Shown here: positions 1-5,495 of the stretch, one piece after another | Position numbering within the stretch: position 1 is the stretch's first letter | Layout of the letters: each line of letters opens with the position of its first letter | Origin: a virus | Taxonomy: Duplodnaviria; Heunggongvirae; Uroviricota; Caudoviricetes | Length of the DNA: 5,495 bases | Reading direction: 5' to 3' (one strand) | Virus record (IMG/VR): IMGVR_UViG_2713896775_000009 | Program-made: the position numbers and the translations under genes | Notes under the pieces: model-generated | The model's input: only the letters and a program-made list of their open reading frames with translations | Databases searched by the model: none | What the model was told of the DNA's origin: nothing

Positions 1-90
1 ATACCAGCCGATGATGCCCGTCACGGACTGTATTTCTCGTTCACGCATTCACTGATTAACCCACTGATTCAATGGTGTTTAATACTGTGA
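1..90 (+). CDS. Possible 3' end of an upstream host gene (partial, unknown product)
   Basis: Frame 1 is open from base 1 to a TGA at 88-90, convergent with the Dps-like gene and followed by the hairpin at 104-154. Only 29 codons are visible and no homology was recognised. Confidence 0.2.
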   Translation: MPADDARHGLYFSFTHSLINPLIQWCLIL

Positions 91-95
91 CGGTC

Positions 96-154
96 AGAAA
101 AAACAGCCACAGGAACACGGATGATTCTGCACTGTCAGTAATAGCCTGTGGCTG
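96..154 (-). terminator. Putative intrinsic terminator downstream of the Dps-like gene
   Basis: Inverted repeat cagccacagg (104-113) / cctgtggctg (145-154), 10-bp stem, followed on the minus strand by a U-run (complement of agaaaaaa, 96-103). The loop is large (~31 nt), which is atypical. A T-run at 163-170 on the plus strand could make it bidirectional. Confidence 0.4.
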
Positions 155-187
155 ACAAACCGTTTTTTCTGCTGCCACGTGGTGACA

Positions 188-664
188 TTATTCAAGCAGG
201 CTACGCAACATCCAGGCAGTTTTCTCATGTAACTGGATACGTTGTGTAAGCAGATCTGCTGTGGCTTCATCATTCGCATTATTAACGAGCGGGAACAGGG
301 AGCGTGCAGTTTTAACCACGGTCTCCTGGCCCTGGACAAGATTTTCAATCATGTTTTTTGCTGCCGGAATATCCTTATCTTCATTAACCGCTGTTAAACG
401 TGAAAATTCATGATATGTGCCGGGCGCGAAGCATCCGAGCGAGCGTATACGTTCAGCGATATCATCAACGGCAGTGGCCAGCTCATTGTATTGATTTTCA
501 AACATTAAATGTAAGCTGTTAAACATGGGGCCAGTTACATTCCAGTGATAGTAATGTGTTTTTATATACAGGGTATAGGTGTCAGCAAGAAGCCGGGACA
601 GGCCGTCTGCAATCTCCACCCGGGATGATTCAGCAATACCAATATCAATGATTTGTTTACTCAT
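188..664 (-). CDS. Dps-family (ferritin-like, DNA protection during starvation) protein, 158 aa; host gene
   Basis: ORF with ATG start and TAA stop, GAGG about 7 nt upstream. The translation aligns by eye to E. coli Dps across the four-helix core (HW motif, conserved His/Asp/Glu ferroxidase-type residues, DDxTADxLT near the C-terminus) but is clearly not the K-12 dps ortholog. Confidence 0.85.
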
Positions 665-738
665 AACTACCTCTTACACGGTTTCAGTGGAATATACGAT
701 ATGCGATTATTCTTTCCGGTCTGAGCAAAACACGCCTC

Positions 739-760
739 AAATTTTTATAATAAGTTGGCA
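739..760. other. attL core / host-phage junction (B-O-P' type)
   Basis: aaatttttataataagttggca against lambda attL GCTTTTTTATACTAAGTTGGCA. Everything to the right (TAAGTTGGCATTATAAAAAAGCATTGCTTATCAATTTG...) is identical to the lambda P' arm; everything to the left is unrelated to the lambda P arm. Confidence 0.8.
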
Positions 761-779
761 TTATAAAAAAGCATTGCTT

Positions 780-791
780 ATCAATTTGTTG
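780..791. promoter_or_regulatory. IHF H' site of the attachment site
   Basis: ATCAAtttgTTG fits the IHF consensus WATCAANNNNTTR and sits at the position of H' in the lambda P' arm. Confidence 0.6.
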
Positions 792-799
792 CAACGAAC

Positions 800-830
800 A
801 GGTCACTATCAGTCAAAATAAAATCATTAT
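800..830. promoter_or_regulatory. Int arm-type binding sites P'1-P'3
   Basis: Three tandem 10-mers, aggtcactat (800-809), cagtcaaaat (810-819) and aaatcattat (821-830), as in the lambda P' arm. P'3 overlaps the int stop codon. Confidence 0.7.
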
Positions 831-1897
831 TTGATTTCAATTTTGTCCCACTCCCTGCCTCTGTCATCACGATACTGTGATGCCATGGTGTCCGACTTAT
901 GCCCGAGAAGATGTTGAGCAAACTTATCGCTTATCTGCTTCTCATAGAGTCTTGCAGACAAACTGCGCAACTCGTGAAAGGTAGGCGGATCCCCTTCGAA
1001 GGAAAGACCTGATGCTTTTCGTGCGCGCATAAAATACCTTGATACTGTGCCGGATGAAAGCGGTTCGCGACGAGTAGATGCAATTATGGTTTCTCCGCCA
1101 AGAATCTCTTTGCATTTATCAAGTGTTTCCTTCATTGATATTCCGAGAGCATCAACATGCAATACTGTTGGGATGGCAATTTTTACGCCTGTTTTGCTTT
1201 GCTCGACATAAAGATATCCATCTACGATATCAGACCACTTCATTTCGCATAAATCACCAACTCGTTGCCCGGTAACAACAGCCAGTTCCATTGCAAGTCT
1301 GAGCCAACATGGTGATGATTCTGCTGCTTGATAAATTTTCAGGTATTCGTCAGCCGTAAGTCTTGATCTCCTTACCTCTGATTTTGCTGCGCGAGTGGCA
1401 GCGACAGGGTTTGTTGTTATATGGCCTTCAGCTATTGCCTCTCGGAATGCATCGCTCAGTGTTGATCTGATTAACTTGGCTGACGCCGCCTTGCCCTCGT
1501 CTATGTATCCATTGAGCATTGCCGCAATTTCTTTTGTGGTGATGTCTTCAAGTGGAGCATCAGGCAGACCCCTCCTTATTGCTTTAATTTTGCTCATGTA
1601 ATTTATGAGTGTCTTCTGCTTGATTCCTCTGCTGGCCAGGATTTTTTCGTAGCGATCAAGCCATGAATGTAACGTAACGGAATTATCACTGTTGATTCTC
1701 GCTGTCAGAGGCTTGTGTTTGTGTCCTGAAAATAACTCAATGTTGGCCTGTATAGCTTCAGTGATTGCGATTCGCCTGTCTCTGCCTAATCCAAACTCTT
1801 TACCCGTCCTTGGGTCCCTGTAGCAGTAATATCCATTGTTTCTTATATAAAGGTTAGGGGGTAAATCCCGGCGCTCATGACTTCGCCTTCTTCCCAT
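827..1897 (-). CDS. int: Lambda-type tyrosine integrase Int, 356 aa
   Basis: Translation MGRRRSHERRDLPPNLYIRNNGYYCYRDPRTGKEFGLGRDRR...WDKIEIK is near-identical to phage lambda Int as I recall it, with the same length and the catalytic Tyr in the C-terminal ...ASQYRDD... segment. Confidence 0.97.
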   Translation of the reverse strand: MGRRRSHERRDLPPNLYIRNNGYYCYRDPRTGKEFGLGRDRRIAITEAIQANIELFSGHKHKPLTARINSDNSVTLHSWLDRYEKILASRGIKQKTLINYMSKIKAIRRGLPDAPLEDITTKEIAAMLNGYIDEGKAASAKLIRSTLSDAFREAIAEGHITTNPVAATRAAKSEVRRSRLTADEYLKIYQAAESSPCWLRLAMELAVVTGQRVGDLCEMKWSDIVDGYLYVEQSKTGVKIAIPTVLHVDALGISMKETLDKCKEILGGETIIASTRREPLSSGTVSRYFMRARKASGLSFEGDPPTFHELRSLSARLYEKQISDKFAQHLLGHKSDTMASQYRDDRGREWDKIEIK

Positions 1898-2093
1898 TTC
1901 TGATCCTCTTCAAAAGGCTACCTGTTACTGGTCGATTTAAGTCAACCTTTACCGCTGATTCGTGGAACAGATACTCTCTTCCATCCTTAACCGGAGGAGG
2001 GAATATCCTGCACTCGCGTACCCATCGACGAACTGTTTCAAGGCTTCTTGGGCGTCGCTGGCGTGCGTTCCACTCCTGAAGTGTCAAGTACAT
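1875..2093 (-). CDS. xis: Excisionase Xis, 72 aa
   Basis: Translation MYLTLQEWNARQRRPRSLETVRRWVRECRIFPPPVKDGREYLFHESAVKVDLNRPVTGSLLKRIRNGKKAKS matches lambda Xis as I recall it; 23-nt overlap with int, as in lambda. Confidence 0.95.
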   Translation of the reverse strand: MYLTLQEWNARQRRPRSLETVRRWVRECRIFPPPVKDGREYLFHESAVKVDLNRPVTGSLLKRIRNGKKAKS

Positions 2094-2103
2094 CGCAAAG
2101 TCT

Positions 2104-2119
2104 CCGCAATTACACGCAA
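2104..2119 (-). promoter_or_regulatory. cII-binding site / -35 region of the pI (int) promoter
   Basis: Minus-strand sequence TTGCGTGTAATTGCGG contains the TTGC-N6-TTGC cII recognition repeat just upstream of the xis ATG, the position recalled for lambda pI. Confidence 0.5.
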
Positions 2120-2120
2120 G

Positions 2121-2140
2121 AAAAAACCGCCATCAGGCGG
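2121..2140 (-). terminator. Putative intrinsic terminator (minus strand) upstream of xis
   Basis: Hairpin ccgcc-atca-ggcgg (2127-2140) followed on the minus strand by UUUUUUCUU (complement of 2119-2126). It is part of the lambda-identical backbone. Confidence 0.4.
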
Positions 2141-2300
2141 CTTGGTGTTCTTTCAGTTCTTCAATTCGAATATTGGTTACGTCTGCATGTGCTATCTGCG
2201 CCCATATCATCCAGTGGTTATAACAGTCGTTGATGTTCTCTGCTTCGATAACCCTGTTGAATGGCTCTCCATTCCATTCACCTGTGACTCGGAAGTGCAT
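2133..2300 (-). CDS. Small lambda-backbone ORF, 55 aa (lambda orf55-like), unknown function
   Basis: ATG at 2300 with GGAG about 7 nt upstream; translation MHFRVTGEWNGEPFNRVIEAENINDCYNHWMIWAQIAHADVTNIRIEELKEHQAA. The TGA stop lies in the loop of the 2127-2140 hairpin. Below the 60-aa cut-off of the supplied ORF track, so found by hand. Confidence 0.5.
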   Translation of the reverse strand: MHFRVTGEWNGEPFNRVIEAENINDCYNHWMIWAQIAHADVTNIRIEELKEHQAA

Positions 2301-2312
2301 TTATCATCTCCA

Positions 2313-2337
2313 TAAAACAAAACTCGCCGTAGCGAGT
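2313..2337 (-). terminator. Putative intrinsic terminator (minus strand) downstream of the 142-aa cargo gene
   Basis: Hairpin actcgc-cgta-gcgagt (2322-2337) followed on the minus strand by UUUGUUUUA (complement of 2313-2321). It lies at the left boundary where lambda identity resumes. Confidence 0.45.
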
Positions 2338-2383
2338 TCAGATATAATTTCCACCAAAGGCAGTAGTTGCTTGATGCTAAGAA

Positions 2384-2812
2384 TTATTCAATATCTATTC
2401 CTGTAATCTCTTTTATCTTTTTCCTTGCAAAGCCTTTTGCTAGTGATTTTGAAACACTCATAAGTGTACTAATTCCCTCATCCTTAAAGTTTGTTTTTAT
2501 AGCTTGCCAGACATCCTTTTGACGTAAGTCAGCAATAAAATCATGCCCTCTTGCTGTCAACCTCAGTGGTACTTCGATCCAACTATATCCAACACCTTCC
2601 CCTAACGCTTTGGACAATATATGACCGAACCCAGGTTTTCCATCAACCCTGACTATTAATTCGTAGTCACATAATAATCGCATATGGAAAATAAAATCTT
2701 GGTCATATCTATTAAAGCCATTATCCTCTAGTTCACTAAGCATCGTGTCAGGGCCACGAGTTTTTTCGAATGCGATAAGTAGATCTTTTAGATATTGCTG
2801 GTCTAATTTCAT
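2384..2812 (-). CDS. Hypothetical protein, 142 aa (cargo gene A), function unknown
   Basis: ORF with ATG start and a strong GGAGG Shine-Dalgarno 5 nt upstream, TAA stop. It is not part of lambda. No family recognised with confidence; the N-terminal MKLDQQYLKDLLIAFEKT may resemble small phage-associated DUF-type proteins. Confidence 0.7.
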   Translation of the reverse strand: MKLDQQYLKDLLIAFEKTRGPDTMLSELEDNGFNRYDQDFIFHMRLLCDYELIVRVDGKPGFGHILSKALGEGVGYSWIEVPLRLTARGHDFIADLRQKDVWQAIKTNFKDEGISTLMSVSKSLAKGFARKKIKEITGIDIE

Positions 2813-2822
2813 TGCCGCCTCC

Positions 2823-2834
2823 GTGACATGTCAC
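2823..2834. repeat. Perfect 12-bp palindrome GTGACATGTCAC in the intercistronic spacer
   Basis: Read directly from the sequence; it lies between the stop of cargo gene B (2841) and the SD/ATG of cargo gene A (2812). Confidence 0.6.
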
Positions 2835-2840
2835 AGAGAT

Positions 2841-3179
2841 TTATATCATTAATTTTGTTTCGTGCCAGCCTTTGGTCACCCAGCATTGTGAGTCACCATT
2901 ACACGGGCATGAATTAACAGGAACTCTCTCGCCGCACTTACCGCACCGTTTTCTGCTGATCGATTTTATACGCCAGCGCACACGTGCATCATCCTGGCGG
3001 CTCAGTAACGCGATGTACTCACCAAACTCGCAAGGCGCACGCCTGAAGCGACGCGTGGCACAGTTACGCTCCAGCATTTCAATTTCCTGAGCATCAAGTA
3101 CAAGCTCCAGCTTACGCATACCGGATGATGCTTGCTTGGCTCTCTGATCGGCTTTGTGCTCTGTTGCTGATTTAGCCAT
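2841..3179 (-). CDS. Hypothetical Cys-cluster (zinc-ribbon-like) protein, 112 aa (cargo gene B), function unknown
   Basis: ORF with ATG start, AGGA about 9 nt upstream, TAA stop. The C-terminus carries CGKCGERVPVNSCPCNGDSQC (C-x2-C...C-x-C...C). It is not lambda Ea8.5, whose sequence I recall as different. Confidence 0.65.
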   Translation of the reverse strand: MAKSATEHKADQRAKQASSGMRKLELVLDAQEIEMLERNCATRRFRRAPCEFGEYIALLSRQDDARVRWRIKSISRKRCGKCGERVPVNSCPCNGDSQCWVTKGWHETKLMI

Positions 3180-3372
3180 TCTGCTTTTCCTGCATCAGGA
3201 GAAAGACAATCATGGCGGCGCGGATACTTCCGGTATCTTTATACGCGATATTCCCCTTCAATGGCACATACAAGAAGAGAGCCATCAACAGGAGTGATTG
3301 AGGAATCGACAACCAGCAACGCTTAATTATCTATAGTGTCGTATTTGCTTCATAAAATATGGCGAATAACAC

Positions 3373-3404
3373 AAAGCCCGCAGCAGCTCATTGTGCGGGC
3401 TTTT
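3373..3404. terminator. Putative bidirectional intrinsic terminator downstream of cargo gene C
   Basis: Hairpin aaagcccgca / tgcgggcttt (7-bp GC-rich core 3376-3382 / 3394-3400, extendable by A:U pairs, 11-nt loop), flanked by an A-run on one side and a T-run on the other. It sits ~70 nt past the stop of gene C. Confidence 0.45.
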
Positions 3405-3472
3405 CTTATACCTACTTCCTAGAGATAATTCTATGGAGGCATTAAATCAATACTGTCATTGGTAATATCATA

Positions 3473-4087
3473 TTATCTAAAAGTCTTTCCACTTTTAACA
3501 TCTAGGTATATTCTGTTCGACAACGTCATTCCTCCGCAATATGTGAAATAGATGTTTTCACCCTTATTGCTTGATGCCATCCACCCTCCGATTTCCTTAA
3601 AATCGCTTTCCGTGCAGACCCCTTCATTTATTAACTTCCTAGCTGCCGAAGAAAACTCTTTTTTGTATATACGGTAGTCATCAGATCCTTTGATTAAAGT
3701 ATCATCTCCGCTCGCATTTTCAGCAGGATCTGATGGCCTTTCACTGCTAAGATCACTAAATTTAACCCATTCTGAAAACTTGCCATTAACGATTCCATTT
3801 TTTCTTGTGCAGGATTTATTACCTTCTTTAATATATTCGCTTTCCCCTCCAACACATGAGGCTGAATATGGCTCAGTTATACGAACCCATTCACCTTTTT
3901 TTTCTAGAAAATCTACGCCTTCCCTGAAAAATAGTTTCCCAGCCACTCCACATTTACTTGAAGGGCAGGTATGTCTTTCCGTTCGATCAACAACAACCCA
4001 TAGTTTTGATTCATTTTTTGCCATTGCCGATGGTATTTGAGATGAGACAATTAACGTAAGCCCTAAAATTAGTATTGATTTTTTCAT
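3473..4087 (-). CDS. Secreted/periplasmic protein with N-terminal signal peptide, 204 aa (cargo gene C), function unknown
   Basis: ORF with ATG start and AAAGGAA SD, TAA stop. N-terminus MKKSILILGLTLIVSSQIPSAMA-KNE is a classic Sec signal (basic n-region, hydrophobic core, AxA cleavage motif). Six Cys in the mature part. Visibly AT-rich. Confidence 0.75.
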   Translation of the reverse strand: MKKSILILGLTLIVSSQIPSAMAKNESKLWVVVDRTERHTCPSSKCGVAGKLFFREGVDFLEKKGEWVRITEPYSASCVGGESEYIKEGNKSCTRKNGIVNGKFSEWVKFSDLSSERPSDPAENASGDDTLIKGSDDYRIYKKEFSSAARKLINEGVCTESDFKEIGGWMASSNKGENIYFTYCGGMTLSNRIYLDVKSGKTFR

Positions 4088-4385
4088 TGTAATTTCCTTT
4101 TACTTTTTACAAAGCGTTTAATCATGGCTGATTATCTCTAAGTGTAGTAACAGCCTTGTGCGAAACATGTTACCAAATCGCCATTTCAGTGTATCCGCAG
4201 TTAGGCTGCCACTTCAAGGATTCCTAATTACATGGTACGTAAGCGTAAAATCCCGTTGGTTGGCGGGTAATAACTCTGATCAAATCTCCCTTGTCTTTTG
4301 CTCTTACGTATGCAGCTCTTGTGTATTCAACCCAGGCCTCCAGTTCAGCAATACGCTTACTTCCATCCGAGATAACACCTTCTAC

Positions 4386-4637
4386 TCACGCTGCTCGTTG
4401 AGTTTTGATTTTTGCTGTCTCCAGCTCAACACGCAGTTTCCCCACCGTTAGCGCAATATCCTCGTTCTCCTGGTCGCGGCGTTTGATGTATTGCTGGTTT
4501 CTTTCCCGTTCATCCAGCAGTGTCAGCACAATCGATGGTGTTACCAGCTCATGGAAAAGGTCCGCGTCAAATCCCCAGTTGTCAGGCATTGCCTGCTCTG
4601 CCGCTTCACGCAGTGCCTGAGAGTGAATTACGCTCAC
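4386..4637 (-). CDS. ea22: Ea22-like protein, N-terminal 83 codons ending at an in-frame TGA (truncated or chimeric)
   Basis: GTG start overlapping the orf73 stop (GTGA), with AGAGAGG SD. Translation MSVIHSQALREAAEQAMPDNWGFDADLFHELVTPSIVLTLLDERERNQQYIKRRDQENEDIALTVGKLRVELETAK... matches the lambda Ea22 N-terminus as I recall it. The same frame continues open past the TGA to 4227. Confidence 0.75.
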   Translation of the reverse strand: MSVIHSQALREAAEQAMPDNWGFDADLFHELVTPSIVLTLLDERERNQQYIKRRDQENEDIALTVGKLRVELETAKIKTQRAA

Positions 4638-4855
4638 TTCGAACCTCTCTGTTTACTGATAAGCTCCAGATCTTCCTGGCAACTTGCACAAGTCCGACAA
4701 CCCTGAACGGCCAGGCGTCTTAGCTCATCTATGGGATCGCCACACTCACAACAATGAGTGGCAGATACAGCCTGGTGGTTCAGGCGGCGCATTTTTATTG
4801 CTGTGTTGCGCTGTAATTCTTCAATTTCTGATGCTGAATCAATGATGTCTGCCAT
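4634..4855 (-). CDS. orf73: TraR/DksA-family C4 zinc-finger protein, 73 aa (lambda orf73)
   Basis: Translation MADIIDSASEIEELQRNTAIKMRRLNHQAVSATHCCECGDPIDELRRLAVQGCRTCASCQEDLELISKQRGSK carries the CxxC-x17-CxxC TraR-type motif and lies between ea22 and the orf61 region, as in lambda. Confidence 0.9.
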   Translation of the reverse strand: MADIIDSASEIEELQRNTAIKMRRLNHQAVSATHCCECGDPIDELRRLAVQGCRTCASCQEDLELISKQRGSK

Positions 4856-4910
4856 CTTCCATTAATCCCTGAATTGTTGGTTAATACGCTTGGGGGTAAA
4901 TGCGAGCAAT

Positions 4911-4931
4911 AAAAAAGGAGCCTGTAGCTCC
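4911..4931 (-). terminator. Putative intrinsic terminator (minus strand) between the orf61 region and orf73
   Basis: Hairpin ggagc-ctgta-gctcc (4917-4931) followed on the minus strand by UUUUUUAUU (complement of 4908-4916). Confidence 0.4.
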
Positions 4932-4953
4932 CTGATAATTTTGCTTTTCATGT

Positions 4954-5235
4954 TCATCGTTCCTTAAAGACGCCGTTTAACATGCCGATTGCCAGGCTTA
5001 AATGAGTCGGTGTGAATCCCATCAGCGTTACCGTTTCGCGGTGCTTCTTCAGTACGCTACGGCAAATGTCATCGACGTTTTTATCCGGAAACTGCTGTCT
5101 GGCTTTTTTGATTTCAGAATTAGCCTGACGGGCAATGCTGCGAAGGGCGTTTTCTTGCTGAGGTGTCATTGAACAAGCCCCATGTCGGCAAGCATAAGCA
5201 CACAGAATATGAAGCCCGCTGCCAGAAAAATGCAT
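4954..5235 (-). CDS. Small lambda early-left-region protein, 93 aa from the first ATG (71 aa if started at MTPQQ, ATG at 5169)
   Basis: Open frame with TGA stop. The internal ATG at 5169 has a GGGG SD-like element about 5 nt upstream; the ATG at 5235 has no obvious SD. Corresponds to the lambda orf61 locus but in a different frame and length here. Confidence 0.6.
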   Translation of the reverse strand: MHFSGSGLHILCAYACRHGACSMTPQQENALRSIARQANSEIKKARQQFPDKNVDDICRSVLKKHRETVTLMGFTPTHLSLAIGMLNGVFKER

Positions 5236-5245
5236 TCAGTGGTTG

Positions 5246-5437
5246 TCATACCTGGTCTCTCTCATCTGCTTCTGCTTTCGCCACCATCATTTCCAGCTTT
5301 TGTGAAAGGGATGCGGCTAACGTATGAAATTCTTCGTCTGTTTCTACTGGTATTGGCACAAACCTGACTCCAATTTGAGCGAGGCTATGTGCCATCTCGA
5401 TACACGTTCTTAACTCAACAGGAGATGCTTTGTGCAT
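5246..5437 (-). CDS. orf63: Lambda Orf63-like protein, 63 aa
   Basis: Translation MHKASPVELRTCIEMAHSLAQIGVRFVPIPVETDEEFHTLAASLSQKLEMMVAKAEADERDQV; ATG with a GGGGGG SD; position and length as lambda orf63. Confidence 0.9.
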   Translation of the reverse strand: MHKASPVELRTCIEMAHSLAQIGVRFVPIPVETDEEFHTLAASLSQKLEMMVAKAEADERDQV

Positions 5438-5495
5438 ACAGCCCCCCGTTTATTATTTATCTCCTCAGCCAGCCGCTGTGCTTTCAGGGGATTTC
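5410..5495 (-). CDS. 3' end of an orf60a-like ORF (partial, enters from beyond the window end)
   Basis: Minus-strand frame is open from the window edge, ...NPLKAQRLAEEINNKRGAVCTKHLLLS, to a TAA at 5410-5412. It overlaps the orf63 start by 28 nt, as recalled for the lambda orf60a/orf63 pair. Confidence 0.5.
   Translation of the reverse strand, partial: NPLKAQRLAEEINNKRGAVCTKHLLLS

Follow-up and report, generated by a model that had tools for sequence, protein, structure and literature searches.

A lambda-type attL junction in plasmid accessory DNA upstream of a Dps-family gene is consistent with secondary-site integration of a Chlobot-like phage

The DNA analysed here, referred to as the window, is a stretch of 5,495 nt from a Caudoviricetes record (IMG/VR IMGVR_UViG_2713896775_000009). 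It contains a genuine phage–target junction, an attL of the form B-O-P′, at a non-canonical site. The reading that we consider most probable (about 0.88) is Int-mediated integration of a Chlobot-like phage at a secondary site on a plasmid, followed by decay and spread of the inserted DNA.

Results

The junction falls within the att core

Base-for-base alignment and the limits of homology define a hybrid 15-bp att core, AAATTTTTATAATAA, at positions 739–753 (like the two arms that flank it, a feature without strand). Sequence matches show that phage homology starts at 742 and that target homology stops at 753, giving a crossover interval of 742–753 in which target and phage agree at 11 of 12 bases. 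Aligned to lambda (J02459), whose core reads GCTTTTTTATACTAA, the hybrid core displays mismatches at 739–741 and at 750. The 7-bp overlap (744–750) ends at position 750, its sole mismatch, and reads TTTATAA here versus TTTATAC in lambda; the A at this position is the base of the target, present in the empty site too, whereas the phage has C. Following strand exchange by Int, replication or repair of the heteroduplex overlap can have two outcomes, one of which is the target base, and we infer that the A retained at 750 represents one of these two expected resolutions.

The core lies 75–89 bp upstream of the Dps ATG, its left edge being 75 bp from that codon, and is preceded by the native Dps upstream region (665–738), the B-arm side of the target, which in the alignment is identical to the empty site. 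On its right, the lambda P′ arm (754–826) shows zero mismatches to J02459, and between 754 and 2157 lambda differs from the window only at 3 bases in int and 6 in or beside xis. The canonical junction, as found in E. coli O157, runs instead from ybhC into gttgaagtctGCTTTTTTATACTAA and directly on into gttggc. A preliminary description made from the sequence alone had noted a lambda-identical P′ arm, a single mismatch in the 7-bp overlap, a flank unlike that of lambda attB and a position about 75 bp upstream of a Dps-family gene, and the alignments bear out each of these points.

The features by which an attL is recognized are found at this position: the homology switch falls within the 15-bp core and the 7-bp overlap, the P′ arm with its core-type C′, IHF H′ and arm-type sites lies directly beside the 3′ end of int, and int encodes a lambda Int-type tyrosine recombinase with an arm-binding domain and the RKHRHY residues. 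A reciprocal attR (P-O-B′) at the other prophage end is missing. The break in homology is not a chance resemblance, because, in a phage of ~46 kb, it sits exactly within the attP core. This position also bears on whether the joint could have been made without Int, by microhomology-mediated or IS-associated illegitimate recombination ending in the AT-rich core, which we regard as extremely unlikely. IS26, IS5, IS110 and Tn3-family elements make up a patchwork in this region, a Tn3-family-like end lies 1 bp away in CX21-type plasmids, and the 12-bp stretch shared by target and phage could act as microhomology. However, for a breakpoint placed at random in a phage of ~46 kb, the estimated chance of hitting the 15-bp attP core is ~3 in 10,000, the complete P′ arm and int directly adjoin the break in the orientation of an attL, and the joint itself carries no IS end.

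The phage arm and its neighbouring genes

The P′ arm contains what we take to be a match to the IHF consensus (TATCAATTTGTTG, 779–791) and three decamers that presumably correspond to arm-type Int sites (AGGTCACTAT at 800–809, CAGTCAAAAT at 810–819 and AAATCATTAT at 821–830), the last of which overruns the P′ arm part by 4 bp, into the int stop codon at 827. The integrase gene, identified from the ORF list like the other genes described here, is intact (827–1897, minus strand; 356 aa; PF09003, 112.9 bits; PF00589, 137.9 bits). Its product retains 6 of 6 catalytic residues (R212, K235, H308, R311, H333 and Y342) and differs from lambda Int at 3 residues. The adjoining excisionase gene, xis (1875–2093, minus strand; 72 aa; PF07825, 139.3 bits), encodes a protein that differs from lambda Xis by a single substitution, G59S.

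From 2094 to the end of the window at 5495, the minus strand carries early-left (b2/ea-type) genes of a Chlobot-like lambdoid phage. The closest free phage, Escherichia phage Chlobot (PP925838.1), is a complete lambdoid phage of 46.5 kb that matches the window from 754 to 5495 with 5 mismatches over 4,742 bp (99.9% identity) and has the canonical attP core, GCTTTTTTATACTAA. No papers were found in a search of the literature for this phage by name. One of the early-left ORFs (3473–4087, minus strand; 204 aa), also present in Chlobot, has a signal-peptide-like N terminus, MKKSILILGLTLIVSSQIPSAMA, and is a candidate accessory (moron) gene for a secreted protein or lipoprotein.

The empty site and its plasmid module

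In 168 PLSDB plasmids from Klebsiella, Citrobacter, Escherichia, Enterobacter and Raoultella, counted at a coverage of at least 80% of a junction-spanning query, the Dps gene is followed directly by a PaaI-thioesterase gene. The same continuity is seen in 6 of 6 near-identical species-representative loci, including the diverged allele of loci L011 and L012, which identifies the Dps–PaaI arrangement as the ancestral, empty site. The target as reconstructed, TCAAATT-TTTATAA-TAACCAG, lies within the 114-bp PaaI–Dps spacer, ~26 bp downstream of the PaaI stop codon, and the ~30-bp stretch around it reads gcctcAAATTTTTATAATAAccaggtac. Right of position 753, related records continue into three different sequences: the lambda P′ arm, the PaaI-thioesterase gene and a Tn3-family-like terminal repeat. 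The preliminary description had proposed a comparison with the uninterrupted locus, reasoning that an empty site with the same sequence right of 753 would speak against a phage junction; the empty sites differ there, and the junction is therefore real.

The third of these continuations occurs in CX21-type plasmids, in which a terminal repeat, GGGGTTTGAGGGCCAATGGAACGAAAACGTACG (8754–8790 of locus L002, corresponding to window position 754/755), starts 1 bp right of the crossover interval. We assume this repeat to be of the Tn3-family-like type, and its location indicates that the same AT-rich spot was struck independently by a transposon. The PaaI family thioesterase gene (8779–9039 of locus L003, minus strand) encodes 86 aa that cover positions 11–71 of the 79-position 4HBT profile, suggesting that this gene upstream of Dps may be truncated. 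The Dps–PaaI module is also found, at 100% identity, on a 6-kb contig (JARKOR010000021.1, locus L010) of a Saccharibacteria MAG named ‘Candidatus Nanosynbacter’; the presence of an enterobacterial module in this MAG is probably a binning artefact.

The Dps-family gene itself (188–664, minus strand; 158 aa) scores 102.7 bits against PF00210, for which the Pfam cut-off is 24.5 bits, and its product is predicted to contain the ferritin-like four-helix domain of the Dps/ferritin-like family. Filled and empty copies share one RefSeq accession, WP_000043177.1, ‘Dps family protein’. A total of 49 E. coli records, for the most part plasmids, contain the whole left flank (1–753) at 100% identity, and the Dps gene occurs at 98–100% identity only in small enterobacterial contigs and plasmids; its next relatives, at 74–87% identity, are from Tolumonas and other Aeromonadales. 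Together with a methyltransferase, an FAD-dependent oxidoreductase and an ArsR/SmtB protein, Dps forms an accessory module surrounded by IS elements. The flank, which had been described as host DNA, is thus not chromosomal, being mobile cargo on conjugative plasmids of the five enterobacterial genera in which the empty site occurs.

Secondary site or natural attB

The preliminary description had left the choice between integration at a secondary attachment site and a lambda-like phage with a different natural attB. The first option is favoured over the second by the canonical core of Chlobot and the absence of the variant overlap from viral contigs: TTTATAA joined to P′ occurs in none of the 2.9 million viral contigs of IMG/VR, versus at least 120 occurrences of the canonical overlap joined to P′. 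The same int end and P′ arm are matched at ~1,950 E. coli chromosomal places, and the single junction read among these matches lies beside ybhC. The phage thus has a canonical primary attB and attP core elsewhere, the attP of the parental phage being deduced from that of its relative Chlobot, and the Dps site is normally unoccupied, with 168 empty versus 14 filled plasmid records.

A lambda-like phage carrying a variant attP (TTTATAA), with the Dps-upstream site as its natural attB and the event a primary integration, is in our view very unlikely. Such a phage would fit the TTTATAA overlap of the attL and the 3 residues at which its Int differs from that of lambda, and, attR being lost, the parental attP is not directly observable. 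On the other hand, the phage closest in sequence (99.9% identical across 4.7 kb, int included) carries the canonical core; the variant form is missing from a viral data set in which the canonical one is abundant; the site is empty in 168 plasmids and all occupied copies represent one clonal junction; and the A at 750 is the base of the empty target. Since attR is lost, attB and attP are not reciprocally reconstructible from one element. Taken at the level of sequence comparison, the evidence favours a secondary-site integration rather than a phage with a different natural attB.

The target agrees with the canonical 21-bp attB at 13 of 21 positions and with its overlap at 6 of 7, the left core-type site being a poor match (TCAAATT versus CTGCTTT, 2/7). 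Sites as attB-like as this one occur once every few tens of kb, so that sequence alone does not explain the choice of the spot. Lambda integration at secondary sites has been studied by Tanouchi and Covert (2017; PMC5605937), with more than 300 sites mapped that are used at ~0.5% of the attB frequency, and with conserved positions comprising T at −1, −2, −3, −5 and −6, C at −7 and −10 and A at +5 and +6. Under one reading of that paper's numbering, the target matches this motif at 6 of 9 positions.

A prophage remnant without attR

The phage DNA right of the junction is a ~9.5 kb remnant that extends from int to just before exo and continues with lysis, trkG and tail-fibre pieces up to an IS26. 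In order, the segment from int to the DUF1317 gene is followed by a truncated lysozyme gene, a spanin-like gene, trkG, a ynaK fragment, a tail-fibre assembly gene, a truncated tail-fibre gene, a recombinase fragment and the IS26 end. Four carriers, namely two chromosomes and one plasmid of E. coli and one plasmid of Klebsiella michiganensis, have this structure in common and share a block of ~13–15 kb at 99.95% identity or more. In locus L004, homology to Chlobot covers 20183–25010 and breaks just before exo, 74 bp past the end of the window. At 25003–29650 of the same locus, the Chlobot-like DNA is fused to the truncated lysozyme gene, followed by rzpD-like, trkG, ynaK′, tfa, tail-fibre′ and pin′ sequences, pieces that to our eyes resemble the right half of the Rac prophage.

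The set expected of a functional prophage, that is immunity, replication, lysis and morphogenesis genes together with both att sites, is incomplete: the remnant contains no immunity, replication, head or tail genes and no PL, N or cII. A search for attR at the other prophage end, as had been proposed, found none, the right end being IS26. A full-length attR match (a lambda P-arm/B′ chimera) occurs in 0 of 72,556 plasmids and 0 of 5,426 E. coli genomes, and the exact attR joint (a 27-mer) in none of 185,579 species-representative genomes. This absence is most simply a secondary loss through truncation by IS26, and in consequence the remnant cannot excise through Int/Xis. The term prophage used in the preliminary description is therefore to be replaced by that of a non-functional remnant, identical in structure in the four carriers, and a comparison of lysogen with non-lysogen becomes inapplicable.

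All copies of the filled junction, which occur in 18 E. coli records and 14 PLSDB plasmids (two lists that overlap), agree at 100%, and this identity indicates that the junction arose once and spread afterwards. The chromosomal copy of AH04 (849 kb) belongs to a block that is derived from a plasmid, bounded by IS26 and adjacent to yghS/yghT and pitB. Because this block is bounded by IS26 and is not at att-lambda, its movement appears to have been driven by IS elements and plasmids. Int-mediated plasmid integration at att-lambda was considered for the AH04 copy and rejected, the block being IS26-bounded and its neighbours yghS/yghT and pitB, not ybhC.

Several plasmids hold both an empty and a filled copy, namely the 303-kb plasmids NZ_CP081775, NZ_CP081783, NZ_CP081685, NZ_CP081691, NZ_CP081678 and NZ_CP081768, as well as NZ_CP034659 (454 kb). 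This suggests that the Dps–remnant block was added, probably by IS26, to plasmids already holding the module. In plasmid pECO-816c of ECONIH4, ISSen4 truncates int 60 bp into its 3′ end (L001 20887, window position 887), a further decay of the same junction. Separately, records of ~48.4–48.5 kb, namely PLSDB plasmid entries labelled as Stenotrophomonas (NZ_CP104294), Paenibacillus (NZ_CP068597) and Salmonella (NZ_CP082339) and the phage MW057783 (‘Campylobacter phage CJLB-4’), match lambda at ~99–100% over the queried regions; these lambda-like records in unrelated hosts are most likely lambda control-DNA contamination.

Possible effect on Dps expression

The int and Dps genes are co-directional. 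In lambda, tI/sib is located in the P arm (27544–27577), at a distance of ~150–180 bp on the left side of the core, and the window does not contain it; lambda tI was located by direct string search, its loop exceeding the limit of the terminator scan. That scan calls no terminator-like site between the int stop and the Dps ATG, in agreement with the geometry envisaged earlier, in which transcripts that lack tI/sib could run from int into Dps. The further proposal that the junction lies in the probable Dps promoter region finds no support, as no consensus promoter is detectable in the 75 bp retained upstream of Dps or in the empty-site spacer. A 9/12 promoter match inside the int 3′ end (867–840) is also found in lambda and is within chance expectation, and the predicted RNA fold of the int–Dps spacer is no more stable than that of shuffled sequence (z = 0.26). 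A candidate PaaI terminator split by the insertion (hairpin in B′, T-tail in the core) was rejected, having a stem of 4–5 bp and a loop of 2–4 nt and not being called by the scan.

In lambda, transcription in the int direction is driven by PL, N and cII. A TTGC-N6-TTGC box read from the sequence just upstream of the xis ATG (2106–2119, minus strand) occupies what we take to be the position of the cII-dependent pI promoter of lambda (the cII box); this box is preserved, and the activator gene cII is absent from the remnant. The terminator scan calls a hairpin with a T-run upstream of xis (2124–2143, minus strand) and a second terminator-like hairpin before xis (2339–2320). The first of these would halt non-antiterminated leftward transcripts before int and Dps.

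It is therefore unlikely that the insertion changed the control of Dps expression, by way of a hybrid promoter, the IHF and Int sites or read-in from int, and in this way aided the spread of the block. The position of the core, close upstream of Dps and close downstream of PaaI, the loss of tI/sib with no terminator-like site from int to Dps, and the location of the IHF consensus match, now ~115 bp upstream of the ATG, would all be compatible with such rewiring. Yet no consensus promoter was found on either side, the folding of the junction RNA is unremarkable, the remnant lacks PL, N and cII, and xis is preceded by terminator-like hairpins; moreover, the empty arrangement is ~10 times commoner than the filled one, and IS26 and plasmid transfer suffice for the spread. 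Judged from these sequence features, an effect on Dps expression is geometrically possible and otherwise speculative, and would be limited to the lost upstream context (the PaaI gene and its read-through) plus a possible weak read-in from int.

Discussion

The most probable history starts with a lambdoid phage very near Chlobot, with lambda-type Int and Xis and a canonical attP, which would have integrated by Int-mediated site-specific recombination into the weak secondary site TCAAATT-TTTATAA-TAACCAG of the 114-bp PaaI–Dps spacer; the PaaI–Dps pair is part of an accessory module on conjugative plasmids of Enterobacteriaceae. The window contains the resulting attL (B-O-P′), with the A of the target kept in the overlap at position 750. 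The prophage would then have decayed, presumably through an internal deletion that joined the pre-exo region to lysis, trkG and tail-fibre fragments and through removal of the right end and attR by IS26. The resulting block of ~13–15 kb, comprising the methyltransferase, oxidoreductase, ArsR and Dps genes and the 9.5 kb remnant up to IS26, would have spread between plasmids and into chromosomes, probably with IS26 as its vehicle. Catalysis by Int, the order of the decay steps and the part played by IS26 in moving the block are deduced from the structures described above.

Lambda integrates at secondary (non-attB) sites, as reportedly described by Shimada, Weisberg and Gottesman in 1972 and by Rutkai et al. 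in 2003. The present case resembles such integrants in its Int-type junction, which is placed within the 15-bp core and adjoins an intact P′ arm beside int, in a target that is rich in T in its left half, has A at +5/+6 and departs from the canonical overlap at a single base, and in a site that is usually empty while the phage has its normal site elsewhere. It differs from them in that the target is plasmid accessory DNA and not the E. coli chromosome, and from laboratory isolates in being a natural, fossilized event whose prophage has since been reduced to a non-excising remnant. With canonical prophages at the ybhC–ybhB attB, as in E. coli O157:H7, it shares the P′ arm, int, xis and their orientation relative to the left flank, but it has a Dps left flank instead of ybhC, four core differences and no attR. 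Similarly, the identity to Chlobot extends over int, xis and all early-left genes, whereas only 4.8 kb of this 46.5 kb phage with its canonical attP survives here, fused to unrelated prophage pieces. The element is also comparable to ‘grounded’ or cryptic prophage remnants in IS26-bounded plasmid regions, being truncated, deprived of one att site, flanked by IS26 and carried as cargo between replicons. Unlike these, it has perfectly intact int and xis frames and attL; a recent origin accounts for this, and selection need not be invoked.

We consider it far-fetched that the int-xis-attL cassette, carried on broad-host-range conjugative plasmids, is still active in trans, on Dps or on att sites. 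If it were, cII supplied by a superinfecting or resident lambdoid phage would fire the pI box and yield an int–Dps co-transcript free of tI/sib, coupling a DNA-protection protein to phage infection. Alternatively, resident lambda-type prophages would be substrates for the plasmid-borne Int and Xis, or these proteins would recombine the attL of the plasmid with att sites on the chromosome.

The junction is a modest addition, a new instance of a long-known phenomenon, and implies no new mechanism; its twist is a target within plasmid cargo and a fossil junction that circulates among genera. It provides a natural, datable case of lambda-type off-target integration, fossilized and then spread across genera by IS26 and conjugative plasmids. 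For annotators, it carries the warning that an intact integrase beside an att-like core does not equal a prophage, and that mobile DNA may also make up the flank of such a junction.

Follow-up and report, generated by a model that had tools for sequence, protein, structure and literature searches.

The 1,990-bp block that interrupts lambda sequence in the stretch of DNA analysed here (the window, 5,495 nucleotides) is best explained as a patchwork that recombination has made in a lambda-like phage's non-essential xis-exo region, assembled from at least four unrelated sources and consisting of two morons together with hitch-hiking or decaying material; we put the probability of this explanation at roughly three in four. 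The interval is made of at least six pieces, each with its own origin: the DUF2513 gene, a phrog_536 gene with the tail of ninX, a humD/umuD scar, a hairpin, a gene with an SH3b domain, and a foreign 3′ end of the frameshifted ea22. The features are as follows (positions in the window; strand in brackets).

2320–2339 (−): lambda-derived terminator-like hairpin, inside the lambda block 742–2348 (terminator scan)
2349–4338 (−): whole non-lambda insert, 1,990 bp (blastn against lambda and lambda annotation)
2384–2812 (−): DUF2513 gene, 142 aa, predicted winged-helix DNA-binding protein of MarR/PadR-like fold
2823–2834 (.): perfect 12-bp palindrome GTGACATGTCAC, candidate operator, 10 nt upstream of the DUF2513 ATG
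2838–2872 (−): promoter-like element of DUF2513, CTGGCA, 17 nt, TGaTATAAA (extended −10), read from the sequence
2841–3179 (−): gene for a 112-aa basic Cys-cluster protein, phrog_536 (annotated "transcriptional regulator")
3180–3237 (−): scar, 3′ end of ninX (DUF2591), brought in with the 112-aa gene
3242–3319 (−): scar, 26 codons from the interior of a gene for a HumD/UmuD-like S24 peptidase, LLVVDSSITPVDGSLLVCAIEGEYRV*
3374–3403 (.): GC-rich hairpin, terminator-like both ways (terminator scan of the plus strand and RNA fold of the minus strand)
3473–4087 (−): gene for a 204-aa protein, predicted to be exported (signal peptide, SH3b, C-terminal alpha/beta domain)
4088–4228 (−): AT-rich (38% GC) region upstream of the 204-aa gene, presumed to contain its promoter
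4229–4338 (−): foreign 3′ end continuing the ea22 frame, 37 codons, read from the sequence
4386–4637 (−): lambda-type 5′ part of ea22 (PF13935, 1.3e-20)

Boundaries, scars and distribution of the insert

Comparison by blastn with lambda (NC_001416) gives two flanking blocks, one at window positions 742–2348 (lambda 27727–29333, 98.9% identity) and the other at 4339–5495 (lambda 30094–31254, 96.0%). Since lambda homology ends at 2348 and restarts at 4339, the 1,990 bp stand in place of 760 bp (lambda 29334–30093), which by annotation contain ea8.5 (29374–29655) and the 3′ 247 bp of ea22, that is, its last 82 codons; no lambda record covers the insert interval. An earlier reading of this DNA, made from the sequence only, had described about 2 kb of non-lambda DNA replacing ea8.5 and the 3′ part of ea22. 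The comparison bears this out, the breakpoints then proposed (2338–4345) lying only 7–11 nt from the blastn ends. Its three ORFs on the minus strand were found again, along with the Cys cluster, the signal peptide and the hairpin inside the insert. Its placing of the cargo in the mosaic xis-exo region is supported, as are its two apparent transcription units with an internal terminator-like hairpin. Lambdoid phages are known to carry accessory genes in the exo-xis region (PMC7093339). The view that the insert is AT-richer holds for the DUF2513 gene (36.6% GC) and the 204-aa gene (37.9%) but not for the 112-aa gene (50.4%), the lambda flanks having 44.6% and 48.0%. Similarly, the three proteins, at first called unrecognised, all belong to catalogued families (PF10711/phrog_585 for the 142-aa protein, phrog_536 for the 112-aa protein and phrog_8310 for the 204-aa protein), although these families are uncharacterised. 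Features that had escaped it are the humD/umuD fragment (3242–3319), the ninX tail (3180–3237), the foreign 3′ end of ea22 (4229–4338) and a frameshift in ea22. An Rfam search of the RNA families at E ≤ 1 found none.

The lambda-derived hairpin at 2320–2339, just beyond the left breakpoint, would close the transcription unit of the 112-aa and 142-aa genes, and the hairpin at 3374–3403 would end that of the 204-aa gene. Next to the 112-aa gene is the ninX scar, assigned from query positions 851–900 and 511–887, which coincide with genes of the NinX family in other prophages of E. coli. It is adjoined by the humD scar, which matches phrog_10470 (4e-9), phrog_811 (4e-8) and the NCBIfam HumD model (1.6e-8), is recorded in RefSeq as "DNA repair protein, incomplete", and would mark an earlier junction. 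The right junction lies inside ea22, which has acquired a foreign tail and also bears a frameshift. This tail has tblastn matches of 51–56% to hypothetical genes of the ∼108-kb Escherichia phages Cyrano, CMS-2020a and PhiR41_1, and matches of 70–80 nt to E. coli plasmids. The local frameshift makes a TGA at 4386–4388 that shortens the ea22 ORF, given as "frameshifted; incomplete" in RefSeq.

The segment is present at 99.9% identity, in an identical arrangement within the N-to-int operon, in the isolated, plaque-forming phage Chlobot. The entire segment also occurs in 130 of 5,426 complete E. coli genomes, and each exact protein in 750 to at least 1,000 contigs, so it can hardly be called undescribed, as had been supposed; public annotation gives its genes as hypothetical or as DUF2513 only. 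Of the two outcomes that the sequence-only reading had itself named as telling against it, one, a common and already annotated lambdoid variant, is what was found. Gene by gene, tblastn of a phage collection detects the 112-aa gene in 55 records (epsilon15, phiV10 and TL-2011b among them), DUF2513 in two and the 204-aa gene in one, and of the approximately 1,000 E. coli genomes that match in part, most do so through the 112-aa gene alone, beside NinX or ASCH genes. In the sister prophages L037–L040, the 112/142 pair and the humD scar are kept, and other genes plus a full-length ea22 replace the 204-aa gene. The abstract of the paper on phage vB_EcoP_ZX5 concerns other ORFs.

With the morons of the lambdoid exo-xis and b regions (lambda ea8.5, ea22, bor and lom), the insert shares lambda-conserved borders, a non-essential location and variability between near-identical phages, as well as a composition unlike its flanks and single genes with predicted control signals of their own and a hairpin resembling a terminator. 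It differs in that its genes are absent from lambda and from the studied Stx phages, and in being composite, with pieces of other genes among its parts and one junction within ea22. Of the hallmarks of morons, presence/absence polymorphism and atypical composition were observed and terminator-like hairpins are present, and a promoter for DUF2513 is predicted from a conserved −35/extended −10-like motif. In a complete phage, Chlobot for instance, the insert would also be read from pL under N antitermination. The prophage of the window is a remnant, extending from int to orf60a and followed by lysis-gene fragments and trkG; because it lacks pL, only self-promoted genes are likely to be expressed there.

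The DUF2513 gene and its 112-codon neighbour

The 142-aa protein matches PF10711 (DUF2513) along the entire model (positions 1–100 of 100; 42.5 bits against a gathering threshold of 29.6), as do 35 of its 35 homologs. Its structure is confidently modelled as a winged helix of the MarR/PadR type, with the arrangement expected of a winged helix-turn-helix. Neither the window protein nor the 35 homologs match the MarR or PadR Pfam families at E ≤ 1, and beyond PF10711 there are weak wHTH-PRTase_assc matches. In contrast to the MarR/PadR/HxlR regulators, DUF2513 has no membership by sequence and no sign of a ligand pocket, its wing (∼62–79) is long and hypervariable, it has a C-terminal helical extension, and phages carry its gene on its own. 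A literature search with DUF2513 and the RefSeq protein accessions found nothing relevant.

The palindrome GTGACATGTCAC occurs once in the window and once in the whole genome of Chlobot (46.5 kb), so no further copies that might be regulatory targets occur in either. Among homologs of 59–100% identity it is retained with at most one mismatch, 10–12 nt from the ATG, with or without the 112-aa gene. The promoter-like element overlaps the final codons and stop of the 112-aa gene, and its GGnTGGCA and TATAA motifs are conserved in the alignment, including at loci without that gene; a strict consensus scan did not pick it up. In the paired loci, conservation of the −35 region has two possible causes, since it also encodes a conserved GWHE motif.

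Together, the winged-helix model, the conserved promoter-like element and the palindrome indicate that DUF2513 is probably an autoregulated moron. It would be a dimer-type winged-helix protein with its own sigma-70-like promoter inside the end of the 112-aa gene, and the palindrome would fall at about the transcription start. Fold and site conservation suggest that DUF2513 most likely binds there and represses its own synthesis, although the 112-aa protein or a host factor could be the binder instead. If so autoregulated, DUF2513 would be made in the lysogen with no need of pL.

The DUF2513 ORF is intact in 38 of 41 E. coli-type loci. Within E. coli its dN/dS of 0.45–1.3 (from 3–16 substitutions per gene, at loci that are not independent samples) is relaxed or near-neutral and sits uneasily with an important function in that species. 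Where the 112-aa gene is lacking, DUF2513 is found in nin regions, beside int, or in the interval from the lysis genes to terS, and solitary copies occur in Citrobacter, Enterobacter, Serratia and Klebsiella elements. Both this family and that of the 204-aa protein are conserved over their full length across genera, at 45–75% identity.

The 112-aa protein is a full-length member of phrog_536 (E 7.3e-48, residues 1–111 on profile positions 2–114 of 115), with an invariant Cys/His set among its homologs (C40, C79, C82, C91, C93, C99 and H106). A weak match to the YbfE/LexA-regulated-protein family NF008671 (E 0.0068, 16.8 bits against a cut-off of 62) is shared by 5 of 19 homologs, and a Pfam scan of the 19 gave no real family and no RHH match. 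It is probably a small, basic, DNA-binding protein, putatively zinc-binding, that appears dispensable here and is often inactivated: the gene is intact in just 16 of 41 E. coli-type loci (∼60% broken), by at least four distinct kinds of lesion. A stop at codon 40 accompanies an intact DUF2513 in 19 of the 41 loci, and with every stop or deletion counted the figure is 23.

Relatives in the Uetakevirus-like phages epsilon15, phiV10 and TL-2011b share 70–87% identity with the 112-aa protein. There, however, the gene lies at the very end of the record or immediately ahead of the terminase genes, whereas here it has been moved into the lambda early-left operon. The 112/142 pair itself recurs with a constant gap of 25–28 nt, at only 47–62% and 54–72% amino-acid identity, directly before terS/terL in Cronobacter-type epsilon15-like prophages. 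One piece of the patchwork would be the ninX tail, the 112-aa phrog_536 gene and the DUF2513 gene in that order, adjoining orf55; epsilon15-like prophages have fragments of this kind immediately upstream of their terminase genes. The recurrence of the pair across genera could reflect a joint function, which a view of independent pieces underplays. A "UmuD-like protein" annotated in Chlobot over the 112-aa gene probably arose as an artefact of gene calling, as the 112-aa ORF is 100% identical there; L037 has an analogous out-of-frame ORF of 105 aa.

The gene for a predicted exported SH3b protein

The 204-aa protein starts with a Sec-type leader, MKKSILILGLTLIVSSQIPSAMA, followed by an SH3b domain (residues ∼28–115), to which both fold and family profile (PF08239) assign it, and a C-terminal alpha/beta domain (∼129–204) with six conserved Cys. 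Some homologs have lipoboxes. Unlike the SH3b proteins among endolysins, autolysins and NlpC/P60 enzymes, it carries no catalytic domain, and instead has the C-terminal domain of ∼80 residues, which has no Pfam or PDB match, Foldseek against the PDB returning SH3 matches only. This domain defines a family of >400 clusters in which it is always C-terminal. De-novo TIM-barrel matches to the profile of the 204-aa protein were rejected as repeat artefacts, and PDB sequence searches, whether by individual protein or by profile, yielded no useful match.

The ORF is intact in 33 of 35 loci, and dN/dS is 0.10–0.27 in the five comparisons with synonymous change (a sixth had none), so that the gene looks to be under purifying selection, on a basis of 3–16 substitutions per gene at loci that are not independent samples. 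A consensus scan of the minus strand found no promoter for it. Homologs are solitary on mobile elements, both prophages and integrase islands, in Escherichia, Aeromonas and Pseudomonas. Across seven contexts there is no constant genomic partner such as a T6SS effector or toxin, which leaves the idea of an orphan immunity protein unsupported.

Together with the hairpin, the gene would form a mobile single-gene cassette. Its product is predicted to be exported by Sec, and is probably stabilised by three disulfides. The SH3b domain most likely attaches to peptidoglycan, leaving the C-terminal domain to act in the envelope; here the modelled fold is the firm part, and ligand and effect are what it suggests. 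No Pfam, PHROG or NCBIfam match links the protein to the superinfection-exclusion envelope proteins Cor, Llp, SieA/B or T4 Imm. One remote relative of the C-terminal domain (P0380) is fused to a T4 Imm-type PF14373 domain (2e-17).

Alternative explanations and significance

The sequence-only reading regarded the three genes as one new defence, anti-defence or exclusion module, to which we give very little credence. They do lie in an accessory region of lambdoid phages, they encode three uncharacterised proteins that are found together in 130 complete E. coli genomes, and the fusion to the PF14373 superinfection-immunity domain hints at such a role. Against this, their co-occurrence represents a single recent arrangement at ≥96% identity rather than a conserved association: the three differ in distribution, the 204-aa gene being never with the other two elsewhere, and the sister prophages that have the 112/142 pair carry other genes in its place. 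As for defence, neither the three proteins nor the humD fragment match PADLOC-DB v2 at E ≤ 1, the proteins lack nuclease, NTPase, protease, TIR/SIR2 and membrane-effector domains, and the interval holds gene scars and a gene that is a pseudogene in most copies. The more limited proposal that the 112-aa and 142-aa genes form a two-gene system is quite improbable, whether as a type II toxin-antitoxin-like pair (DNA-binding antitoxin upstream, toxin downstream) or as an interdependent regulator and partner. It draws on two small, adjacent, co-directional genes, a gap of 25–28 nt kept across genera at ∼50–60% identity, the palindrome between them, and the weak ribbon-helix-helix-like YbfE match of the upstream protein. 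Yet each gene is common alone (the 112-aa gene in epsilon15 and phiV10, DUF2513 in the four enterobacterial genera above), and the fold of DUF2513 is that of a transcription factor with no toxin-like domain. The breakage of the 112-aa gene in ∼60% of E. coli copies counts against a toxin-antitoxin pair; the codon-40 stop in 19 loci would be lethal if DUF2513 were the toxin, and the mutual dependence of such pairs is lacking at the 23 loci where DUF2513 outlives its neighbour.

At the other extreme, the whole interval could be functionless debris of a decaying cryptic prophage, as the remnant state of the window's prophage, the two scars, the frameshifted ea22, the often-broken 112-aa gene and the near-neutral dN/dS of DUF2513 would suggest. 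This too is very improbable: the same interval occurs in an isolated plaque-forming phage, DUF2513 and the 204-aa gene are intact at nearly all loci and belong to families that are full-length across genera, dN/dS of the 204-aa gene is low, and the control region upstream of DUF2513 is conserved. Protection of the lysogen by one of the intact genes, by DUF2513 silencing elements that bear GTGACATGTCAC-like sites or by the SH3b protein blocking entry, lysins or toxins, we consider unlikely. The elements so silenced would be incoming phages or other mobile elements; the SH3b protein would act by cell-wall binding against phage entry, phage lysins or peptidoglycan-targeting toxins. A role in defence, exclusion or lysogenic conversion may exist for these two genes, although nothing specific points there.

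As a genome feature, the patchwork is ordinary, a further case of the cargo-collecting, mosaic xis-exo region that is already in many public records, and it cautions that non-lambda blocks in this region need not be coherent defence modules. The lead that it offers is in two widespread families, DUF2513 and the SH3b-linked C-terminal domain, which occur as compact, apparently self-regulated units of temperate phages. For DUF2513 there is a specific and cheaply testable hypothesis, that of a winged-helix protein acting on GTGACATGTCAC at its own promoter. If the protection reading were true, it would provide a function for the widespread PF10711, or for the family of >400 clusters to which the C-terminal domain belongs.

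Boundaries and composition of the interval

Aligned to lambda (NC_001416) with blastn, the window matches lambda 27727-29333 over 742-2348 (98.9%) and lambda 30094-31254 over 4339-5495 (96.0%), and nothing between these two stretches aligns. The insert is therefore 2349-4338, 1,990 bp standing in place of 760 bp of lambda, namely ea8.5 together with the 3'-terminal 82 codons of ea22. The sequence-only reading had recognised this non-lambda cargo and placed its breakpoints correctly to within about 10 nt, and the three ORFs, signal peptide, Cys cluster and internal hairpin that it described are all confirmed. Its impression of an AT-richer segment is borne out by the DUF2513 and 204-aa genes, at 36.6% and 37.9% GC, but the 112-aa gene has 50.4%. 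The features listed next make up a patchwork.

Features of the window
188-664, minus: Dps-family gene
near 742: left end of the prophage (attL)
827-1897, minus: int, lambda-type
1875-2093, minus: xis, lambda-type
2133-2300, minus: orf55, lambda-type
2320-2339: hairpin; past the DUF2513 gene, lambda sequence restarts just ahead of it
2384-2812, minus: DUF2513 gene (142 aa), 28 nt beyond the 112-aa gene
2841-3179, minus: 112-aa gene
3180-3237, minus: 3' end of a ninX gene (scar)
3242-3319, minus: humD/umuD scar, 26 internal codons of a HumD/UmuD-type S24 peptidase gene, with a stop at the end
3374-3403: hairpin 3' of the 204-aa gene
3473-4087, minus: 204-aa gene, with 141 AT-rich bases upstream
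4229-4338, minus: foreign 37-codon continuation of the ea22 frame
4386-4637, minus: 5' part of ea22, lambda-type; TGA at 4386-4388 from a local frameshift
4634-4855, minus: orf73, TraR/DksA-type
after orf73, minus: two small exo-xis ORFs inside the window

Relative to lambda, ea22 carries a local +1 and then -4 frameshift at 4386-4400 that creates the in-frame TGA, and RefSeq labels the gene as frameshifted. Within the phage collection, its foreign tail is related only to hypothetical genes that belong to Escherichia phages of ~108 kb; short matches also occur on E. coli plasmids. The same frameshifted sequence is present in the viable lambda-like phage Chlobot, so full-length Ea22 is not needed for plaque formation by that phage.

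Distribution of the interval and the TC24 prophage

The interval is a frequent, previously sequenced composite. The isolated phage Chlobot (PP925838, 46.5 kb) matches window 742-5495 with six mismatches and no gaps; its lambda-like genome is complete and has the interval within the leftward operon that runs from N to int. The whole interval is found in 130 of 5,426 complete E. coli genomes, ATCC 8739 among them, and in at least 41 IMG/VR contigs, and each exact protein (112, 142 and 204 aa) can be found on some 750 to over 1,000 contigs, where its label is invariably 'hypothetical' or 'DUF2513'. What had been proposed as undescribed is thus a common, already annotated lambdoid variant, one of the outcomes that the sequence-only reading had itself named as refuting its proposal.

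Chlobot 17009-17487 (5100-5578 of its fetched locus, L001) is annotated as a 'UmuD-like protein' and a 46-aa 'transcriptional regulator', and the 112-aa ORF is present there with 100% identity. The 'UmuD-like' call is probably an artefact of gene calling, with a likely start within the humD scar and a reading across the 112-aa gene in another frame; an analogous out-of-frame ORF is present in the IMG/VR prophage L037. The segment search gave 152 matching places on plasmids overall. Identical copies lie on records of 145-455 kb, far below chromosome size (rows H31-H38 and H43 of the E. coli genome search; for example NZ_CP026206, 191 kb, NZ_CP081783, 304 kb, and NZ_CP034659, 455 kb), at least one of which also has the identical Dps-int junction. 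These may be large plasmids that took up this part of the chromosome, or else records that were wrongly assembled or labelled.

The chromosome of E. coli TC24 matches the window over its full length with one mismatch. Its next small exo-xis ORF, just outside the window, is a DUF1317 gene (the counterpart of lambda orf60a), and lysis-gene fragments and trkG follow; the prophage is only a remnant. TC24 (locus L002, 7225-9499) and E70 (locus L010, 9088-10490) both lead from a lambda-like remnant through rrrD/rzpD lysis genes to trkG, a gene of the Rac prophage region in K-12. This implies that different cryptic prophages have recombined with each other. At the left junction, which adjoins the Dps-family gene and not ybhC, the core (window 739-756, CAAATTTTTATAATAA) is non-canonical, differing from that of lambda (GCTTTTTTATACTAA) within the 7-bp overlap region. 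The Dps-int junction is present in only 18 of the 5,426 complete E. coli genomes, the int gene itself in ~1,950. The odd core, the Dps neighbour and the rarity of the junction suggest that the prophage entered at a secondary site or was rearranged later.

Separate histories of the three genes

The three genes differ in history. When their products were compared by tblastn with 50,697 phage records, the 112-aa protein was found in 55 (including epsilon15, phiV10, TL-2011b, Tyrion, ZF40 and Yersinia and Aeromonas phages), DUF2513 in 2, and the 204-aa protein in Chlobot alone. Most of the roughly 1,000 partial matches in E. coli are the 112-aa gene by itself, at 90-92% nucleotide identity and adjoining NinX or ASCH genes. 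Four IMG/VR lambda-like prophages (L037-L040) have the 112/142 pair without the 204-aa gene; in L037, viewed in detail, the humD scar is kept, and other genes with a full-length 187-aa Ea22 replace the 204-aa gene. Apparent 'DUF2513-only' cases in E. coli proved to be copies of this arrangement cut short by IS1, at the usual lambda site by ybhC.

Of the 115 DUF2513 loci that were fetched (L021-L135), 15 from outside E. coli, with 12 distinct upstream sequences, also have the pair, with a gap of 25-28 nt and at identities of 47-62% (112 aa) and 59-72% (DUF2513). In Cronobacter-type epsilon15-like prophages, the 112-aa homolog (60%) lies directly upstream of the DUF2513 homolog (61%), with a gap of 27-28 nt, immediately ahead of the terminase genes terS and terL. 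Unpaired DUF2513 homologs are about equally numerous over the same range of identities: in a Citrobacter nin region, by a Serratia integrase, alone before terS, or, in a Klebsiella phage, between the lysis genes and terS. It follows that the pair has moved as a unit and that neither gene requires the other. Its source was most likely an epsilon15-like phage, the ninX tail being brought along.

The 112-aa protein is a full-length member of phrog_536 by profile match, with a basic N-terminus and invariant C40, C79-x2-C82, C91-x-C93, C99 and H106. Its sole other similarity is a weak one to LexA-regulated YbfE (E 0.0068, in 5 of 19 homologs), and on these sequence features it is plausibly a DNA-binding protein. 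Only 16 of 41 E. coli-type IMG/VR loci have an intact copy of the gene. In 19 it is interrupted by a shared TGA at codon 40, where intact homologs have an invariant Cys; other lesions are a stop at codon 79 (one), partial deletions of two distinct extents (three) and a frameshift (one). The loci with these lesions are L029, L034-L036, L038-L040, L042-L057 and L061. In 2 loci the gene is missing altogether. Where it is broken, the neighbouring DUF2513 and 204-aa genes stay intact. DUF2513 is intact in 38 of the 41 loci, which is incompatible with an antitoxin-toxin relationship between the two.

None of the interval's proteins matches a PADLOC defence model or, in Pfam and NCBIfam-type profile scans, an enzymatic or effector domain; Rfam gave no RNA family, and a literature search found no work on these proteins. 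The proposal of a single undescribed defence module is unsupported, since the interval is a common composite of genes with separate histories and without a PADLOC match. Among known categories, the nearest is the mosaic accessory cargo that lambdoid phages carry in the exo-xis region. That region is described as variable, Ea22 in particular having divergent C-termini (PMC7093339). The interval holds two intact, apparently self-sufficient accessory genes, along with a third that is a dispensable passenger and a number of recombination scars.

The 204-aa protein and the DUF2513 gene

The 204-aa gene is intact in 33 of 35 E. coli loci, with dN/dS of 0.10-0.27 in the five comparisons having any synonymous change, on very small counts. 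The AlphaFold2 model of its product (42 homologs; pLDDT 89.8 without the signal peptide) has, besides the SH3 domain, a C-terminal domain of three helices and three strands (residues 129-204) that has no match in Pfam, nor in whole-protein searches of PDB, which the SH3 domain dominated. Six Cys are conserved in the family, and a lipobox replaces the signal-peptidase I site in some homologs, which fits a predicted periplasmic or envelope location. Searched alone against 1.84 billion proteins (E <= 0.001), the C-terminal domain has relatives in 416 clusters formed at 50% identity. Nearly all of the best 150 of the 416 have it at their C-terminus or close to it; an SH3_3 match stands just upstream in 12 of 20 relatives scanned, and some relatives have N-terminal zinc ribbons or ankyrin repeats. 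An exception is the remote relative P0380, which has the domain close to its N-terminus and a T4 Imm-type superinfection-immunity domain (PF14373, E 2e-17) after it; this fusion is the only hint tying the domain to phage exclusion.

Homologs at 59-69% identity are solitary, with no constant partner gene: small Pseudomonas islands carry them just behind the integrase, others lie in a prophage of Aeromonas or among IS elements, and one is beside pheT. On the Pseudomonas islands (L004-L007, L139 and L140) the homolog is the first gene past the integrase and is accompanied by a recurring set of the same unannotated genes, including one for a ~337-aa protein; the island may be satellite-like, or some other kind of small integrative element.

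The 142-aa protein scores above the Pfam threshold for DUF2513, and its AlphaFold2 model (35 homologs) has a pLDDT of 93.2. A perfect palindrome, GTGACATGTCAC, lies at 2823-2834, 10 nt ahead of the ATG. Upstream of it, CTGGCA and TGaTATAAA, separated by 17 nt on the coding strand, form a fair predicted sigma-70 promoter with an extended -10, which extends over the final codons of the 112-aa gene, its stop included. Homologs with identities as low as 59% retain the palindrome, mismatched at one position at most and 10-12 nt ahead of the ATG, and the extended -10-like TGATATAAA with the palindrome (window 2823-2872) is conserved across genera. Unpaired loci keep the palindrome too: there the 112-aa gene is gone except for its last ~30 nt, which are exactly the promoter-like stretch. 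No further copies of the palindrome were found in the window or the whole Chlobot genome. More distant DUF2513 genes have another conserved upstream motif, again with an extended -10-like element, TGTGATAAT.

The model is a winged helix, and its wing hairpin (residues ~62-79, window 2576-2629) is the hypervariable part when the family is aligned; model confidence is also lowest there (pLDDT 82-86). Within E. coli, dN/dS is 0.45-1.3 on very small counts, the few amino-acid changes between lineages giving near-neutral or higher values. This variability could mark a specificity-determining surface, or simply relaxed constraint. Taken with the modelled fold, the upstream conservation is most simply read as that of a self-contained gene that would repress itself, by presumed binding of its own product (negative autoregulation). 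The arrangement of promoter and palindrome at the DUF2513 gene is the one concrete, testable lead to come from the analysis.

What the first reader, a model, noticed from the sequence alone, without database searches (positions are those of the whole stretch)
2384..3179. Tightly coupled two-gene unit: 112-aa Cys-cluster protein followed by 142-aa protein
Gene B stop (2841) and gene A start (2812) are separated by only 28 nt with a strong GGAGG SD, indicating co-transcription and probably translational coupling. Small two-gene units with a nucleic-acid-binding-type first gene in phage accessory regions are typical of toxin-antitoxin, abortive-infection or anti-defence pairs. Neither product was recognised.
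Basis: inference. Interest (0 to 1): 0.65.

Follow-up and report, generated by a model that had tools for sequence, protein, structure and literature searches.

The report
Phage DNA-binding gene pair cassette
Two small adjacent prophage genes, a basic zinc-ribbon/ribbon-helix-helix protein and a DUF2513 winged-helix protein, form a recurrent but non-obligate mobile cassette joined by a conserved 12-bp palindrome, with nothing pointing to a toxin-antitoxin or defence system.

Summary
Gene B (2841-3179, minus strand, 112 aa) and gene A (2384-2812, minus strand, 142 aa) are real genes, 28 nt apart, with a GGAGG Shine-Dalgarno before A. Both can now be placed. A is a Pfam DUF2513 winged-helix protein. 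B belongs to PHROG 536, the epsilon15 gp49 / phiV10 gp55 family. It has a YbfE/CopG-like ribbon-helix-helix N-terminal half and a four-cysteine zinc ribbon.

The pair recurs with the same spacer in diverged Yersinia, Cronobacter and other enterobacterial prophages (A 54-72%, B 47-62% identity), so it is a genuine cassette. It is not obligate. B usually occurs without A, as the last early gene before a terminator and the terminase genes. A often occurs without intact B, including natural B knock-outs.

A palindrome, GTGAC-NN-GTCAC, sits at B's stop codon across the B family. In this cassette it abuts A's Shine-Dalgarno, and A looks inserted between that palindrome and the terminator.

My best reading is a mosaic regulator-plus-moron unit, with the palindrome as B's probable operator. 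A toxin-antitoxin, abortive-infection or anti-defence role is not supported. Function remains untested and interest is modest.

The parts
2841..3179 (-). Gene B: 112-aa basic protein (pI 9.5) of the epsilon15 gp49 / phiV10 gp55 family (PHROG 536). Ribbon-helix-helix-like N-terminal half plus a C-terminal four-cysteine zinc ribbon (C79, C82, C91, C99).
2384..2812 (-). Gene A: 142-aa DUF2513 (PF10711) winged-helix protein with C-terminal helices, mildly acidic (pI 6.3; family median 5.5).
2823..2834 (.). Perfect palindrome GTGACATGTCAC in the B-A spacer. It extends to a 20-nt, 90% palindrome at 2819-2838 whose 3' arm covers GGAG of A's Shine-Dalgarno.
   Evidence: Found at or near B's stop in 45 of 72 unique B loci, against about 0.6 expected. 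Seen across phage types. RNA hairpin CUCUGUGA-CAUG-UCACGGAG predicted.
2818..2822 (-). Shine-Dalgarno GGAGG for A, 5 nt upstream of the ATG.
   Evidence: Read directly from the sequence. Conserved as GGAG or AGGAG in diverged cassettes.
2840..2868 (-). Promoter-like element inside B's last codons: CTGGCA (2863-2868), 17-nt spacer, TG-n-TATAAA (2840-2848). Inferred, not shown.
   Evidence: My own reading of the sequence; the consensus scan did not call it. The segment is kept upstream of A in four contexts where the rest of B is lost.
2320..2339 (-). Rho-independent terminator, GAACTCGCTACGGCGAGTTT plus a T-run, 45 nt after A's stop.
   Evidence: A terminator also follows A in many diverged loci.

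Best explanation
The unit is a mosaic accessory cassette of temperate enterobacterial phages, not a mutually dependent pair.

B is a small sequence-specific DNA-binding protein with a ribbon-helix-helix dimerisation and DNA-reading domain and a zinc ribbon. In its home phages (epsilon15-like and others) it is the last gene of the early operon. Its module ends in a GTGAC-NN-GTCAC palindrome at or just after its stop codon, normally followed by a rho-independent terminator and then the terminase genes.

A is a DUF2513 winged-helix 'moron' inserted between that palindrome and the terminator. In this window the whole B-palindrome-A-terminator block has been carried into the xis-exo accessory region of a lambda-like prophage.

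The two genes are co-transcribed. Expression of A is probably gated at the palindrome, which directly abuts A's Shine-Dalgarno. The gating would come from B binding the palindrome as its operator, from the hairpin that occludes GGAG, or both.

Shown here: the family assignments, the anatomy, the recurrence of the pair, its non-obligate nature, and the linkage of the palindrome to B.

Inferred: that B binds the palindrome, that this controls A, and that A binds DNA at all.
For: Family and fold.

The B-then-A arrangement with the same 28-31 nt spacer occurs in the Yersinia frederiksenii genome and in diverged IMG/VR viral contigs (A 54-72%, B 47-62% identity), and in Cronobacter prophages.

Gene order is B-palindrome-A-terminator-terS in Cronobacter prophages. 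It is B-palindrome-terminator-terS in TL-2011b.

The palindrome is at B's stop in 45 of 72 unique B loci, against about 0.6 expected. This includes P2-like Yersinia phages (GTGACGCGTCAC), Pantoea AH07 (GTGACCTGTCAC), ZF40 and Klebsiella phages. The arms are conserved and the centre varies. Many B loci without it at the 3' end have a perfect copy 0.3-1.4 kb upstream.

The palindrome tracks B rather than A. It is present in B-only phages and absent from A-only loci that carry no B remnant.

B is basic (pI 9.5). A 12-bp palindrome fits one ribbon-helix-helix dimer better than a winged-helix dimer (established knowledge of MetJ, Arc and CopG operators).

Other genes that follow B also start about 10 nt after the palindrome.

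The hairpin covers GGAG, and a terminator follows A.
Against: No binding or expression data exist.

B's structure model is low-confidence (pLDDT 66), and the ribbon-helix-helix assignment rests on sub-threshold matches.

The same palindrome also sits beside terminators at other module junctions. It also occurs inside iteron-like arrays in DUF1376-type replication genes of unrelated phages. It could therefore be the site of another protein, or a recombination junction.

Two B-A loci lack the palindrome (L117 and L136).

The extended hairpin is only partly conserved.

The B allele in this E. coli lineage carries P45F and I60S, and in this window also Y50C, at positions otherwise conserved in every other full-length B compared here. 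B is truncated in several relatives. B may therefore be decaying here.

A is mildly acidic, which is atypical for an operator-binding protein.
Confidence: 0.45

Rival explanations
1. The two genes are purely positional neighbours. A is an independent moron that landed at a recombination-prone junction after B. The palindrome is a module-boundary element or the binding site of some other phage or host protein, and B has no influence on A.
For: Many different genes follow B at the same junction: terS, a umuD-like gene with a LexA box, an MPKIRY... gene, an excisionase, and A. The palindrome also occurs at other junctions next to terminators with variable flanks and within replication-gene iterons elsewhere. 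A and B divergences are incongruent between cassettes (A 72% with B 49%, against A 64% with B 62%), which implies shuffling. A homologues at or below 51% identity do not have B directly upstream (one locus, L012, carries B 3.7 kb away).
Against: The fixed 28-31 nt spacing and the abutment of palindrome and Shine-Dalgarno persist over deep divergence. All INPHARED phages that carry the second terminator-palindrome context are also B carriers. The palindrome is about 80-fold enriched at B's end.
Confidence: 0.25
2. Toxin-antitoxin, abortive-infection or anti-defence pair. B would be a ribbon-helix-helix antitoxin or regulator and A the toxin or effector.
Against: B occurs without A in about 79% of B-carrying E. 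coli genomes and in 75 of 80 viral loci. A remains intact after loss of B through IS1 insertion, an internal stop, N-terminal truncation or reduction to a 10-20 codon remnant. A is a winged-helix fold with no toxin or enzymatic domain. There are no PADLOC hits. The palindrome lies between the genes, not in an upstream autoregulated promoter.
Confidence: 0.05
3. B and A act together as a two-protein regulatory complex. The acidic winged-helix protein A would bind B as a co-regulator or anti-regulator, modulating B's occupancy of the palindrome.
For: The adjacency recurs with a conserved spacer. A is acidic and B basic. Winged-helix domains often mediate protein contacts.
Against: No interaction test was possible. 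Both genes are commonly found alone. Their phylogenies are incongruent.
Confidence: 0.1

Closest known systems
Pfam DUF2513 (PF10711) / PHROG 585
   Same: A matches the full-length model above the gathering score. It has the same size and the same winged-helix plus C-terminal helices architecture. The family is found in phages and prophages of many phyla.
   Different: The family has no known function. I found one unrelated mention of the name in the searchable literature. This A subfamily (54% identity or more) is distinguished by carrying B or a B 3' remnant upstream.
Epsilon15 gp49 / phiV10 gp55 / TL-2011b gp20 family (PHROG 536, annotated 'transcriptional regulator')
   Same: B is 70-87% identical to these proteins over the full length, with the same four cysteines and the same palindrome at the stop codon.
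   Different: In those phages B is the last early gene before a terminator and terS. Here it sits in the xis-exo region of a lambda-like prophage, is followed by A, and carries substitutions at conserved core positions. The 'regulator' label is an annotation and has not been tested.
YbfE (LexA-regulated protein, NF008671) and RepB-RCR_reg / CopG ribbon-helix-helix proteins
   Same: B has the basic N-terminal arm, a beta-strand (RKLELVL) and two helices. There are recurrent sub-threshold matches and ribbon-helix-helix fold hits.
   Different: Scores are far below the cut-off (16.8 against 62 bits). B has an additional zinc ribbon that these proteins lack.
Type II toxin-antitoxin operons with a ribbon-helix-helix antitoxin (ParDE, MazEF, TacAT)
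   Same: A small ribbon-helix-helix gene is followed closely by a second small gene, with a palindromic element present.
   Different: No toxin fold is present, the pair is not obligate, natural B knock-outs keep A, and the palindrome lies between the genes rather than in an upstream promoter.
Lambda Q - pR' - tR' late-control cassette
   Same: The terminal early gene encodes a small zinc-containing DNA-binding protein. It is followed immediately by a cis element, a terminator and the late genes.
   Different: There is no sequence or fold similarity to Q. No promoter or pause site has been demonstrated. In this window no late genes lie downstream.
MarR / PadR / HxlR winged-helix regulators
   Different: Sequence identity is at or below 20%, Foldseek E-values are 0.14 or higher, the wing has an unusual four strands, and the protein is acidic. 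The similarity is at fold level only.

Membership tests
Pfam DUF2513 (PF10711) | Whole-protein score above the Pfam gathering cut-off across the full model. | tested here: met
   42.5 bits against 29.6, covering model positions 1-100 of 100. All listed full-length homologues (P0001-P0092, P0094) carry PF10711.
PHROG 536 (epsilon15 gp49-like) | Full-length profile match. | tested here: met
   E = 7.3e-48, residues 1-111 aligned to profile positions 2-114 of 115. 70-87% identity to epsilon15, phiV10 and TL-2011b proteins.
Ribbon-helix-helix (CopG/Arc/MetJ) DNA-binding proteins | Curated profile match to a ribbon-helix-helix family. | tested here: inconclusive
   No Pfam hit for B itself. Single relatives hit RHH_5, RHH_1 and RepB-RCR_reg at E 0.01-0.07. 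14 of 34 relatives hit NF008671, best E = 5.6e-5, all below the cut-off.
Ribbon-helix-helix (CopG/Arc/MetJ) DNA-binding proteins | Strand-helix-helix fold forming an intertwined dimer. | tested here: inconclusive
Type II toxin-antitoxin system | The two genes are co-inherited, and the antitoxin is not lost while the toxin stays intact. | tested here: not met
   B is replaced by IS1, has an internal stop, or is truncated or reduced to a remnant, with A intact in each case. Most B genes lack A.
Type II toxin-antitoxin system | The second gene encodes a recognisable toxin fold or is growth-inhibitory. | tested here: not met
   A has a winged-helix fold with no toxin-family hit. Toxicity itself cannot be tested with these tools.
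Known anti-phage defence systems (PADLOC-DB 2.0) | Profile match of any component. | tested here: not met
   No hits for A, B or the neighbouring 204-aa protein at E up to 1.
Q-type late antitermination cassette | Regulator gene followed by a constitutive promoter with a regulator-binding site, then a terminator before the late genes. | tested here: inconclusive
   The gene, palindrome, terminator and terS order is seen in TL-2011b and relatives. The promoter is only a weak consensus reading that the scan did not call. There is no homology to Q.
Q-type late antitermination cassette | Terminator read-through that depends on the regulator. | not testable with these tools
   Requires transcription assays.

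The most novel reading that the evidence does not exclude
B is the so far unidentified early-to-late switch of epsilon15-like (Uetakevirus) and related temperate phages. It would be a ribbon-helix-helix/zinc-ribbon factor that loads at the GTGAC-NN-GTCAC palindrome at the end of its own gene and lets transcription pass the adjacent terminator into the terminase and structural genes. The copies of the palindrome next to other terminators would be further control points. DUF2513 (A) would then be a moron embedded in the leader between the loading site and the terminator, and the cassette in this window would be a transplanted copy of that control module.
Probability: 0.12. Interest if true: 0.6.

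Novelty: new member of a known kind. Interest (0 to 1): 0.3.

Why it matters
The result removes a candidate toxin-antitoxin or defence call and replaces it with a concrete anatomy: B, palindrome, A, terminator.

It also assigns two 'hypothetical' prophage genes, present in hundreds of E. coli genomes, to catalogued families.

The one observation I could not find in the searchable literature is that a small phage protein family (104 clusters at 50% identity among 1.84 billion representatives) carries a sequence-specific palindrome at its own stop codon across several phage lineages, often next to a terminator.

This gives a cheap, direct experiment: a gel shift of B on a 20-mer. It also gives a testable hypothesis for how epsilon15-like phages, which have no annotated Q-type antiterminator, separate early from late transcription. 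If B turns out to be only an ordinary regulator, the finding is routine.

Tried and rejected
- **Toxin-antitoxin or defence reading.** Rejected on non-obligate co-occurrence, natural B knock-outs, absence of a toxin domain and no PADLOC hit.
- **B-like neighbour of the Klebsiella phage DUF2513 gene.** I tested whether the 111-aa gene next to it was a B homologue. It is not.
- **Sequence search of solved structures.** Nothing for B, and one chance-level hit for A.
- **The afdb50 library.** Unavailable.
- **Palindrome as A's own operator.** Rejected because it follows B in B-only phages and is absent from A-only loci that have no B remnant.
- **Palindrome as a purely structural RNA hairpin.** Considered unlikely. 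The arms are sequence-invariant, single-arm variants are not compensated, and the core stem is only 4-5 bp. The extended 8-bp stem in this window is only partly conserved.
- **Known host operators.** CRP, LexA, Fur and FNR, recalled from memory, do not fit the sequence.
- **Known RNA families.** No Rfam family matches in the window.
- **A sigma-70 promoter downstream of the palindrome.** Looked for by eye in TL-2011b and in the window. Nothing convincing. The consensus scan found no promoter in the spacer.
- **Literature searches.** DUF2513, PF10711, the palindrome and ybfE gave nothing relevant. The vB_EcoP_ZX5 paper concerns other genes.

Full report
**1. Context**

The window is the left arm of a lambda-like prophage. 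It contains, all on the minus strand:
- a Dps-family gene (188-664)
- lambda-type integrase (827-1897) and excisionase (1875-2093)
- a 55-aa conserved ORF (2133-2300)
- gene A (2384-2812) and gene B (2841-3179)
- a 204-aa secreted protein (3473-4087)
- an Ea22 fragment, a DksA/TraR zinc-finger gene and a DUF1382 gene

The 1.1 kb around the pair is 99.8% identical to phage Chlobot and 100% identical to many E. coli prophages. There it lies between xis and exo/bet/gam.

**2.

The coordinates, the 28-nt gap and the GGAGG 5 nt before A's ATG are as stated. Both ORFs are genuine genes. They have family matches, many homologues and long-range purifying selection.

Three features are new:
- a perfect 12-bp palindrome, GTGACATGTCAC, at 2823-2834, extending to a 20-nt palindrome at 2819-2838
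- a rho-independent terminator 45 nt after A
- scars of earlier recombination upstream of B: the 3' end of ninX (about 3188-3237, by homology) and a umuD-like pseudogene fragment (3212-3319)

**3. What the proteins are**

B belongs to PHROG 536, the family of epsilon15 gp49, phiV10 gp55 and TL-2011b gp20. The family is small, with 104 clusters at 50% identity among 1.84 billion representatives. Alignments show:
- a basic N-terminal arm
- a strand-helix-helix pattern
- four invariant cysteines: C79, C82, C91 and C99

**4. Is the pair conserved?**

Partly. Counts in 5426 complete E. coli genomes:

| Feature | Genomes |
|---|---|
| B present | 672 |
| A present | 183 |
| Whole 1.1-kb block (at least 80% covered) | about 140 |

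These E. coli copies are nearly identical, so they represent one recent module. The informative evidence comes from diverged relatives. B followed by A with a 28-31 nt spacer occurs in Yersinia frederiksenii (A 63%, B 47%), in Cronobacter prophages (A 64%, B 62%) and in about 15 further IMG/VR contigs (A 54-72%, B 47-62%). The cassette is therefore old and real.

It is not obligate:
- In a B-centred sample, A follows B in 5 of 80 loci.
- In epsilon15-like, Klebsiella, Pantoea, ZF40, P2-like Yersinia and Aeromonas phages, B has other neighbours.
- A homologues at or below 51% identity do not have B directly upstream. One locus, L012, carries B 3.7 kb away.
- Many A genes of 60-75% identity have only the last 10-20 codons of B upstream.
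- In E. coli itself, A stays intact where IS1 has replaced B (an ETEC O6:H16 lineage), where B has an internal stop, or where B is N-terminally truncated.
- The divergences of A and B are incongruent between cassettes, which implies shuffling at the junction.

**5. The palindrome**

GTGAC-NN-GTCAC lies at, or within a few bases after, B's stop codon in 45 of 72 unique B loci. About 0.6 would be expected from the background rate.

In epsilon15-like and Klebsiella phages the TGA stop is part of the left arm (GTG TGA CATGTCAC). The arms are kept while the centre varies:

| Central dinucleotide | Loci |
|---|---|
| AT | 35 |
| GT | 3 |
| AC | 2 |
| CT | 2 |
| TT, CG, GC | 1 each |

This holds even in P2-like Yersinia phages (GTGACGCGTCAC) and Pantoea AH07 (GTGACCTGTCAC). 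Single-arm variants are not compensated. That argues for sequence-specific recognition rather than RNA structure.

Many B loci without the site at the 3' end have a perfect copy 0.3-1.4 kb upstream. The element tracks B rather than A.

It is not exclusive to B's end. TL-2011b has a second perfect copy next to the terminator after ant. A 14-mer scan of IMG/VR found it beside terminators at several other module junctions. The INPHARED phages with that terminator-palindrome context are all B carriers, although they are also all related to one another. In unrelated high-GC phages the 12-mer lies within GTGAC/GTCAC iteron-like arrays, inside DUF1376-type replication genes in four of the six loci examined.

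**6. Anatomy of the cassette**

In TL-2011b the order is B, palindrome, terminator, terS. In Cronobacter prophages it is B, palindrome, A, terminator, terS. In this window it is B, palindrome, A, terminator, followed by orf55, xis and int. A therefore looks like an insertion between B's palindrome and its terminator, and the whole block has been transplanted into a lambda-like accessory region.

The palindrome abuts A's Shine-Dalgarno. In this window the extended stem CUCUGUGA/UCACGGAG would cover GGAG. That extension is only partly conserved.

B's last codons contain a promoter-like CTGGCA-17-TG-n-TATAAA. The consensus scan did not call it. However, this segment is retained in all four contexts where the rest of B is gone. 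This is suggestive, but the sample is four.

**7. Mechanism**

My preferred reading (confidence about 0.45) is a regulator-plus-moron cassette. B binds the palindrome and, together with the hairpin, gates expression of whatever gene follows, which here is A. The two proteins do not depend on each other.

The main rival (0.25) is that the link is purely positional and the palindrome belongs to another protein or marks a recombination junction. A joint A-B regulatory complex (0.1) and a toxin-antitoxin or defence pair (0.05) are less likely.

One caveat applies to this particular window. Its B allele carries P45F, Y50C and I60S at positions otherwise conserved in every other full-length B compared here. 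B may therefore be drifting in this lineage while A is kept.

**8. Novelty and interest**

Both genes belong to catalogued families of unknown or only annotated function. The unit is best filed as a new member of a known kind, a phage accessory regulator plus moron.

The observation I could not find in the searchable literature is the family-wide palindrome at B's stop codon. It suggests that B could be the missing early-to-late control factor of epsilon15-like phages (probability about 0.12).

Overall interest is 0.3.

Noticed in passing
window 3473-4087 (minus strand), terminator 3373-3403: A 204-aa protein with a signal peptide (phrog_8310, unknown function; weak SH3_3 and lipoprotein-signal hits). 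It is followed by a GC-rich hairpin (AAAGCCCGCA/TGCGGGCTTT) that could terminate transcription in both directions. It looks like a separate secreted moron upstream of B.
   Followed up: partly
window 3188-3319: Recombination scars upstream of B: the 3' end of a ninX (DUF2591) gene, by homology to epsilon15-like and lambdoid phages, and a umuD-like 'DNA repair protein' pseudogene fragment annotated by PGAP. In Klebsiella phages an intact umuD-like gene with a LexA box follows B instead.
   Followed up: partly
L161 (TL-2011b) 32282; L242-L361: The same palindrome, GTGACATGTCAC, recurs directly beside rho-independent terminators at other module junctions of epsilon15-like phages, with variable sequence on one side. 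It behaves like a junction or punctuation element.
   Followed up: partly
L260 ~10700-10900; L308 ~1850-1960; L346; L289; L279: In unrelated, mostly high-GC viral contigs the 12-mer lies within arrays of GTGAC/GTCACG half-sites inside DUF1376-type replication-protein genes (peptide ...RDMSQ..VT..VT...). These look like origin iterons.
   Followed up: no
window 2841-3179 (B residues 45, 50, 60, 69): The B allele of the E. coli B-A lineage has P45F, I60S and G69W, and in this window also Y50C. Positions 45, 50 and 60 are P, Y and I in every other full-length B compared, apart from one Y45. Several relatives have N-terminally truncated B.
   Followed up: partly
L005 3430-3500 (E. coli O6:H16 M9682-C1): In an ETEC lineage an IS1 element is inserted so that homology to the window ends at 2823, the edge of the palindrome. 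This removes B and everything beyond it while leaving the Shine-Dalgarno and an intact A.
   Followed up: partly
window 1-826; L004, L005, L008: An identical or near-identical integrase-xis-orf55-A block sits next to different flanks: a Dps-family gene here and in strain AH04, ybhC (the lambda attB side) in ETEC, and a diguanylate-cyclase fragment on a 43-kb circular record in strain SZQ1. In AH04 the prophage is a short remnant fused to Rac-like genes.
   Followed up: no
L161 (TL-2011b) ~11590-11625: Between the terminator after B and terS there are two direct repeats, GGTA(A)CTATTACCAC. They are possibly a terminase or regulator binding site.
   Followed up: no
L006, L016, L020, L140-L145 upstream of DUF2513: The roughly 49%-identity DUF2513 subfamily (Klebsiella-type phages, located between the lysis genes and terS) has its own conserved upstream inverted repeat, CAGGCATTCACTGAGTGCCTG, with an extended -10-like TGTGATAAT. 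This suggests an independent, possibly autoregulated moron.
   Followed up: no

Follow-up and report, generated by a model that had tools for sequence, protein, structure and literature searches.

The window, by which we mean the whole 5,495-nt stretch of viral DNA analysed here (IMG/VR record IMGVR_UViG_2713896775_000009, Caudoviricetes), is the left arm of a lambda-like prophage adjoining dps, and its features are collected in Table 1. Between positions 2300 and 3300 it is 99.8% identical to phage Chlobot, and lambda itself has ea8.5 and ea22 at the place occupied in the window by gene A, gene B and the 204-aa ORF. Terminator-like hairpins bracket the B–A unit, the one on the plus strand separating the 204-aa ORF from the region upstream of B. 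Given these hairpins on both sides, B–A may be a separate inserted cassette. The 204-aa ORF has a hydrophobic, signal-peptide-like N-terminus and no Pfam match, is moron-like, is missing from lambda and also sits between two terminator-like hairpins. A 191-kb plasmid of E. coli ECONIH5, pECO-cbb3 (L318), carries a copy 100% identical to window positions 2300-3300, with the same succession of genes (orf55, A, B and an orf63-like gene) and with IS110 and IS5 elements flanking it. At the other end of the arm (188-830), near-lambda integrase and attachment-arm sequence adjoin dps and not ybhC, the neighbour of this integrase in E. coli FDAARGOS_1077 (L002), and the expected att core also looks unlike that of lambda. 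These differences point to integration at another site or to a rearrangement.

Table 1. Features of the window and exact copies of the 12-bp motif in complete phage genomes
Sequence	Feature	Position	Strand	Description
Window	dps	188-664	-	
Window	Palindrome within dps	249-260		AGCAGATCTGCT
Window	int	827-1897	-	
Window	xis	1875-2093	-	
Window	lambda orf55-like gene	2133-2300	-	
Window	Intrinsic-terminator-like hairpin and T-run	2320-2339	-	3' of gene A
Window	Gene A	2384-2812	-	142 aa; DUF2513 / phrog_585
Window	Mini-ORF	2810-2829	-	6 codons
Window	Shine-Dalgarno GGAGG of gene A	2818-2822	-	5 nt upstream of ATG
Window	Extended inverted repeat	2818-2839	-	Predicted 9-bp RNA hairpin; lineage-specific
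Window	Hairpin 3' arm	2826-2818	-	UCACGGAGG
Window	Hairpin loop	2830-2827	-	CAUG
Window	Hairpin 5' arm	2839-2831	-	UCUCUGUGA
Window	Core motif GTGAC-AT-GTCAC	2823-2834	none	GTGACATGTCAC; perfect 12-bp palindrome
Window	Gene B	2841-3179	-	112 aa; phrog_536 ('transcriptional regulator')
Window	'DNA repair protein' pseudogene fragment	3242-3319	-	Just upstream of B
Window	Terminator-like hairpin	3385-3401	+	
Window	204-aa ORF	3473-4087	-	phrog_8310
Window	Palindrome within 204-aa ORF	3900-3911		TTTTCTAGAAAA
Window	Ea22-like, DksA-like, orf61 and orf63 genes		-	
Epsilon15	3 exact copies	2142, 19517, 39612		
TL-2011b	2 exact copies	11500, 32282		
ZF40	3 exact copies	5125, 7622, 14944		
Yersinia 42.18	1 exact copy	11708		P2-like, B 37% identical; one-mismatch copy at 11675, 33 bp away
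Chlobot	1 exact copy	17494		Lambda-like; B–A junction
Lambda	0 exact copies			No B

The sequence-only reading had drawn attention to a perfect 12-bp palindrome within the B–A intercistronic spacer and next to the ribosome-binding site of gene A, and this description was borne out. On the minus strand the stop codon of B, TAA (2843-2841), is followed by ATCTCT, the palindrome, GGAGG (2822-2818), CGGCA and the ATG of gene A (2812-2810). The palindrome thus lies inside a 28-nt spacer (2813-2840), at 0-1 nt from the Shine-Dalgarno sequence according to whether this is counted as GGAGG or GAGG. By count alone it is within chance, and it gains significance only by comparison with other loci: the window contains three perfect 12-bp palindromes, the expectation being 1.34 for uniform sequence and 1.55 from dinucleotide shuffles, of which 77% contain at least one. 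The other two, inside dps and inside the 204-aa ORF, are both at chance level. No further or degenerate copy of the motif was found in the window at up to two mismatches. The palindrome is not followed by a T-run, and the closest terminator-like site on that strand is the one 3' of gene A. A promoter at this position was rejected, there being no sigma-70-like match between B and A, as were CRP, FNR and LacI-type sites, which differ in spacing or in half-sites. The ATG at the centre of the palindrome opens a mini-ORF (ATG TCA CGG AGG CGG CAA TGA) that ends on a TGA overlapping, as ATGA, with the start codon of gene A. The mini-ORF is not preceded by a Shine-Dalgarno sequence of its own and is probably incidental. 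In E. coli FDAARGOS_1077 the palindrome itself (L002, 2513-2530) is the insertion point of an IS1 element; homology to the window stops at 2826, and gene B and all beyond it are missing.

DNA searches revealed that other phages are homologous to the window over gene B only. These phages lack gene A, and their B stands last among the early genes, before the terminase genes. In epsilon15 and TL-2011b the same 12-mer stands at the end of B with the TGA stop codon inside it (GTG TGA CAT GTC AC). Among 84 loci with close relatives of B, the exact 12-mer was found at or over the B stop codon in 79, and no fewer than three unrelated kinds of sequence come after it in this set: gene A, a 70-aa ORF, and a terminator with terS. 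The homology to other phages breaks exactly where the motif ends on its downstream side. The settings include lambda-like, epsilon15-like, ZF40-like and P2-like phages, whatever is downstream. Klebsiella phage ST11-OXA245phi3.2, in which B has 68% amino-acid identity, keeps the 12-mer and continues with a LexA box and a umuD-like gene; Pectobacterium phage ZF40 (62% identity) has it 2 nt after the TAA; and Pantoea AH07 (55% identity) has GTGACCTGTCAC, with one central mismatch, and then xis. Absence or degeneration of the palindrome in homologous loci would have spoken against a function, and the comparison gave the opposite picture. The 12-mer is far better kept than its flanks, remaining exact where the B coding sequences share only 50-70% of their nucleotides and nothing downstream is related. 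Gene A was considered as the owner of the motif and rejected: the motif is present without A in epsilon15, TL-2011b, the Klebsiella phage and ZF40, and there is no palindrome before the A homologues that lack B upstream (L151 and L219). One diverged B–palindrome–A unit was found (L164), with an A product 70% identical to that of the window and a B-like gene 54% identical to the B of ZF40. Some epsilon15-like phages have the 70-aa ORF between motif and terminator (L046, 693-905), and in L003 and L093 only its last codons are left after 11511, as an 8-codon remnant (MHDEFDGF, then stop), which shows that cargo was repeatedly gained or lost right behind the motif.

An independent set was obtained by scanning one genome per species, which yielded 58 loci with B 36-93% identical, from Escherichia, Citrobacter, Klebsiella, Pantoea, Erwinia, Serratia, Xenorhabdus, Providencia, Proteus, Morganella and other genera. 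In 32 of the 58 (26 with an AT centre) GTGAC-N2-GTCAC was present at -25 to +75 nt relative to the end of B, where chance predicts about 0.006 loci, and 47 of the 58 had at least one copy within 4 kb. The converse search, with the 14-mer TGTGACATGTCACA alone, retrieved 80 viral stretches, 20 of which encode a B homologue in the part fetched; several of the 80 carry two copies each.

Both the half-sites and the distance between them are constrained. GTGAC and GTCAC separated by 2 bp occur 57 times in 447 kb (0.43 expected), spacers of 0, 1 and 3-7 bp gave 0-1 sites each, and the reversed order GTCAC-N(1-3)-GTGAC was not encountered in the same 447 kb. The central dinucleotide of the 57 sites is AT in 47, CT in three, GT in three, AC in two, and GC and AG in one each. 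Such variation, confined mostly to the centre, is the pattern of two half-sites that a protein would contact. Conservation just outside the motif is at background, save that T is favoured immediately before it and G or A immediately after. The last codon of B differs between loci (GTG, ATG, CTG, CCG or TTG) while the nucleotides of the motif are fixed, and the constraint therefore acts on the nucleic acid and not on the protein.

About 0.003 exact copies are expected per genome, and the copies found in complete genomes are listed in Table 1. In epsilon15 and TL-2011b each of the five copies precedes an intrinsic terminator by 0-41 nt, read along the gene that ends there, and the stop codon of epsilon15 gp18 also falls inside a copy. 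A terminator-like hairpin with a T-run was present within 70 nt of 21 of 52 distinct copies, compared with 2.6% of random positions in the same DNA. ZF40 and its relatives L159 and L162 have two copies inside genes, on either side of the immunity region; the flanks of these copies have diverged while the 12-mer has not. No terminator follows the motif in the window, in ZF40 or in the Klebsiella phage. A physical genome end (cos or pac) was entertained, the phiV10 and Tyrion records ending inside the motif, but those of epsilon15 and SPN1S run past it, and the motif is still found where terminase genes are far away; we judge the coincidence to be probably a convention for opening records. The Yersinia P2-like loci L120 and L148 have the motif and a one-mismatch copy about 33 bp apart, as does L314 (11675 and 11708). 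These pairs, three helical turns apart and beside a terminator-like hairpin, are the only tandem arrangement seen.

An all-versus-all comparison of ORFs of at least 40 aa identified B as the only ORF family common to the five complete motif-bearing genomes of Table 1. This excludes any further phage protein shared by all five, speaks against a different phage-encoded binder, and leaves B or a host factor. The B protein is predicted to begin with a basic helix followed by a core resembling a ribbon-helix-helix, and its C-terminus is rich in cysteine (C79, C82, C91, C93, C99). A first model built on a shallow alignment had a pLDDT of 66; rebuilt with 51 sequences (pLDDT 81.5), it comprises a basic helix (residues 5-18), an extended segment (19-29), two further helices (30-42 and 52-74) and the cysteine-rich tail. 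The model looks like a ribbon-helix-helix protein and its best match among solved structures, a weak one, is MatP bound to matS. Searches of Pfam, NCBIfam and the PDB gave no significant sequence relatives of B, and Foldseek comparisons of the model with the PDB and BFVD were uninformative. A palindromic motif of strict spacing that co-occurs with B is what would be expected of the cognate site of a ribbon-helix-helix protein. We propose, with somewhat more belief than doubt, that the motif is the site of a B dimer on double-stranded DNA. The dimer would recognize the half-sites GTGAC and GTCAC at their strict 2-bp spacing, and gene B and its site, which usually overlaps the TGA stop codon of B, would be inherited as one module of binder plus site. 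Of the functions first suggested for the palindrome, an operator for a dimeric regulator thus emerges as the best-supported, with the correction that the site is tied to gene B and not to the ribosome-binding site of gene A. No description turned up in full-text searches on the 12-mer, on MatP-like proteins of phages or on gp49 of epsilon15, and the 'regulatory protein' paper on vB_EcoP_ZX5 concerns a repressor, an anti-repressor and an integrase, not B.

The other function suggested for the palindrome was an RNA hairpin modulating translation of gene A. In this account the B–A mRNA folds so as to bury the Shine-Dalgarno sequence of A, which is translated only when a ribosome ending at the TAA of B melts the stem; such a hairpin may add to a role in DNA locally, and as the explanation of the motif it is possible but doubtful. 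The flanks UCUCU and GGAGG extend the core by CUCU/GGAG to a 9-bp stem with the whole of GGAGG in its 3' arm, which folds at -10.7 to -10.8 kcal/mol (z = -2.8 to -3.3), only 2 or 3 of 200 shuffles being as stable. Compared with the canonical layout, in which the TGA lies in the palindrome, about 10 extra bases place the TAA just upstream of the 5' arm and make that arm. A downstream Shine-Dalgarno sequence follows the motif by 0-1 nt at three independent junctions (the window, the epsilon15-like 70-aa ORF and L164), and translational coupling of A to B through a stem melted by the ribosome at the TAA of B is plausible. However, the 12-mer alone yields -1.2 kcal/mol, no better than shuffles, and copies inside coding regions and beside terminators have no Shine-Dalgarno sequence after them. 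C5 and G8 are invariant though unable to pair across a 2-nt loop, and the variants are not mostly of the wobble type. The B–A junction is identical in all A-bearing loci, which leaves no variation against which to test the hairpin, and no covariation was seen in homologous loci. With the CUCU/GGAG extension missing from other contexts, a single junction to consider and no compensatory stem changes in any variant copy, the hairpin cannot explain the family-wide conservation. The further suggestion of an RNA processing site found no support. In phage Mu the small zinc-finger protein Com is encoded upstream of mom, and a hairpin near the downstream Shine-Dalgarno sequence controls translation. 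This precedent is relevant only to the local B–A hairpin. Com binds RNA and lacks the ribbon-helix-helix fold, and the motif of B is found mostly where no gene follows.

In a second alternative the motif would serve to decoy or recruit a host protein, chiefly MatP, with B merely linked to the motif. We consider this improbable. The comparison of genomes leaves room for a host factor, no phage protein besides B being shared, and we take the hosts of all motif-bearing phages to be Enterobacterales, which have MatP. The half-sites are, moreover, identical to those of matS, GTGAC[AG]N[TC]GTCAC, with the consensus GTGACATTGTCAC (PMC3603311, PMC8669397). MatP binds matS through a central ribbon-helix-helix and a four-helix bundle (PMC12756933). 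The phage motif, however, corresponds to GTGACATTGTCAC minus one central base, being 12 bp long instead of 13 with a spacer of 2 and never 3 bp: the 13-bp site with its 3-bp spacer does not occur in 663 kb of B-associated DNA, the two sets of which gave 57 and 10 sites with the 2-bp spacer. Homology between B and MatP is not detectable (hhalign probability 0.1%; no PDB match). B is without the N-terminal four-helix bundle and the C-terminal coiled coil of MatP and has the cysteine-rich tail instead, and it is phage-borne, with one site embedded at its own 3' end. Prophages have been reported to be without matS altogether (PMC3603311). In addition, the motif stays GTGAC/GTCAC in Xenorhabdus prophages, although the MatP of the related Photorhabdus thracensis binds the E. 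coli consensus matS only weakly and the abundant candidate site identified in that species is GTTAC-N3-GTAAC (PMC8669397). The missing 3-bp spacer, the lack of homology to MatP, the reported absence of matS from prophages and the unchanged motif in Xenorhabdus together favour a phage-encoded reader over host MatP, and a site for a host factor would have no need to accompany gene B. The SlmA-binding sequence GTGAGTACTCAC is likewise a 12-bp palindrome with the same outer GTGA/TCAC as the phage motif (PMC3020112); its inner four bases are GTAC where the motif has CATG, and SlmA is a host protein of the TetR family.

A third possibility is a sequence-specific signal that acts with intrinsic terminators, on pausing, termination efficiency or the RNA 3' end, and independently of B. 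The excess of copies near terminator-like hairpins and the placement of the five epsilon15 and TL-2011b copies speak for it, but we give it little credence, because the window, ZF40 and the Klebsiella phage have the motif with no terminator following it, two of the ZF40 copies are in genes, and both the tie to B and a strict palindrome without covariation are left unexplained. Finally, a chance palindrome or passive linker at a mosaic boundary, shared by recent descent only, would fit the chance-level occurrence in the window and the break in homology at the downstream edge, but is very improbable, and effectively refuted, given an exact motif at such divergence of B and multiple unlinked copies per genome.

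We therefore return to B as the reader of the motif. In phages with multiple copies the extra sites are at the ends of transcription units, by terminators, or flank the immunity region, and B would probably mark or insulate such boundaries by acting as a roadblock or by bridging sites, much like MatP at matS. Binding may block read-through, bridge sites or feed back on B. In the window, where B has a single site, the protein bound at the B–A junction could limit transcription into A. Gene A would have been joined directly behind the motif, the terminator coming only after A, unlike the usual layout of motif and then terminator, and A resembles inserted cargo that separates the motif from its usual terminator. 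A more ambitious version, in which B is a functional analogue of MatP with an 'off-by-one' matS, marking the ends of transcription units and flanking the terminase operon or the immunity region, we regard as unlikely. As an organizer of this kind B may form bridges between sites, or may stop RNA polymerase or loop-extruding SMC complexes, and the one-base difference from matS may keep the site unseen by host MatP or may interfere with MatP.

That a small dimeric DNA-binding protein has a palindromic site is in itself nothing new. The new elements are the B family, its strict matS-minus-one site, and the placement of that site at the gene's own 3' end and at terminators. The operators of Arc, Mnt, CopG, ParD and FitA lie over promoters, upstream of the regulated operon, and their tandem sub-sites are usually occupied by tetramers, whereas the motif of B is a single 12-bp site downstream of the gene, with other copies by terminators or in genes. 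A site inside or at the edge of the binder's own gene, and co-inherited with it, is also seen with lambda O and the ori iterons, and the pac site recognized by TerS lies in or at the edge of terS. Those sites serve replication or packaging; the motif, in contrast, keeps its place with B far from such genes. If B binds the motif, a widespread family annotated as 'hypothetical' or 'transcriptional regulator' gains a recognition sequence and a testable function, and the dispersed exact sites at transcription-unit boundaries would hint at an unrecognized layer of genome organization or insulation in temperate phages. The near-identity to matS further invites the question of cross-talk with, or avoidance of, the Ter-macrodomain system of the host, which is of interest as prophages are reported to be without matS. 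In prophage annotation the motif offers a compact marker for the B module.

Several other signals recur around gene B. The pseudogene fragment just upstream of B in the window is annotated by RefSeq as a short 'DNA repair protein' and is UmuD-like. In Klebsiella, Citrobacter and Pseudocitrobacter loci a LexA box is situated just downstream of B (for example TACTGTTTAAATATACAGTA in L086, where a umuD-like gene is annotated downstream of B), and B and SOS-regulated umuD-like genes are recurrent neighbours. At four Serratia and Symbiopectobacterium loci (L229, L231, L232 and L235) the LexA-box-like sequence ATACTGTTTTTATATACAG replaces the palindrome at the B stop codon, so that a different operator occupies the position of the motif. 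An Aeromonas phage (L316) with a B homologue 31% identical lacks the motif; it contains GGTGATCACC three times (25521, 28903 and 29183), always in coding DNA, and this repetition is probably compositional. In Pantoea and Erwinia loci (L087, L230, L234, L237, L239, L244, L254, L261, L262 and L264) the near-palindromic sequence CCTGTTGCAGCAGG is conserved 10-20 nt after the motif of B, a position that in AH07 (L087) is upstream of the excisionase gene.

Follow-up and report, generated by a model that had tools for sequence, protein, structure and literature searches.

We report a small gene, here called T, in the left arm of a lambda-like prophage, whose family is probably an uncharacterised variant of the ribbon-helix-helix (RHH) class with a four-cysteine (Cys4) tail and, carried on the gene's own stop codon, a probable 12-bp site resembling matS. 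The gene-linked site, a palindrome of the form GTGAC-N2-GTCAC, is a new result of this analysis. As the best explanation of the data, held with a little better than even confidence, we propose that T is an RHH DNA-binding protein with a Cys4 metal tail and that the palindrome is its cognate site. The window analysed here is a 5,495-nucleotide stretch of viral DNA (IMG/VR record IMGVR_UViG_2713896775_000009), with genes read on the minus strand. The T family is common yet unstudied, and it now has a defined 12-bp candidate site, a predicted fold and four candidate metal ligands that can be tested cheaply.

Gene T (2841..3179, minus strand) is an ATG-started open reading frame (ORF) of 112 amino acids in PHROG family 536, which includes epsilon15 gp49, N15 gp46 and TL-2011b gp20. 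The ORF, its coordinates and the two peptides highlighted by a first-pass annotation of this DNA, LELVLDAQEIEMLERN (residues 24-39) and RKRCGKCGERVPVNSCPCNGDSQCW (residues 76-100), all match the ORF listing exactly. Pairwise dN/dS has a median of 0.20 over 265 usable pairs drawn from 40 intact homologues, so T is a real protein-coding gene under purifying selection, and the poor Ka/Ks that the annotation had named as a ground for doubting the gene was not seen. Against TL-2011b, the nearest phage relative, dN/dS of the window T is 0.27. The match to the PHROG 536 profile (E = 7.3e-48) spans residues 1-111 of the profile's 115 positions, and PHROG labels the family "transcriptional regulator"; RefSeq names for the homologues are either that or "hypothetical protein". 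Identity is 70.5% to epsilon15 gp49 (tblastn) and 29% to N15 gp46 (BLASTP, E = 1e-13).

Homologues of T form 394 clusters at 90% identity (word-indexed protein search), and a set of 1.84 billion proteins yields 104 representatives of the family at 50% identity. T occurs in 55 phage records and in 672 of 5,426 complete Escherichia coli genomes (~12%), and the distant subfamilies alone account for at least 570 viral contigs. It was found in every enterobacterial epsilon15-like phage recovered by terminase similarity (terL at least 80% identical), and T is a core gene of epsilon15-like phages. We found neither a Pfam model nor a solved structure for PHROG 536, and no experimental study of it; in the library searched, no paper dealt with the function of gp49 or gp46 or contained the palindrome 12-mer. 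The window protein had no Pfam, NCBIfam or PADLOC match above threshold, and sequence and profile searches of the PDB gave no meaningful match. In existing records, T is mis-split in phage Chlobot and is wrongly labelled NinX in one phage record. A relationship of T to P22 NinX (DUF2591) was examined and dropped, the BLASTP alignment (E = 0.067) covering 9 residues only and the NinX-like sequence being a remnant upstream of T.

Early operons of epsilon15-like, P2-like, ZF40-like and N15-like phages are the usual home of T, which lies at their distal end. Among epsilon15-like phages and prophages, T closes the early genes, with terS next (14 loci); ZF40-like elements have it ahead of ninB and a Q-like gene (9 loci), and N15 has it in the operon downstream of a Q-like gene. 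It precedes xis/int in Pantoea and Erwinia prophages and faces the portal and terminase genes in the P2-like prophages of Xenorhabdus. What follows T is in most cases terS, ninB, an xis-like gene or a terminator, and no neighbouring gene is consistently linked to T across 51 loci. A role as late-gene activator, by analogy with Ogr/Delta-type zinc fingers and from the position of T as last early gene before terS, is unsupported: the epsilon15 record already annotates repressor operators ahead of terS, and lambda-, ZF40- and N15-like phages that carry Q have T as well.

A gene encoding a DUF2513 protein (2384..2812, minus strand; Pfam DUF2513, E = 8.5e-11) follows T directly in only 2 of the 51 loci and is found elsewhere in a third. 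The order T-palindrome-DUF2513 is shared by the window and Yersinia frederiksenii (locus L045). Such an arrangement, with T 28 nt upstream of DUF2513 in the window, is what would be seen if T were the RHH antitoxin of a toxin-antitoxin or defence pair and the DUF2513 protein its partner. We rejected that reading, to which we attach the slightest of probabilities, because no partner, and no adjacent toxin gene, is conserved across the 51 loci; neither T nor the DUF2513 protein matches PADLOC, and T ends in a structured Cys4 C-terminus, not a disordered toxin-binding tail.

Comparison of the 3' flanks of T at the 51 loci revealed the palindrome GTGAC-N2-GTCAC, most often as GTGACATGTCAC. It lies at the T stop in 34 of the 51 (-3 to +7 nt, and up to +24 in three frameshifted copies), and two further loci retain a 10-bp core. 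The TGA stop of T forms part of the first half-site in most cases, and conservation stops at the 3' edge of the palindrome whatever gene comes next (terS, DUF2513, ninB, xis-like or P2-like portal). In the window, T (stop at 2841-2843) and DUF2513 (start codon at 2810-2812) are separated by 28 nt, and a perfect 12-bp copy (GTGACATGTCAC, 2823..2834) lies in this gap, abutting the DUF2513 Shine-Dalgarno sequence. Linkage extends to distant relatives: among 69 unique viral loci from subfamilies less than 40% identical, an exact copy adjoins the T stop in 30 and a copy with at most one mismatch in 41, and about 10 more have a copy 190-340 nt downstream, past a small ORF. About a quarter to a third of T genes have no adjacent copy. 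In 1.33 Mb of T-bearing DNA the form with a 2-bp spacer was observed 126 times (1.3 expected), as against 8 copies with a spacer of 3 and 0-3 copies with spacers of 0, 1, 4, 5 or 6; counts for these other spacers are close to chance.

Copies were also counted in whole genomes. Epsilon15 and SPN1S (82% terL identity) each have three exact AT-centred copies at the same three positions: one follows terL, one lies where the last structural gene ends and one is at the T stop. Each of the two also has a degenerate copy at the Rz stop. In TL-2011b one copy is at the T stop and another follows ant, the sole copy in Chlobot is the one adjoining T, and N15 has three copies of GTGACTGGTCAC (TG centre), one of which overlaps the gp46 stop. 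No copy was found in lambda, in P22 or in the left 28 kb of N15. The central dinucleotide is uniform within a genome and varies by subfamily, and some subfamilies have two copies 21-31 bp apart, a geometry typical of operators. Identification of the palindrome with the N15 SopB centromere was considered and dropped, the N15 copies differing from the sopC-type repeat.

We infer that T binds the palindrome because gene and site stay linked on unrelated phage backbones and between deeply diverged relatives. The lack of other conserved neighbours, the operator-like paired copies, the uniformity of sites within a genome and the precedent of an RHH protein, MatP, that reads the same half-sites all point the same way. 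Because the palindrome also lies at the ends of other, unrelated small ORFs, overlapping their stops, and because ORFs are inserted between T and the palindrome at some loci (L015, L039 and several viral loci), it could instead be a signal of transcription-unit boundaries that is read by something else. T would then be an RHH/Cys4 transcription factor adjoining the palindrome only as the usual last gene of its operon, and the palindrome would be a generic boundary element, perhaps a signal associated with terminators, a junction left by recombination or a site for some host protein, for example a MatP-like factor. The copies after terL, the last structural gene, ant and Rz fit that account, as does the closeness of 23 of 59 copies to a terminator-like hairpin (within 60 nt, compared with 7.8% of random positions). 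We nonetheless judge it the less probable account, though one to be taken seriously. T keeps its palindrome where it is not the last gene of an operon (the window, Yersinia L045 and ZF40), with DUF2513 beginning 10-12 nt further on in the window and L045; linkage holds on lambda-, epsilon15-, P2-, ZF40- and N15-like backbones and also at less than 30% protein identity; lambda and P22, which have no T, have no copy; and no other gene is consistently co-inherited with the palindrome.

The fold of T was predicted as an AlphaFold2 monomer from 57 sequences (mean pLDDT, 88.2). The model contains a helix at residues 5-19, an unpaired extended segment at 22-28, helices at 30-43 and 52-74, isolated beta-bridges at the cysteines and a helix at 100-107. 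The first helix (3123..3167, minus strand) is basic, with consensus AERKAAQRARQ; K9, Q12, R13 and Q16 are invariant among close relatives, and phage SPN1S has another N-terminus in its place. Residues 21-70 (2970..3119, minus strand) form the predicted RHH core, in which a strand (residues 22-28, RKLELVL) is followed by helix A (30-43), a long RRPGRxPY loop and helix B (52-74). This region is modelled at pLDDT 90-95 and has the beta-alpha-alpha topology of the class. L24, L26 and L28 occupy alternating hydrophobic positions of the strand, which is left unpaired in the monomer model, as expected for a single chain of a dimer. The model is structurally similar to solved RHH proteins, and Foldseek against the PDB returned nothing at E ≤ 0.001.

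Sequence evidence for the class comes from E. coli YbfE, which RefSeq names an RHH-domain protein. The T family profile aligns with YbfE over T residues 8-70 (hhalign; 90.9% probability, E = 1.1e-6), the basic helix of T pairing with a basic stretch of YbfE, and T weakly matches the YbfE family model NCBIfam NF008671 (E = 0.0068; 16.8 bits, cut-off 62 bits). This profile-to-sequence match is the only sequence-level support for the RHH class: none of the curated Pfam RHH models was matched above threshold, and 35 members gave single sub-threshold matches to RHH_5, RHH_1 and RepB-RCR_reg. The inter-helix loop of T is longer than in canonical RHH proteins. On the model and the YbfE alignment, the N-terminal region of T is most likely an RHH DNA-binding domain. 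The first-pass annotation had described the N-terminus as charged and helical-looking; the AlphaFold topology and the YbfE alignment place LELVLDAQEIEMLERN in the beta-strand and helix A of the RHH. Likewise, the suggestion of a nucleic-acid-binding module is very probably right for the protein, with the predicted DNA-binding part in the N-terminal RHH and not in the cysteine cluster.

The cysteine module occupies residues 76-107 (2859..2954, minus strand) and consists of a C79-x2-C82 knuckle, C91 (with C93) in a loop and C99 capping the helix at 100-107; the five codons lie at 2943-2945, 2934-2936, 2907-2909, 2901-2903 and 2883-2885 (minus strand), respectively. Conservation was assessed in 170 family members of 95-160 amino acids, of which 164 keep C79, 163 keep C82 and 162 keep C99. 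All three, together with at least one cysteine in the 83-98 loop, are present in 157 of the 170, the 13 exceptions being frameshifted or truncated, and the C-terminal cysteine cluster proposed earlier is thus conserved beyond chance. C93 is found only in close relatives, C40 is common and not invariant, and C50 is peculiar to the window lineage (Tyr in 159/170). The main spacing is C-x2-C-x8-C-x-C-x5-C in close relatives and C-x2-C-x7-C-x9-C or C-x2-C-x10-C-x7-C in distant ones. We take the conserved Cys4 pattern as the signature of a probable structural metal site, with zinc the likely ion, which fits the metal-binding half of the earlier proposal. The name "zinc ribbon" did not hold up: the module has a single CxxC knuckle where a zinc ribbon has two (CxxC or CxxH) on two beta-hairpins, its second ligand pair is widely spaced and its last cysteine stands before the helix at 100-107. 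No fold or profile match to a zinc-ribbon family was obtained, and the module matched no solved fold.

The window carries int (827-1897), xis (1875-2093), an orf55 homologue (2133-2300), the DUF2513 gene, T, a gene for a 204-amino-acid protein with a signal-peptide-like N-terminus (3473-4087), a truncated ea22 (4386-4637) and a TraR/DksA-type orf73 homologue (4634-4855), with orf61-like and orf63-like genes, all on the minus strand. By blastn, positions 742-2348 correspond to the lambda att-int-xis-orf55 region (98.9% identity) and 4339-5495 to lambda from the 3' part of ea22 to the start of orf60a (96%). Between them, 2349-4338 is a 1,990-bp substitution carrying three genes in place of ea8.5 and the 5' part of ea22. 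Homology to TL-2011b (90%, blastn) begins 58 nt upstream of the T start, inside the 3' tail of a DUF2591/NinX-like gene (3180..3237, minus strand; contains IRAAMIVFLLMQ) that marks the upstream edge of the T module, and it stops just within the T 3' end, the palindrome lying ~14 nt further on. TL-2011b gp19 is a DUF2591 protein, and the remnant tail resembles the C-terminus of P22 NinX. From this pattern of similarity, an epsilon15-like phage was the source of the window's T module.

Placement of T in this block bears on a further proposal of the first-pass annotation, that T is a small zinc-ribbon protein in the position of lambda Ea8.5 and a non-homologous functional replacement for it. T does lie within the block that replaces ea8.5, but not precisely in the ea8.5 slot, as the block replaces more than that gene and DUF2513, not T, is the gene of the block closest to xis/orf55. 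The two sequences differ as had been noted, with no similarity by sequence or by profile (no BLASTP alignment at E ≤ 100; hhalign, 0.2% probability). Ea8.5 (PDB 2M7A), a small early protein encoded in the exo-xis region, pairs a DNA-binding-type fold with a zinc site (PMC8614690), and T, also small and containing cysteines, is predicted to do the same. The fold classes differ, however: Ea8.5 is a homeodomain/zinc-finger hybrid (PMC8614690) and T a predicted RHH protein with a cysteine pattern that is not a two-knuckle zinc ribbon and has no fold match. Ea8.5 is also exclusive to lambda (PMC8614690), whereas the T family, core to epsilon15-like phages, is spread over many phage types. Because the usual home of T is at the distal ends of early operons elsewhere, a dedicated replacement of Ea8.5 is unlikely, and we hold the proposal as a whole to be very improbable; some functional equivalence may exist.

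Whether the window copy still acts is a separate question. Many E. coli chromosomes and large plasmids contain a segment that matches the entire window at 100% identity. One RefSeq genome was examined, that of AREA_C483, in which the segment is what remains of a truncated prophage: it has no pL/N region and is followed by Rac-prophage fragments and IS elements. A scan of the window with Rfam found no RNA family, and a scan of the minus strand from 2000 to 4500 detected no sigma-70-like promoter; upstream of T, at 3373-3403, is a bidirectional terminator. T is presumed to be expressed from upstream early transcription, and given this terminator and the absence of a nearby promoter, expression would need early transcription that is antiterminated, in an intact phage like Chlobot. 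The window protein departs from near-invariant residues at R8H, P45F, G46R, Y50C and I60S (majority residue in at least 133 of 170 members each) and also carries G69W, a position where Gly is the majority residue in just 111 of 170; a sister allele in Escherichia sp. E1V33 is truncated. The window allele may thus be impaired, with reduced function. That T here is a decaying passenger with little or no function, a damaged allele in a defective remnant copied onto plasmids, is a step further that we consider quite improbable. Its reading frame is intact, it is 100% identical to T of the isolated and viable phage Chlobot, where the flanking genes have the same order, and 78 E. coli genome records have it at 99% identity or higher; dN/dS against TL-2011b is not neutral, and the window palindrome is perfectly preserved.

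If T is indeed an RHH protein that reads the palindrome, its RHH would dimerise through the beta-strand and place the resulting ribbon into the DNA major groove. The four cysteines would hold a structural metal, probably zinc, and the module may stiffen the tail or offer a surface for contacts between dimers or with a partner. The dimer would recognise the 12-bp palindrome on, or a few bases from, the stop codon of its own gene. Further candidate sites in epsilon15-like phages lie where the other major transcription units end (3'), in most cases shortly before an intrinsic terminator, and binding by T would explain this repeated signal. In the window, the single candidate site adjoins the DUF2513 ribosome-binding site. 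What binding would bring about is speculative: it could govern read-through or termination at the boundaries of units, regulate the gene downstream (DUF2513 in the window) or bridge DNA.

Among known systems, YbfE is the only sequence-level relative found; its match covers the basic helix, the strand and both helices, and it has no cysteine module. YbfE is a LexA-regulated RHH protein of E. coli with no established function. With the canonical RHH regulators (Arc, Mnt, CopG, MetJ, ParD, MazE, TacA), T shares the predicted beta-alpha-alpha core and the alternating hydrophobic strand, and its short palindromic candidate site fits the class, in which the MetJ met box, an 8-bp palindrome, offers an analogy. 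It differs in its longer loop (RRPGRxPY), in the Cys4 C-terminal module and in having no Pfam RHH model above threshold; its candidate site is at the 3' end of a gene rather than at a promoter, and it has no conserved toxin partner.

A parallel for protein and site together is MatP, the organiser of the E. coli Ter macrodomain (PDB 3vea). The matS consensus, GTGACRNYGTCAC, is 13 bp long and has half-sites, GTGAC and GTCAC, identical to those of the T-linked palindrome (PMC6907758). The C-terminal end of MatP mediates bridging between dimers (PMC11564523); both proteins have a C-terminal extension after the RHH, and the Cys4 tail of T occupies the position equivalent to the bridging end. T is nevertheless not a member of the MatP family at the level of sequence: hhalign against E. 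coli MatP gave a probability of 0.2%, the MatP Pfam models (PF06303 and PF17414) gave no match at E ≤ 1 among 35 T members, and the T-linked site is not the 13-bp GTGACRNYGTCAC cognate to MatP. A large search for MatP homologues returned only near-identical sequences and was of no use for a MatP profile. A hand alignment of T and MatP suggests a like layout (a basic stretch, (K/R)K-hydrophobic-(D/E)-L and two helices), which we offer as a lead and not as a test.

T lacks the N-terminal four-helix bundle of MatP and has a Cys4 module instead of a coiled coil. It is phage-borne with 1-4 sites per genome, compared with ~23 chromosomal matS sites, and its site has a 2-bp spacer where matS has 3 bp (126 and 8 copies, respectively, in the T-bearing DNA). 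By analogy, T dimers bound to palindromes where the phage's transcription units end might make up a phage-borne, MatP/matS-like system for organising DNA at specific sites, in which the Cys4 tail would link dimers or recruit a partner; we regard this as a tentative and rather unlikely extension of the proposal that T binds the palindrome. T could then set RNA polymerase read-through at adjacent terminators in epsilon15-like phages without a Q-type late regulator, a form of boundary or antitermination control that, if real, would be new. Other conceivable outcomes are bridging or positioning of phage DNA and interference with host factors that act on matS-like DNA (MatP, MukBEF and the divisome). 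Should T bind the palindrome, the pair would be a natural variant of MatP/matS with a spacer shorter by one base pair, and would inform how RHH proteins read GTGAC half-sites.

Copies of the 12-bp palindrome GTGAC-N2-GTCAC, the candidate site for the gene at window 2841-3179 (minus strand; here T), lie at 2142, 19517 and 39612 in phage epsilon15 and at 2174, 19662, 38653 and 26722 in phage SPN1S. The terS-terL, structural and early-right blocks each have a copy at their 3' end, as does the lysis block, where the copy is degenerate. These positions are kept between the two phages, whose terL genes share 82% identity, and two of the copies (after the last structural gene and at the T stop) have an intrinsic terminator just 3' of them. 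The T homologue of SPN1S (38348-38656, 102 aa) begins MATTTTRRQNLLELELVLD and lacks the conserved N-terminal basic helix, yet both the predicted ribbon-helix-helix (RHH) core and the Cys module are retained, and its stop still bears the palindrome. Whatever connects T to the palindrome may therefore not require the basic helix. A sequence as long as matS (the site of the RHH protein MatP), with a 3-bp spacer (GTGACACCGTCAC), was found approximately 400 to 550 nt 5' of T in five related viral contigs (L079, L082, L087, L101 and L119), at the same relative position in each.

T has been annotated variously in phage records. The phage Chlobot record (PP925838) divides the region at 17009-17487 between a "UmuD-like protein" coding sequence read in a different frame and a "transcriptional regulator" of 46 aa, and the intact 112-aa T open reading frame (17149-17487) is absent, which looks like a mis-annotation. 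In phage vB_EcoP_ZX5, the feature overlapping the T match is labeled NinX; this label was rejected, T being unrelated to the NinX of P22. On the plus strand opposite T, a 72-aa open reading frame (window 2872-3090) is most simply a shadow of the codon usage of T; 34 homologous loci (cluster 1) also have an open antisense frame resembling it.

An internal 26-codon fragment of a UmuD-like protein (LLVVDSSITPVDGSLLVCAIEGEYRV; window 3242-3319, minus strand), labeled a "DNA repair protein" pseudogene in RefSeq, lies immediately 5' of the T module. Phage N15, too, has a UmuD-like gene (gene 26). LexA-box-like sequences (CTGT-N8-ACAG) were found approximately 40 to 80 nt 3' of the palindrome in four T-bearing loci (L009, L011, L015 and L017), on the 5' side of small inserted genes that separate T from terS. 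The gene behind the box is umuD-like, directly 3' of T, in L011 and L015 and unrelated in L009 and L017. These small genes are SOS-controlled morons at the T-terS junction.

Upstream of T, a gene for a 204-aa protein (window 3473-4087, minus strand; PHROG 8310, function unknown), with a signal-peptide or lipoprotein-like N terminus and a weak SH3_3 match, has a bidirectional terminator, a GC-rich hairpin (3373-3403), on its 3' side; a 12-nt inverted repeat (arms, 3325-3336 and 3419-3430) flanks the terminator. Gene and terminator therefore look like a self-contained moron.

Lambda homology starts at window 742, within the att core, and the flank outside it (window 1-742) carries a Dps-family gene, not gal/bio. 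The prophage in the examined RefSeq genome is cut off after orf60a, where it is fused to Rac-prophage fragments (rrrD, rzpD and trkG) in a setting of IS26, IS5 and Tn3 elements. Identical copies occur on 145- to 454-kb records in the complete-genome collection, some of which are presumably plasmids. The early-left region of T encodes a second small zinc protein, unrelated to T (window 4634-4855, minus strand): a TraR/DksA-type C4 zinc-finger protein homologous to lambda Orf73, which has been reported to reprogram host transcription directly (PMC9239242).

Follow-up and report, generated by a model that had tools for sequence, protein, structure and literature searches.

SH3b domains (Pfam SH3_3) dock endolysins, lysostaphin and NlpC/P60 hydrolases onto peptidoglycan, and they can also bind other ligands. 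Phage T4 Spackle and the lysozyme inhibitors Ivy, MliC/PliC and PliG are small exported periplasmic proteins, and MliC/PliC exist as soluble proteins and as lipoproteins. Two SOS-induced exported proteins, Bacillus subtilis YneA and Mycobacterium ChiZ, carry a LysM wall-binding domain. Finally, the phage morons described by Hendrix and colleagues, such as lambda bor and lom, are single accessory genes of atypical composition that are followed by a terminator, occupy different positions in different elements and are near-absent from related phages.

The gene described here lies in a 5,495-nt stretch of Caudoviricetes DNA (IMG/VR record IMGVR_UViG_2713896775_000009), hereafter the window, and its product shares features with each of these systems. 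It has an SH3b fold, but differs from the wall hydrolases in that it lacks a catalytic domain and has four conserved cysteines and an insertion of ~25 residues, its ligand binding being putative. It resembles Spackle, Ivy, MliC/PliC and PliG in being a small exported periplasmic protein and, as with MliC/PliC, its C-terminal domain family includes soluble and lipoprotein forms; in contrast, no sequence or fold similarity links it to these proteins, to which it can be compared as a functional analogue with a putative inhibitory role. With YneA and ChiZ it shares export, a domain of the wall-binding type and, in two of its relatives, a place in LexA-controlled operons, but the domain is SH3b instead of LysM and the copy analysed here has no LexA box.

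A previous, sequence-only reading of this DNA had called a gene at 3473-4087, and the open reading frame found on the minus strand has exactly these coordinates and encodes 204 aa. The gene and its expression signals are the following:

3473..4087, minus strand: target open reading frame, 204 aa, ATG start; identical to WP_000748281.1 and assigned to phrog_8310
4095..4099, minus strand: Shine-Dalgarno sequence AAGGA, 7 nt before the ATG; kept in the P1-like copy
4088..4229, minus strand: 142-bp upstream region that moves together with the open reading frame; blastn boundary at 4229
4188..4217, minus strand: candidate weak sigma-70 promoter TTGAAG-18-TACACT, 8 of 12 matches, read from the alignment

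The good Shine-Dalgarno sequence mentioned in that reading was thus located, and the AT-richness that it had ascribed to the gene was borne out by a GC content of 0.379 (GC3 0.30), against 0.44 for the window. The identical protein, WP_000748281.1 ('hypothetical protein'), is encoded in 133 of the 5,426 complete E. coli genomes, on chromosomes and on large plasmids, and a gene 99.5-100% identical to it is also found on large Klebsiella, Enterobacter and Citrobacter plasmids. Its 90% cluster contains 406 members, every listed one of them unnamed, and the protein matches the model of phrog_8310 (function unknown) over its full length. Of 81 homologues, those of Pseudomonas and Aeromonas were 60-69% identical, and a more distant group at 43-57% identity consisted of metagenomic proteins, most of them unnamed. 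Literature searches returned no paper on the protein, and every database name was 'hypothetical protein'. Comparison with an 89%-identical Escherichia fergusonii allele gave a dN/dS of 0.077, which indicates that the gene is under strong purifying selection. The open reading frame at 3473..4087 is a real, clearly functional accessory gene, and the protein that it encodes is uncharacterised.

The protein is organized in three parts:

4019..4087, minus strand: signal peptide, residues 1-23, MKK / SILILGLTLIV / SSQIPSAMA, predicted cut after AMA; assigned by inspection
3752..4009, minus strand: SH3b domain, residues ~27-112, with four conserved cysteines (41, 46, 78 and 93) and an insertion at about residues 74-100
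3476..3706, minus strand: C-terminal alpha/beta domain (C-domain), residues ~128-204, with the motifs SDD, GGW and YFTYCGG and with Cys158 and Cys184

By inspection, the N-terminus has the layout of a signal for Sec export and signal peptidase I: an MKK n-region, a hydrophobic core at residues 4-14 (11 residues, Kyte-Doolittle values up to 2.8), Pro19, and A-M-A at positions -3 to -1 before K24. Residues 1-23 are disordered, with low pLDDT, in the AlphaFold model, and the homologues retain a hydrophobic N-terminal segment despite low sequence conservation, some of them having a lipobox instead. The target itself does not look like a lipoprotein, since its first cysteine is residue 41 and its match to Pfam LPAM_1 is sub-threshold. 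All six cysteines (41, 46, 78, 93, 158 and 184) lie past the predicted cleavage site and each is conserved in at least 90% of 41 aligned homologues. The Sec signal cut after AMA and the six cysteines of the mature part, both of which had been proposed from the sequence, therefore hold. Because a Sec-type signal peptide would deliver the protein to the periplasm, these features identify it as a predicted exported periplasmic protein, and the six conserved cysteines would fit disulfide formation in that compartment.

Structure prediction and profile searches had been suggested as checks of the sequence-only reading, with homology to a known structural phage protein as the outcome that would speak against it. 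An AlphaFold2 model built on 41 homologues was confident (mean pLDDT 90) and resolved two domains, only the signal peptide being disordered. The first domain adopts the SH3b beta-barrel fold. Its Pfam SH3_3 score is 15.9 bits, below the gathering cut-off of 27 bits, and among the direct homologues several have PF08239 as a precomputed annotation. The second domain, of ~80 aa, consists of two helices followed by three strands with one cysteine pair, and was modelled at pLDDT 92 when taken alone. For this C-domain neither a viral-structure match nor a Pfam or NCBIfam family was found; searches of Pfam, NCBIfam and PADLOC gave nothing significant for the whole protein or for the C-domain, and PDB sequence searches with the protein and with the C-domain profile returned no genuine relative. 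No homology to a structural phage protein came to light. The PDB search did list sTIM11 and its relatives, de novo designed TIM barrels, at E ~1e-9. No single stretch of these matches passes, and we take them to be summed chance matches to the repeated 'SDDWRIL...' segment, which cannot be homologous. As far as these searches reach, the C-domain appears to match nothing described.

A profile of the C-domain found 528 representative clusters. In nearly all of the ~145 retrieved sequences inspected, the domain was placed at or near the C-terminus, and in most of them the preceding element was an SH3b domain, a lipobox, a signal peptide or a membrane anchor, the anchor often being combined with a zinc ribbon on the cytoplasmic side; about one fifth were fragments or had no clear N-terminal signal. 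When 60 C-domain proteins were scanned, 31 had an SH3_3 match at E <= 1e-3 and none had a detectable enzyme domain, while ankyrin repeats accompanied the C-domain in one protein and IalB (invasion-associated locus B) in one other. We infer from this architecture that the C-domain is the working module, to which interchangeable envelope-targeting modules are attached. A separate scan of genome contigs extended the family to free-living Alphaproteobacteria, Vibrio and Acidobacteria, and to Shewanella and others.

We then compared the DNA around the gene with that around the 89%-identical allele, on an E. fergusonii P1-like element (L147). Homology extended over window positions 3471..4229 at 84.6% identity, that is, from 142 bp 5' of the start codon to the stop codon. 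These limits indicate that the mobile unit is the upstream region plus the open reading frame, which from the alignment behaves as a self-contained accessory cassette in lambdoid and P1-like elements. Between the two copies the 142-bp upstream region is 80.6% identical over 144 columns, whereas synonymous sites differ at 47.5% (pS 0.475), which implies that the upstream region is under constraint. Blocks of 21 and 13 nt inside it (4088-4229, minus strand) are perfectly conserved, which points to a putative regulatory element. Rfam and tRNA scans of the whole window were empty, and the 142-bp region accordingly has no Rfam match. A promoter scan found no sigma-70 site on the strand of the target gene. 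TTGAAG-18-TACACT, whose hexamers are conserved and whose spacer is variable in the lambdoid versus P1-like alignment, scores below the threshold of that scan and would be, at best, a weak candidate promoter. An upstream open reading frame of 13 codons (MIKRFVKSKRKLQ; 4085-4126, minus strand) stops at a TGA that shares nucleotides with the start codon of the target (ATGA). It has only 8 codons in the P1-like copy, where it is shortened by a 1-nt insertion, so that this short frame is probably not conserved.

Homologues occupy a wide range of positions. In an Aeromonas prophage the gene lies between the Q antiterminator and holin genes; in Pseudomonas it directly follows the integrase gene of a small island (L004, L008-L012); and other copies are found in the cargo regions of conjugative plasmids or ICEs and, in at least one case, in an apparently ordinary chromosomal setting. 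A Citrobacter braakii ColE1-type plasmid of only 5,310 bp (L148, NZ_CP115736.1) carries a 64%-identical homologue as one of its four annotated genes. Its other three genes encode a 'TraD' protein and two unknowns that look membrane-associated or coiled-coil, and the Pseudomonas islands contain conserved unannotated genes (~208-236, 105, 130 and 337 aa) with no Pfam and essentially no PHROG matches; PHROG scans of the companion genes in these islands and in the small Citrobacter plasmid gave nothing informative. Close to the cassette in the P1-like element, genes for a Tad2-like (anti-Thoeris) protein and a dUTPase (L147 5763-6440) mark an accessory or counter-defence neighbourhood. Gammaproteobacterial copies are typically 2-10 GC points lower than their surroundings. 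Neighbour clustering across 66 loci revealed no conserved partner gene beyond within-genus synteny in Vibrio, and the target therefore appears to act alone.

Two features lie on the 3' side of the gene:

3365..3404, no strand: bidirectional terminator-like hairpin, stem 3376-3382/3394-3400, with an A-tract and a T-tract on its flanks
3212..3322, minus strand: HumD/UmuD'-like remnant, 37 aa, found by tblastn with 73% identity to residues 46-82 of the HumD-like protein of the P1-like element

The GC-rich hairpin lies 72 nt past the target stop codon, and the 66-nt stretch that contains it folds at -22.9 kcal/mol (z = -2.8). A consensus scan scores it as a terminator on the opposite (+) strand only, and on the target's own strand the U-tract is interrupted (UUUGUGUUAUU); these two observations argue for a hairpin of the bidirectional type that could plausibly, though more weakly, end transcription of the target gene. 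In addition, the hairpin falls outside the segment common to the P1-like copy, which is followed by a different bidirectional terminator. Thus the gene does have the 3' hairpin that had been described as its own terminator, but this hairpin is bidirectional and is not carried with the cassette. The proposal that the gene is a moron is largely supported: it is an accessory gene of low GC content, found at varied positions and present in only one of 50,697 phage records, although for a promoter of its own there is just the weak candidate. It departs from the classical morons in that its terminator lies outside the cassette and in that it is also found on plasmids, islands and chromosomes, and hence is not phage-specific.

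The prophage setting assumed in the sequence-only reading was confirmed by the neighbouring genes. On the same strand and from low to high coordinates, the target is preceded by int and xis (827..2093), a small open reading frame, a DUF2513 protein and a phrog_536 'regulator', and is followed by an ea22-like remnant, a DksA/TraR zinc-finger protein, a small hypothetical open reading frame (phrog_303) and DUF1382. The isolated phage Chlobot carries the same gene, in a block that runs on to exo, bet, gam, kil, ral and N. The target therefore sits in the leftward early transcription unit of a lambdoid prophage, between exo and xis. In lambda, this region is transcribed after induction from pL with N antitermination, which reads through intrinsic terminators. 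By analogy, the early-left position would make expression on induction no less likely than expression from the lysogen. Shortly upstream of the cassette lies the Ead/Ea22-like gene (4338-4637, minus strand), truncated and frameshifted, and the HumD remnant, annotated as a partial 'DNA repair protein' or 'UmuD-like protein', lies directly downstream of the hairpin, which places the cassette at a mosaic junction. The phrog_536 'transcriptional regulator' (2841-3179, minus strand, 112 aa) is Cys-rich near its C-terminus (CGKCG...CPC...C) and has a weak, sub-threshold NCBIfam match to the LexA-regulated protein PRK11675. At the other end of the window, a gene of the Dps family (ferritin-like; 188-664, minus strand) adjoins int. 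The Dps-int...trkG block is a decayed prophage bounded by IS26 or other IS, and E. coli carries it on chromosomes as well as on a large plasmid (L002, L003). This distribution, together with the target genes on Klebsiella, Enterobacter and Citrobacter plasmids, suggests that the prophage remnant was mobilised onto plasmids.

The humD remnant is one of several associations between this family and umuDC genes. In the P1-like element the cassette lies 158 bp after an intact humD, with no terminator between the two (L147 3647-4846), and humD is preceded by a perfect LexA box of the form CTGT-N8-ACAG (CTGTATATAAACACAG). In another case (L144 4019-6411) umuD and umuC flank the relative, from which they are separated by gaps of 45 and 10 bp, and a perfect GTTC-N7-GTTC box, which is a LexA box of the alphaproteobacterial type, precedes this arrangement. 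umuDC genes or their remnants were also present within ~2 kb of three further relatives. In contrast, no LexA box was found at window positions 3100-4400, so that this copy cannot be counted in the LexA regulon, and LexA boxes were not enriched upstream of family members in general. The umuDC link may reflect shared cargo sites on mobile elements and not a shared function, and we treat the umuDC/LexA association as a lead.

Taking all these data into account, the explanation that we put forward, tentatively and as a possibility, is that the protein is a wall guard that binds peptidoglycan and blocks or sequesters muralytic activity. The SH3b domain would tether the protein to the cell wall and the C-domain would do the work, in a role like that of phage T4 Spackle or the Ivy/MliC/PliC lysozyme inhibitors, without homology to them. 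The C-domain would probably have as its ligand an envelope component of universal occurrence, or an enzyme that acts on such a component, and not a strain-specific phage receptor, because identities of 60-69% are maintained between Escherichia, Pseudomonas and Aeromonas, whose phage receptors are unlikely to be shared. In the prophage, synthesis of the protein from the leftward early transcript would follow induction, a low level possibly coming from its own weak promoter. The export signal, the conserved cysteines, the pairing of the C-domain with targeting modules and the purifying selection are in favour of this role, as are the cassette boundaries, the varied mobile-element contexts, the early-left position in phage Chlobot, the lack of a conserved operon partner and the presence of a homologue among the four annotated genes of a 5.3-kb plasmid. 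On the other side, the 60 best fold matches did not include a known lysozyme inhibitor, the 66 loci did not encode a cognate hydrolase or effector nearby, no PADLOC defence model matched at E <= 0.1, and the SH3_3 score of the target is sub-threshold.

Classical superinfection exclusion, in which a protein made by the lysogen would block adsorption or injection of related phages by masking their receptor or injection route, would also suit a periplasmic phage-borne cassette with a candidate promoter and a following terminator, and relatives do lie in accessory regions beside defence or counter-defence genes (AbiJ, DarT, Tad2-like). We consider it unlikely, however, since the scan found no promoter on the strand of the gene, which belongs to an early-left block expressed on induction; the family is conserved in hosts with presumably different phage receptors and extends to apparently non-mobile chromosomal settings; and similarity to PADLOC models is lacking. 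The associations with umuDC bring in a modulator that would act on wall growth or division from the periplasm and be coupled to DNA damage or prophage induction, that is, a Gram-negative analogue of Bacillus YneA. The relative between umuD and umuC behind its alpha-type box, the 89%-identical allele after the LexA-boxed humD, the umuDC genes or remnants beside further relatives, the humD remnant in the window and the presence of kil in the early-left block of Chlobot all speak for such a modulator; yet the window gene has no LexA box near it, the family shows no general enrichment, many of its members occur in SOS-unrelated contexts and the umuDC link may come from shared cargo sites, all of which makes this role improbable. 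That the gene is a hitch-hiker with no current benefit to phage or host could be argued from the many E. coli and plasmid copies that lie in a decayed prophage remnant among gene fragments and IS elements. With a dN/dS of 0.077, an upstream region more conserved than synonymous sites, and six cysteines and motifs conserved over wide phylogenetic distances, this is very improbable. Least probable of all is a role outside the periplasm, as a secreted factor in host interaction or virulence. The protein is exported and rich in cysteines, and one C-domain protein also has an IalB domain, but the target carries an ordinary Sec signal, its gene is not linked to any secretion system and nothing connects the target with pathotypes. 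Moreover, the spread of the family among free-living marine and soil bacteria, including Alphaproteobacteria, Vibrio and Acidobacteria, argues against both host virulence and a strain-specific receptor role. Of what the sequence-only reading had suggested about function, then, expression from the lysogen, exclusion and virulence are not favoured by the genomic context.

As it stands, the target is a well-characterised hypothetical protein and not a discovery. A broader proposition, which we regard as doubtful, slightly less so than the YneA-like modulator, is that the C-domain is a new and widespread envelope domain, a stand-alone periplasmic protector or modulator of the wall used by mobile elements and wired to the SOS response in some lineages, through umuDC or phage early operons. 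If this were true, Gram-negative bacteria would react to DNA damage or to prophage induction with a periplasmic response directed at the wall, and the relatives inside LexA-controlled umuDC operons hint at such a coupling of the DNA-damage response to the cell wall. If the protein does guard the wall as proposed, it would represent a new class of small periplasmic factor that is traded by phages, plasmids and islands across Gammaproteobacteria and that is based on a domain family, with more than 500 clusters, described in no database.

What the first reader, a model, noticed from the sequence alone, without database searches (positions are those of the whole stretch)
4224..4637. ea22 homologue is chimeric and interrupted by an in-frame TGA
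The first ~75 codons match the lambda Ea22 N-terminus. Around the segment encoding ...ETAKIKTQRAA the frame ends at TGA (4386-4388), yet the same frame stays open for 53 further codons (VEGVISDGSKRIAELEAWVEYTRAAYVRAKDKGDLIRVITRQPTGFYAYVPCN, stop at 4224-4226). The first part of that tail (GVISDGSKRIA.LE) still matches lambda Ea22; the remainder does not. Compared with the lambda sequence as I recall it, this looks like a +1 and a -4 indel that together restore frame but capture a stop, plus a recombination junction near 4335-4345. It is either a recently inactivated gene, a sequencing artefact, or a truncated N-domain-only Ea22.
Basis: partly seen in the sequence, partly recalled or inferred. 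Interest (0 to 1): 0.5.

Follow-up and report, generated by a model that had tools for sequence, protein, structure and literature searches.

The report
Decayed mosaic ea22 gene remnant
This is a broken copy of the lambda-type phage gene ea22: its normal end was swapped for a scrap of another phage gene and it was then cut short by two small indels, a common state already flagged as a pseudogene in public E. coli genomes.

Summary
On the minus strand an 83-codon ORF (4637..4386, GTG start, TGA stop) matches lambda Ea22 residues 1-75. The same frame stays open for 53 more codons, to TAG at 4224-4226. Against lambda there is a +1 A (A-run 4409-4413) and a 4-base loss (TTAC, between 4383 and 4382). 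Homology to lambda ends at about 4338/4339, which is the Ead_Ea22 domain / C-terminal domain boundary.

It is not a sequencing artefact. The identical DNA is in phage Chlobot, in about 107 records of complete E. coli genomes and in 30 of 32 IMG/VR contigs. The exact 83-aa product is on at least 1000 contigs.

The 37-codon tail is not an Ea22 C-terminal domain. It holds a 29-residue internal fragment of an unrelated phage protein family (phrog_21749/20174) and always travels with a downstream 204-aa secreted-protein gene.

Intact fusions (138-183 aa) occur only on single metagenome or draft contigs. A second lineage is cut by TAG codons at the junction, and a -4-only allele also exists.

Verdict: a recently and repeatedly inactivated mosaic remnant of a dispensable gene. 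RefSeq already calls it a frameshifted pseudogene. It is ordinary and of low interest.

The parts
4386..4637 (-). Truncated ea22 ORF: GTG start, 75 native Ea22 codons, 8 out-of-frame codons (IKTQRAA after K), then TGA at 4386-4388.
   Evidence: Pfam Ead_Ea22 PF13935 scores 74.8 bits, matching profile positions 2-110 of 139. PGAP annotates the same 252 bases as 'ead/Ea22-like family protein; frameshifted; incomplete; missing C-terminus'.
4409..4413 (-). A5 homopolymer carrying the +1 insertion (A4 in lambda and in intact alleles).
   Evidence: Alignments; coordinates.
4382..4383 (-). Site of the 4-base deletion (TTAC of ...GAGTATTACGAAGG... missing). It is also the point where the upstream haplotype switches relative to intact fusion alleles.
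   Evidence: The -4-only allele P0132 is on 3 metagenome contigs; its DNA was inspected on one of them.
4338..4385 (-). 16 codons (VEGVISDGSKRIAELE) of the ea22 coiled-coil. They are back in the original frame but lie behind the TGA, so they are not translated.
4224..4337 (-). Foreign 37-codon tail (AWVEYTRAAYVRAKDKGDLIRVITRQPTGFYAYVPCN) plus its TAG stop. About 4254-4337 is an in-frame internal fragment of an EaA-like phage protein family.
   Evidence: DNA match of 86-90% to SSU5-like phage-plasmids. Protein match WVECTRAAYVRAKDKGELTRV in the PhiR41_1 284-aa protein. phrog_21749 positions 137-165 of 208, E 3.4e-8, and phrog_20174 positions 150-178 of 284, E 7.9e-8.
4088..4223 (-). Spacer between the tail and the next gene. 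4118-4233 is about 80% identical to a non-coding stretch of 3.1-kb small plasmids. No promoter-like or terminator-like site on this strand, and no Rfam match.
3473..4087 (-). 204-aa ORF with a signal-peptide-like N-terminus (phrog_8310, function unknown). It is always found 137 nt downstream of the tail, and is the cargo that came in with the tail.
   Evidence: The same arrangement is seen in L011, L012 (a non-lambda backbone), L013, L016 and L019.
4634..4855 (-). orf73-type TraR/DksA zinc-finger gene. Its TGA overlaps the ea22 GTG (GTGA at 4634-4637), as in lambda.

Best explanation
This is a mosaic, recently inactivated ea22 allele in a lambda-like (pro)phage.

Step 1 (shown): the conserved N-terminal/coiled-coil Ead_Ea22 module is joined to foreign DNA exactly at the known module boundary (after lambda E101, where the C-terminal domain begins at S102). 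In place of an Ea22 C-terminal domain and ea8.5 there is a cassette. It consists of a 37-codon remnant, which includes a 29-residue internal fragment of an EaA-like protein, then a spacer, then a 204-aa secreted-protein gene.

Step 2 (shown): the fusion ORF (138-183 aa) exists intact in rare contigs, with several different N-terminal modules.

Step 3 (shown for the changes, inferred for their order): a 4-base deletion created a TAG (84-aa allele). A 1-base homopolymer insertion 26 bases upstream then moved the stop to TGA (83 aa). The net -3 restores the frame only behind the stop, so the restoration has no consequence.

Step 4 (inferred): the gene is still transcribed from pL and is translationally coupled to orf73. 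The likely product is an 83-residue fragment that lacks a quarter of the coiled-coil and any C-terminal domain. It is most likely a loss-of-function allele of a dispensable pro-lysogenic gene, carried along by a successful prophage lineage.
For: - Indels and junction.
- The junction coincides with the end of Pfam Ead_Ea22 (lambda residues 2-101). It also coincides with the start of the NMR C-terminal-domain construct at S102 (PMC10834534).
- In an alignment of 19 family members, all are conserved up to KRIA[EK]LE and then diverge into several different C-terminal domains.
- Tail as a fragment of another family.
- AlphaFold2 of the intact 141-aa fusion gives one long helix (34-120). The last ~20 residues have pLDDT below 55, so the tail has no fold of its own.
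- Intact fusion proteins: P0001, P0003, P0004, P0005 and P0136-P0144. All of them whose DNA was fetched (P0001, P0003, P0005) are followed by the same 204-aa gene.
- The window's tail and spacer are 100% identical to the intact allele on the P0001 contig (L013) from the -4 site onward. Upstream of that site the two differ at 8 sites.
- Independent knock-outs exist: a -4-only allele (P0132, three samples); a TAG at the junction plus a second TAG two codons later in the EC21Z-014 lineage, giving 100/103-aa products on 211 or more contigs; and an extra A in a second A-run (P0125).
- The EC21Z-014 tail behind its stops has 6 non-synonymous and 2 synonymous changes (pN/pS 0.89).
- Census: the double indel is in about 107 records of complete E. 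coli genomes, with no single-indel and no intact fusion allele among 5,426 genomes. In IMG/VR, 30 of 32 contigs carry the double indel, 2 carry the TAG type and none is intact.
- The same allele is in the deposited phage isolate Chlobot.
- Ea22 and the exo-xis region are dispensable, and Ea22 is pro-lysogenic (PMC7093339, PMC10834534).
- PGAP already marks the locus as a pseudogene.
Against: - Both common truncations leave the first 75-100 residues open, and the start context is intact. A selected 'N-module-only' product is therefore not excluded.
- The N-terminal 75 codons show pN/pS of 0.26 against lambda. Most of that divergence predates the truncation.
- Polymorphism inside the double-indel lineage is too low to test for constraint. 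One search found 3 non-synonymous changes and 1 synonymous change in the ORF.
- The intact fusion alleles are each on a single short-read or metagenome contig. Some could be assembly chimeras formed across the repeated coiled-coil sequence. P0003 and P0005 carry SNP combinations of their own, which argues that they are real.
- The order of the two indels is inferred, not observed.
Confidence: 0.8

Rival explanations
1. A functional N-module-only Ea22. On this reading the 83-aa product (and the 100/103-aa products of the other lineage) is a selected short form. It would retain the N-terminal segment and part of the coiled-coil and act on its own, or act through mixed oligomers with full-length Ea22 from co-resident lambdoid prophages.
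For: - Two independent lineages end the protein after the N-module rather than destroying its start.
- The products are very common: at least 1000 contigs for the 83-aa form and 211 for the 103-aa form.
- The GTGA overlap with orf73 is kept.
- E. coli genomes that have ea22-like sequence hold a median of 2 and up to 8 copies, so partners would be available.
- The full-length protein is a tetramer, and the coiled-coil or N-terminal region is thought to mediate this (PMC10834534, PMC8614690).
Against: - The 83-aa form loses about 26 of the roughly 101 residues of the conserved module, including the invariant block NEQREYYEGVISDGSKRIA.
- Some copies decay further: a frameshift at codon ~27 in L041, and deletions from bet or exo into the remnant in L044 and L052.
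- High frequency can be explained by clonal spread of one prophage. 14 of 35 loci are identical over 556 bases.
- No signal of constraint could be measured.
Confidence: 0.12
2. Recoding. On this reading the TGA is read through, or a ribosomal frameshift in the A-rich stretch joins the frames, so that a 137-aa fusion protein is made.
For: - The frame is open for 53 codons behind the TGA.
- The insertion lies in an A-run, GCAAAAATCAAAAC.
- One 887-base metagenome contig has TTA in place of TGA, giving an open 137-aa ORF (P0002).
Against: - All three frames are closed within about 20 codons of the site. The lambda frame hits GAG TAG at the deletion and the third frame hits TAA (sequence).
- Sister alleles use different stops at different places (TAG after -4 only; TAG/TAG at the junction), so no downstream frame is conserved as coding.
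- No Rfam element was found.
- The apparent Trp at the TGA in P0061 is a gene-caller artefact. The contig reads TGA there and has a second TGA further upstream.
- The open frame is explained by the recency of the lesion, since the tail is 100% identical to an intact allele.
Confidence: 0.02
3. Sequencing or assembly artefact: the TGA and the indels are homopolymer or assembly errors in this one record.
For: One of the two changes is in a homopolymer (A4 to A5). Other homopolymer variants at this locus, such as P0125 and L041, may well be errors.
Against: - The identical 801 bases occur in many complete E. coli genomes from different hosts, countries and laboratories, and in phage Chlobot.
- The double indel is in about 107 complete-genome records and in 30 IMG/VR contigs.
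- The exact product is on at least 1000 contigs.
- The 4-base deletion is not in a homopolymer.
Confidence: 0.01

Closest known systems
Lambda Ea22 (NP_040612, 182 aa; Pfam PF13935 / InterPro IPR025153 Ead_Ea22)
   Same: It holds the same position after orf73 in the exo-xis block and uses the same GTG start overlapping the orf73 stop. Over codons 1-75 there are 6 non-synonymous and 7 synonymous differences. The mosaic boundary after ...KRIA(K/E)LE is the same.
   Different: The coiled-coil is cut at residue 75 by a +1/-4 indel pair. There is no alpha/beta C-terminal domain (lambda residues 102-182) and no terminal R/K-G-E motif. ea8.5 is absent, and the region is replaced by a foreign cassette.
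Mosaic Ea22 variants of Stx phages (V1-V3; 933W ea22 split from L0065)
   Same: The published picture is a constant Ead_Ea22 N-terminal/coiled-coil module with exchangeable C-terminal parts. In 933W an insertion leaves the C-terminal part as a separate gene (PMC10834534; PMC8614690; PMC7093339). The window's junction is at that same exchange point.
   Different: Here the C-terminal part is not a folded domain. It is a 37-residue remnant built around a fragment of another gene, and the ORF is additionally knocked out upstream of the junction.
EaA-like proteins of SSU5-type phage-plasmids (phrog_20174 / phrog_21749, e.g. PhiR41_1 XSB42471, 284 aa)
   Same: 21 of the tail's residues align in frame with residues ~152-172 of this protein. 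The DNA identity is 86-90% over 69-79 bases.
   Different: Only 29 of 208-284 profile positions are present, from the middle of the protein. The rest of the family's sequence is absent, so this is a captured fragment and not a member.
RefSeq/PGAP pseudogene calls at this locus (e.g. DTO54_RS17820 in NZ_CP030939)
   Same: Identical sequence, annotated 'ead/Ea22-like family protein; frameshifted; incomplete; missing C-terminus'.
   Different: The annotation does not resolve the two indels, the origin of the tail, or the allele series described here.

Membership tests
Ead/Ea22-like family (Pfam PF13935, lambda Ea22 type) | Significant match to the Ead_Ea22 N-terminal/coiled-coil profile | tested here: met
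   The 83-aa ORF scores 74.8 bits (cut-off 27), E 1.3e-20, but covers only profile positions 2-110 of 139. The virtually repaired 138-aa sequence covers 2-139.
Ead/Ea22-like family (Pfam PF13935, lambda Ea22 type) | Genomic position: last gene of the conserved orf60a-orf63-orf61-orf73-ea22 block between exo and xis, with its start overlapping the orf73 stop | tested here: met
   The gene order matches lambda and the annotated relatives. The GTGA overlap is at 4634-4637.
Ead/Ea22-like family (Pfam PF13935, lambda Ea22 type) | Complete coiled-coil module through the invariant NEQREYYEGVI.DG.KRIA.LE block | tested here: not met
   Translation leaves the native frame after K76 and stops at TGA 4386-4388.
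Ead/Ea22-like family (Pfam PF13935, lambda Ea22 type) | A C-terminal domain following the coiled-coil, ending in the R/K-G-E motif (PMC7093339) | tested here: not met
   The translated ORF has none. Even the untranslated tail ends ...YVPCN, whereas most full-length relatives aligned end in IRIKGE, IKVKGE or SIKGD. AlphaFold2 gives no folded tail.
Ead/Ea22-like family (Pfam PF13935, lambda Ea22 type) | Tetrameric protein with pro-lysogenic activity | not testable with these tools
   This needs biochemistry and phage genetics. It is known only for lambda and Stx-phage proteins (PMC7093339, PMC10834534).
EaA-like phage proteins (phrog_21749 / phrog_20174) | Match over most of the family profile | tested here: not met
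   Only positions 137-165 of 208 (E 3.4e-8) and 150-178 of 284 (E 7.9e-8) are matched, by tail residues 104-132 of the intact fusion P0001. It is a fragment, not a member.
Programmed recoding site (stop read-through or ribosomal frameshift) | An alternative frame or read-through that yields a conserved longer product, preserved in related alleles, with a stimulatory element | tested here: not met
   All three frames close near the site. Related alleles carry other stops. There is no Rfam match in the window.

The most novel reading that the evidence does not exclude
The short N-module products (83 aa here, 100/103 aa in the sister lineage) might not be junk. They could be selected 'decoy' subunits that co-assemble through the shared coiled-coil with full-length Ea22 of co-resident or superinfecting lambdoid phages and poison their pro-lysogenic function. 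Alternatively, loss of Ea22 itself could be positively selected because it makes the prophage more readily inducible. Either would explain why truncated alleles outnumber intact fusion alleles so heavily: at least 1000 contigs against about 13 single contigs.
Probability: 0.06. Interest if true: 0.5.

Novelty: already known. Interest (0 to 1): 0.1.

Why it matters
It matters little beyond annotation hygiene. [quoted passage not shown] The conserved ea22 coiled-coil sequence serves as a recombination arm. Cargo (here a 204-aa secreted protein of unknown function) arrives with a scrap of its former neighbour fused in frame. The now domain-less ea22 remnant is then knocked out several times independently.

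In practice, the 83-, 84-, 100- and 103-aa 'ead/Ea22-like family proteins' in public databases should be read as truncated alleles. Metagenome-derived 'intact' versions need care, because one of them results from TGA being read as Trp.

If the short products turned out to be functional, they would give a handle on the still unknown mechanism of Ea22.

Tried and rejected
- **Sequencing artefact:** rejected, because many independent assemblies are identical.
- **Read-through or frameshifting:** rejected. All frames are closed, sister alleles have other stops, there is no RNA-family hit, and the 'W' in P0061 is a TGA translated by a gene caller.
- **Re-initiation of the tail as its own ORF:** no ATG, GTG or TTG occurs in that frame before a TTG 19 codons from the end.
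- **The tail as a genuine alternative Ea22 C-terminal domain:** rejected. It lacks the +GE motif, has no predicted fold, and matches the middle of another protein family.
- **Single-indel intermediates in complete E. coli genomes:** none found. The -4-only allele was found only in metagenome contigs.
- **An intact fusion allele in complete E. coli genomes or IMG/VR:** none found.
- **Other host species:** the junction pattern gave 0 hits in GTDB species representatives.
- **Own promoter, terminator or RNA element in the spacer:** nothing on the coding strand.
- **Defence-system models:** PADLOC gave no hit for the remnant and its neighbours, and NCBIfam gave none for the remnant or the phage genes tested.
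- **Antisense ORF 4158-4451**, annotated in phage Chlobot: no family match, judged spurious.
- **Selection test within the double-indel lineage:** too few polymorphisms to say anything.
- **Tong et al. 2020 (ACS Omega, PMC7271347)**, the paper with the Ea22 deletion constructs: not held, so it could not be read.

Full report
**What is in the sequence**

On the minus strand, an ORF starts with GTG at 4637. That GTG overlaps the TGA of the upstream TraR/DksA-type zinc-finger gene (orf73 type, 4634-4855). The ORF runs for 83 codons to TGA at 4388-4386. The same frame then continues for 53 codons (VEGVISDGSKRIAELEAWVEYTRAAYVRAKDKGDLIRVITRQPTGFYAYVPCN) to TAG at 4226-4224. From local base composition, a 53-codon open stretch has a probability of about 0.04. 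As shown below, it is open because it was coding until recently.

**Comparison with lambda**

The alignment with lambda ea22 (NC_001416 29847-30395) and with phage PhiR11_1 (coordinates) shows the following:
- Codons 1-75 are collinear, with 6 non-synonymous and 7 synonymous differences (pN/pS 0.26).
- There is one extra A in the run GCAAAATC, giving A5 at 4409-4413.
- Four bases (TTAC) are lost between 4383 and 4382.
- A further 16 codons of ea22 (EGVISDGSKRIAELE) are back in frame.
- All similarity to lambda ends at about 4339/4338.

Either indel alone truncates the protein. The +1 gives the same TGA, and the -4 gives GAG TAG. The net -3 therefore has no consequence for the product.

**Not an artefact**

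- The 801 bases around the locus are 100% identical in Escherichia phage Chlobot (PP925838, deposited as an isolate from puddle water). They are also identical in dozens of complete E. coli genomes from panda, pork, human, pigeon, crayfish, wastewater and other sources.
- A diagnostic query puts the double-indel allele in about 107 records, including E. coli ATCC 8739.
- 30 of 32 IMG/VR contigs that contain the junction carry it.
- The exact 83-aa product is recorded on at least 1000 contigs.
- PGAP annotates it as 'ead/Ea22-like family protein; frameshifted; incomplete; missing C-terminus'.

**Where the junction lies**

Pfam Ead_Ea22 (PF13935) covers lambda Ea22 residues 2-101. The published NMR construct of the C-terminal domain begins at S102 (PMC10834534). 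In an alignment of 19 family members, the sequence is invariant up to KRIA(E/K)LE and then splits into several unrelated C-terminal parts, most of which end in the R/K-G-E motif (the motif is described in PMC7093339). The window's junction is exactly at this known exchange point.

**What the tail is**

The 37-codon tail is not an Ea22 C-terminal domain.
- At the DNA level, 4256-4334 is 86-90% identical to a gene of SSU5-like phage-plasmids.
- In PhiR41_1 that gene encodes a 284-aa 'EaA protein'. Its residues WVECTRAAYVRAKDKGELTRV align in frame with the tail.
- Profile search places tail residues 104-132 of the intact fusion on positions 137-165 of 208 of phrog_21749 (E 3.4e-8). It also places them on positions 150-178 of 284 of phrog_20174 (E 7.9e-8). 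The tail is therefore a 29-residue piece from the middle of a larger protein.
- The tail lacks the +GE end.
- AlphaFold2 on the intact 141-aa fusion predicts one long helix (34-120, pLDDT above 90 for 41-100). The last ~20 residues fall below pLDDT 55.
- Further downstream, 4118-4233 resembles a non-coding stretch of 3.1-kb small plasmids at about 80% identity.
- The next gene (3473-4087) encodes a 204-aa protein with a signal-peptide-like N-terminus (phrog_8310). It has no Pfam, NCBIfam or PADLOC match.
- In every related contig examined, this gene sits 137 nt behind the tail. This includes a contig with an unrelated Prim-Pol backbone and a different Ea22 N-terminal module (L012). Tail, spacer and 204-aa gene therefore move as one cassette, attached to the end of the ea22 coiled-coil.

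**The allele series**

- **(a) Intact fusions.** They are 138, 141, 161 or 183 aa long, with at least three kinds of N-terminal module (P0001, P0003, P0004, P0005, P0136-P0144). Each is on a single metagenome, Logan or draft contig.
- **(b) The -4 deletion alone** (P0132, 84 aa, ...NEQRE then TAG), in three different samples.
- **(c) The window's +1/-4 allele** (83 aa).
- **(d) The window allele with one more A in the second A-run** (P0125, 93 aa).
- **(e) A separate lineage** (EC21Z-014 type) without indels. It has GAG to TAG at the junction and TGG to TAG two codons later. Its 100/103-aa products are common (P0094 on 211 contigs). Its tail has 6 non-synonymous and 2 synonymous changes relative to the window (pN/pS 0.89).
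- **(f) One 887-base contig with TGA changed to TTA** (P0002).
- **(g) P0061,** which only looks intact because a gene caller read two TGA codons as Trp.

Among 5,426 complete E. coli genomes, 128 carry the tail. None has an intact fusion, and none has a single indel. The junction pattern is absent from GTDB species representatives. Some copies are degraded further, by a frameshift near codon 27 or by deletions running from bet or exo into the remnant.

From the -4 site onward, the window is identical to the intact allele on the P0001 contig (L013) over about 330 bases. Upstream of that site the two differ at 8 sites. A crossover close to the deletion site is therefore likely, and the inactivation is recent.

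**Interpretation**

The best-supported reading (confidence about 0.8) has three parts:
- A cargo cassette replaced the Ea22 C-terminal domain and ea8.5 at the standard module boundary. This left an in-frame fusion of the Ead_Ea22 module to a gene scrap.
- The domain-less fusion was then knocked out repeatedly. In this lineage it was probably first by the 4-base deletion and then by a neutral homopolymer insertion.
- The gene is dispensable, and its loss is tolerated by a viable phage (Chlobot). This fits published work showing that the exo-xis region is non-essential and that Ea22 is an auxiliary pro-lysogenic factor (PMC7093339, PMC10834534). A split ea22 in phage 933W has also been described (PMC8614690).

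What remains inferred: that the 83-aa fragment is made (transcription from pL, coupling to orf73) and that it is inactive.

Rival readings:
- **A selected N-module-only protein or decoy subunit (about 0.12).** This cannot be excluded, because both common truncations spare the N-module and polymorphism is too low for a selection test.
- **Recoding (about 0.02).** All frames close near the site, sister alleles carry different stops, and no RNA element is present.
- **Artefact (about 0.01).**

**Verdict**

It is an ordinary decayed mosaic allele of a known accessory phage gene and is already flagged as a pseudogene in RefSeq. Novelty: already known. Interest: about 0.1.

Noticed in passing
window 188-664 (-) and 758-772; L015: A Dps-family gene lies directly beside the lambda-type int (827-1897), rather than ybhC at the classical lambda site. 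This junction occurs in 40 complete E. coli genomes, and several copies are on 145-454 kb plasmids (for example pECO-cbb3, where IS elements interrupt the prophage remnant). Elsewhere the same prophage type sits at ybhC. The lambda att core matches only with 3 mismatches, at 758-772.
   Followed up: partly
window 3473-4087 (-): This 204-aa ORF has a signal-peptide-like N-terminus (phrog_8310) and no Pfam, NCBIfam or PADLOC match. It is always linked 137 nt downstream of the 37-codon tail, including in a non-lambda Prim-Pol phage backbone (L012). It is a mobile cargo gene of unknown function.
   Followed up: partly
window 4118-4233: This stretch is about 80% identical to a mostly non-coding region of 3.1-5 kb small E. 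coli plasmids (for example pATCC25922_2, positions 61-175). The significance is unknown.
   Followed up: partly
window 4158-4451 (+): A 97-aa antisense ORF overlaps the ea22 remnant. The Chlobot record annotates a 94-codon version of it as a CDS (CDS0046). It has no PHROG match and is probably a spurious call.
   Followed up: partly
window about 3212-3319 (-): RefSeq annotates a short 'DNA repair protein' pseudogene fragment here (incomplete, missing C-terminus). The Chlobot record calls the region 'UmuD-like protein'. PhiR41_1 has a umuD gene near its EaA-like gene. This looks like another gene scrap in the same mosaic region.
   Followed up: no
L010 (contig of P0061), L009 (contig of P0002): The public metagenome protein P0061 was produced by translating two TGA codons as Trp, so it only appears to be an intact 182-aa Ea22. 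A single 887-base contig (P0002) really does carry TTA instead of TGA.
   Followed up: yes
L044 6071-6667, L052 5017-5442: Two IMG/VR prophage contigs have deletions that join the end of bet (L044) or the middle of exo (L052) directly to the inside of the ea22 remnant. The deletions remove the whole orf60a-orf73 block.
   Followed up: partly
L005 229-1902 (phage-plasmid PhiR41_1): In this SSU5-like phage-plasmid, a gene annotated 'Ea22' (203 aa, not similar to the lambda N-module) lies two genes upstream of the EaA-like gene that donated the tail fragment. This hints at where the fusion cassette may have been assembled.
   Followed up: no
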